Source: Eledone cirrhosa
Lineage: Eukaryota
Reading direction: 5' to 3'
Length of the DNA: 64,000 nt
Assembly: GCA_964016885.1 (NCBI GenBank)
Contig: OZ024746.1
Span: 35,278,001-35,342,000 of the forward strand
The notes beneath the pieces are model-generated. The model worked only from the letters and a program-made list of their open reading frames with translations. It was not told where the DNA came from and did no database searches. Below are positions 1 to 64,000 of this stretch, one piece after another (position 1 is the first letter of the stretch; the number at the start of each line of letters is the position of its first letter). A program made the translations under genes and the position numbers.

Positions 1-494
1 TTTGCGTGTCGTTTATTTTCATCTGTCGGTTAACCCGTATTTCGCTTATTAAATGACATATTGAATATAACAAGGGCATATGGTTAATATCTAAATCGTA
101 TTTTAAAAATAATATATTTCGAAACTAAAATAAATATTTTATTTCGATTGCTAATTACATTCCCTGGCTTTTTTAGTTTTTGAGACACCACTATAGACTT
201 TAGAAATTGATCAAACAAATCACGAGAGTTATCTTTCATATGCATGTTGATTAGATTGTTGTATGTGGCTAATAATGATTGCGGTGTTTAACATTAATTG
301 AAGAAAAGATTCCAAACTTGTTGCTTAATTAACCGCTTTTATATCGGATTAAAAGCATTCATAATTGAAGAGTCTTTCAAATAGTTGAAGCTGATAAATG
401 GATACGTTCTGAAGAACTACTTCACATTACTAATAAAAAGTTTAAACATACTGACATTTGGATAAGTTTTATTTTTTTATTTATAACACTAGGT

Positions 495-640
495 TAAGGC
501 CAAGAACTGGCAGAGTTGTTAGAACATCGGATACAGTGCTTTGTGATATTCGTTCCGACTACCTAAGTTCAAATCCCAGCGCGGTTAACTTTGCTTACAT
601 CCTTTAAAAAAAGTACCAATCTAGCACTGGGATCGATTTA
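495..640 (+). mobile_element. tRNA-derived SINE, family S1 (degenerate)
   Basis: B-box-like gttcaaatccc followed by gttaactttgc..catcc..aaagtacca..gcactggg, shared with many copies in the window. Confidence 0.7.
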
Positions 641-1149
641 CCTTCTATAATTTTTTCTCGTGTCCTCTCTTTAATTTTCTATCATTCTCTGGAAAAAATC
701 TACTGTATTCAATCCTGCAGAGGGAACGGTACCGCCAGTCCTAAAATGCGCAAGAAATGCTTTATTTTCAGCGCCCCTAGGACTCAAACAGGAGTTGCGG
801 GAACATACCCTAGGATAGAATATTTAGCTAAGATATAAGTTGATATAAAAGAAGGAAAATTAATAAGAGTAGGTTAAAAAAGCATGTAGTGCCCTAGGAT
901 CTATAATCGGAACTTTCGCTTTCGTACAGGACTCAACGGGAGACGTGGCCTGAAATCGATGCAAGTTTGAATTGGAATTAGCTGAACTAAATCCTTTATA
1001 AAATGTTTTCTATAAGATTTGACCATATATACTGGAAAATACATCATAATTATTTCTAAAATTTTCGATTGGATGAAAAAAAAGAATTAGTAAAAACCTA
1101 ATTCATTTAAGCATCAAATACAGTAATCACGGAAATACACCAGTTCCAA

Positions 1150-1965
1150 ATTTATTTTCTACATTAGGAGATATATATCACAAAAGGCGACCAGATGGTG
1201 TTGATCTCCAAACTATAAGTTTTAAAATTTTAAGACATAGATCAAATGTATCTTCTTCTGGAAAATGTTCTCACCAGCCGAATCTGAAATATTTCTCCTA
1301 CCCGGAAATTGTATGTTTTCTACTCAAGCTTTCATTTCTCCGGGTATATCCTCTTCTTATTAGTGGCCTCGATTGATTTACGTTAATTTGTTTAGTTGAA
1401 ACTATTTTGCGAATTGTTTCCATACTAAGCCAAATTTTCCAAAGTAATCCCCTGTGGTTGATTCGCTAGGGTTGCACGTAACCATTTGTTAGATGGACAG
1501 CTAATAACTTGTCAACACCATTTCTTTCTTTCAATACACTTAACAAAAAAAGACTATTACGTTGCTAGAACATAAGAGCTGAAGAGTAAGAAAAATTCGA
1601 TTTGTAAGTAGTGGTAGTACAAGAAGATTAGTAAACGAGGTTTTTGAGGAAGTATAATTAGAGAAAAGAAGAAGGAAATTATCGACAAGATCCCAGAACT
1701 CATTCGCATACCGAGTTGGCTGGAACTCGTCAAATCGGAAACAATGTTTCCATTGGTCTTTCCATAGCTGATACTATCTATCGATCGCAACTCCTAGCAG
1801 AGTTTAGAAATTCAAGTATATATATTAATAAAGAGCTATCCATAGTTAACTGGTTCCCAACATTGCCTGTATTAAGAAATTAGGATATGTCTCTTATCTC
1901 TTCACAAATGGAAACTGAGAACAGGCTTTGGTCCGCAGAATCGTACATATGAGGGATACACCATT
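1150..1965 (-). pseudogene. Highly decayed L2/CR1-like LINE reverse transcriptase fragment
   Basis: Minus-strand remnants resemble GVP..TILGP (~1930-1962), LLGVAIDR..LWK (~1755-1802) and LFYxxY (~1605-1625) in the expected order, with many frameshifts. Confidence 0.4.
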
Positions 1966-4319
1966 AATTCTAATAGCTTTGAGATTCTATCAAAGTGTGA
2001 GGGGATGAAGTGCAAAGACTAATATGTCATAAACAAAAGATAACAGAATGTAATATAAAACACGAACCTAATATTCTGCGTTCAAATCTAGCACAAGTTA
2101 TGTTGTCATTCGCAATTTGTGTTTGAGAAAAAAAGTACTAGGTATATATTGTGATCAATTCAAGTGACTACATTCATCGATCAGAGTTTGCGGCCATGTG
2201 TTATAAAGTTATTATGATGACGCTATAAAAACACTAAGAATAAGAAGTATGGCAGAAATGATAAGAAGATTTGGTTGTTTCTCATCGCAGATCAATCAAG
2301 TGTGATGAGGATATTTCTTTGGATCTATATATTCTTTGGATCCAGTAATTTACTCTGTTAAACGTAATTGACTCCTCTGCGAATCGATGACCTCGTGGTA
2401 CTTAATATTTTTGTCACAGTTCCGGCTGTAACATTCTCTATTTCCATAGCTTCCACCACACGAATCTTCCTACCAGTCTACCTCCTCTCTCATCTCTAAC
2501 AAATATCTAAGATGCATATATTGGTGTCAATATATGCACCAGATGTAACCACCTCAGTGTCATCAGTTAAAAGTAAAGATATTTCAGAGTCACGAATGGT
2601 TGTGTGTAGTTTTAAGAAGAGAATAAAATGAAAATCATATTTTTTGCGATTCTGCTGAAGATTAATTAGAAATTGATAAAAGACACTTTAATTTATCAAA
2701 ATAATGGGGAATAAATTTGGAATAATATCAAAATATTTCGCTCAAACTTCGAAGTGATTAATTAATATTAGAAGAAGGGTTTTCCTTAATGCATCTAATA
2801 TATCTAGAGCTGGCATTAGAGTTCCATAATAAATTTATTATTCCAGAAAATTGATGGATTACATGTTATATATACACTTACCCATATTCAAATTAAGTTG
2901 ATAATAAAGATAGAACATTAGAACTTATCTAAATTAATGTTATGCGTCTTGTGCTTGGTCCTCATACAATAACAGTACCAATATAAGAAAACGTTGCATT
3001 TAAATGAGTAACAGAAATTAGGTTATCAATTATTGTCTAAAAAGTTGCTACAGTACTCCTCAACCCCCAAAATACTCTACATAACATAACATTTCCTATT
3101 TCTTTGAAATTCCGGTGGGTTTGATAATTATTTCATTCCAGCCAAGTTTAACATTTATATCTGAAGATATGTGAAATTAAAAGAGATATGTATCCGGGGC
3201 TACGTAATGCGAAATGCTTAACATCTTAATACACACTATTTGTAAAAGGATTGGTTATGAAAAATTATTTGTCTTTTTCTGAATAAACTCAATTTATACA
3301 ATGTTTACCAAAGCTCTTAAAATCTGAGGATGATATTCACACGGAGTAGTAAGGTCAAAAGTCAGACAGTGGGCATGGTAACAGTATATTTAATCATCCC
3401 TTATTTCTGAAGATACATAAAATGTTGTTCTGACACTAAAGGAACTCAAAGATCATTCATTGCTGAGAATATTATATTATTATGAATAATTTTATTTTGA
3501 GTAACATAGCAAATAGCAAACCTTTAATTAGTTTCGTGTTTGTCGAAGGAGTCATAGTAATTATAGAAATAGATTTAATGGGCAATTTCATATTAATGGC
3601 AAAAGAGGTGCGAATAAATGTTCTGTATTTCCTGAATTAAAGTGTCAACATCTTTATTATTTATTGTAATTGTGGCAATTAACTTTTGAGTAGAATCTGA
3701 AGCAGCTGCAAATGTAGTAAAAACTGTCACTTGACATTTAATAATATTAGTATTATTAAATTAGAATACCTTTGAGTTTGCCTCTTTTTTCCATACAAAG
3801 AGAATTCTTGGCAAGGCATACGTGTCGATTATGAATCTTGTAACAACAGGAAGGATTTATAAGTCTTTCTAATAGCTACCAGATGCAAAGTATCATTAGA
3901 ATTGTATTTATCATGTCGTAAATACTTTGATACTACATTACGATTGTGAATTTTACAATTGGTATTCCTTAAATACTGTTGTAATGCCTTATTCAAAATA
4001 TTCAGTAAGCACTGATGTTGGTTTTAATGTCGCCTGGCAAGGATAAATAATGTATGTAATGATTCTGATGCTTTTGCCTTACGGGTTTCCATTCTGTGCC
4101 GAAGAAATATATATTTCTAATTTAATATTAATGAAATCAGTAAAGGCACTACGCGATGTAATATATTCATATCTGTTTGTAGAAAAATATTTTCTTTAAT
4201 AAGAAATAGTTATCTTACTTCATCGCTTATCACTTTGTATTAACATGCAAAACCGATGGAGTAATGAACTAAATTTGATACCAAACGTCCGTTATCTCAG
4301 CATTTGTCTATTACAGTTC

Positions 4320-4386
<67 letters not shown>

Positions 4387-4387
<1 letters not shown>

Positions 4388-4520
4388 GTTATTCCTGGTT
4401 GAATCGGAGGTAACCACAGTAAGTAAGGTACTCAATACATTGCAGAGTATAAAGATTCCTGATTATTTCTAAAGAATGAAACAGTTCTAGTCCTGTAGAA
4501 TCTCATCTATATTAAAACTT
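4387..4520. mobile_element. Short (TA)n-flanked module
   Basis: Unique sequence bounded on both sides by (TA)n; shares gtactcaatac with the module at 8794. Confidence 0.4.
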
Positions 4521-5634
4521 ATATATATATATATATGTGTGTGTGGGGGGGGGGGGGGGTAAATATATATTGATCATGTTATTCAACATAGGAAGCTCGT
4601 TGAACATTAGGTTCAGAACATATTTTAGACAAATGTAAAGGATATATCTAAAGATCTATTTCGTGTATCATGTTGAGAAACAAAAACTGGAATTATGTAT
4701 ATTATTTGGAGAAATTTCTTCACTTGCTATAAGCAAAATATATCTGCAACGACTGCATCCTCGGCAATGTAATTTATCAGAGTACCATTCACTATTTCTT
4801 TGTAAGAATAATAACTTTTTTTAATCCATAATTTCCAAAACATATTTCCGGAGACATATTTTTACACTTAAAATTTCGTCGACTGATGAAGTCGTTTCAT
4901 TCACGTCTTATAAGTAGAATCTACATAGTGTTCAGGTGGCTTTTGTGATTTCATATAATTCAACTGATTTAATTAGTATAACGATCTATGAGAATTATAG
5001 AATTTCCAATACTACCTCCATTACCGTGTGACAAAAAATGTTTAAACGAATTGTCAGAATGTTACCCTATTAATTCATAAAAAAATATATCATTGTTTAT
5101 CATTAGAACATATTATATCCATTTAGATAGGCAGGCATTCCTCTTGTTCAGTTCTTTTCTTTATTTGTATTTCTCCTCTCTGGAAGAAGTGTTTATTTTA
5201 ATTGAATTAAAATGCAGTATTATTATGGCCTCGTCATCTTTCACGAAAATTATATTATCAGTATTATTGTACGAATAGGTGTATTTGCTTAAATGAGCAA
5301 ATTACATGGTTAAATGTTTGCAGTTTTCATCAAAATTAACTTCTGTCTTGGATTCACAGACTCAAGATAAATGCCTTATCGAGACTGTGTCATGCATCCC
5401 TGTTGCAAATTGAATATTGGTGGTATTATAGTATTTCAATCATAGCACTTTTTCAACCAATTGAACATTTCAAATAGTCGAGTATTTTTTTCATAATTGA
5501 TAATTCGGTTGAACGACGTGTGAAGTTAAACATTACACTGATTTGATAGCATGGTTAAAGCTTTAGAACGCAACAGTTTAATATTCATCAGAGCAAGTGG
5601 GAGGTTTTCGTCGCATTATTTTAGAGTTAACTAT

Positions 5635-5740
5635 CCCGCCGAGGTTAACTTTGCCTTTCATCCATACGAGGTTGATAAAATAAAGTACCAGTAATGTACT
5701 GGATAATTGCTGGCCTTGTGCCAAAAGTAGAAAATTATTT
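5635..5740 (+). mobile_element. SINE S1, 5'-truncated
   Basis: cccgccgaggttaactttgcctttcatcc...ggccttgtgccaaaagtagaaa; flanked by the direct repeat attattt(t)agagttaact (possible TSD). Confidence 0.8.
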
Positions 5741-6074
5741 TAGAGTTAACTGAATAGTTCTCCATATCACTGATGAATGGTAAGAAAGGAATCGCTCTAG
5801 TCATATTACATTTTAAAATCTCCAACATCTAGAGCTTTCAAATTAAGTGCAACCATAACTACGAAGGGAGCTTGGAGCATTGAACAAGTTGAATAATTAA
5901 GTGAAGCATTAAATGATCGCTTGAAAGTATCGTGTACTATTAACATTATAGAGTTGGTCATTTTAATAATTGGCTTTCGCTATCCAATATCAATTAATAG
6001 TTGCACCTAATGTATTGTCGATTTGATATGTTGGCCAGACGTAAATACAATGAACCTGCACTCGGTGAAGTTAA

Positions 6075-6230
6075 ATATTAGTGGTAATGTTGTTGGACTT
6101 ACGATCATAATGTGGCGGGCTCGATTCCTGACCTGGGTTGTGTGTTGTATTATGGATTGGTGTCCTGTCCAGGGGAAATCTTGTACTAACAGTCACTTAA
6201 AAACACGAAAACCGAGATAAGCTCGAGACA
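6075..6230 (+). mobile_element. SINE family S2, degenerate
   Basis: Similar to 21098-21370 (gatcataatgt, ctgggttgtgtgt, gaaaccg.gataag). Confidence 0.5.
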
Positions 6231-7000
6231 GACTTTAAACTTTAGACTTTATGGATGATCGCATCACTAAAGCCTTAGAAAACAATGATCTTATATTCAT
6301 TAAATTCAACGGATGAGATCGCTAAATATCTTATTCGAATTTGGATTAACTAATGCAGAGCAAACAAATGAAGAAATTTACATTTACATTCAATCTAAAG
6401 TGTCGGAAACTGTGTTAATATAAACATTCCTATGGTAGCAGATTCAAACACTCCACAGACACCACAAACACCAGATACGATGTAGCAATTGTTTACTTCC
6501 ATTTTTAACATTGTTTCATATAATTATATTAAGCTCATGTTTGTCAGTCGAGTTCACATTTTGATATGATTTGTAATATGATTTATAATGAAATTCCTCA
6601 CAATAATTTCTCGAATCAAAGTCATTTAGCAGCATTACCATTAACTCAAAGGTGGTCGACTTTAAATAGACTGGCTAAAATAATTCCACACTTGAATGTT
6701 TAACGAGATAATACTAATTGATATATGTGGTTTTCTGCATAAATCCTCAAATGATTTTTGTCAGAACTTTGCAAAATGTATTATCATCTTACAATTAAGA
6801 CATCGTTTATCAATAGCAAGATATTCTTTACGGCCATGATAGAATTTTGATCAACACCAAAAACAAGTTTTGGTCTCAAATGAAGTTGAGTTTCCGATAG
6901 CATCAAGATAAGAATTATCATCACTAGATGTGATGTTCTCCAAAAGTACTAATAAATAAAACATCCAATTGAATTGGATGATGTTATTCATGCATATATA

Positions 7001-7070
<70 letters not shown>

Positions 7071-7075
<5 letters not shown>

Positions 7076-7371
7076 ATACTTTGGGAGGGTCATGTTGCCA
7101 ATAAGAAACACACGCACCATTTGCTTTCCCTCCAATTTATTATAAATTAAATTTATAAATTTAAGAAATTTGTAAATTTCCGGTTGGTTGGTTGTTTCCA
7201 CAACCGGACGGTTGTGCATATATTGTCAAAGTTCTTTCGTCACACATTCGGTTACCTCTTCAGTGACTGGGGATTCTTTTCTTTGTTTTTGTGCCTCTCC
7301 TTTGTTCTGTCCTACGCCATCTTGTTTTGTGTCTGTGTTGTGTGCTTAGTTTGTGCATGTGTTACATCCGG

Positions 7372-7421
<50 letters not shown>

Positions 7422-7575
7422 TTATTTATTTGTTTATTTATTTGTTTATTTATTTGTTTATTTACATGTTACTAGTTGGCTGTTTGCTCTATGTGTGTGT
7501 GTTTTCATTTTGTCCTTAATCGGTTTCAACACACGTTTTCAGATAAAGAATCTTGCTAAACAAATTCAGAAACGA
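7071..7575 (-). mobile_element. (TA)n-inserted HHR module, family A copy 1
   Basis: TA tracts on both sides; termini ttgttatactttgggagggtcatg and ttcagaaacg recur at 51601-52163 and 13378-13606. Confidence 0.8.
7225..7267 (-). ncRNA. Minimal hammerhead-like motif, family A
   Basis: Minus: GTCA CTGAAGA G GTAAC..GTGAC GAAA GAAC TT TGAC; stem I GTCA/TGAC. Confidence 0.55.
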
Positions 7576-7581
7576 TATATT

Positions 7582-7687
<106 letters not shown>

Positions 7688-7707
7688 GTACTGTTTACCT
7701 TTTACAT

Positions 7708-7753
<46 letters not shown>

Positions 7754-7989
7754 GAAAATAGAGAAATTAATGAAAGCAAGAAGCCAACAGTAATTCAGAC
7801 CATTATGTCAAGATGAAAAATATTTAACGTAAGATGTGGGAAAATAATTTAATCCCAATTCAAAACAAGTCAAGACCAGAAATTTTATCCACAGATTTTG
7901 TGAAATCCGGGGACAAAACCAATAGAATCTTAACTCAAAATAAAATTAAGAGTAAATACTTATCCGTCAATTTGGAAAAATCTACAAAT

Positions 7990-8070
7990 GCACTATATAG
8001 TCTTAACAAGACTATTTCACGAAACTTTTCTGTGGGGTTAGTCACGGTTGGAATCGTTCCGCAGTAGTGC
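7990..8070 (-). ncRNA. Type I hammerhead, family B unit 1 (core mutated to CTGCGGA)
   Basis: Minus: GCACTA CTGCGGA ACGA..TCGT GAAA TAGTCTT gtt AAGACTA TA TAGTGC; all three stems pair. Confidence 0.7.
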
Positions 8071-8618
8071 TCAACAACGTTAACTAAGAACCACAGTTAA
8101 AATATGCCAAAGGGGAATTTAAAAGCAGACTAGTCAAACCTCGTGTGGAATTGAATTAATAAACACACATGGAGAGAGGGCTAGTAACGTCAGAATGAGA
8201 CGAATGTCTGTTTACAAGAAAATAGCAGTCAAAACATTCCGCAAAAAACTCAACAGAAGATATGAAGTTCAGCATAAAGCAATATTATCGCGGTTTTTTA
8301 AAATAAAACCGGGATTAGTCACAAATAATTTTAAGCACTCAAGGAAAAGTTCCGAGTATAAATATATAAATGAAAATAGAGAAATTAATGTAAGCAAGAA
8401 GCCAACAGTAATTCAGACATATAAGTGACTATTACGTCAAGATGAAAAATATTTAACGTAAGATATGGGAAAATAATTTAATCCCAATTCAAAACAAGTC
8501 AAGACCAGAAATTTTATCCACAGATTTTGTGTAATCCGGGGGAAAAACCAATAGAATCTTAACTCAAAATAAAATTAAGAGTAAATACTTATCCGTCAAT
8601 TTGGAAAAATCTACAAAT

Positions 8619-8699
8619 GTCCTATATAGTCTTAAAAAGACTATTTCACGAAACTTTTCTGTGGGGTTAGCCATGGTTTGAGTCGTTCCTCAGTAGTGC
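8619..8699 (-). ncRNA. Type I hammerhead, family B unit 2 (intact core CTGAGGA)
   Basis: Minus: GCACTA CTGAGGA ACGA..TCGT GAAA TAGTCTT ttt AAGACTA TA TAG; stem I shortened by substitutions. Confidence 0.75.
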
Positions 8700-8793
8700 T
8701 CAACAACGTTAACTAAGAACCACAGCTAAAATATGCCAAATGGAAATTTAAAAGCAGGCTAGTCAAACCTTATATATATATATATATATATAT

Positions 8794-8986
8794 AACGAAG
8801 GAAAGTGGTAAAGAACCAGGTGAACCATAACGCACCAAAGTACTCAATACTTGGGGTAGTAGAGTGGGTAATAGGAACCAGTAAGACCCCGACGGCTGAG
8901 CTCAAGCCGTTTCGACGGCTAATTGAGTCCAGAATTAGCCGTCGAAACGGCTTGAGCTCAGCCGTCGGGGTCTTACTGGTTCCTAT
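8794..8986. mobile_element. (TA)n-inserted fold-back module, family G, with the 3' half of a hammerhead
   Basis: Perfect 54-bp inverted arms 8871-8924 and 8933-8986; each arm has GAAA CGGCT..AGCCG TC (stem III + GUC); terminus related to 20160-20215 and 54235-54290. Confidence 0.75.
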
Positions 8987-9008
8987 ATATATATTTATAT
9001 ATATATAT

Positions 9009-9266
9009 AAAAGAAAATGAAGTTAAAAAACAAAAAAAAGGAATAAACGAGACGTCCTACACAGGTGAAAGTATACGGAAAAGAAATTGAAAATGTAACT
9101 GGAGTCTTTTAAGAATATTTATTTATCTTGCATGCGAGACAAACCACAACAGAAACACGAACCCTCCATCTCAATTTTACTTTTGAAAATCATAAGAACT
9201 GTGAAACCGGTAAAGTAAATAAATAAATATTCTTAAAAGACTCCGATTACATTTTCAATTTCTTTT

Positions 9267-9270
<4 letters not shown>
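9009..9270. mobile_element. (TA)n-inserted fold-back module, family E copy 1
   Basis: Inverted arms ~9078-9126 and ~9219-9268; homologous to 63550-63899. Confidence 0.75.
9176..9219 (+). ncRNA. Minimal hammerhead, U3-A8 core variant (family E; stem II decayed)
   Basis: TTTACTT TTGAAAA tcat aagaa ctgt GAAA CCGG TA AAGTAAA; 7-bp stem I, palindromic ACCGGT stem III. Confidence 0.6.
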
Positions 9271-9306
<36 letters not shown>

Positions 9307-9428
9307 ATATATACATATATATTATGCACACTCTATATATATATATACCTATATATACATATATATATATATATACCTATATATACATATATATTATGCA
9401 CACTCACATATATGTATATATATATACC

Positions 9429-9481
<53 letters not shown>

Positions 9482-10151
9482 ATATATACATATATATTAT
9501 GCACACTCACATATATGTATATATATTTATATATACATAATATACATGTGTGTATAAATACATTCATTGCTATTAAATTAACACGTCATTGTATATTTTG
9601 CTCTTGAATAGTATGTTATGTCATATTCACCAAGCCGCTCTACCTCCCAGGCTTAATAGAAATAAATCCAATTTATCGTTTTCATCTGGCTTCATAAATA
9701 TAAGATATCTGACTGGATAATGAATTTATCAAAGGCCGCTACGGAATGATCGTTTAACATAGGAACTATAATACCTATTGATGACACTGTTGATTATAGT
9801 AATTTCTCAAGTGTGAAAATCATTGTGATCCGCAATTTCAAGTAGTCAATCTCCAACCATATTTTACACCTGAATAACTGTGAACTAACGAAGCCGTTTC
9901 ATCGACATTGTATAGTAAATGGTAAGCCCACCATCTACACGGGACTCTGTGATCTCACTTAATTATAATTCTATTGTTTCTCCTCAGCCGAAGCGGATAC
10001 ATCTTTCACCTTCTACTCTTAGTAATTATCATAACAACATAAGACAATTACAAAATAGTCAAAACTCTATCATCATCAGCAGCAACAATAACAACAATAA
10101 AAACAAAAACAGTATCAACAACAGTAGCAGTAACAACAAAAAACAACAATA

Positions 10152-10372
10152 ATAATTGTTTCTACTTTTGGAACAAGGTCAGCAATTTGAAGTGGAAGAG
10201 GAAAGTCGTTTAAACAGACCCCAGTTTGTTACTAGTGCTTATTTTATTGACCCGGAAAAGATGAAACGCAAAACTAACCTCACCGGGATTTGAACTCAGA
10301 ACGTAAAAGGCCGTAACTCTATGTCGATAAGTATGATGTCCGACGCTCTACCGGTTCTGAAAATCCACCACC
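10152..10372 (-). mobile_element. SINE S1, near full length
   Basis: Reverse complement of the S1 pattern, including gggatttgaactcag and aatccaccacc. Confidence 0.8.
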
Positions 10373-10734
10373 TTTTATTTAAACTTTAAGAGAATTGACC
10401 TACATCCTCATTCATATATAGTAAACATGAACCGCGCAGGTTTTGACAAACAAGTTATAGAAACTGTTATGCATTAATTGTGAAGACAAGCTTATACATT
10501 TACAGGGAACGCATGAAATAATTAAAGGATTATAAAAAAACATAAATACAAGATTTAATTAAAAACAGCAGCTTCCCTATATAGATATGGAAAGCAGTCA
10601 CTTGCATTCATCGGAGTATCTAAGAATTGTGATTACTCAACAGACCTAATAACTCTCTGCACTGTTACATGCTGAAAAGTGAAGAATCTTCCATATCGGA
10701 TTCTTGGGACAGGACAAGAGAAACAAGTAGGAGT

Positions 10735-10942
10735 CTACTAGAGCGTCGAACAACATCCTTCGCGACATTTAGTTACGGCCCTTTACGTTCTGAGTTCAAA
10801 TCGCACCGAGGTTAGCTTCGCCTTTAATCCTTACGGCGTCGATAAAATAAAGGACCAGTAACACGCACTGGGGTCATTTTAATCGGGTTTCCCTTCCCCT
10901 TCAAATAACTGACCTTGTGCCTAAGGTAGAAACAGTTATTTA
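10735..10942 (+). mobile_element. SINE S1
   Basis: gttctgagttcaaatcgcaccgaggttagcttcgcc...gaccttgtgcctaaggtagaaac. Confidence 0.8.
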
Positions 10943-11849
10943 AGACTGTTTCTACTTTAGAACTTTGTAGTAAAGTTCTCTAGTTTCTACTTTAGAACTT
11001 TACTACAAAGTGAACATGTCTCTGGTTCATATAATCCACATCTTTTCTTATCTAAAGTCGTGTGGAATGTTCTAGCACATTTGACAAGTTTCACTGATCA
11101 GTCCTTTGTTAACCTTGCTATAAAATATAAATATTATCGGGAGTTGTGCACCCCTTCACAGAAAAATGTTTTTCCCTCCCCTATTTGCGTTTTGAATGTA
11201 TTTCCTTTTGCTCTGTTTTCGCTTTTACTTTTGCAAAGCTATCGGATCACACTCGATTCGAGCTTCTACCTCATCCTCGCGTGTAGATGTGGAAGGCGAG
11301 GTGTAGGCCTGCAGCGAAGATTGCTTCGATATCAAACAACTCACCTTCTACACATTATCTGCCGCATAATATAAAGGAAACTATAGATCATACACACACT
11401 CGTCACCTACACGAAGACACACAATGCATACAGGTTGTACAAAACCGAAATACGATCACCACCTAATAAAATAACACTTCACACGCAGTGCACAAACTCT
11501 ACAAAATAGAAGAAACACTAAATAATACCAGAAACCACGAAAGAAATTTCTCAACGAAATAAAGCAATGTCTATACAAACACAATTCTACATTTCTAAAA
11601 AGTATTGCTGAACACATCTCAAGAACTGGGAGATACCGCTGGTGGCATAACACTTTTGAAAATAAGATGACAATAAAAATGTTTCCCTTATGTACAAGTC
11701 ACACATTCTGGAGTATAATAGAAATAGTTGCATGAGCGAGTGGTGTGTACCTACTCCTCAATTCAGTTTGTATCATAATTTTAAGTGAAAGAATGAGGAA
11801 GCGAATGTATGTTTATACCTAGTGTTTATACGTAGCCGTGTATACTCAG

Positions 11850-11883
<34 letters not shown>

Positions 11884-11884
<1 letters not shown>

Positions 11885-12012
11885 GAAGCGAAAACCAACC
11901 AAACAGTGAGTGTGTTCTATTATTAATACGAGAAGCGAAAACCAACCAAACAGTGTGTGTGTTCTGTTATTAATTCTGGCAATATTACGCAAATATGACC
12001 CTCCCCAAATAT

Positions 12013-12016
<4 letters not shown>
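11884..12016 (+). mobile_element. (TA)n-flanked module with a family A-like terminus
   Basis: Ends atgaccctccccaaatataacaa, close to the reverse complement of the family A end; internal ~47-bp direct repeat. Confidence 0.55.
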
Positions 12017-12048
<32 letters not shown>

Positions 12049-12055
<7 letters not shown>

Positions 12056-12930
12056 GAGTAGAAAGAAGAATACTGCGTGGTTGCACATGGGTTACATATG
12101 ATAAAATTAGTCCTTCGTCAGTGATTTGCCAACCATCATTGATATTTCATCGCATTAAAAATCATATACCTCAGCTTGGTGCGAGCAATAATTAAAAAAA
12201 GTTATTGGGACCAGTAAATCGCGTAAAGCGAGGGGGGGGGGGGGGGGGGGGGGCAGGATAAAAGCAAACCAAAGATAGGAAAATAAACAAGCAACATGGT
12301 TGTCCGGTCAGCATAAGCTGGTGGATTTCCTGAGCGATCAAGATGCAGACCGTCCGTCGTGAGTGAGATGTGAGCAAGAAGAGAACCCACTACTAGCCAA
12401 ACGGAAGGAAGTGAGAAGGGGAGAAACAGAGAGTGAGTGAGTGGAAGTGCGAGGAAGAGGTCAGTCGAGAGAAAGTGTAACTGACAGAGGGGGCGAAAGA
12501 AGGTGAGAGCAACAGAGAGAACGAGGAGGCAGAAAGAGAGAAACAGACAAACGCAGCCGGGGTAAATATATATAAAAAAACATGAGTAGAAAGAAGAATA
12601 CTGCGTGGTTGCACATGGGTTACATATGATAAAATTAGTCCTTCGTCAGTGATTTGCCGACCATCATTGATATTTCATCGCATTAAAAATCACATACCTC
12701 AGGTTGGTGCGAGCAATAACTAAAAAAAGTTATTGGGACCAGTAAATTACGTAAAGCGAGGGGGACAAGTAAACAACATAGAAGGATAAAAGCAAATCAA
12801 AGATAGGAAAATAAACAAGCAACATGGTTGTCCGGTCAGCATAAGCTGGTGGATTTCATGAGCGATCAAGATGCAGACCGTCCGTTGTGAGTGAGATGTG
12901 AGCAAGAAGAGAACCCACTACTAGCCAATC
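12049..12930 (-). mobile_element. (TA)n-inserted partial tandem dimer, family C1 (unit ~528 bp)
   Basis: catgagtagaaagaagaatactgcg at 12053 and 12581; second unit truncated ~12928. Confidence 0.85.
12108..12213 (-). ncRNA. Candidate permuted/pseudoknotted hammerhead-like RNA (C1 unit 1; unit 2 at 12636-12741)
   Basis: Minus order GGTAT-A-TGATTT ... T-GAA-ATATC ... AAATCA-CTGACGA-A; helices covary with family C2. Confidence 0.5.
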
Positions 12931-13093
12931 ATATATATATATATATATATATATTTATTTATTTACAGTAGGAGTTCATATATTTCTTTTAAAAGATTGT
13001 ATGTAGTCGTGTGTACAGTTTATTATATTTCAAAACGAGTTTATTTATATGTATGTATGTATATATATAATATATATATATAATATATATAAT

Positions 13094-13177
<84 letters not shown>

Positions 13178-13184
<7 letters not shown>

Positions 13185-13360
13185 TTAAATGAGAAAAAAA
13201 TTCTAATTCTTGGAGTATGAACAAGATAGGCGAAAGCATTTTTCTATCTGCCTTCGCTTGTTTATACTATCATCATTTTTTTCTCATTTAATTTTAATAT
13301 ATAATATTACTTCACTGAGAGATTTCTTTTCACTGATATGTTCGTGTATTAGAGACTTTA
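13178..13360. mobile_element. (TA)n-inserted fold-back module
   Basis: atattaaaattaaatgagaaaaaaa paired with tttttttctcatttaattttaatat, plus inner agtatgaacaag/cttgtttatact. Confidence 0.6.
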
Positions 13361-13377
13361 ATATATATATCTATATA

Positions 13378-13600
13378 TTTCGTTTCTGAATATGTTTAGC
13401 AAGATTCTTTATCTGAAAACGTGTGTTGAAACCGATATTGTTATACTTCGGGAGGGTCATGTTGCCAATAAGAAACACACGCACCAATGCTTTCACTCCG
13501 ATTTATTGTAAATTAAATTTATAAATTTTATTTATAATAAATTGGAGTGAAAGCACTCGTGCGTGTGTTTCTTATTGGCAACATGACCCTCCCAAAGTAT

Positions 13601-13606
<6 letters not shown>
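13378..13606. mobile_element. Rearranged family A copy (inverted right end + left end + inverted left end)
   Basis: 13381-13435 is the reverse complement of 7520-7574; 13438-13535 is the left end; ~13535-13606 is its inversion. Confidence 0.8.
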
Positions 13607-13638
<32 letters not shown>

Positions 13639-13642
<4 letters not shown>

Positions 13643-13878
13643 CAAGAGATAAGAGTAACATGGTTGTCTGTACAATAAGGGCTTTATTCCATGTTACTCT
13701 TATCTCTTGAATTATTATTACTACAAGTATAACCTACATAGAAATCACCGTGAACTCGCTGCATCACAATGCGTCTTGTTGAATCAAACTAAGCCATACA
13801 TAATACCATCCACAACACAGAGTACTCTAACTGGACTACCTCTAAGTGGATTGCCTATAACGATAACTTGTTATCCCG
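13639..13878. mobile_element. (TA)n-inserted fold-back module
   Basis: aattcaagagataagagtaacatgg and ccatgttactcttatctcttgaatt form perfect 25-bp arms; TA tracts on both sides. Confidence 0.6.
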
Positions 13879-13900
13879 TATATATATATATATATATATA

Positions 13901-15072
13901 TGATAATAATGGAGCTGCGGCGTTGCAAATGGGTTACATATGAAAAAGTTTGTCTTTCATCAGTGGTCTTCCAACCGTCCTAGGCATTTCATCGCTTTAA
14001 AGACCATATACCTCAGGTTGGTGCGAGCAACGGCTAAAAAAAGTCGTTGGGACACGTAAATAAAGGGGACGGTAGGGTAAACAAACAAAATGGTTTAAGC
14101 AATAGAAAGTGATGAATAAAGAGACAAGTCCCAGATTTCTATGAATATAAATTCGGTGAAATCGTGAACGAGAGAATAAAGACCATCAAACCTGGTTGAA
14201 ATGTGAGCAAGGAAGGAATTTCGCACAGGTCTAACGGGAGGAAGAAGGGGTCTGGTCTGCGAATTCGGTAAACATAAGTTCTGTGAAGTCGCAGACGAGA
14301 GAGAGAGAGAGAAAAAAATTCATACCGGCTTGACCAAGAGGGTGCGAGAAAAGAATTACGGACAGGTCAAACGGGAAGAAAGAGGAGGAGGAGAGGTAGT
14401 GACAGAGAATGAGTGAGTGAAGGGTGAGGAAGAGGCTAACAGAGAGAGAGAGACTGCTAGAAAGGGTAAAGATACAAAGAACGAAACAGACGGGTAGCAG
14501 CAGAGGAAAAAATATATGTGTAAATATGATAATAATGGAGCTGCGGCGTTGCAAATGGGTTACATATGAAAAAGTTTGTCCTTCATCAGTGGTCTTCCAA
14601 CCGTCCTAGGCATTTCATCGCTTTAAAGACCATATACCTCAGGTTGGTGCGAGCAACGGCTAAAAAAAGTCGTTGGGACACGTAAATAAAGGGGACGGTA
14701 GGGTAAACAAACAAAATGGTTTAAGCAATAGAAAGTGATGAATAAAGAGACAAGTCCCAGATTTCTATGAATATAAATTCGGTGAAATCGTGAACGAGAG
14801 AATAAAGACCATCAAACCTGGTTGAAATGTGAGCAAGGAAGGAATTTCGCACAGGTCTAACGGGAGGAAGAAGGGGTCTGGTCTGCGAATTCGGTAAACA
14901 TAAGTTCTGTGAAGTCGCAGACGAGAGAGAGAGAAAAAATATTCATACCGGCTTGGCCAAGAGCGCGCGAGAAAAGAATTATGGACAGGTCAAACGGGAA
15001 GAAAGAGGAGGAGGAGAGGTAGTGACAGAGAATGAGTGAGTGAAGGGTGAGGAAGAAGCTAACAGAGAGAGA
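13901..15072 (-). mobile_element. (TA)n-inserted partial tandem dimer, family C2 (unit ~626 bp)
   Basis: tgataataatggagctgcgg at 13901 and 14527; units nearly identical; first ~150 bp homologous to C1. Confidence 0.85.
14577..14680 (-). ncRNA. Candidate permuted/pseudoknotted hammerhead-like RNA (C2 unit 2; unit 1 at 13951-14054)
   Basis: Minus: TGTCC CAACGAC ttttttta GCCGTTG c TCGC a CCAACC tga GGTAT A TGGTCTT taaa GCGA T GAA ATGCC taggac GGTTGG AAGACCA CTGATGA A GGACA. Confidence 0.55.
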
Positions 15073-15086
15073 ATATATATATATAT

Positions 15087-15545
15087 GTAAAAGTTCTATT
15101 TAAATTGTTGGGATACAACAAGCAAATATTTTTATAACTGATATAAAGCACTCAACAAATATTTGGTGTAAAAATACAATATTAACAAATGAAAACTATA
15201 TTTATAAAACCATATTTATTTCATTATACATATTTCAAAAACACCAAGTTAGATTATGGTGTGCTTTCATCAGATAAAATATAATATAGATCAGTTTTAT
15301 AAATAAATATTGACATACCCTTAAAGAATGCAACCATTACTGTTGGAAGCTCCCGGATAGACTATCCGGGAGCTTCCAACAGTAATGGTTGCATTCTTTA
15401 AGGGTATGTCAATATTTATTTATAAAACTGATCTATATTATATTTTATCTGATGAAAGCGCACCATAATTTAACTTGGTGTCCTTGAAATATGTATAATG
15501 AAATAAATATGGTTTATAAATATAGTTTCCATTTGTTAATATCGT
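15087..15545. mobile_element. (TA)n-inserted long palindromic module, family D copy 1
   Basis: ~180-bp inverted arms 15179-15360 and 15362-15542, centre at 15361; homologue in the opposite orientation at 37122-37588. Confidence 0.85.
15441..15505 (+). ncRNA. Minimal type I hammerhead, family D (mirror copy on minus at 15217-15281)
   Basis: TATTTTAT CTGATGA AAG.CACCA..TGGTG.CTT GAAA TATGTA TA ATGAAATA; 8-bp stem I, self-complementary stem III; predicted cut after 15497. Confidence 0.8.
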
Positions 15546-16624
15546 ATATATATCTATATATATATATGAATGTAATTGTATATAAGTGTGTATGTTCCCA
15601 ATCTAACTTCTTGTTTGCGTCTCACCAACAATAATTTTAATCTGTAATCGTAACTATATCTTCACGTGTGGTACGTGTGTTTCTTTGAAGTACAGGTCTA
15701 ACCCAACTCTCGGCCTACTTCTGTCAGCCTCTCAATACTCTAATCTATCACAGTATCTGTATATTTATGTCTAACCATATTGAGTAGGGCACTATTTATA
15801 AGTGTAATACTGATAGATCCATCCTTCTCTATATGTAGTTATTAAAATAATTAAATCGTTTAAAAAATAACACGCATTTACTTTCACCACCAGCTACCCT
15901 TCTTCTCTACGTTCTCCTCTTTCTGCTCACACTCACACACGCTTGCATAACCATAAATCTCCCTCTTCAAATTAAACCTTCAGTTTCATTTGTTCCCCTT
16001 CATTTCCTCACACGAAGAAGAAGAGGGACGAAACGTTAAAGCATACACTCCCTAAAGTGAATTAAAAATAAATCATAAATGAGAATAAGCAGCTGAATTA
16101 TACATTAAAACATCTGATAGTTTGAAATGATTTTAAAAATCTAATCTTTATCGCATTTTTACAACGTAAAACAACTTTGTTTTAATAGCCATTGATTTGT
16201 TCATCTTCATATAGATTATTTTATAATTTAATTTCAAAGATATTCAGCGATATAATAAGGGTATAAACAATTGTAGTTTCGATTTATACATTAATTTTTA
16301 TAGACGTTAAGTGCATTCAATAAGAAAAGTATTCGAAGAAAAAAATGATATTCAATAACAAAAGTAGGTCATAATTAATTTCGTACTTTAATATCCAATA
16401 TCGTCATCACTAGTGAAATGCTATCGATATGTTTATTGTGGAATTTGGTATATCCTTGTGTGATCAGAAAATATTAATCTTGTGGATATAGACCCCGACC
16501 ACAATTCCTGGGTTTCCGTACAAACCATTTTCCATCACTGAAGATGCGGGGGACTAAATAGTTCCCAAATTCGTTAGAAATATCAGCCGACTCCTCTCTA
16601 AATACCATTGACCTTCATGGAGCG

Positions 16625-16994
16625 GGAGTGAGTCCAACGTTGAGCGCGTGTGGCAGGTGATGTGTGGCATTCGTCGGCTGACTGTTCGACTGATCGCAAG
16701 TGAACTGGGCTTGAACTGCAACAGTTTTGGCAGGACAACTCATTACTGATGATTTTTCCCCTTTTCCCCCACGCTCAAAGATGGTCAAGTTGAACATTTC
16801 CGGACGTAGAAGCCATCAAGAGGGCCGTGACGAAGGAGCTATATAGGATCCCCGGATAATCCTTCCATGAGTGCTTGGAGGCGGGGCGTAGTAGGATGAG
16901 AAAGTGCATTTGTCTGGAAAATACTTGTCGTTTTTAGTTAGGATTTGAAATATTTGTTTATGCGATTCCAGTAATGCTCCATTTCTGATATACT

Positions 16995-17000
<6 letters not shown>
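16625..17000 (+). pseudogene. Internally deleted mariner transposon relic
   Basis: Translates ESNVERVWQVMCGIRRLTVRLIASELGLN (mariner HTH region), then DVEAIKRAVTKELYRIP and EKCI (C-terminus); ends in TIR-like tttctgatatacttcgta. Confidence 0.75.
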
Positions 17001-17083
<83 letters not shown>

Positions 17084-17472
17084 GCTTAGCTACTTAATGC
17101 CTCAAAAAGAGGGGTTATATTTATTTATTTTAGAGAAGTATTCGAAATCGAATGAAATAGAATTAGTTGTGTGAGACTCACTTTTAACAAATATATATGT
17201 AGCAGCAATTTGAACTTTTGTACTGATGTCAGCAAAGTAGGTTAGAGTCTCCACATGCTGGCCTCTGGGCAACACGATGTTCATTTTTTTCTTTGTTTCT
17301 AATTATTGTCGACAGCTTGTCTAGGGAAAACAACTCAACTGAGGTCATTGGCAGTTATTTGAAATAACACTTTCTTAGGACCATTCTGTTCACAGTCAAT
17401 CTAGGCAGCTGCAGTTTTTATACCAACCAGCTAAGATGTAGTGGTCAACTGTCTCACACACCAATCACATTG

Positions 17473-17533
<61 letters not shown>

Positions 17534-18045
17534 TTGCCTCTTTCTTTCTCTTGGTCTCGCATCAGTCAGGCCATCAAAATTCATCACATCAACAAAAGTT
17601 TGGTAAATACATTTCTAATAATACCTTTGGAGGAAAACTTGCAAGCACACTTATTCTACATGATGCATATAACATCATACAGTTAAACTGTGGTTATTTG
17701 TTTTTCATGTATTGTGTATTGTCGTATAACTTCGACGAAAGTTATATTTAATAAATAAATAACATAGAGGCTTTGTTTTATTGTGATTTATATATTTCAT
17801 TTCCTACCCAAGGAATCATCACCATCATAAACACTTTATTCACTTACTTGCACACACGCAATCTCTGATTACACTATATCAGGCACATCATATCAATCTC
17901 CTTTCCTTACTCTCTACACGGAGCAAATTAATCAACACCACCCTAGCACCAGACTCGCTATTGTTTTTACCGCTATAACTAGCATTTTCATCGATGTATA
18001 CATATATATATAGAGATATATACACACATATATATATATATATAT

Positions 18046-18146
18046 AGGGTGTCTGCAAAAATGTATACACACTTTGATTACCTGTACATGTAATATTTAT
18101 TATAATGCTGTTGAAGTGTGTCTACATTTTGGGGGGACACCCTGTA
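18046..18146. mobile_element. Tc1/mariner-type MITE (~100 bp)
   Basis: TIRs agggtgtctgcaaaaatgtatacacactt and aagtgtgtctacattttggggggacaccct, flanked by TA. Confidence 0.7.
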
Positions 18147-19669
18147 TGTGTTTGTGTATATATATATATATAATGTATAATTTACTTGGAAGTTAACCAG
18201 GAACTCAAAGCACCGGCTCTGGTAACATCAGAGAGATTGTAACATCAGAGAGATTTGAATGTAGATAAATGATAATCTTTATAATAACGGTTTCTAATAA
18301 GCACAATACTTCCTCAAAATATAAATTAAAAACCATATGGTTGATAACAATAAGTAAACAATAAACTAACAGGTGTGTTATATATTGTTTTTTTTAATAT
18401 TTTTTATATTACCTAAAAGCTGCTTGAGAGCTGATAGCTGATTGGTGTAAGCATAAGCATTGGTGTCGCTGGTGTGCATCAAGGAAGACAAGGCTCACTG
18501 ACAGACTGTGTTAGTCAGTCAGACTAGTTAGTTAGCTACCTACGTTGATTGAAACTTACCTAGTTAGGTACATACCTATATAGATGTATTATATATAGTA
18601 TATGTTAGCGTTCTGTGTGTGTTACTTTTATCATATAGATATAATATATACATATATTTTTTTACCGACCACTCTCTCTCTATATATTTTTTTTATTTTT
18701 CTATCTATGTATCTATCTTTCAATAAACGCACACTATCTCATTTAAACATACGTAGCTTCTTTCTATATGGATAATTTACACGTGTGTGTAGCATGGCAG
18801 GATTTATTCGAAGTGGATTTTTTACTAGTTTTTAACTAAAGAGAAGAGGAAACAAAGAAAGCAGAACGGATGAATAGAAATACACAAATATAACAAGTGT
18901 GTTTTTATATTGACGGAGTTTTGGAATTAGTGATACTACTACTGCTAATTAGAAATCTTTGGAGTTCAGGGGAATGGACTACACCGATCTGTAGTCTTAT
19001 GTGTGTGTGTGTGGTTTTTGTCAGGAATCAATTGTAATTATCACAATTTCAAAATGATTTCAAAAGGTAAGCTAAATTTCTATTGTTTTTCTCCATAGTT
19101 ATTGCTGTTGGGCGACCACCGATTTATTTGAAATTTATCTTTTTCTTCTTCTTTCTTACTCGTCTCTCTATCATATAATATATTTTTTAAAGAACTTATT
19201 TTAACTTTTACGACTCACTTTTGTGTTTTCACATTTGTGTTTTCATATCCCAGAAAAGTTATTTAGTTGTCAGCAAATTTTCGTCTTTTTATCGATCCAG
19301 CAGAAAAATTGTTTTTGCTGTTATGGGTCAAATTAAATTTACGGGGGAGCAAAAGCAAACCAAAAAATGTTTTGTTCCCGTATGTCTTATTCGTTTCAGT
19401 GTTTGGTCGCCGACCACGCGAGGCCACCGCCTTAAATCATAACTCTGCTCTATCAATGTCGATCTGGGGCTTAACACAACCAGTACTGTTTTCGTTGCTG
19501 AAGATTGTTTAACTATTAACACATGCTTGTTAACACTACCCCCGACACATTATAAAAAACATACCAACTGTGTCGGGCTTTTTCAAGCACTATCTAGTAG
19601 TACTTTGATTTTTAAAATATTTTTCTGCTTCATTCAGCGTGTAGTGGGCTGTTGTTTTTTATGTACTTC

Positions 19670-19820
19670 TCAGCTCACATCGAGCATACCTTATAATCAA
19701 CGGAATACCAGTCGTGGATATCCCATGTGTCCTTTTCTAATGCGGCAAGGATGTGATTTGGGGGGAGATTTAGCTGCTATATCTCGCACGTCAACCGTCT
19801 GTGTAGAGGCTCCTGTTATC
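19670..19820 (+). repeat. Dispersed repeat family R, unclassified
   Basis: gtgatttg.gggagattt.gctgctat..ct.gca.gtcaa recurs at ~24440, 43960-45330 (several), 48010-48190, 59060-59190, and reversed at ~55460 and 56120-56450. Confidence 0.55.
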
Positions 19821-20159
19821 TTGTCGTTTAATGGTGGCAGCTGATTTAAGTGTTTGACTTATACACGTTCTACCACTGTTTCTTTCGTTCTCTTTCATAC
19901 ACACACATATATATGTGTGTGTGTGTGTATAAATAACATTTGGCAACAGGTACAAAAACTTTGCGGTCATCGGCCATCGAAATGGACCTAAACAACTACC
20001 TACACAACTTTGACCCATTTCGACGAAAATGTTAGTCCGTTCAGGGTCAGTGTGTAAACAATGTATTCAATCACTGTCCCAGATTATTTTATAATACGAA
20101 AACAAAACAAAACTTACGAGAAATACATGGCGATGACTAAATGCATATATATTATAACT

Positions 20160-20213
20160 ATCGAGTACTCTGGTGCGCTATGGTCCACCTTGATCCCTAC
20201 CATACTTTCCTTG

Positions 20214-20215
<2 letters not shown>
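20160..20215 (+). mobile_element. Family G terminal fragment abutting (TA)n
   Basis: gagtactctggtgcgctatggtccacc..actttccttgttata resembles the reverse complement of 8792-8846. Confidence 0.6.
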
Positions 20216-20605
<390 letters not shown>

Positions 20606-21097
20606 TTAATTCGACTTGATATGGGATATTTTCCGTTCGTCGTTTTACATTAAAATTCCTATTCGCTCCTTACAATGGGTTAACAAAATAACCAAAAAAA
20701 AAAAAAAAACTCCGTGAAGTGAAGAAAGTTTAAGTTGTTTAAAACACCTTTTGTAAGTTTGTCTAAAGGTAAACTCGTGTAATGAATTCTTTAGTGATGT
20801 ACCATTTTATTGCTAATAACATGTTTATTGCCCCACCCTAGGTATCACTCTCTCCCATTCCCCTCTCTTTCTACCTTGCTCTTTTCTTATGACATTTATA
20901 GTCCTTTCCTCTACTTTATTCCTTTTCTATCTTCTTTTTTCATTTCTTAATTTTGTTTTTATCTCTTTTTTTTTTATATTTCCATCATTGTATAACTCCT
21001 GTTTGTAAAATATAAGGAAAATGTGTAGCAATTGTCAACAGAAGCTAAAGAATAAATAAACAAATCGTAGTGTATAAAGCGTTTATGTATGTAATGT

Positions 21098-21370
21098 GTG
21101 GAGGCGCGTGGCCTTTTGGTAAGGGTGTTAGATTTATGATCATAATGTCGTGAGTTCCTTGACTGGGTTGTGTGTCCTGTTCTTGAGCAAAATATTTCAT
21201 TTCACGTTTCCCCAGTATTCACAGCTCAATATGAGTACCAGTGAGGTTTAACCTGCGTTGGATTTAATCGGCGTCATGTCAAGTGGGGAGTCTTGTATTG
21301 TTAGTCGTTTAAACCTACAGAAACCGGGATAAGTACCGGTCTGATGACCCCCCGTGTTAGAGACAGACGT
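21098..21370 (+). mobile_element. tRNA-derived SINE, family S2
   Basis: gtggaggcgcgtggcc..ggtaagggtg (A-box-like), gtcgtgagttc (B-box-like), then ttcttgagcaaaatatttcatttcacg. Confidence 0.65.
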
Positions 21371-22479
21371 AATATTTATGTAATGAATCTGTCGGTTACA
21401 GTGATCAATATTATATTTCGATCAGCTGAAATGCCAACTTATACTTTAAATAGCTAGGTATTCCAGTGATATTGGTCCCCTCCCAGGCAGTTACAAAGCT
21501 GTTTATTTGAAATGTAGTTCTTATCTACACTTAATTTCTCTTGCCCAAAATGCTGCGTTATAGGATCGAACTTCTTCACACGGCTATGCCTGCATTCACA
21601 TACTTATGACAAGAGACTTGTATATGAGTTCCTTAAATATAAAAAGAAAAGAGGGATAACCTGTAAAATATGACAAGAAATGTATTTAGTGCAGGCTGCT
21701 ATATATCAAAGGATTAAACATATTTTGGTTGACCTCTAGTACTCTGTGTGGCACATACACATCTCTATTTAAGATATTCACCGACCACTAGTCCGGTGGT
21801 TTAGTTGTAGCAGTTTTTAAATTTAAGGACTAATATACAATCACATTTACTATTATTTTATATTATTTACATTTTTGGCATAGAGGAAGGGGTTTTGTTC
21901 ATAGCTTCGTAACCCCTCGAAGACGTCTCTTTAACACTCTCCCCCAATTACCAAAAGTACACATTCCTCACACAGCAAGTGTTATAGAGTTAGACATAGA
22001 TTAAAAACAAATTTAAGAAGATTGGCTGGTCGTGGTCTATGTAGTTAAAAACAAATTGTATTTATTGGTACAAAAGCCACATTTCTTAAACTGGTAAGAC
22101 GTTGTGATGAGGGTAAGAAAGCTCCTTACGTGTTGGGAAATGTCTTTCATTAGTTGATTCTTTTATGTATATGTGATAGGATGCATTTATTGTGGTTCAA
22201 CGCTTATCAGTAAAACGCTTGTGAATGGTTGGTTCCAGAAATACTTTCATAAGTTTGTCATAACTGTCTCGAGTGGGTGAGGGGGAAACCTTAAGGTGGC
22301 CGTTCGCTTTGTTAGATTTAGCTGTTGAATTCCCTCATATCACACCCTCACACTAGAGTCTTTAAAAGCAGACATGTCATATTCAAGCTAACCTTTGATC
22401 ATGAGTTTTCCCAATTAGAACATGCCTCATTTAAAATAATGTCAATCATGTTCCTGCAACTGGTACAGCCAGTTGTTGG

Positions 22480-22725
22480 GGTCCACTCTAATCGAAGTCA
22501 GCCATCGCCACTGGTCTCTACTATCCATCGTGTATAGACGGATTTCGGTGTTGTGAGCAGTTCAGTTTTTGTTGTTGTCGGACAAGGATTTGTTTTGCCT
22601 CGTCTTCCCCCTCCATTGACTGTACCCTGAAGAAGAATTTTTAGACATGGAGTTGTGGCAGGATACATGACCATACCGTCTTTTCACCATCGCAGGGAGT
22701 GGTTCCTGTCTGCCACCATATTTGT
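22480..22725 (-). pseudogene. 3' fragment of an RTE (BovB-like) LINE
   Basis: Minus translation YGHVSCHNSMSK..QGTVNGGG.RGK (frameshifted) matches the RTE C-terminal GHV..K.ILQG...G.R.RGR motif. Confidence 0.6.
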
Positions 22726-24780
22726 TAAATTGCTACCAAAATTGCGCAGCGTAGAGTAAATTCTATTCAATGAATGAAATCATACGCAAAGATGTCTGCT
22801 GCAAGTAAACTTAATAGTAAAGTGGGCGATACATGTAGTATGCCAAGAAATTTTAATTAATTAAAATAACACCTTTAGTAATGGAAAACTCAATAGTAAA
22901 TTAAACACTAAGGGTGTAATCTTAATTAATTACAATTTCTTATACTACATCATGCTAACACTCACTTTACTATTTAGTTAGTCTATTTAAACGACTTTCA
23001 ATAAACGAGTAAAATATTTCAAATTTGATATGTTGTACAGCTGTGTAAGTATTCTATTTCCTGTTAACTCTGATTTCCAACAATGGACTCAAAATAACAT
23101 TTCTAGTTTGGATATAGTTGATTAAATTAGCATCAATGCTTGGCTGGTAATGTGGTATTGACTTCAGAAAGAGCCATCTCGAGGGCTTCTACATGATCGC
23201 TTGATCTGCTAGAAGTAACTGAAAATCATAATATTAAATAATTATTTTTGTATTGGCCACAAGGCGGATCTCTATTATTCTCCCTGCAAATAGTTGACAA
23301 AAAATATCTCTATCGTTGTTGAACATCCAGAAGATGACTCCAATGAAAGCACTTAATAAAATATTTCGACAATGCAATATAAGATTATTTCTTGTCTTTA
23401 ACCTTGCAGAAAAGTTGCTTTCATCTATTGAAGTTCTTATAAGACCTCATTGATGCAGTATATTTGACTTCGTTTCAAAAGTACAAGGGCTTTTTTTTTT
23501 TTTTTTAGTATTTTGTATACAGAATTCTTCGCTGAAGTTTGGTATTGGAGTCTAAATGGGTGAGGGTGATCATGTCTTGAATACTTTTGACCATTCTTTT
23601 CCAAACCAGGATTGACTTTGGGCAGTGCTGAACTCACCTATAAGCTATTTTTGAGGGCCACACACCCACATATGGCAAATGGAATAAAGTAGTTAAAAGG
23701 AACATTTTGTAACTAATTTAATTTTGTAATCATTAATTTATAAACATCATGTATAATTATTTTAGACTTTTTACCCTAATGTTTTTTTTTTTAAGACGCG
23801 CCTCACATTTCGTATGTCTTAGGGTCTTAGCAAGTGAAAGTCCGGTCCTGACCTAGTGCCATATAATAACTTCTAGTATGAAAAGCATTCAACAGCGGTG
23901 GACACTGTATACGACGTTTTATTTGCAGCTATTAAAAAAAGGATTTAGAAAAATAAAATGTAAAGTTAATCCCGCTAGGAATTGAACTCGAAACGTAAAA
24001 TAAAACAGTATTAACGATGTTGAATTGATTTTGCTATTAAGAGTAATGTTTTTTCTAATTTTATCACAAGTTCACACATTTGGGCGGGTAAGATCGATTC
24101 GATCGAAATTTAAATCATTTAAGCAAAGGTCAAGCCTGCCGGCATTAAATTAGCGTAGGGATGTGGTTTGTGTGATGTTTTATCTTTCTAGACATCACCT
24201 CGTTTAAACTATTAGTGATTTTTTAACATAGGTACATCACATAGTTGAATTAACTATTTGGGGCTGACTTCTTTATATCATCGACCCTGACAGGAAGAAT
24301 AAATAAGAAACTCGACCTTGGTTATATATGAACGTATTCAGATAATTGACTCGTGTTGCTATCGTGCTAATACGACATCGGTACATTTCAAATACACACA
24401 CATACACCTTTGTTGATTTTTTTTTTTTTTAACGACAGGATGGGTTTGGCTGCTATTTCAAGCAGTCCTAGAGATCATACAACGTTGAAATGAGATAAAC
24501 AAGCAATTAGTACACGTAGTTAAGGTGATTCATTTCTTCGAAGCAAAATTGTTACCCTGTCGTTCTATTTATTGTGTGTATATGTGCACGACTTAAACTA
24601 AATATGTTTATCAACTGCAAGATAATCTTTACCTGTTTTAGTTATCTCCCCTTGTCACCTGCCAGTTGACATACTTTTGATTTATGACTCACACTTCTGC
24701 AGTAGAAATACTAAACTTGTATATACAGCTCGTATACGGACAGGAGGGAATAGCGGATAGAATCCAGATGATGTATGATA

Positions 24781-25066
24781 AATAATTGTTTCTACTTTAG
24801 GCACAAGGCCAGCAAATCAACAGTGCATTACTGGTACTTTATTTTATCGACCCTGTAAGGATGAAAGGCAAAGTCAAGCTAAATAATTGTTTCTACTTTA
24901 GGCACAAGGCCAGCAAATACCCAGTGTGTTACTGGTACTTTATTTCATCGACCCCGTAAGGATGAAAGGCAAAGTCAACCTCGGCGGGATTTGAACTCAG
25001 ATCGTAAAGGGACGTAACTATGCTGGAAAGCATGGCGTCCGACCCTCTACCGATACTGCCAATCCA
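24781..25066 (-). mobile_element. SINE S1 with a tandem duplication of its 3' ~100 bp
   Basis: aataattgtttctactttaggcacaaggccagcaaat at 24781 and 24882. Confidence 0.85.
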
Positions 25067-25149
25067 AATGACAAGTAGATTCCGCTCGCTTGCGTATTTA
25101 CTGAACAGGTACATCATCATCGTTCCTTTTACGCCCGTTTCTCTATATA

Positions 25150-25312
25150 AAGGTGTCTAGTTAACAGAATCGTTAGAAGGTCGACTAGAATTCTTTGCGG
25201 TATTCATTTCGGCTCACTGCTCTCTGAGTTCAAATCCCACTACAGAATACTTTGCCTTTCATTCATTCGAGATCGATAAAAAACGTATTAATCTAGTACA
25301 GGGGTCGATTCT
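25150..25312 (+). mobile_element. SINE S1-related copy
   Basis: ctgagttcaaatcccac..tttgcctttcat..gataaaaaacgta. Confidence 0.65.
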
Positions 25313-26039
25313 TCCTTCATATCTCTTTCTCACTTCTCTCTCATTCTCAATCTTTTTCTTGCACATCACATTTGATTCTTCATATACTGAGTTTTTCTCT
25401 CAGCTCATCCATATTGACATATTTTTTTTATTTTTGCTTTTTACTGATAACTCCAAGACAGCGAAAATAAATGAAGATGTATCTAACATAGTTAAATTGT
25501 ACAATTGCACACGTCTGGTGACAGCTGTGAAATATGCACATTCCGATCCCATGTTAAAAACTGCCAGAAATTATTCGTTTTTTTTAAATTACCGATGGAG
25601 TTGAATTCTATATTTTTCATATTGTATTTGATCTATTCTGAATGCATATTGTCTTCAAAAACCGTCGGAAATTATTTGTTCTCCCCCTCCACACCCATAG
25701 TTAACTGAAAAACGAATAATTTCCTGCTGTTTTGAAGGTCTTATTCGTTAAAAACGCATCAAAAGGAATAGGAAAAACAAATTTCACCTCCAAAGCAAGA
25801 TTGATGGAATTGAAAATTAAAACAACAAAAAAATCCGCTCCTCCCTCTCCAGATTACTAAAATACTAATAATTAACGACTTTTGAACGTCAGGTTCGTTC
25901 AAAACATTAAAACCTATTGGAAACAATGGACGAGGGTAAATGTGAAAAAAAACTACCAAAGTATGTATATATATATATATATCATAATGACAAATTTAGT
26001 CTCACTGTCAGTAGTTTAAGCTGTGATAATATCACAGCT

Positions 26040-26200
26040 AAGGTAGCAAATTGGCAGCCATTATAACATTGGATAGAGTGCTTTTTGGTATGATTCATTC
26101 TGGCCTTTTCCTCCCTGAGTTCAAATCCGACCATGGTTGACTTTGCCATTCATCATTTCAAGGTTGATAAAAAGAAGTACCAGTCTAGTACTGGAGTTTA
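26040..26200 (+). mobile_element. SINE S1-related copy
   Basis: ctgagttcaaatccgaccatggttgactttgcc..gataaaaagaagtaccag. Confidence 0.65.
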
Positions 26201-26456
26201 CGTCTTCCTAATATCTCTTTCACACTACCTCTCTCTCACTTTCTATCCTTCGCTGGAAGAATTCTGTTGTACTCAGGCCTGGGGAGGGAGGGACTCTGCC
26301 AGGCATGAAATCCCAGGAGTTACAAAACCATACCGTTTTAAAACGAATCTGAATCCTTTTGCTAATTCAAGACATCCAAATCATTTTTTTATATTTATTC
26401 CCCATTTTTATCATAAATTTTCCTTTTTAAATATACATATAATTGACAAGGCTACT

Positions 26457-26612
<156 letters not shown>

Positions 26613-28514
26613 GTTTGGTGTAATAAAGTGTGAAATACTTAAAGCAAAACTATATAATCTGTCAACAGGGATTGCTACACAAATGATTTAAACCCTTGCT
26701 AAGACACTTCTCTGAAAGCAGGGATGGATTAAGTGATGGCCTAGCAACCTTTTCTAATCTTATGTTACAAAATCCAACTAAACAATGTGTACAGACTAAT
26801 GTGATGCAAAGGTTTAAAAGATAGAGGAAAACTTATTATATGCCTGAAATTATTTGATAAATCTGTGAAGAAATTTTTCATCCTTACACGATTGTACTGA
26901 CAAAAATTAACGACAAATTCCAATGAATTTTGTCAATTTTGCTGACTATTGGGTTCCGTATGTCCATATCAATGTATTTATATATCTTCTTTATTTAAAC
27001 CAGCATACGATTTTGTAAATATGGCAGAAGGAAAATACCTGAAAAGTGTGTTCTGCATATTAAATACAAATATGGTAGGTTCTCAAATATGTAATATAGT
27101 GAGTTCAAAATTTTTATCAACCAGCATTATCCCAACAATAAATACGAGAGATTATCCAAGCAATAAACACTCTAATTGCTTGAATAATCTGTTGTAAATA
27201 TAAGTATTTAGTATGCAGAACATTACTCTGAAGCATTTTCCTTCAGCCATATTGTTGATATCTACTAACACTCGGTGATTGTGTGCTTGTCTGTAATTTA
27301 ATACAGCCAAAATGGCACATAATAGGAAAATACTTTGAAAGGAAGTTGCCTCTGAAGTGGGAATACAAATGGAATAGAACAAGTTTCACATAAATCGGAG
27401 CACAGGTTCCTGAGATACAGGGTTTTACTGAGTACCTCCATAAATAGCCAACAACTACATGATGACCAATCAAATTGCTATTGCACTTACTGTTGTATTT
27501 CATTTCAGAAAGGCCTTAGTGCAGTCAAGTTAAAGACAGACAAGAAGAGATCCCACTGAATTAACAACAAGACCACTTGTGACCTGTTGTCATGTGTGGT
27601 CTAATATCAAATAAGTTTCTATATATTTCTTCTATTTTTTATTTTTTTATTTATCACTCATAGTCATGTCTATGAGAAGAACATGCCTTGTTTAAGGAGT
27701 CAAATCAGCATATGGCTTAAATACTAGAGCTACCACTGTCTGTATTGTCCAAACATTTTAATCAACTCATGTTGTTGGTGATAATTCACTTGCTTGCTGT
27801 TTTTCAGTTTTAAACCCACACAGACAGATTTTTGTCTCCTAATTGCTTGAATAATTTTAGTTGATTAAATATTTTCAACTTAGTTTATTACACAACTGAG
27901 ATTTTGTTGTATTTATAGAATTTTGTTGCTTAATAAGTAGCATATTAAATGGCAAAATTGTCCATTTAAGGAAAGAAAATTGATTTTTTTCCCACCATTT
28001 TTTAAAAATCTCTTCTAATAATAGTGTAAATATTTAATTCTGCAATACATATATATATAAATATTTATATACATATATATATATACATTCACACATGTAT
28101 TATGTATATAAATATATTACTAATCCTCTTTTTATAATCATTATCAACTCAAATTCAACTTTAATCCCATTACAAACTTCAGGTAAACGAATTATATTGA
28201 ATGCCATTCATGTCACCTGGCATGCAGTAATAAAATGTGTTGGTAGCATTTTTCTAAAGTTGCTGAAGATATTGGTATTTAGCCCTTCTATCACTTTGAA
28301 TGAGGTTAAGTAATACACATGCAACTTTAATGCTTTAAGACTAACTAGCTCTATAATTTTGTTGATTACATCATTAAGATTTTCTATCTAAAATGATTAG
28401 AGACATGTTCATATTGATCACCAACTATAGTATAGATTTTAATCCAATTTCTTAATATTGAGGCTTTCTCTGTTTGGCATATGGCACTTGTTCAAACATT
28501 TATATATAAATATA

Positions 28515-28720
28515 CATGCAGGCATGGCTGCATGGTTAAACAATTCATTTTACAGCCATATGGTTTCAAGTTTGGTTCAACATTGGGCAAGAGTCTAGGA
28601 TTGACTAAAGCCTTCATTTTGAGTGAAATTTGGCAAATAGAAACTGTAAGGAAGCCCATTTATATATATATATGTGTTTTTGTGTCTGTATGTTGGTGAT
28701 TGTATTTATGTCCCAAAATT
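28515..28720 (+). mobile_element. SINE family S3, degenerate
   Basis: gcaggcatggctgcatggttaa...ttgggcaag...gaaactgtaaggaagcccat with a TA/TG tail; a similar remnant at ~35895-36060. Confidence 0.5.
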
Positions 28721-28789
28721 TTATAGTTGGATAAATAGCCACAGAATTTCAAAATTAAGAACTGATGCCAAAATGATAAACTAATTCCC

Positions 28790-30552
28790 TTTAACATGGT
28801 GCACCAGCACTGTCTTGGTTCATGGAACACGATTAAAAGTATATATATATATATATACACTCTAAAATACTGCACCAACAGATGCTGCCACTTTCAGTCA
28901 CTTAACGCCTGTAGCTTTCAGCCAAGGAGAGAAGTTATTAGGTGGTGTCCAATACTTAGATATTTCTGCATTCAACCTCAACTGGTCAAGATGTCAGTAA
29001 GTGCCTGAAAAATATTTTCAGCCGATCATCTATATATTCCTGTGATAAATGCAGTATTGTTGCCACTGCTTCCTTCCACTCGGCACTTCGTCACCGAGCA
29101 ATCATTATCCATGCATATCACATGTTCCATACCACCACTGTCGTCTCATTTGCACATATATCTGATTCTTTTTATACCCAGTTTTTTCTCTCTGTTCAGC
29201 CAAGCTTTACCGTTGATGCACATTAACAATGCACATCCATTGAAGTATGGCCACTTCATTTCTCTCTAGTCTTTATATATCCTCTGCATTTATTGCCCAT
29301 GTCTCACTACCACACAACATTGCACATTACACAAAGGCAAGCCTTTTATTCATAGAAAGTAGCCTTTTGTTATAAATAGAGCTAGTAGCTACATGCATTT
29401 TTTCCATCCCATTCTTCTTATTGATGCTTTTAGAGTTAAGAGAACCATCTTTCATTGCTAAATAGATCACATAGGTTGCTGAAATTATCAACCACTTCTA
29501 TTGATACTATCTGGGATTGGAAACAATTCATCTCACAGATGCTCTTACTACAACTATCCCTCTTCATCTTCAACTTAAACATCTTCTTTTCCTGTTAGTC
29601 TCCCTTCTATCCCACTACAAGATTTACATTGTGTTAATTGTATAAAGTGTCTGCTTATTCCTCTTCTACATATCAAGCAATGCCACTTCCCTGATGAGAT
29701 CAGGATATTGTCTTACTTACTAAAACTTTGGTGTATGCCATGTTTACTGAGATCCTTAGATTTGATACGATTTTCACAATCAAAAATTTCTTCTCTAGTT
29801 CATACATAGTTTCATGTATAAAAGCTAGATCATGACCTCATTACCTATTCTTTCTTTGGAAATAACTCTTAAATACATACACAGTTGGGACTGCTCCTGC
29901 AAGCCATTCTTCTACACCTAGATTTCTTAGGAACCATCAAATGAAAATCATGCTACTCTGTCAAAAGCCCTTTCTAAATAATCAAATCTTACAGAAGCTT
30001 ACTCTTACCTAGGTTTTGTTGGCACAAAACCAGACCATCATATCTAATTTGACTTTTTCCCTAATTAGCTTTTACAACTTTTTATGTCACTTTCTTAACT
30101 TGGTCTATTAGTTTTCTACCCCTGTAGATGCTCTTTTTCACTTGTAGCTGTTAAGGAATATACTGTTGCACCAGTCATTAGGTATGACACTTTCCTGAAT
30201 TACTTGAATGAATGTGTGGGTGACTGTTTCATCTCCTACCTTCTCTGATGCTTTCAGCATTCCAGTCACTATTTCTGCTGGTCCGGTTGCTTTACCATTT
30301 TCCAGCCCCTAGATTGTTTCTTTCTTCCTTTTGTTCTTTGCTAGTCCTACATGTAGAGATAATTGTTAGCATTTTATTGCCCATGACTATACTGAGCTTG
30401 ATAAGTCTGCCACTTACTCTAACTACATCATTTACCTTATCTATCCACTTCTCAGCTAGTTGAATGCCGACTGCACCAACCCCATCATCATTTCCTACCC
30501 TGAAAAGCTTATTATATATACATAGTGTGTATCTACTGCTATCTGAAGTCAC
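28790..30552 (-). pseudogene. Old, deleted and decayed RTE LINE copy
   Basis: ORF 30292-30552 (KLFRVGNDDGVGAVGIQLAEKWIDKV) aligns with the APE of the 33814-35247 ORF; MLCGSETWA at ~29295-29320. Confidence 0.8.
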
Positions 30553-30729
30553 ACATTGATATGCTTATTTGATTTATTTTTCTGGTTTAATCTTTTAATC
30601 TGGATTTTGATTAAGTTTTTTTATTTGAGGAGTGGTGGCAATGAAGTAAGCAAGCAAATCTAGAAAACGTATGTGCATGTTGCTTTATATATATGTATAT
30701 ATATGTACATTTCTATGTATGTATATATA

Positions 30730-30769
<40 letters not shown>

Positions 30770-30884
30770 CACAGACTCGCACACACATCATCATCATTAT
30801 TATCTTAAAATGATTATAAGCTATGTGTATGCATTTCATATATGTTCATGCATGTGTGTGCATGCTAGTATGTGTGTATATAAA

Positions 30885-31570
30885 TATATAATTTATATAT
30901 ATATTATATATTATTTATATATATATTATTTATATATATATATATTATATATTATTTATATATATATATATTATATATTATTTATATATATATATATTAT
31001 ATATTATTTATATATATATATTATATATTATTTATATATATATATTATATATTATTTATATATATATATATTATATATTATTTATATATATATATTATAT
31101 ATTATTTATATATATTATATATTATTTATATATATATATATATTATATATTATTTATATATATATATATTATATATTATTTATATATATATATATATTAT
31201 ATATTATTTATATATATATATATTATATATTATTTATATATATATATTATATATTATTTATATATATATATATTATATATTATTTATATATATATATATA
31301 TTATATATTATTTATATATTTATATATTATTTATATATATATATATATTATATATTATTTATATATATATATATTATATATTATTTATATATATATATAT
31401 TATATATTATTTATATATATATATATTATATATTATTTATATATATATATATTATATATTATTTATTTATATATATATATATTATATATTATTTATATAT
31501 ATATATATATATATTATATATTATATATATATATATTATATATATATATATTATATATATATATATATAT
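30885..31570. repeat. Pure A/T compound microsatellite with a higher-order unit (tattatatattatt + (ta)n)
   Basis: ~680 bp with no G or C. Confidence 0.95.
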
Positions 31571-32068
31571 TAAAAATTAGAATTGGAGCTCTGAAATAGC
31601 AATATATATATGGATGTATATATGATGTATTTTGCAATACACTTTATGCTTAATTAAAAGCATTTTGAAGACCGTAAGCTATTGTTTTAAAGTAGTGACA
31701 AATTCACTCACTCTGATCTCAGCAAACAGGGGAGATAAGCCGACATGACATGTTTCGCTTTTGTTGAAGCTTATCAAGGCCAACTACCCCACCTGTCTAC
31801 TGAGATCAATGATGTTATATTCTTATAGAAATCTAGTAAATAATCAGGAGCTGATTATGCAGAGCGGTGTTGGTCAGGCAGAAATTAAAAATTAGAATTG
31901 GAGCTCTGAAATAGCAATATATATATGGATGTATATATGATGTCATGTCGGCTTATCTCCCCCGTTTGCTGAGATCAGAGTGAGTGAATTTGTCACTACT
32001 TTAAAACAATAGCTTACGGTCTTCAAAATGCTTTTAATTAAGCATAAAGTGTATTGCAAAATACATCA
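31570..32068 (-). mobile_element. Penelope-style module, family F: partial tandem plus 5' inversion
   Basis: Direct repeat 31570-31628 and 31886-31943; inverted repeat 31622-31750 and 31941-32068; abuts the TA array. Confidence 0.8.
31738..31781 (-). ncRNA. Type I hammerhead, U3-A8 core variant (family F)
   Basis: Minus: GGCC TTGATAA GCTT caacaa AAGC GAAA CAT gtc ATG TC GGCT; GUC cleavage triplet. Confidence 0.7.
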
Positions 32069-32290
32069 GTTTTTACCTTGTTGCCTACACGGCCACATTA
32101 CAGCGTGCACTGTGTGTTTTTTTGTCGTGACACCTACACGATCTCATTTGTTTCGGCCTGGATGGTGTGGCACCAACATAACTTTACATAGAACGGGGTG
32201 GTGTGGATGGGGTGGGGGTGGTGGAACGGGGGGGGGGGGGGGGGGGGTTGTTAGAGATGCCTACTGGCTGTAGTAGGTTTTACTATGTAT

Positions 32291-32845
32291 TTAGGTAAGG
32301 CGGGTCTTCTCTGTTACTGAGTACCGCCAAAGGTCTCGGTCCAGTGACATTGTCTTGGAGAGGTGTAAGTGTGTGAGGTCGGAGTTTATCAGCTCGTCCC
32401 AGGTTTTTCTAGGTCTGCCTATTCGGTGGCTACCGTCTATCTTTATTGCCCTGCACTTTGTTATAGAGCTATCGACTTTCATGCGCATCACGTGTCCATA
32501 CCAACGTAGCCTTCTCTCGAGTAAACATCTGATCCCTCTTATTTCTAATTTTTTCCTTAGTTCGTTTATGCTTTGCCGTTCACGTATATTACTGTTACAC
32601 ATCCAGCGGAGCATGCAAGCTTCGTTCCTCTCTAGTCTGCGTATATCCTCTGCACACAATGCCCAGGTCTCACTGCCATGCAACATTGCTGTTCGTATGC
32701 AGGCATCGTACAACCTGCCTTTCATTTTTAGGGAGAACCCTTTAGCAGCTAATAGTGGTATAAGCTCTCTGAACTTTTTCCAACCAGTTCTGACTCTAGC
32801 TACTGTACTTTCAGAGCACCCTCCCCCACTGCTGATTTTTATCAC
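32291..32845 (-). pseudogene. RTE ORF fragment: C-terminal region
   Basis: MLHGSETW, RRLRWYGHVMR, GRPRKTW. Confidence 0.9.
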
Positions 32846-33509
32846 CTAGGTAACGGAAACTGTCCACTATTTCTATAGAACCCTCTGCGCAATTGAAAGA
32901 GCTAGTATTTTGTGGGCACTTGCTGCTACTTATTGCACCAGAGCACCGGCCACATGTAAAATCTATGTTCTTAGTTAGCTTACCTGTGATCCCACTACAT
33001 CTTTTATGCACCCATACTTTGCATTTAGGACATAAAATGGAGTTTCTACCTACGCCTTTCCTACACACCGAGCACGACCATTTCCCAGAAGGGACCGCCG
33101 CCTTATTTTCTTTCCTACAAACTAGAACTTTAGTCTTAGCCAGGTTAATTTTAAGGCCTTTTGATTCTAGGCCGTGCTTCCATGTTTGGAATTTCTTCTC
33201 TAGCTCGGCCATTGATTCCGCTATGAGTGTCAGGTCGTCTGCGTATAGGAGTTCCCATGGGCAGCCGGTCTTGAACTCCTCTGTTATAGCCTGAAGGGCA
33301 ATAATAAATAGTAGGGGGCTGAGAACAGAGCCCTGATGGACGCCAACTTTTACGCTAAACTCTTCACTATATTCGTTGTTAATTCTAACCTTGCTGACTG
33401 TTTCTTTATACATGGCTTGTATAGCTCTCACAAGCCATTCGTCAACGCCTAGTTTTCTAAGAGCCCACCAGATAATGGAGCGGGGGACTCTGTCGAAGGC
33501 TTTCTCCAA
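32811..33509 (-). pseudogene. RTE ORF fragment: reverse transcriptase core plus C4HC3 finger
   Basis: KAFDRVPR, GVHQGSVLSP, YADD, followed by CSVC..CPKC..H..C..CGRC. Confidence 0.9.
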
Positions 33510-33813
33510 GTCGACAAAAGCTAAGTAGAGGGGTTTACCTTTAGCTAGGTACTTCTCCTGTAGTTGTCGTACAATGAAAAGAGCGTCTGTGGTATTTTGC
33601 CTGACACAAACCCGAACTACATTTCATCTAGGTCAATTCTCTCTCTGATTAGTTGTGCTGTTACTTTTTCCGTGACCTTCATGACCTGGTCGATTAATTT
33701 AATGCCTCTATAGTTACTCCTATCTAGGGCGTCTCCTTTACCCTTATAACAGTTAACGATGATGCTGCTATGCCAGTCCTTCGGAACAACCCCATTCTGT
33801 ACGACTTGGTTAA

Positions 33814-35247
33814 CTATCGGGTGACCATGGTGTGTCCCACCGTACCAGATGCCTTCAGCATCTCAGCAACTATTTCCGAAGGCCCAGCCGCCTTACCCGT
33901 CTTCATATCCTTGATTGCCTTACTTATTATACTCCCCTCGACTAACACTGCTGGTCCCTCTATTGGGTCGATATGAGGGAGACTGTCTTTCTCCCATTTA
34001 TTCTCCTCATTTAGTAGCCTTTCATAGTGACACTTCCAAGCTACCTTCTTATCAGCGTCGGTGATGGCAAGTGTGCCATCATCGTTTAGTACACACTTCT
34101 CCCCGACAATATCACGGTTTTCCTTGACGCATTGCCTAGCAATCCTGAACACCTCACGTGTTTGGTCATCGCGTTGTAGAACATGCTTGAACTTTCTTTC
34201 CTCAGCTTCCCTTCTTGCTAAGTACACTTGTCTACTAGCTTCCCTCCTGGCCACTTGATAGTCTTCTCTACTTCCCCCATCCCGCCATACTTTCCAAGCC
34301 TGCTTTTTGGCCTTAATTGACCCCTCCACCTTACTGTTCCACCACCATGTTACTCTCCACCTGCCTACAAGCCTGCTCCAGCCACAGACTTCGTCTGTCG
34401 CCAACAGCAGGTTTGCTTTCAGAAATTCCCACTCTCCCTCTATATTGTCCGACTCTAAATGTTCTTCCTTACTGTCGAAAGCATCAAGTAATATGCTTTG
34501 AAATTTATTCCTGACTGTGGGGTCCTTTAGCTTCCATATTTTTCTCCTGAGGATAGTTCTCTTCTGCTGTCGAGTACGTCTCGTCCTGACTATGAGGTCG
34601 CTAATTATCGGTCTATGCTGGGAGGTGCATTCTTCATGGCGGAGGGATTTAGTGTTTACAACAGACACTCTATCACGTCTTCTGGTAAGGATATAATCTA
34701 CCTGGCTTGTGTGTTCCCCGGATCTATAGGTGATCAGGTGATTGTCACGTTTTTTGAAGTTAGTGTTACAGATAGTTAGGTTATTTGCATCACAGAATTC
34801 CAGGATTCTGGAGCCTTCCTCATTTCTAGTACCAAACCCATACCCTCCATGGATTTCGTCGTAGCCGTCACAATGTTGTCCAACGTGACCATTTAGGTCG
34901 CCTGCAATAATTATATAGTCACTGTCGGATATTTGGGAGGTAGTTAACATCAGTGTCTCATAGAATCTGTCTTTTATAGTGCCGGGCAGTCCGGATTGGG
35001 GTGCGTACGCAGATATTACTGTCACCGTAGTTCTATTGAGGACAAGTTGTATTTTAATTATTCTGTCGTTCACTCTATTTACGTCTATTATCTTATCTGC
35101 CCACTTTTCTGCTACCATGATTCCTGCTCCACCCAGCCCATCGTCGTTTCCCACCCAGAAAAGCTTATAACATCGTTTTTTACCCTCAATGAATCTAGCA
35201 GATCCACCCCTCCACCTGGTCTCTTGAATACAACAAACATCGACCAA
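33814..35247 (-). pseudogene. RTE ORF fragment: apurinic-like endonuclease and linker
   Basis: 477-aa ORF with APE motifs; lacks the N-terminal strand of the domain. Confidence 0.9.
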
Positions 35248-37121
35248 ACCTTAATTCCTAGCGTATTTTCAAACCTCAATTCCTAATTCTAGCGTATTTT
35301 CAAAACAAAACAAAATCCTTTCCCTTCTTCCTTCTTTCGAAACTCTAAACTCCCGCTTCCTCGACCCCCCCCCCCCTTCCCTCTACTTCGCGAGGGCATG
35401 GCGGTCAACCGCCCAATACACACACATCATGCGGCCAACCCCAACCCCCTATCTCTCTCTCTCTTAGCTCTCTCTCTCTATATATATATAAGATAGAAAT
35501 TCACTTCGCCAAATTTCATTACATTGCTGTCTTCCCCCACGATATTCATGTAACGTAATGTACATATTTTTCTTTCATCTCTACCTCCACACTCCTATTT
35601 CGTATCAAGTCCAAATAGCCAATCTATTGCTAAAACAATCTACATTTTTTGTATCATTAATTGTTAGATACGAAAGTTTTTGTCGTATTGAACAGAGCAA
35701 ATTTTGTATTTTTGTTAATCGCTTGTTAAATACAAGGACCCCATTCAATCATTACCTTCTATCTGCTAGATTCATTGAGGGTAAAAAACGATGTTAATAT
35801 ATATTATATATATATATATATATATTATATATATTATATATATATTTATATATATATATGGATACAGAATGATAGGCACATGGATAGATATATAGATATA
35901 GGTGTAAATAGATGTGGGATTAAGAAGTTCACTTTGCAACAATATGAGTCCCTACTCAATCATATTCTATAATATTTGTGGATGTATTATTTCATATAAC
36001 TCATGTTGACCAAAGTATTTTGATTAAATTTGAGTAAATAGAAAATGGTTAAGCTCATCAGATGAACTCTATTTGATTTAAAGAAGCAATTTTCTAATAT
36101 GCTCATTTTGATTTAGGATTACATGAATGGTACAACTTCCTCAGCTATTTAAAATATAATTCAATGACTAGTTAGTTCACTTCTTTGAGGGACTAGATTA
36201 CTTGTCAAAACCAATAGCTTTATTTCCTCATTCATATAAAAGATGTGTGTATTTCAGTATATAAGCATTAACATATGTGTGTGTATGTATATATGTTTAT
36301 ATATGTACAAGTGTGTGTATATATATATGTATATACACACACACACACATATATATGGGTATGTGTTTCTGTATAAGTGTATATCTATGTATGTATATAT
36401 ATTTTTATATACAAATATGTATATGGTTTTGCTATCTAAATTTTGGCTATCTCTACACTGCCTAAGTGATTTTACTTTATCTAACACCTGCCAGGCCATC
36501 CAAGGAAGTGTAGTGAGCCAGAGGTGTTGGTGGTCATGGTTTTATGATCTTTGTATCTTAGCAACAGCTAATGCTGTTAGGTAATCTTTATGTACGAAAG
36601 TAGGGCAGTAGATAACATTAATACCGAATGTGTTTAGATAATACTCATGGTAGCAGAAGTATATTGAATACACAGTTATATAAACTCAGATATAAGTTTA
36701 TATGCAAAAATTGTGTGTGGGGTATGCACACAAATACTCACACACATATTAATATGTAGACATATGCACACAAAAACATATTGAAATAACATGCTTATTC
36801 CTGCATTGTATGTGTATGATTTATATACAGTATATTCTCAGTATTTGTGCATGGAGGGATGAAAGGCTGTTACTAGCAATCAAACTTCATTCTATGCACC
36901 AGGCTTTCACTAATAATTGTAGTGGCCATGTAGTTGCAATCACACCTTTAAATATGGTGTCTAGGAGATGTGGGGTTTTGATTCCTCCTAGCAGCTGGTG
37001 GGCACTTCTTTTTCCATCTTCATCCTATTTTATATTTATGTGTAATATTTATATATATATATATATATGTGTGTGTGAATGTATCTATATATATAGGTAT
37101 ATATATATATATATATATATG

Positions 37122-37588
37122 TAATACAATATATTAACAAATGGAAACTATATTTATAAAACCATATTTATTTCATTATACATATTTCAAGGGCCACTAA
37201 AGCAGATTATGGTGCGCTTTCATCAGATAACATATAATATAGATTAGTTTTATAAATAAATATTGACATACCCTGAAAAAATGCAACCTTCACGGTTGGA
37301 GTCTCCTGGATAGTCAGGAGACTCCAACCGTGAAGGTTGCATTTTTTCAGGGTATGTCAATATTTATTTATAAAACTAATCTATATTATATGTTATCTGA
37401 TGAAAGCGCACCATAATCTGCTTTGGTGGCCCTTGAAATATGTATAATGAAATAAATATGGTTTTATAAATATAGTTTCCATTTGTTAATATAATGTATT
37501 TTTACTCCAATAATGTGTTGAGTGCTTTATATCAGTTATAAAAATATTTTGCTTGTTGTATCCCAACAAATTAAGTATAACCTCTACA
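37122..37588. mobile_element. Family D palindromic module, copy 2
   Basis: Arms ~37125-37308 and 37315-37499; unique extension on the right is homologous to 15087-15178 reversed; TA tracts on both sides. Confidence 0.85.
37389..37454 (+). ncRNA. Minimal type I hammerhead, family D copy 2 (mirror at 37169-37234, minus)
   Basis: tatgttat CTGATGA AAG..CACCA..TGGTG..CTT GAAA TATGTA TA atgaaata. Confidence 0.75.
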
Positions 37589-37609
37589 TATATATATGTA
37601 TATATATAT

Positions 37610-37755
37610 AAATGAAGAATTAGAAATAGAAGTTAGGAATATCCGTCATCAGTTGTCTACTAGCCATCTTATGTATTTCTTCGCATTTCCTAACTTCTAT
37701 TTCTAATTCTTCATTTATTATACTTAAATGCAACAACACAGCTCGCCATTTTTCA
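37610..37755. mobile_element. (TA)n-adjacent fold-back module, family H, with a CTGATGA half-core
   Basis: aaatgaagaattagaaatagaagttaggaa inverted at ~37687-37716; the spacer has minus-strand CTGATGA CGG. Confidence 0.55.
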
Positions 37756-37791
37756 TTTATATGTGTGTGTGTAGATATAGGTGTATATATA

Positions 37792-37825
<34 letters not shown>

Positions 37826-37984
37826 CACATCTTTACACACCACGCATCTCAACGTACACCCACTTAACATCTCTCTCTCCACCACCGGATCTTGTTACCC
37901 GGAGATTTACCCATTTGCATTGTCGAGGCTTCCAAACGACTTAAAGATATTTATTTATTATTCCACAATGCTTCAAGCAAACTT

Positions 37985-38025
<41 letters not shown>

Positions 38026-38509
38026 CATGTGTATGCATATATATATTTATAAATGTTTGTGTATATAAGTGTGTCTGTGCGCGTAGGTTATTCTGTAGTT
38101 TTGTTGAATTCTGGAGGTGACACCAATATAAGGACTCAATGCTATTACACGATCAAGGTGATTCTCAAGGAAGATTGCAGTTCTCCTGATATCTGTGTGT
38201 TATTTATTTCCAATCAGCTGAGTTTATATATTATGTACCCGATAAAGAATATAAAATTTAAAATGTTTTATTTCACATGGAACATAAAGTATGCGTCACA
38301 GACCATAGGCTCAAGGGCTTTTTTGATGTGATAAACCTCATTTCAGTATTGATCTGCTCATCAAACAGAGGTCTAAATTAAAACATTTCACATTTATATA
38401 GACATTGAACCAAATATCTTTGAAACATATGTAACATTCAATGGTGAACAAAATATTCTAAAGTGAAAATCTTCAATATCTCATTCATATTCTATATATA
38501 AATATATAT

Positions 38510-38545
<36 letters not shown>

Positions 38546-38919
38546 TTGTATATATCTAAGTATGAATATCTATTTACACACACACCCACGCACGCACGCA
38601 CACACACACACACACACATATTTATAATTTTGATTAATTACAGGATTTTTTGATCACTTCTAAGTATTTCCGTTGTAAGTCAAAGAAAATAGACCAGTAA
38701 TATTTCTCATTCTGCCAGGTGTTCTGATAAGACAAAGCTACACAAATATATTGTAACACCATCCTTATGATTGCCATCAAAAGCACTATCACCATCAGTA
38801 ATTAAGGCATTTTAATGTATACTCTCTCACTGTATCTCACTCTTTCCTACACATATGTATGGATGTCTATTTCACCCCCCCTACTCTCGTCTCCTTCTCA
38901 ATCCCTCTCTCTGTGTATT

Positions 38920-38951
<32 letters not shown>

Positions 38952-39367
38952 GAGAGAGAGAGACTTAATATAAACATACACTCCAAAGGTTACATGCATA
39001 GAATAGACATAAAGGCGAGTTATGCGTCGGCGTTCATTGATGAAATCACTTCAGGAAGAACCACGAGGAAACCATGTAATGAAAGTAAGTTTGTATACTT
39101 GTTTTGCTTCCTACTTTCCACACATAGACTTGTTTGTCTTTATTGAGTTATTCTTTGGTGAAACTTATTCCAGCTCTGTTTCTTCCATTTTTGCTATATA
39201 TACTATGTTGTCCTTCACAGTAGGGGTGTAATTTATAAGTAGCTAGGCTGTTATTTCTAGCTTTTCAATCAACTGAATCCTCCATTGCAAACTGGGGATG
39301 GAGCAAGCTAGTCAACAAAGACATAAAGCTTTTAGCAAAATCCTATATGATGATGATAGATATATAT

Positions 39368-39600
39368 ATGATCATCGTTGCCATACAATGTCCCTTTTCC
39401 AAGCTAGCATGGTTTAGTCAAGCTGTCCCTCTGTGGGACAAGCCACATCGAATGACCATGTCTTGCTCATACAGAACTGATTTTAGCTTGGTTTCTATGG
39501 TGGGATGCCCTTCCTAATGCCAACCATATTTACAGGGAGTACTGGGTGATTTTTGTCATATCACCACAGTGTGTACTGCGGACTTGGGTGGAGCAGTGCA
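39368..39600 (-). mobile_element. RTE 3'-tail fragment or RTE-tailed SINE
   Basis: ggatgcccttcctaatgccaacc..tactgggtg; related sequence at 41520-41760 and reversed at 43425-43620; partly similar to the RTE 3' UTR at ~32090-32130. Confidence 0.55.
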
Positions 39601-40635
39601 CAGGAATCGGGAAGGTATATATATATATATATATACATATATGTCTGTGTGTGTCTATGTATTTTCAGAAATGTGTGCATCATCATCATCACTCTATCAA
39701 ACAGACATTAGTTATTCTGTGGTTCATGGTTGGATACCATTCCTATTTCAAACTGTTTTAGGCACTTCTTATATGTCTGTGGAAATAACTACATTTTGCA
39801 TATGTATGTATACACAGAGTTTGTTATTGAAAGTACAATCACAAATCAACCCCCAAAGACTTATGTCATACTTAAACACAAATTTCAGCAGTTATGCAAC
39901 TGCCTCATCAGGCAGTTCATATGTGAGAAAGTGATCATGGTGCATAAATAATCAGGTTTTCTTTCATAAAAATACCAAACTAAAATTATGTCTCAGTTAT
40001 ACTACTCTTTGAAGATAAACAAAGTCATGCTCCGAATGTAATGTAAATATATTTATATATACATATTGCATTGAACATTGTACATTCAGTGACACAGACA
40101 GGATATTTGAGACTAAATGACAGCATATATTGTGAAATATTTATTGATTTGCATAACCATTATGAATACTTGAATGTAAATTTGATTTCAATTTTCTGTG
40201 CATTGAAATTTTTACTGAAAACTAAGATGAGATGCCAAAGAGAACATTGGCATCTTTCCTGCCATGTTAGCATTGAACTTTTCTAAAATTTATGGCATTC
40301 TCATCCCTCAAATTTCTTCCAGTCACGCTGGCAATTTTCAGAATGAAAGCTCATAAAATTTACAAGCTAACTTCAACCCATGCTATATTGGCTTTTCAAT
40401 GTCAGAAAACACTGACTTGTTTTGTCAGAGCCGGACTTTCATCTGCTGTGGCCCTAAACTATATAAAATTTGAGATACATCTCTAAAAGAATTTTTGGAA
40501 AAAAAAAATTTAAATAAGTATACATGATTATTTTTTTTGTATTAATGTTAAATATATATGTATATATATATATATATATATATAATGATTTAGTGTTAAA
40601 GAATAAAAATTAATGATGGAATAAAATATATTATA

Positions 40636-40825
40636 AATAATTGTTTCTACTATTGACACAAGGCCAGCAATTACCCAGTAGATTAGTGGTACTTTAATTT
40701 GTCCACCCCGTAAGGATGAAAGGCAAAGTTAACCTCGGCGAGATTTGAACACAGAATGGCAAGAGCCATAACTCTATACGTCAAAGCATGGTGTCCGACC
40801 CTCTACCGATACTGCCAATCCACCA
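40636..40825 (-). mobile_element. SINE S1, full length
   Basis: Close match to the reverse complement of 60527-60720. Confidence 0.85.
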
Positions 40826-41989
40826 AATAATGAGGCCCCCGAGTGTTTGAAACCCTAAGCTATACATTATTTAGCCTATAGGTACGTCCAGCACTACTTC
40901 ATTACTGCATTGAAAGGTGGGAACATAAAGGGAACCTTCAAATACACCTGTATTTTACAAGTAAAACATCTTTCTAGTTTCCGCTTTCTTTTATTTACAC
41001 ATTTGCATTGTCAATTCCGCCTCTCCCATGGAGAGAAAAATCAATCCCAGTACTTGACTGGTACATTATTTATTAAGCCTAGAAGGTTGAAATGTTTGTA
41101 TGTGTAGATATATATGTGTCAGGGTGTATATACATGTATATATATACATAAATATATATATATATAATTTCTAATGGTTGTACATACATATATATATGTA
41201 TGTATATATGTATAAACACACACATACACGTAGGTGTGTGTGTGTGTGAATTGCATACTTCTGCAGTATGCATGTGTGATCAGTAGTTAGCAGATCATTT
41301 ATTTGACATGGGGTAGTTCAGGTAAGATAAACCTTATTTATTTAGAATAATTTTATTTATTTGGATGGTAAATTGTTCTATAAAACAGTATATTTAGTTT
41401 ATACAATTCAATAACTTTATTTAGCCTTTTAATTATATGTTGAATTTTATATCTTAAAATGTTTTTCTTTTAATTTGGTGTTGTATTGATCATATATTTT
41501 TGTGTGTTTTTATAATCATCAACCTCCTCATCATTTCATGTCTATTTTCCACACTTGCATTGGTTAGAAGGGTTGTTATGAGAAAATTCAGTCCAGGTGA
41601 CCATGTTTTGCTCCTATGAATCTGTATTTTAGCTAGTGTGCTTTTTCTTGCATCACCAATGCAACCGTCTACTGAGTGGACAGTGTGCTTTTTGTTGTGT
41701 CACCAACAGGGCTAACTTACGGGAGGGACTGGGTACTGTTCTTGTAGTGGCACTGGAACACATGCAGGGTGGGCTTTGTGCTTTTTGTCATAGCAGCAGC
41801 ATGTGGGGAGATCAGATGCCATGCATGTCCAGGTTACATGGGTTGGGCAGTGGAGTTATATCGGAGTTGCACAGGCAAGCAAGTTCGACATTGATTCGTA
41901 AATGTTATTTTTTAATTTAGTATTGTATTGATTGTATACTTTTTGGGTGTTTATTTGTATAATGTTTATTTATTTAGATTAATTTCATT

Positions 41990-42335
41990 TATTCAGATAA
42001 TAATTTGCTTTGTCATCTTCATCTGCCAGTTCTTCCTTGGTCTGCCTCTACTGCAGCATCCACTCTACTGGGATTTCCTGTCAATTTTTCGAGTGATTAT
42101 CATCCATACACCTCACATGTCCATATCAATGCAGTCTTCTTCTTTGCACACCACTTTGGATTCCTCTTAAACATAGTTTCACCCATAATTCATCCAAGCT
42201 CTGCCATTCTCTCACATTTACATTGCGCATCCAATGAAGCATGGTTGCTTCATTTTATTCCAGTCTATGCATATCCTCTGCAGTCACAGCCCATTTTTCA
42301 CTCCCATGCAACACCACACTATGCACATCCAATCA
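41990..42335 (-). pseudogene. Decayed RTE 3' coding fragment
   Basis: cttggtctgcctct (RGRPR), cacatgtccata (YGHV), cactcccatgcaaca (LHGSE) on minus. Confidence 0.65.
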
Positions 42336-43288
42336 GTATGACTCAATAACTGAATTTTATATCTTTCAGTTAAATATTTTTTCAAGTTCATGTAGTAAGG
42401 ATCAAATATTTTCTAATACAAGTTTCCTTCAATTATTTTCACATTTTATGTTTACTATATCATGTTTTGATTTATTGTGAATTTATATCTGGTTTTAATG
42501 GTCTGTTTATTTGGTCATATATTAGCTAGGCATGTGGCTTCACACAATTAACTTGTTCAAGTTTATTGGAGCTTATTTTGGTGATGGCTGTAGATCAGAT
42601 CAGATTTATTGGAGGGCTTAAGGTAAAGGAATAAGTTTTATGTGATTGCACTGAGTTGAGTGTGGGAAGATAGTGAATTATGCAACATGGACATAGTCAC
42701 TGAAGATAAGAATGACTATTGTATTGCTTTCTTAACCTTAGAATCTCGCCTGTCTCAAGATGCATGAGACAGCCAAAGTGATCCAATGACCATGGTCAGT
42801 TGCATCTATCAATACATTGTTCCAGCTTCTGTTGACAGGTTTCAGGTCTCTGTCGATTACCTGCCACCAGTTCATCTTGGGATGCCCCCTTCTCTTTCAA
42901 TGGGGTAATACTACAGGGTTTGATTAACATGTCTCTCACTTGGGAGTCATGAGATGTTTCCCAACCTGTCAAGTCAGTGCTTGTGGATTTCTTTGTTGGT
43001 GATGAAGTCGTCCCACCTGATGCATAATATGACAGCTCCTGATGAGGTCTGGCTTCTCCATATCATTGATTGGTCCAAGTCAGTTGTTGGTTTAGCAGGA
43101 GGTGGGGACAGAATTAGAATATGTGAACAAGTTAGCACATCCTTGGGCTGTATAGTTTGGGTGTCTGAGGTCAAGTGTGGCTGTATGAATTACGTTTGTT
43201 TTGGTCTGTTGTTGGCTTTTATTTAATCTGGATATATTCATGTTCAAGCAATTGATGGTCATTTGTTTTTAAACCGAACATGAAATTG

Positions 43289-43363
<75 letters not shown>

Positions 43364-45499
43364 GAATGGTTACAACAGATGGTAATGAGTACCTTTTAAT
43401 CTTGTGAAATCCAAAGCAAACTCATTAGTGCTAGTGCTATTATTTAATGCACCCAATACTCTCTGTAAAGTAATTGACATTAGGAAAGGCATTCACCCAT
43501 AAGAACCATGTCAAAATAGAATGTTTGTCAGACCTGTTCCTTCTACATGTCTAGTTTCAAATTGTGGTAACCCATTCAAACCATGACTGCATACAAAGTA
43601 GTTTATATGATGGTGATGTGCATATATGTTTACATGACTTTATACATATGTGTGTGTTTGTATCAGTGTGTAGTCATGTACACAGATACACACAGTGTGT
43701 CTACAAATTTATTGGCAGATTTTGTCTGTTTGTTTCTATAGAAACTTGTAGTCTCGAGGTAAATCCATGAAAAACTATTTAAATATTTATTTAAGATTTC
43801 CATCTAGACTTGTTTGTAGAACTCTTATTACTATTATTGATAGTGATGATATTGGAGTGTAATGTGTTCTTATATTTTGTTGGTTTTGGTGGTTGTAGTG
43901 GTGATATTAGTCGAGAAAGTTCTGACAATTAGCTGTTGACGTTTACTCAATGGCACTGGTGATCAGACATTCCAGTCGTGAACATCCCATAATGTTTTTT
44001 AAATTCATTAAACCCAGGGTCACGTAATCCAATGTATATATATATATATTATCTAGAGTGGAAAGTGAACGTTAAACAATGATGATGATGATTTAGGTTT
44101 AACCGATATATATCGATTTTGTTTCTCAATAAAAAAAACTCTACGAATATTATTTCAGAGCATCAATTATACAACAAATTTAAACGATATATAAAAACAG
44201 GATATATATCAATTGAGTAACTACTAGAACTTTGTACATATATGCAGAGCAATTAATGTGTAAGAAAATATACTTACTTCAAGATGGTAACAGCCTCTTA
44301 TAAACTGTTACCATGTTGAAGTAAGTGTATGATTGGGTGTGATTTGAGGAATATTTGATCTCTGTATCTTGCAGGTCAAGCAATCACTGTAAGGATCTCT
44401 CAAATGATGAATTTATTGTTGTTATTATTCTTTATATTTAGCCCCGGTCAGTCCTGAGAGTGCAAACTTATGATCAAAGTAACTTCACTTGTGACTGTAA
44501 CATATTTTGTTTCTGTCTTTACTAGACTAACATTTCTTGTGTGGCCTTCTGTTTTTCTTTTATGGTTGTTATTTCAAGTAGATATGGTGACTATTCTTGG
44601 TAGTTTGATTGATGCAAACCCCTTGCTGGTTATGTTAATGTTTAATCTAAGATTGGATCCAATTGTGCTAACCTATGATCAAAAGCAATTTATGTGACAA
44701 TCTGTTCTTTTTCTGATCACATTATTATCCAATATGTTATTTTTTAATATAGAGTTGTGTAATTTGGTTGAAATTTAATAACTATTTTTAGAAGATCATG
44801 CTTTTTGAAATAATTAATTTTTTTTTTTTTATATCTAGTCTGTTCTGATCTAGTAAAAATATGATCAAAGGTGTTCCTATTTTGATTAATCTGGCAGTTT
44901 TACATTTTTTCAGAAATAACATATCCAGAATGATATTATGCAATATATTCTTTCAATAGATTGTCATGCATGAGATTTAGCTGTTATTTCTGATTGGGTA
45001 GTGGACCATATAGAAGCTCATTTGTTGGCCCATGTACTCTTGTGTTACTGGTTGTTAAGGTGGGTGATGTTTGAGGTTGTGCTGGTGGTGATTGTGTTAG
45101 CAAAGATTATGGTATTGATGGTAATGTTATGTTGTTTATCATAAGGTCAGTCCTCATCCCACTAACAGACCTGTAATCAAATATGTTCAAGTAGCTATCA
45201 TCATATGCTCTTTTTTATGCATACATAGGACCACACTATCAAATGTACCCTTTTTAGAGATAGTAGTGTGATGCAAGTGATATTTAAACACTCTAGGAAT
45301 TTGAGTAATCATGTAGAGGTATTTTCATTTGCTTATGTAGACATGTCTACTCAGATTGAGTAGAACTATGTTCAAACATGTTTTTGTCATGATTGTTACA
45401 TAGTTTTGTTAAGACTAAAGTTATATTTGCAGATGCATCACATTAATAAAGTTATGAAAATTTCAGATGTGTAACACAACTAATTAGAAAAATAGTGAA

Positions 45500-46180
45500 A
45501 TTGTATGAGATATAGTTTGGTTTTGTGTTGGATAGAAGCCCCTCAAATGACTTATTGTGGGAGAACTACAAGAAGTGTTTTGGACTTTAATTCATCTCTA
45601 GAAAGCCTTTGATAAAATATTACTATCTTTTATCTGGTGGCCTATAAATACTCTGGATACACAGGAATGGTTTGTAACTGCCATGCAACCCATGTACAAA
45701 TGTACTGTCAGTAAGGGTAGGTATTGAATTTAGTGAGTTATTCAACATGCAGGTAGGTGTTTATCATGGTTCTGTCATCAACCAACTGCTGTTTATTATA
45801 GTTCTCAAGGCTATAAGATTATTTAAGACTGGCTGTCCCTGAGAAGTTCTGTATTGTGATATAATTGAATATGTGGAAGTGTTAGAGTAGAAATTTTCCA
45901 TTGTGGAAGCAGAAATTAGGACCAAAGGTGCTTCATAGATTTAACTCAGCAAGTACCCTACTTTTAGTATGTAGGAAAGAACACAAGATTACGATACTAT
46001 CAGAGAAGTGGTTGTGCTTGATATGTAGAAAATAAGTAGGTAGGAAATCTATATGTTATACACAGTCAAATAAGGGTACATAACTGGTGTAGTAGTATAG
46101 AAGGTAGGCAATAAGGGGAGGGAAGACATGCAGGAGAAGACCCAACGAGCCCATGCTGATATGGAAAAGCAAACAGTGAT
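45500..46180 (+). pseudogene. Decayed RTE RT fragment
   Basis: Remnants of LEKAFD, VQVGVYHGSVINQLLFIIVLKA, FKTGCP and KWLCLICRK. Confidence 0.7.
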
Positions 46181-46699
46181 AATGAGACTAATGATATATA
46201 TATATGTACAAATCACACTACACTCTTTCACATTTGTTAATAAGGTGCTGATTCTTCCATTATGCAAAATAATGTAGTGAGTTATGGGTCTACACTATCA
46301 GGATCAATTGACCTTGGTTGAAATTAAAACAACTGTTATTACTAAAGCTTTGACATTTAAATCCTTTATCAATAATTATATAAACAATATATATACATAT
46401 AGATTTTTTTTTCCTTTTTTTTTAAATTATTCATTTTAGCCAAGTATTTTAGATATTAAGTACTTAACACAGCTTTTACTGACGTCACATATTGAGTCAT
46501 AGGTTATAGGAAAAAACCCAAATCTATTACATCTAATATGAAATGTAATTTTAAATATAATATTTCTAGGTACATAATGATTGAATGACTTTCTTTTAGA
46601 TATCGTTGACTGTACTGATAATTAATACAAAATTTATTGAATTATTAAGCACATAGGTACACAGTAATTCATTATCTTGGAGACTGAAAATTGGGTAAT

Positions 46700-46875
46700 A
46701 TTTGTTTCTACTTTTGGCACAACACCAGCAATTATCCCAGTGCATTACTGGGGCTATATTTTAATGATCCGTAAGGATGAAAGGCAAAGTTAACCTTGGC
46801 GGGATTTGAACTCAGGCTGTAACTCTATCCTGCAAAGAATGGCGTCTGACCCTCTCCCGATACTTCCAATCCAAT
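46700..46875 (-). mobile_element. SINE S1
   Basis: gtaaggatgaaaggcaaagttaaccttggcgggatttgaactcag. Confidence 0.8.
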
Positions 46876-47597
46876 TGGGTAATAATGGCAAGCAGATGCA
46901 TACCTGTGTCATGAATGACATTTGAGAAAGAGGGCTCTTACTTTTAGAAGTTGGGCACTAGTCTTGGATTACCCTATCTCGCTTTTACAACAAATACTAC
47001 ACATTTCCTATCAATTTGTTTCCATCTATTTGTCTTTGTAATGTCCCCGCAAACCCCCCCCCCCCCAACCCCTATTCCATACACATCTGTCAATCTTGTG
47101 GCATTGAAATAAATTATTTTTAGTTGTAAGGCTTTCCATTGTGAGTTCAAATCCTGCTGAGATCAATTTTTTTCTTTCATTCTTCTGGAGTGAATAAAAT
47201 ATAGTACCAGTCAAGCACTGGGTTTGCTGTGATTTACTTCCTTAAGAAAGCATTATTGTTATTGTTGTAGTGGTTGGATAGACAGAAACAGTATGCAATG
47301 AAAGGCCCTGCGAACTTAATATATCCCATTGTATTCTAACTTCAATTGTTATCTGTCAGGTTCACTTTCCTTCAAATGTAACCACTCTAGGGGGTTGATT
47401 AAATAAGTACTGCAGTATTTGTAATTCTGAATAAGTATGTGTCACTTCAAAGTGTGAATAATGTTCATTGACCTGATAGTTAAGAAGGAAGGATATTGTG
47501 TCTGCATTCCAACTAGAGTCATCCCATCATTTTCTTTTCAGACATTTAAAAAAAAATGTAACTAGAATTATTAAATAGTTTCACACTCACTGCCCTG

Positions 47598-47818
47598 TTC
47601 TCTCTCTATCCCCCCCCCCCATCCTCCCCCTCCCCTACCCCCTCTCTCCCCTACCCCCTCTCTCCCCTCGCCCCCTCTCTCCCCTCCCTCTCTCTCTCCT
47701 CGCCCCCTCTCTCCCCTCCCTCTCTCTCCCCTCTCCCTCTCCCCCTCTCTCTCTACCCCCTTTCTCTCTCCCCCCTCTCTCTCTCCCCCCTCTCTCTCTC
47801 CCCCTCTCTCTCTCCCCC

Positions 47819-47860
<42 letters not shown>
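47598..47860. repeat. C/T-rich polypyrimidine compound microsatellite
   Basis: ~260 bp of ccccctctct-type repeats. Confidence 0.9.
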
Positions 47861-47866
<6 letters not shown>

Positions 47867-49194
47867 CATACATCATATAGTTCAAGGAGACAACAAGCAG
47901 TGGCACAAAAGTCTTATTAGTTTCACACTTTATATATATATATATATATTTTTTCCTACTCTTTATCTCTTTTTATCTCTCTTCTTCTAACCTTGTTCAT
48001 ATTACCATTGTTGTTGTTTAGTCGCAAATCAACCCCAATTGTGCAGACATAATCAAAGGCTTTCCATTCATGACCATTCCAGCTACTTCTCAGGGATGAC
48101 ATAATCCAATATATACAAATTTTAAGATACTTGGTTGTGATTTGAGGGAGATTTGCTTGCTACTTTTTGCAGGGCAAGCAAATTCATGTATTTTTAATGG
48201 TGACACATGTTGGAGGGTGGTGTTAGTAGTGGTGGTAGATTGGAATTTCTGTGAACTTTAGAATGAGTTACCTGCTTATCTGTTGAAAGTAAATTATGTG
48301 CACACACAGACAGAAACCTTCAGATAAACACCAATTTTGGACAACAAGTGCACACATGTTATGAGATACATACTAATAACAGCATGCACATTGTTCATAC
48401 TATCATACTTTGAAGACTGAAACAAATATTCAAAGTGATAACTTTAAAAAAATGTTATTGGGAAATTTTGTTAGATAATTTTTTCTATTCTGCCATATGA
48501 AAAGCTTTATCCTCGTGCATTTCAACTACATTCACCATATTAGTTTATTTGCAATAATAATCAGAGGAAAAGTCTTCTTGGTTTTCCTTTTCAATGGGCT
48601 CCACTAATAGCTGGATGTGTCTCACTAGTGATATTAGCTCTTTGACTTAAACCCAGGAATCAGTAATGTAAGATTATTGAATGAATGTGTGCCAATTTGA
48701 TTTGTCAAACTCTGCTCATCTCACGCAGGTTCGATTGCTAGCGGTTCCAACTGAGTCATGTTTACAGACTATATATTGAACTGTAATGGTTTGTAACTTT
48801 GCATATTATACAGCTACACCAAAAAGTCATACTGCTAGAGTTAGCAACCATATCTTACACTATCATCTTAAAACAGGATGGATGCATTTGATAACCTAAT
48901 GAAGTCATAGATACAACATGACAATGCAAGTAAAACACAATCTCAACTACTAGATCATGAAGGGCTAAACAATATTACAAATAAAAACAATTGTGTGCTT
49001 CAATTCACTTACCAAAAGCATTCTCACCCTCATGGATGCTATTTTACTCCTTTAACTAGAGATCATTGCTGTTGTAGTTGTTTAGGAGCAGGTTAGCTCT
49101 TATGGTGAAGACCAATGTTATTGTCCATTCCAAGTGGAATGACTCTATAGAGGCATGTTTCATTGGTTTATTCACTGATGTTCACAGAGCAAGT

Positions 49195-49308
49195 TAGATT
49201 AAACAAGAAAAATGTTTTACATTTCTTTGACAGAATAGAACATATTGCTATAGATTAAAAAACAAGAAAAATGTTTTACATTTCTTTGACAGAATAGAAC
49301 ATATTGCT
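49195..49308. repeat. Tandem duplication, 2 x ~56 bp
   Basis: aaacaagaaaaatgttttacatttctttgacagaatagaacatattgct occurs twice. Confidence 0.9.
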
Positions 49309-49769
49309 GTTATAGATAATGATGTAAAAATCATTGTCTTTGGCATAAGTACTCATGTTGAAATGTTCTAACTATTTATATTACTATTATAAGCTGTTAA
49401 AGGGGACAAAGGAAGTAAAAGTAACATGATGAATACCAATCAATTTGAAAGGAAGATAAGACTGCCTCAACCCTATACTATTACACTACCACTAATGTAC
49501 TTCTTTGCAGGGTGCTGGCTCTTTTTGTCACCCACCATCAAAATACTTACATTACAAACCTGAAAAAAATTAAGAAAGAACTAGTTATCATCATCATCAT
49601 TACTAACTCGAAACAAGATTACAGCCTACTTTGTTTTACTCTTTTCTCCTATTTCTTATAAAAAGAAAAACTAACAAATTCTCACATAAATTTATACCAG
49701 AAACATATATCTACACACACACACACACAATCATGCATTTCACTTTAAACATTGGAATTTCCAAATTCT

Positions 49770-49795
<26 letters not shown>

Positions 49796-49800
<5 letters not shown>

Positions 49801-49907
49801 ATATATATATATGTATATATATATATGTATATATATATATGTATATATATATATATGTATATATATATATGTATATATATATATATGTATATATATATAT
49901 GTATATG

Positions 49908-49954
<47 letters not shown>

Positions 49955-50031
49955 GTATATGTATATATGTATATGTATATATATATATGTATATATATAT
50001 ATGTATATATATATATGTATGTATATATATG

Positions 50032-50076
<45 letters not shown>

Positions 50077-50091
50077 GTATGTATATATATG

Positions 50092-50182
<91 letters not shown>

Positions 50183-50193
50183 GTATATATATG

Positions 50194-50224
<31 letters not shown>

Positions 50225-50253
50225 GTATATATATATATGTATATATATATATG

Positions 50254-50302
<49 letters not shown>

Positions 50303-50693
50303 GTATATATATATATGTATATGTATATATATATATGTATATATATATATGTATATATATATATGTATATATATATATGTATATATATATGTATATATAT
50401 ATGTATATGTATATATGTATATATATATATATGTATATATATATATGTATATATATGTATATATATATATGTATATATATATATGTATATATATATATGT
50501 ATATATATATATGTATATATATATGTATATGTATATATATGTATATATATGTATATGTATATATATGTATATATATATATATGTATATATATATATGTAT
50601 ATATATATGTATATGTATATATATGTATATATATGTATATATATATATATGTATATATATGTATATATATATATTTATATGTATATATATGTT

Positions 50694-50724
<31 letters not shown>

Positions 50725-50871
50725 GTATGTATGAATATATATGTATATATATGTATGAATATATATGTATATATATGTATGAATATATATGTATATATAT
50801 GTATGAATATATATGTATATATATATGTATGAATATATATGTATATATATATGTATGAATATATATGTATA

Positions 50872-50918
<47 letters not shown>

Positions 50919-51179
50919 GTATATGTATATATGTATATATATATGTATATATATATATATGTATATATATATATGTATATATATGTATATGTATATATAT
51001 ATGTATATGTATATATGTATATATATATGTATATATATATATGTATATATATATATGTATATATATGTATATGTATATATATGTATATATATATATGTAT
51101 ATATATGTATATATATATATGTATATATATGTATATGTATATATGTATATATGTATATGTATATATGTATATATATATG

Positions 51180-51210
<31 letters not shown>

Positions 51211-51541
51211 GTATATATATATATGTATATATATGTATATGTATATATGTATATATATATGTATATATATATATATGTATATATATGTATATATATATAT
51301 GTATATATATGTATATGTATATATGTATATATGTATATGTATATATATATATGTATATGTATATATATATATGTATATGTATATATGTATATGTATATAT
51401 GTATATGTATATAAGTATATATATATATGTATATGTATATATGTATATATATATATGTATATATATATATGTATATGTATATATGTATATATATATATGT
51501 ATATATATATATGTATATATGTATATGTATATATGTATATG

Positions 51542-51600
<59 letters not shown>
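49796..51600. repeat. Large (TA)nTG compound microsatellite, ~1.8 kb
   Basis: Directly visible. Confidence 0.95.
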
Positions 51601-51606
<6 letters not shown>

Positions 51607-52163
51607 ATACTTTGGGAGGGTCATGTTGCCAATAAGAAACACACGCACCAGTTGCTTTCACTTCAATTTAATTTAATATATATTTATAAATTTACAAATT
51701 TATAAATTTCTGGTTGGTTGGTTGGTTCCACAACCAGATAGTTGTTTATATATATATAGTCATAGTTCTTTCGTCACACACTCTGTGACCTCTTCAGTGA
51801 CTGGGGATTTCTTTCTTCGTTTCTGTGCCTTTCCTTTCTTCTATCCTACGCCATTTTGTTTGTGTGTGGGTTGCGTGCTCAGTTTGCGCATGCGCCACAT
51901 CCGGGTGTCTGTGTGTGTTTGTGTTCATTTTTCTATTTTTCTATTTTTATATTTATATTTGTTTGTTTATTTATTTATTTATTGTTGGTTGGTTGTTTGT
52001 TCTATGTGTGTGTGTGTTTTCATTTTGTCTTGTGTGTGTTTTCATTTTGTGTGTGTTTTCAATTGTAAGTTGTTTATATATGTGTGTGTGTGTTTTCATT
52101 TTGTCCTTAATTGTAAGTTGTGATGTTGCTGTTCCACTGTTGCTGTTCCAATTCAGAAACGAA
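51601..52163 (-). mobile_element. Family A module, copy 2
   Basis: Colinear with 7071-7575, same termini. Confidence 0.85.
51758..51802 (-). ncRNA. Minimal hammerhead-like motif, family A copy 2
   Basis: Minus: AGTCA CTGAAGA G GTCACA gagtg TGTGAC GAAA GAAC TA TGACT. Confidence 0.65.
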
Positions 52164-52198
52164 ATATATATATATATGTATATGTATATATGTATATG

Positions 52199-52230
<32 letters not shown>

Positions 52231-52238
52231 TGTATATG

Positions 52239-52283
<45 letters not shown>

Positions 52284-52886
52284 ATATGTATATGTATATG
52301 TATATATGTATATGTATATATGTATATATGTATATATATATATGTATATATGTATATATGTATATATATATATGTATATATATATATGTATATATATATA
52401 TGTATATATATATATGTATATATGTATATATGTATATATATATATGTATATATATATATGTATATATATATATGTATGTATATATATATATGTATGTATA
52501 TATATATATGTATGTATATATGTATGTATATATATATGTATATATATATGTATATATATATATGTATGTATATATATATATGTATGTATATATATATATG
52601 TATGTATATATGTATGTATATATATATGTATATATATATGTATATATATATATGTATATATATATATGTATGTATATATATATATGTATATATATATATG
52701 TATGTATATATATATATGTATATATATATGTATATATATATGTATATATATATATATGTATATATATATGTATATATATATATGTATATATATATATGTA
52801 TATATATATATGTATATATATATGTATATATATATGTATATATATATGTATATATATATGTATATATATATGTATATGTATATATG

Positions 52887-52951
<65 letters not shown>

Positions 52952-53044
52952 GTATATATGTATATATATATATGTATATATATATATGTATATATATATA
53001 TGTATATATATATATGTATATATATATATGTATATATATATATG

Positions 53045-53115
<71 letters not shown>

Positions 53116-53390
53116 GTATATATGTATATATATATATGTATATATATATATGTATATATATATATGTATATATATATATGTATATATATATATGTATATA
53201 TATATATGTATATATATATATGTATATATATATATGTATATATATATATGTATATATATATGTATATATATATATGTATATATATATATATGTATATATA
53301 TATATGTATATATATATATATGTATATATATATATGTATATATATATATGTATATATATGTATATATATATATGTATATATGTATATATA
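52164..53390. repeat. Large (TA)nTG compound microsatellite, ~1.2 kb
   Basis: Directly visible. Confidence 0.95.
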
Positions 53391-53989
53391 CGCTCTCACA
53401 TACATATATATATAAAACACACCATCTACCTCCTCCACCTATCCACTTATGTTAAAGGGCTTCAGAAGGTTCACTTGATGTGGCTATGTGTGTGTGTATA
53501 TAAGGCAGGGTGAGTGAGTATGTCAGACTTTCTATATTAGTATATATGTCTATTATAAGTGTATGCATACACATTCATTTTGATCCTTGCTCTATATGTT
53601 TATTTTCTTACTTTCTATTTGTATGTATGTCCATATGTGTGATGTAGAAGGATTTTGGGTAGGCTAACAGAAAATATCAACCTTGTATCTTACAGATACA
53701 TAGGAGCAAGATCTCACATGAAACACAAGCTATCAACGTTTCCTAGAAAATGTTAACTGCTTACATTATTTAGGTATCCTAATTAACAGTATGGTGGAGG
53801 TTCTGAAGGTAGAATAGCTACAGGGAATGTCAGTGGAAAACATTCAGGGAGCTATAACTACCAATATATATATATATATATATATATCAACTCACCCCAC
53901 ACACACTATCACATCCATGCCATCCTCCACCCTCCATCCTGGATCTACAGCCCCTACCTTCATTTTTATTTTTATCATTATACTGTATG

Positions 53990-54082
53990 TTTTGTCTTTC
54001 ATCCTTATGTGGTCGATATAATAAAGTACCAGTAATACACTAGGTTAATTGCTGGCCTTGTGCCAAAAGTAGAAACAATTAT
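53990..54082 (+). mobile_element. SINE S1 3' half
   Basis: tttcatccttatgtggtcgata..ggccttgtgccaaaagtagaaacaatt. Confidence 0.75.
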
Positions 54083-54099
54083 ATTGTATTTTTTACTTT

Positions 54100-54288
54100 A
54101 TAACTTCCCTCCTTAAAACTCTCCATTACTCCCTCCCCCAGTTCCTCTTCTCCCCCTATCTGATCTTTCCTGAACAAGGACTTATGCCTGAAATCTTGAA
54201 ACCTCCTCCACTTCCACCAAGCATGTTACTATAAGTATGGAGTATGCTGGTGCGTTGTGGTCCACGTGGTATCTCACCACTTTCTTTG

Positions 54289-54290
<2 letters not shown>
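54100..54290 (+). mobile_element. Family G-related module with a degenerate HHR (54166-54201)
   Basis: Terminus ggtgcgttgtggtccac..actttctttgttata; TTTC CTGAACA AGG..CCT GAAA TC TT GAAA. Confidence 0.5.
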
Positions 54291-54326
<36 letters not shown>

Positions 54327-54400
54327 ATATGTGTGTGTGTGTGTGTATATATGTGTGTGTGTGTATATGTGTGTGTATGTGTGTGTATATATGTGTGTAT

Positions 54401-54433
<33 letters not shown>

Positions 54434-54442
54434 GTGTATATA

Positions 54443-54474
<32 letters not shown>

Positions 54475-57259
54475 CTCACACACCCATATATATATATATA
54501 CAATGTGTGTGTGTGTATGTATATATAGATATATGCGTGTGCGGTGATAGAGAGAGATATAGCATGAGGGAGAAACAAACCTTCAGCTTCAATTTCTGGT
54601 GTAATTGATAGGAATTGTTAGTGTGAAAAAGAAACATCTCTCAGAGCTGGTGAATTAAAATCTGTGTTTGTGGGGGCATGGGGTGGCTTTTCGTAATGCA
54701 CTGTTTTATTTATATATAGAAAGAGTTGGGAGAGAAGTGGGATCTCTGGATAGAATTTTAGTGTTATTTCATTTTGTCATGATAGGAGTTTGGAATAAGC
54801 AATGAAAGGAGAAAGCATAAAATATATAAAATAAAACCATATATAAGATGATAAAACATCAAAGTAGGTTTCTTCCTGTCTACAGATTAATCCTGCTTTC
54901 TTCTTTTCTAACCTACCCCACTACCATACTCCTACTAAATAAAATCCTGTAAAAGGTTAGGGTCCTGGTTTGGTTTATGTGCTGTCATCTGAACATAAAG
55001 ATACTAACATCAACTAACTACTAACATCAACACACACACCACTACCACAACAACAAAGTTGGGGTTGATCTGCAAGATGAAATAGTAGTAAAATTCCTGG
55101 GTAAACCACTCCCTACTGCCATAAATAGAAAACAAAGAAACCCATACTAGACTCCAAACACAAAGTTATGTTACAAAGGTTAGAATGCTTGTCTGATTTA
55201 TAAGCTGTAGTCACATCCATCCTGTAAACCTTTTTATACCAAACCACCCCTGGTTCTGTGATTTAAAACTCTTTGTTTTTAAGTGTTTATATTTATCTAA
55301 AAAAAAAAACTGCCATTAATATTTTGTGTAGGAACTTTTGTGAAAGTTAGTTATATTAATAAATCGTAACTTGTAATTTTTTTTTTTTTTTAAATGATTT
55401 AAAAATAAATATATTAATGAAAACATTAACACTATCAATAATAAAGGGAACCGTTTTTGTGCACTGTTTCCTCTTACTAGAAACAGCAAACAAATTTCAT
55501 TCTATTGTCTTAAAAACAAGGAATTTCATATTGGATAATGTAAACCTGAATACACTGTCTGAAGAAGAAAAAGGGCACTAACGTAACTTGTTTTTGAACT
55601 TCTTCCTTGGTGTCTGGAAAACAAACTATTTCTCATTCTGCTTTTTCTTCTGCTACTATAATTGCCCTTGCTGGCTGGTCTCCTAGCACCTTTATCCTGA
55701 CCCACATGCTTTCCTTTTTATCACCACATGTATAGTGTTTACACTCATTCCTGTTCAAACAGGCACCACTTTAACCTCTATCGCTAGTGTTTCTTTCCCA
55801 GAATTTTGGCTCTCTGGAATTACCTTGTTGCAGGTTATTCTTGTAGCTGTCAACATGTAAATGTTCATGAAGAATGTTACCTGTTTTAAGTCTCACCTTG
55901 ATCGCATAGGCTCTGTGAATTTATAGGCACAACTCATTTTCCAATCAATACAATAGGCATTTAAAAAAAATCTCTCCTTATCCAATGTTTTCCTAGAGTT
56001 GTTCATGAACATCTACCAGGTTGAACTTGTAACCAAACCATCAAAAACACAAACGGAAGAATAAACAACAAAATTACTTTCACCATCACAATTAAATCAA
56101 TGAAAGAACTTTTAGGTAGTTGCACGAACTGTTAGAAAGAGCAAACAAATATCTCTCAATCCACATCCTACAGCTCTAAACATGGACATGCTGCATAATG
56201 TATTCCAGGGCAGTCATGTTTTGATTAAATATTTATTTGTTCAAGACAAACTTGAAGGAAAACACTAGTGAGATTATCGGACTTGCAATAACAGCCAAAC
56301 CTACATGAATCTCACCTTATTCTGTTAAAAAAGAATAATATAGATCATCTGGATTCATAGATATGCCCACCAACTATCATACCAAGAATTACAACATTTT
56401 TCTGGCTGGAATTCACTTAATCAGAAATGACCTGGGTTAAACAACAAGTGCATTTAATCTCTCACAGACATTCTGTCTTCATTTATATAGAATAAATCAA
56501 ATTCTTCAATATTATGTTTACCATTTTGACACCATCTCATATCCACAGTGTGTCACCTCATCTGCTAATCTAGTTTACATATCATCTTCTCTGGATATTA
56601 TACTGCTTATCATCTAGTCTTCTCCTCACATCATTTAGTCTGTTTCTCAGCTAGTCTGCTTCTCATCTTAACTATGCAAATTCTCTAATCAACATCTACT
56701 CTGTATATCAGCTAGTCTGATATCTAGTCTGATTCTCTTAGTATCTAGTCTGATTCTCTTATTTATTCTGCTTCTACTCTAATTTACTTCCCATCTCATC
56801 TCTTGCACATCTCAACTTTTCATCATCTGGTCAGCTTCTCATCTATTTAACATCCTATTTGATATCATCGTGTCTGCAGAGCTTTCTAAACATTCATGAC
56901 ACATATTACATAAATATAGTTTTTCATCTTTTGCAGCTTATTAACCAAGTTTAGTTAGCAAAAAAAAAAAAAAAAAACACAATATGAACGAAGTTAATAA
57001 ATAAACAAATAAATAACATCCACTTCACCAGCCACCTGTTTAATTGTCGGCAGTTTTCAGATCCCATATCTAATTCACAGCCAAATATCTATAGAGATTG
57101 AGCTAATTTGAGTAATTGTAGACACACTTCTGGTCTTGTCTTCACCCCATGGCCTGTGGTCTATTGGGATTTAATTATATTATTCAATTCATCCAAATGC
57201 TTGATTATTTTCTAAATAGGCTTATTAACTGCTTAATGAACACAACCACAATGATATGG

Positions 57260-57545
57260 CCTGCAAGTGGAAGAGCCGAACTCTTACTGTCATCGCCTCC
57301 ATCTCTCTTGCCTTCCCCATCTCTCTGTATAGTGAGCAAATGGGGCCCCATGTGCTAGCCTCCCCACAGCCCCAGCAGTCAGAATGGAGAAGGCGTTTCC
57401 CCGAGAGGATGGTAAGGGGATGCGCTGGAAGAGCTATTCCAACTTGCTAGGCTCACACCTGCGGCTGGCCAGCTCAGCACCTATGGTGGTGAGTAGGGAG
57501 GTAGCCCTAGGGCCAAGGACACCAGAAGTCTCCACTGTAGTCTAT
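57260..57545 (-). pseudogene. 3' fragment of a CRE-like (restriction-like endonuclease) non-LTR retrotransposon
   Basis: Minus translation VETSGVLGPRATSLLTTIGAELASRRCEPSKLE*LFQRI...RGNAFSI matches the ET.G..GP...LFQRxS.AI.RGNA C-terminus of CRE-clade elements. Confidence 0.75.
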
Positions 57546-58456
57546 TTTGACACTCACATATTCTAACAAAGGCACTTATTTTCCCTTTAATATTATCATT
57601 TCAAAAATATAATCGTGTAAGATTATTCTGCTTGTGTGTGTATGTGTATGTGTAAATTGACATGGTGGTGAGTAAGTCTGTTTTGTATGTCAACCTTTAA
57701 CTGTATGTTTAGATTTAGGTATGTATCTGTCTATGTGTAAGTTTCTGTGTTTGTTTTGTGGTAAGCTATCTATTAAATATATTCTGACCAAGTTCCTTTG
57801 ATGTGAGTTTTTATTTGATGGCCTGAAGAATTAAGATAAGATAAAAGTCCTGCTGAATCAAATACTTAAACAGAGATTCATCATTATAGGTAAAAAAAAC
57901 AAAAAACATTCTCTGATAAGTTATTGATACTGATGTCATTCCACCAAGAATCAGGTGAATAGACTAACAAAATACTGATATATACTTAAGTACATGTGAT
58001 TTGTATGTATGTAAATATGTATTTGTGTGTGTGTGTGTGCGCGTATATATATATATGAGATACAAAGCAGGCTCTGTTTACAAACAACTAGCAAATTTGA
58101 AAATTTTAGATGCTGAGCTGGCCCTTATTTGACTAAATAAAAGTAGTTTATTGGTTGGGATTTTATAAAACACTCTGAATGGAAAAAAGAATGAGTATTG
58201 ACATAGATAGGACATGAACCCACATAGTTGCCAACACAGCAAATCTCCCTCTCGACACTCTTCCACAAATATTGTCTAAAAAAGAGGCAAGCTTATATAT
58301 ATGCTTCTAGATACTATACTTGTTTACATGTCATGAGACTTGAAAAGTTGATAACTTCATAATTTCAGAATTAAAAAAAAAAAAACCCCCAAACCCCTCC
58401 ATCATAAAATTACTTAGTTATTTCATATGTTATCTGCTTAGTTTTTGGATTATGTG

Positions 58457-58496
<40 letters not shown>

Positions 58497-60097
58497 AATG
58501 TGTGTATGAGTGTGTGTATCTACACATAGATAAGTCACACCCTCTTTGTGTTAATAATATTTTGTCTTTGTTATTCAATATTTCATATGCAGAGCCAGGT
58601 TCAGTAGATAAATCATATTTAGCTTTTCACACCCAATTATTTTAGTAAAGGACTGTGGCTTATCTTCGGATGTTTGTTTATATACACACACACACACACA
58701 CATATACATACATACATATATATATATACATATATACACACACATACTTACACACCCCGATGAGTGGGCTTCATGTGTGTGGGTGATTATCTAAAGTAGA
58801 CAACAGTCTAAGAAATAGCTTTAATGCTAAAGCCAATAATGTAAGACAGACCAGACATAATTTATCAAACTGACAGGAATTTCTTCCTTTGCAATTTTAC
58901 ATCTTTATCAGTATCTCCAGGGAACCTGTGCAGTGAGTTGCAGCAATGGTAGTGGCTGCAATAAATTCCCCTTGCTGTATAATTATGCTGTCCCTTTGCG
59001 TTCTGAGTTTAAAATTCCACTGTGGCTAAGTTCACTATGTTGCTGTTATTTTCTTGTTGTTTAGCCCTTGGTCAGTCCTGTTAAAGCGGCAATATAGCTG
59101 TGGCTCTCTTGTCACTTTGTACAATTCATTTTAGACTGTAAATTGTACTTCTGGTGGATATTTGGCTGTTATTTCTAGCAGGTCAGGTGACATTATTTTG
59201 CAACCTTACCTTTCACACACTCAATAATAGCAAGTACTTAGATGTGTATTGGACTTCATTCAATTAATTGTATTCTTCAATGCAAAAAATTGTGGCTTTG
59301 GGCAAAAGTCAAAATACACCTCATCATCCACTCTTTCTCTGCCAACATAAAATTACCTCATAAAAATTTATCTTTAAATTATTTATTTGGTAATTTGTTT
59401 CAGTTCACCTATAGGCCAATCATTGGTTTACATTATTTCTGATGGCAAAATTTATGAGGGAGTGTTTGTAATTTGATGCAGAGCAAATATTTCTAAAGTG
59501 CAATTTTTTAAATTTTCTTGCCAATATTTATATCAGCAAGAGAACTACACATTTACACATACATAAATAGATGTATTCATTATATATATGTTATATATAT
59601 ATATAGTCACCAATGTGTTACTGCTGCCTCTTTATCATGATTCATTTTTTTATGTTCATTCTGAGACAATTGTCTCTTTCACCATTCCTCATATTCTAAA
59701 AAGTAGTGATGTGATCAACTTATCCACATTGACTTTAATCCAATTTGTCTCTATCACTTAGTCTTGGTCTACTATAAGCACACCCATTATTTCTTTCTTC
59801 AGGTATCATCTTCCTAACCATGTCCACATGTTTTTACATTTTTGACATCTCTTGTATTCTTTTCATAGGCTGATTGCAAAGACTTTCCTTCAAATCTGGC
59901 CTTCTGTTTTGTAGCTATTTCAATTTCCTTTTTATTTGAATCACCCTTTCCTTAGTAAATCCATTCTTTTATGACCACCTTTAACACCTTTTCTTAATTT
60001 TTTTTTCTAAGTAACACCCTCAAGCTTACTTCTTCAACTGAAACTATCTCTTCATTGCTGATCAATTCTTATCTGCCTTCTCCTTTTTACTATTATT

Positions 60098-60720
60098 GGT
60101 AGATTGGCAGTATTGTTAGAGCATCGAACACCATGCTTTATGGCATAGAGTTACAGCCCATTACATTCTGAGTTCAAATCCTGCTTGGGTTAGATTTGCC
60201 TCTCATCCCTACGAGGTTGATAAAATAAAGCACCAGTAACGTACTGGAGTCGATTTAATGGACTTTCCTCGCCCCCTAAAATTGTTGTCCTTGTGCTTAA
60301 ATCAGATGGTGGATTTGCAGTATCAGTAGTGGCAGACACCATACTTTGCAGCATAGTTATGGCCCTTTACCTTCTGAGTTCAAATCCTGCCGAGGTTAAC
60401 TTTGCCTTTCATCCTTACCAGGTCGATAAAATAAAACACTAGTAACATACTGGGATCGATTTAATCGACTTTCCCCTCTCCCAAAATTGTTGGCTTTGTG
60501 CCTATAGTAGAAACCATATTAGCATAGGGTGGTGGATTGGCAGTATTGGTAGAGGGTCGGACGCCATGCATTGACATATAGAGTTACGGCCCTTGCCATT
60601 CTGAGTTCAAATCCCGCCAAGGTTAACTTTGCCTTTCATCCTTACGGGGTCGATAAAATAAAGTACCAGTAATGCACTGGTTAATTGCTGGCCTTGTACC
60701 TAACGTAGAAACAATTATTA
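60098..60720 (+). mobile_element. Three head-to-tail SINE S1 copies
   Basis: Heads ggt(a/g)gatt(g/t)gcagtat at ~60098, 60308 and 60531, each followed by ctgagttcaaatcc. Confidence 0.85.
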
Positions 60721-61411
60721 GTGAATGTAAATTGATGATGATGATGGTGAGGAAAGGGGAAGGTAGAATTGGACAAGTGGTCTAGTTTTATTTAACTAGG
60801 ACCCTTTCAAAGTTGTCATAGCTTGTCATCCCAGGGGGGTAGTGAACACAAATATCAGTCAAGTACTATGGGTCATTTTATTGGATTATATTACTCCAAC
60901 CATAAAACTATTTATTTGGGTTCCTGCATTAGAATCTATTGTTATCCTTTTAGTTATTGTTTATAGTGATCAAAACCCTTGAAATAGATGTTAGGTGTCT
61001 ATAAATATAGTAAATAAGGTCAGCTATAGATTTTTTCTAGCTTAAGAAAGGTTAGAAAAATATTGACAGATGTGTGGGGTTGTGTGAGGGTATGTGAATT
61101 ATCAAAAAATATTTACAGTACCACCATGGTATTTGTCCACACTACTGAATGCCATCTGTGAACACACACACACACAGACACACTATTTTTCAATGTTTCC
61201 AGTCAAATAAATGCCTAAATCACTTGTGAAATTTACTGGTTAACCAGATCTCAAGTGTGTTTTTGAATGTATGATACTGTGTATGCAATGTGTATTTGTG
61301 TGTATGCAGGGATACACACAAAATTGTGTACTGATATCTGCATACAAATGTATGCATAGAGTGATTATTATTATTACTATTATTATTATTATCATCATCA
61401 TTGGATAATAA

Positions 61412-61755
61412 GGGTGGTGCATTGGCAGTATTGGTAGAAGGTCGGATGTCTTAATTTGCAGCATAGAGTTATACCCCTTTATGGTCTGAGTTCAAATAAT
61501 GGTGAGGTTAACTTTACCTTTCATCCTTACGGGGTCGATAACATAAAGCACCAGTAATGCACTGGGATAATTGCTGGCCTTGTGCCAAAAGTAGAAACAA
61601 TTATTATTATTATCATTAGGGTGGTGTACTGGCAGAATCATTAGAGGGTAAGACAATATGCCTTTATGTATTTAGTTTCAGCTCTTTACATTTAAAGTTC
61701 AAATCCAGCTAATGTTGACTTTGCATTACCTGACTCAGGGTTTAATAAAATAAAT
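61412..61755 (+). mobile_element. Two adjacent SINE S1 copies
   Basis: Heads gggtggtg at 61412 and 61619. Confidence 0.75.
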
Positions 61756-63513
61756 TATGCTTACTGCTGAAGTTATTGATATTATTATATTCTGAGTTAA
61801 AATCCCACCAGTGTTAATTGTACTTATATCATTGATCAGAGGTAAATTAAATATCATTAATATAACAAAGTGGCTTATTCAACTGTAACCATACCCACTA
61901 AATCTAAAGCAGCATTCCATTGCAAGTGATGATCTTTTGTTTATTAAAGTGAAGAGGCAATCTTTCATTCAACATCACCCAGGGATGTGCTCGCTAGAGA
62001 AAATTTGTGTGTGACATCACCTAGATCTACAAAGACAAATTGATGCAAGACTTTAGCTACAGATTCATTTTCTCATAAAACATTTGTATGATAAACAAAG
62101 AAAATTTGATATTATCCTATGTTTCATTTCTCTACTGTTGAAAATGTCAAGTATTTTGTATAGCACTCTAAGCAAAAAGCAAGGGAGAGAAAAATATCTT
62201 GCTATTCAGTCATGAAACAGGTTTTTTTAAGACCATCTTAACTTGCTAGAGCAGGAGTTACCTCTTTAGCATTCACATTACTCTATATTTACTATTGTAT
62301 TTTCACAGTGAAGGCTTTACCTCACATAATATCAAAGCTATGAAGTTTTGATGTTATTTATTTTGAGAACAATACCTTAACATTGGTATGTGTGGCTTGT
62401 TATGGCCAGTTTGAACAGAAAAAGGTGAAAGAATTCTGGCCAGTTATGACTGGCTCAAATGCTAAATGGTTAAACTTGCAACCACTTCATAGGTTCCATC
62501 ATCATCATTATGGAGTCCTTTTTGAGGCAATGTATTATTGTCAGATACTCTTCCTTGTGCTAAACCTTTTAGTGACCTTTTATGACATGGAGGGATATAT
62601 TAGAGTGTACCAGATCTTAAGCAACTAACTACATAGGATAATTTTAATGAAAAATGAATGTCGGTTATTCAGTTCACATGAAAATGTCTTGGGGTTTCTA
62701 CCTAAGAAAAAATGTTTACAAACGTAAAGGTTTGGGATGTTTGTTTGTTTCATTTATTTATTGTTGGACTTTTTTTTTTCTTTTCCTTTCCTTTCTTTCC
62801 TAAATCGGTAATGATCCTTCTCCCTCTAAGTAATTGTGTTTGGTCGTCAAACCAGCCTGCTGGCCAACATATTATTCCACCACACACCTGTGAATTCATG
62901 GCCCTGATCCAAAGACCTTACCTAGGAACTTTGAATAAAAAACACACAAACATCAAGTATGTACCAGCTTCACCTCACCCCCATTCAGTACACCTCCCCA
63001 TCCATGTCCTCAGACATAGTGGCTTACACTTAGCTAGGAACTTCTCTTGTGTTTGTAACACTTAGAAGAGAGCATCTGTGTTGCTCCTTCCTGACATAAA
63101 GCCAAACTGCATCTCATCAAATTTGACCTTTTTATAATTAGTTGTGCCAGCACTCTTTCTATGTGTAATGCTTCTCTAATTACTCCATTCTAGAACGTCG
63201 CTTGTTCTGTTGTTAATGACTATACTACCAAATATATAATCAACTGAATTACACCCCACCACCAAAATAAAAAAAAAAGCTGACCTTGTTCTTATCTTAG
63301 AAATCCTTATATCTGTGATTAAGGAAGCACAGAGAATATCAAAAGCTCTTAATTTGGCAAGCAAAATATCTTGCAGTAAATTTTAATTCCCTCCCATGTT
63401 CTAATTTCAAAATACTTTGCATTCTGAATTCTAAAATGAATCGACTATATATAAATACATGTGCATATATATACACACACACACACTCACACACGTGTGT
63501 GTATGTATGTATG

Positions 63514-63548
<35 letters not shown>

Positions 63549-63549
63549 T

Positions 63550-63893
63550 AGAAAGTAAGATTTTTTTTACAAAATGAAAAATAACCGAGGTGTCCTACAC
63601 AAGTGAAAGTATAAAGAAAAAGAGATGAAATCGAAAATGCAACTGGAGTCTTATTTTAAAAAAAATATATAAATTTATTTGGTTCCTTTACCGATTTCGC
63701 AGTTCTTCTGCTTTTCAAAAGTAGAGTTGAGATGGAGGGTCTGTGGTTTTTCTCACTGTGAGAAAAACCACAGACCCTCCATCTCAACTCTACTTTTGAA
63801 AAGCAGAAGAACTGCGAAACTGGTAAAGGAACCAAATAAATTTATATATTTTTTTAAAATAAGACTCTAGTTGCATTTTCAATTTCATCTTTT

Positions 63894-63899
<6 letters not shown>
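63550..63899. mobile_element. Family E palindromic module, copy 2
   Basis: ~130-bp inverted arms centred at 63757 (ctcac-t-gtgag); TA tracts on both sides. Confidence 0.85.
63791..63830 (+). ncRNA. Minimal hammerhead, U3-A8 variant (mirror at 63684-63723, minus)
   Basis: TACTT TTGAAAA GCAG aagaa CTGC GAAA CTGG TA AAGGA. Confidence 0.65.
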
Positions 63900-63941
<42 letters not shown>

Positions 63942-64000
63942 CCATATTCTGCCTTGTTTGCTTTTTTTTCTTGTGCACTATACATCTAAATCTCTCTCCT

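Follow-up and report, generated by a model that had tools for sequence, protein, structure and literature searches.

Hammerhead-bearing tandem repeats of Eledone cirrhosa begin at TA-rich patches and are probably inserted into (TA)n by a Penelope-like enzyme

How Penelope-like elements (PLEs) prime reverse transcription, and why they have ribozymes, are open questions; in the sole in vitro system, copying starts internally at sites without homology to the target, and cleavage is not needed. Three repeats, termed B, C1 and C2, in a 64,000-nucleotide stretch of the Eledone cirrhosa genome (contig OZ024746.1, positions 35,278,001 to 35,342,000; hereafter the window) bear on these questions. Their families offer natural, countable junctions at which start sites match the target. 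The elements and their surroundings are as follows, in window coordinates.

7751 to 8770, minus strand (RNA sense): element B, a 618-bp unit and 391-402 bp of another; self-alignment gives 1.65 units with copies 92.5% alike
12050 to 12928, minus strand: element C1, one 528-bp unit plus 351 bp; copies 92.4% alike, 1.66 units by self-alignment
13902 to 15072, minus strand: element C2, one 626-bp unit plus 545-548 bp; copies 97.7% alike, 1.87 units by self-alignment
7575 to 7750, no strand: (TA)n target left of B, read from the sequence
8771 to 8795, 12017 to 12049, 12931 to 12962, 13880 to 13901 and 15073 to 15087: (TA)n runs flanking B, C1 and C2, similar to the run left of B

A sequence-only reading of the window had proposed partial tandems of about 1.65-1.9 units, and self-alignment bears this out for all three elements, each lying in (TA)n. 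That length describes the window copies but belongs to the long tail of the distribution: of 90 unselected C2 arms, only 26 run past a single unit. B, C1 and C2 are members of abundant families of dispersed tandem repeats (311, 184, 47 and 702 exact motif matches). Frame and Pfam checks found no open reading frame with reverse transcriptase (RT) and GIY-YIG domains in the three elements, and their three stop-to-stop frames of at least 100 amino acids gave no Pfam match. Non-coding tandem repeats with one hammerhead per unit resemble the animal non-LTR retrozymes, for which descent from PLEs and mobility by way of circular RNA have been proposed (Cervera and de la Pena 2020, PMC7229834; Li, Clavereau and Pollet, bioRxiv 10.64898/2026.07.22.740005). 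Relative to the passages of these papers drawn on here, the present units are longer (528-626 bp as opposed to about 150-450 bp), their circles are predicted, and the hammerhead, type I in retrozymes and in B, is permuted in C1 and C2. Those passages do not map insertion ends or start-site patches, both of which are mapped here.

End maps were built from mid-unit queries and motif-ordered samples; unit-start queries gave biased maps. The sequence-only reading had named a fixed left end and a variable right end as support for its model, and this is what the maps display. All 81 pattern-selected C2 arms, a sample not chosen by start, begin at one of two sites, 54 at an outer site and 27 at an inner site 40 nt within the unit, a second start that the earlier reading had missed. 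All 40 C1 arms and 33 of 35 B arms begin at the unit start, the fixed B start recurs in 25 of 30 arms found with a mid-unit query, and right ends are scattered. The left end, previously taken as the RNA's 3′ end, is a fixed start site but not a ribozyme-made end: copying starts internally, 105-256 nt from the predicted cut. First-pass ends do not pile up at that cut, although 3-4 second-pass ends do fall there. The start sites coincide with the following patches.

8357 to 8368, minus strand: TA patch at the B junction, whose end is matched by the left end at 7751
12566 to 12577, minus strand: C1 junction TA patch and A-run (TA part 12566-12574)
12092 to 12101, minus strand: C1 inner TA patch, where the second start falls in 1 sampled arm (L320)
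14512 to 14527, minus strand: C2 junction TA patch, an (AT)8 that is degenerate and fixed, with the same sequence at 41 of 55 junctions
13934 to 13943, minus strand: C2 inner TA patch, the second start site, used by 27 of 81 pattern-selected arms

The junction patches lie where they had been proposed, near 8357, 12566 and 14512, with each left end inside its patch. Start sites occupy the best or nearly best TA match of each unit, beyond chance: all 8-mers that match (TA)n at 7 or more of 8 positions lie at the junction, both among the 528 positions of C1 (7 such 8-mers) and among the 618 of B (8), as do 2 of 3 in C2. Inner sites contain a TA run of at least 4 nt in 6 of 7 families examined (four Neptune families plus C1 and C2, which are related), as compared with a 4-nt run at 0-4% of nearby positions. 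At the Neptune sites the run measures 7 nt in one family and 4 nt in two, and the fourth has a (TA)n tract; no perfect TA run was found at the inner site of family D. The outer site also bears a 6-7 nt TA patch in two Neptune partial tandems (L181 and L187). Equally good patches at C2 position 252 and B positions 244-249 are not used as starts. Searches of the open-access literature gave no paper linking UA patches to start sites.

The register of the starts differs among families. The start is in perfect-pairing register in 25 of 39 B copies but in only 3 of 88 C2 outer starts, 28 of which place a mismatch 1-2 bases from the primer end. In C1, where homopolymer errors blur the figures, a hand count gives 3 of 21 with a parity of 11:10. 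Modal starts in C1 and C2 bear a near-terminal mismatch. The C2 outer start classes all differ by even steps and so keep the register. Start class shows no tie to C2 subfamily (permutation p 0.26-0.43), so that the start would be chosen anew on RNA bearing the patch. Every main C2 haplotype has all start classes. Of the earlier proposal that priming by (TA)n pairing gives target specificity, the placement of starts on TA patches survives; base pairing as the single source of specificity does not, given the rarity of perfect registers in C1 and C2, the unused patches and the second C2 start.

The two C2 start sites are combined in head-to-head insertions: 24 of 29 join an outer to an inner start, and none of the 29 joins two outer starts. 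An adjacent inverted arm accompanies 35 of 90 unselected C2 arms. The same outer-inner pairing is seen in each of 4 Neptune insertions that have two arms and both RT and GIY-YIG frames; their families are young, with coding sequences 96-99% identical. The C2 pairs show the PLE "tail" footprint, common to the young Neptune PLEs of this genome. The window itself contains a Neptune example.

9010 to 9270, no strand: 3′-end remnant of a two-armed Neptune PLE, a relative of family L182; one arm ends at the inner site and the other bears the tail (tail identified by eye)

The tail and inverted-arm footprint was seen once in C1 (L320) and in none of 48 B loci. Autonomous Neptunes of this genome carry a zinc-finger linker and form partial tandems with a matching footprint. 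Since B, C1 and C2 always begin at their own TA patches, as do the Penelope-type elements of the genome, an enzyme that they would borrow likely begins copying inside the RNA, aided by a few base pairs with the cut TA target.

These features place the repeats among known PLE systems. As described in Craig 2021 (PMC8557442), Naiad and Neptune PLEs share the (TA)n targets, partial tandems, inverted 5′-truncated arm and optional tail, but not the lack of an open reading frame. PAc, a Poseidon PLE of Anolis, has two internal RT starts that delimit a tail of 30-40 nt, and it does not need ribozyme cleavage in vitro (Frangieh 2024, PMC11167929). AT-rich targets, tandem organization and the cutting and extension of both strands are common to PAc and the present elements; PAc, however, is autonomous and its start is not homologous to the target, whereas the start sites described here bear TA patches in non-coding elements. 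Short internal target-complementary stretches also adjoin the hammerhead in the endonuclease-less PLEs Athena and Coprina, as described in PMC8557442; those elements attach to telomere overhangs without an endonuclease, while the targets here are internal (TA)n.

One hammerhead-like motif per unit on the minus strand had also been proposed. The motifs are present in that number and orientation, as type I hammerheads in B and as permuted, type-SGC hammerheads in C1 and C2.

7990 to 8070, minus strand: type I hammerhead of B unit 1, likely dead, with C in place of core A6; cleavage predicted between 7996 and 7995
8619 to 8699, minus strand: type I hammerhead of B unit 2, with an intact core and a stem I that breaks after 3 pairs; cleavage predicted between 8625 and 8624
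12110 to 12213, minus strand: type-SGC hammerhead of C1 unit 1, with one broken pair in the helper helix; cleavage predicted between 12165 and 12164
12638 to 12741, minus strand: type-SGC hammerhead of C1 unit 2, likely dead, its cleavage-site base having become G
13952 to 14055, minus strand: type-SGC hammerhead of C2 unit 1, with an intact core and one broken pair in the junction helix; cleavage predicted between 14007 and 14006
14578 to 14681, minus strand: type-SGC hammerhead of C2 unit 2, with an intact core; cleavage predicted between 14633 and 14632

Most ribozymes of the window copies carry damaging changes. In B, CUGAnGA, GAAA, UH and three stems in circular order define a type I hammerhead; of 56 distinct copies, 38 retain both core strings. 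Position N7 is free to vary, and subfamilies differ by a two-sided swap of one stem I pair. Stems I and III form on folding, and the stem II loop is unusually long (~30 nt). In C1 and C2 the alignment gives the block order cleavage site, GAAA, CUGAnGA, that of the non-circularly permuted type SGC. After overlapping loci were de-duplicated by flank, the 12 core positions are intact in 148 of 163 C2 units and 52 of 60 C1 units. Over 17 related rows, consisting of cluster representatives and window copies, the fold has 11 compensated pairs (among them 4 of 7 stem I pairs and 1 of 5 stem III pairs, changed on both sides) and 94% of cells paired, compared with 26-51% when slid. The corresponding values for family D are 81% and 24-43%, its pairs showing no covariation above shuffles.

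Type-SGC hammerheads (HRIMA-1 and variants) come from metatranscriptomes, with none in genomes of known organisms according to Eckert 2023 (PMC10085705). C1 and C2 share with HRIMA-1, as described there, the S-G-C block order, all core bases, stems I and III and a short linker between stems I and II. They represent a variant architecture without a simple stem II or I-II interaction helix: stem II amounts to one base pair, beyond which a separate 5′ strand helps to build a multi-way junction, and stem III is bent into an additional helper helix that extends it, for a length of ~105 nt rather than 80. Rfam searches at gathering and E-value thresholds returned no ribozyme in B, C1 or C2; the matches were hairpin miRNA models on palindromes. 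A type I or II hammerhead, HDV-like, twister or pistol assignment of the C1/C2 motif fails, as either the order of the strands does not fit or stems are absent. Should the SGC fold cleave, an animal genome would contain hundreds to thousands of copies of a non-circularly permuted ribozyme so far reported from environmental RNA.

Copying for more than one turn, also part of the sequence-only reading, is upheld by arms longer than one unit and by shared variants, which point to one homogeneous template. Adjacent C2 units have subfamily alleles in common in 118 of 143 cases (37 expected), as do the two C2 arms in 108 of 122 (40.5 expected), and 7 private alleles occur in both units where 0.06 are expected. 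Two units do not form a cap, as 4 of 90 unselected C2 arms are longer. Stops concentrate in the 85 nt after a full turn (9 of 26, versus 6 of 90 on the first pass). The second-pass stop ratio is 2.0 in the unselected sample, mostly from these first 85 nt, with values of 2.6-2.7 in other samples inflated by sampling; past 85 nt no significant rise in stops is seen (ratio 1.4, p 0.16). The shared variants and the stop pile-up favor, without proving, a circular template, and the shared alleles would be equally compatible with a homogeneous linear multimer.

Taken together, these observations suggest that B, C1 and C2, protein-free ribozyme repeats that start at UA patches, probably enter (TA)n through a PLE enzyme, most plausibly from a unit circle. 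A PLE protein would bind near the ribozyme and cut (TA)n, and RT would begin inside the RNA at one of two protein-positioned sites ~40 nt apart, where the UA patch could let the cut TA end anneal over ~4-8 bases. Copying would run for a random length, often beyond the unit junction, on a template that is probably a unit-length circle formed by hammerhead cleavage and ligation. Extension of both cut ends on one RNA would yield a head-to-head pair, one arm with a tail and one without.

The role given to pairing can be contested from two directions. The patches might be relics of earlier (TA)n targets trapped at junctions, or protein-binding sites, with an endonuclease picking the target and a protein setting the start, with no pairing, as in PAc, whose start sites lack target homology (PMC11167929). 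The zinc-finger linker to which the (TA)n bias is ascribed in Craig 2021 (PMC8557442) is present in the Neptunes of this genome, and the near-terminal mismatches of modal C1 and C2 starts and the even parity in C1 agree with such a reading. Nevertheless, we consider it rather unlikely: inner sites are not unit junctions yet have the TA runs noted above, the C2 junction patches are fixed instead of variable remnants, and the C2 outer classes keep their register. The opposite extreme, the strong form of the sequence-only reading, lets (TA)n pairing with the junction patch set both target and start. Although that patch gives each of the three units its best (TA)n match and B is mostly in perfect register, a weaker second site serves one third of C2 arms, equal patches lie unused and perfect registers are rare in C1 and C2, which makes this form very improbable.

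The template, too, has a competing explanation, which we doubt but take as a real possibility: a linear, uncleaved read-through transcript of a genomic tandem, with ribozymes as passengers or later-acting and no circle copied. PAc uses unprocessed RNA (PMC11167929), autonomous Neptunes give partial tandems with the matching footprint, few arms exceed two units, and a transcription start could underlie the stops at 36-85 nt of the second unit. Such a template is harder to reconcile with the lack of recurrent left-versus-right unit differences (at most 3-4 repeats), with private alleles common to both units, with the presence of all start classes in each main haplotype and with ribozyme stems kept by compensatory changes; copies would also be expected to shorten each generation unless re-elongated. 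Duplication of dispersed monomers in DNA after insertion is disfavored for most arms, and we give it hardly any weight. The five-unit arm L268, in which inner units differ by 0-1 of 604 bases, looks like a later DNA duplication, but in general the junction is always at one fixed patch, right ends are scattered, and three-unit arms diverge evenly by ~1-2%.

No significant 3′-end match linked the repeats to any of five sampled autonomous PLE families (best p 0.014 of 15 tests, uncorrected), and a Hydra or Poseidon link for B was not supported. Cephalopod Naiads are long inactive, according to Craig 2021 (PMC8557442), and motif searches of the genome found no intact Naiad: the first published motif had 0 matches, and the second had 95 as against 10 in the control, 30 of these loci when read being a decayed non-coding family and chance matches without a Naiad frame. 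The young Neptune proteins with long open frames are material for testing priming.

A broader and somewhat unlikely extension is that (TA)n-targeting PLEs prime like telomerase, with short UA patches in the RNA annealing to the cut TA end, that their parasites supply an SGC-closed circle copied for more than one turn by one dimer from both cut ends, and that Naiads share the knotted ribozyme. Craig 2021 (PMC8557442) reports no canonical hammerhead in Naiads and flags Naiad_Ovul as "HHR_half_core"; cleavage by the SGC fold would explain these "half-core" motifs. The C1/C2 SGC fold is readable by eye at the published 3′ ends of Naiad_Ovul and Naiad_Obim.

Self-alignment of the window confirmed the positions that the sequence-only reading had given for three protein-free, ribozyme-bearing repeat elements. 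All three are partial tandems of 1.65–1.87 units lying between (TA)n runs:

7751–8770, minus strand (RNA sense): element B, unit 618
12050–12928, minus strand (RNA sense): element C1, unit 528
13902–15072, minus strand (RNA sense): element C2, unit 626

The same alignment reveals kinship between C1 and C2 across about 150–200 bases (76–82% identity) and no relationship of B to either. Three long stop-to-stop frames within the elements matched no Pfam family. DNA searches of the genome (3.0 Gb, 1796 contigs) yielded 1523–3231 first-look candidates per family; exact motif matches number 311 for C2, 184 for C1, and 47 for B, and one C2 left-end junction occurs exactly 702 times. A probable SINE is repeatedly inserted in B units, within their first 25 bases, at the sampled loci L033, L051, L053, L124, L132, and L133.

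The predicted combination of a fixed left end and a variable right end was borne out. All 81 C2 arms (single copies, some of them in head-to-head pairs) chosen through an internal motif begin at one of two sites ~40 nt apart. The outer site, which covers unit position 1 and points 8–12 bases deeper in the junction patch, accounts for 54 and the inner site near position 40 for 27, with none starting elsewhere. At least six alternating TA bases lie directly left of 74 of these arms. Damaged or unclear arms account for 8 of the wider set of 135. Motif-bearing arms begin at the unit start in 40/40 cases for C1 and 33/35 for B (25/30 for B with a mid-unit query). Among the first 90 matches to the C2 left end along the genome contig named C1, right ends range from 15 to over 1490 bases; 26 arms exceed one unit, 4 exceed two, and 35 are joined to an inverted arm. 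Head-to-head C2 pairs (n = 29) comprise 24 outer–inner, one inner–inner, four with damaged arms, and no outer–outer combinations. C1 yielded one partner arm lacking the tail, the stretch between the two sites, and B no inverted arms across 48 loci. In two unrelated insertions (L236 and L250) the arms are joined identically, with C2 position 92 meeting position 97 inside the ribozyme, and C2 stops on the first pass, before one full unit is copied, cluster at 86–101.

A search for GIY-YIG domains in the genome returned 10595 candidates, of which 50 loci were read. Long frames of Penelope-like elements (PLEs) encode an RT followed by GIY-YIG, most with the cysteine linker of the Neptune clade, as assigned from the description in Craig 2021. 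Three Neptune families are young (94–99.5% identical) and terminate against (TA)n at either of two sites 40–65 bases apart; their two-armed insertions combine a tailed and a tail-less arm in 4/4 cases, and a remnant of this type lies inside the window at about 9010–9270. Frangieh 2024 (PMC11167929) describes a PLE that cuts and extends both strands in vitro from two internal RNA start sites flanking the tail. Given these in vitro starts and the shared two-site, two-arm pattern, the fixed ends of the B/C elements are most likely PLE start sites. Alignment of their 3′ ends to five PLE families gave no significant match (best p 0.014 among 15 tests, uncorrected).

Neptunes L181 (4309–7122), L182, L183, and L187 have paired pseudo-LTRs and long open frames (at most 938–1096 codons stop to stop), some of which include simple repeats; their proteins are candidates for in vitro work. 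By eye, the 3′ regions of L181, L182, L196, L198, and L199 contain minimal hammerhead-like motifs with U3/A8 replacing C3/G8 and a palindromic stem III, while family L184 carries a canonical minimal core at its 3′ end. Short palindromic inserts within (TA)n at 8871–8986, 13180–13300, and 13640–13715 of the window are likely two-armed PLE-type ends truncated within 50–60 bases.

The start sites coincide with TA patches, as had been proposed. When each unit position is rated by its 8-base match to (TA)n, all 7- or 8-base matches fall at the junction in C1 (7/528 positions) and B (8/618), as do two of three in C2, where the commonest start is a 6/8 match, a score reached by 24/626 positions. Although a patch at a junction might be an earlier target that became trapped there, the inner sites are not unit junctions. 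Those of C1 and C2 open with a 4-base TA run (0.4–1.3% of positions nearby). Among Neptunes, the inner sites of three families have runs of 7, 4, and 4 bases, and that of one further family has a (TA)n tract; the inner site of the decayed family D, a second non-coding family, has a 6/8 match without a TA run. L181 and L187, independent Neptune partial tandems, share the same 6–7-base patch between tail and coding start. Subfamily does not predict the start class of a C2 arm (91 arms, p 0.26–0.43), which indicates that the start site is picked afresh on patch-bearing RNA.

Base pairing, the guide originally envisaged, does not by itself explain these starts. A 4-base match precedes 54 of the 88 outer starts in C2, 28 have a mismatch that lies one or two bases away from the end of the primer, and the perfect 6-base register is used just 3 times. 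By hand count, the left A-run equals the internal A-run in 3/21 C1 arms, with even and odd offsets at 11:10; B is in perfect register in 25/39. Equally good patches at C2 252 and B 244–249 are unused as starts. A protein would instead define the start window, with assistance from a few base pairs. In Frangieh 2024 (PMC11167929), the start of PAc, a Poseidon PLE of Anolis, is reported as non-homologous to the target, whereas B/C start sites match theirs; they resemble the telomere-matching stretches described for the endonuclease-less Athena/Coprina PLEs in PMC8557442.

Adjacent units share subfamily alleles far above expectation (C2 118/143 vs 37; B 40/58 vs 8.5; C1 15/27 vs 4.8), as well as private C2 alleles (7 vs 0.06), and no recurrent left-versus-right differences emerged from these comparisons. 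Both arms of single C2 insertions likewise share diagnostic alleles (108/122 vs 40.5). Three-unit arms diverge evenly by about 1–2%; near-identical inner units at L268 look like a later duplication. Since the predicted cut is not the end point of any first-pass arm, the usual template is not a linear monomer released by cleavage. In an unselected sample (n = 90), C2 stops per 100 bases rise from 0.20 in the first pass to 0.39 in the second (p 0.006), with the excess falling in the first 85 bases past a full turn (9/26 vs 6/90); beyond these, the second/first-pass ratio is 1.4 (p 0.16). Second-pass ends cluster at 65–83 in C1 (12/23) and 36–64 in B (6/20), where first-pass rates are unmeasurable. 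One possible template is a linear multimer of homogeneous units whose transcription starts nearby; a circle would account for the homogenization, the absent length cap, and the stalling upon return to the start, and it is the form toward which we lean.

The B ribozyme is a type I hammerhead whose stem II loop is 30 bases long. A comparison of 56 distinct copies shows free variation at N7 and one stem I pair in which both partners have been exchanged; of the two units in the window, the first no longer has A6 and the second has a broken stem I. Hammerhead types I–III were rejected for the C1/C2 motif, as none fit. Its strands come in the sequence cleavage site, GAAA, CUGAnGA, which is the type-SGC arrangement described by Eckert 2023 (PMC10085705). 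Over 17 rows, 94% of cells pair in this fold (26–51% in slid controls), and 11/34 pairs change on both sides (1–5 when slid); 0/500 shuffles attain these values, a control inflated by row relatedness. All twelve core positions are intact in 148/163 C2 and 52/60 C1 units, and the SGC hammerhead is predicted to self-cleave. Alignment A1 of this fold places a bend between stem III and a helper helix at columns 65–67 and 98–103 (NGA opposite RUGAU), which we take to resemble a kink-turn. This bend, and a one-pair stem II opening into a junction, distinguish C1/C2 from the published motif of Eckert 2023 (PMC10085705), which reports no SGC ribozymes in genomes of known organisms. By eye, the C1/C2 helices and core can also be read at the ends of Naiad_Ovul and Naiad_Obim in Craig's supplement, where the tail that comes next contains a TA patch; Craig 2021 (PMC8557442) flags Naiad_Ovul as half-core. 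Family D follows the same SGC plan with different helix sequences and no covariation within the family. This older family (L271–L300, e.g., L283:1450–1620) lacks the side hairpin and has two end sites some 40 bases from each other.

That PLEs move tandem repeats with hammerheads is already known from PMC7229834 and bioRxiv 2026.07.22.740005; neither patch priming nor a genomic SGC hammerhead was found in the open-access literature searched. The B/C elements are a real, ordinary class; what is uncommon about them is that the ribozyme is permuted and that the start sites match the target.

Further repeats lie nearby. An abundant (TA)n-flanked repeat at 7073–7570, whose minus strand contains a hammerhead-like motif near 7263, has copies or arms at 11992–12016, 13361–13608, and about 51640–52100, with several arms forming inverted pairs. 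A near-perfect 154-bp inverted repeat at 15207–15515 has one hammerhead-like motif per arm, at 15273 on the minus and 15449 on the plus strand, and is very abundant in sequencing runs of unrecorded kind. A broken LINE frame with endonuclease and RT, presumably RTE-like, occupies 32291–35250 on the minus strand.
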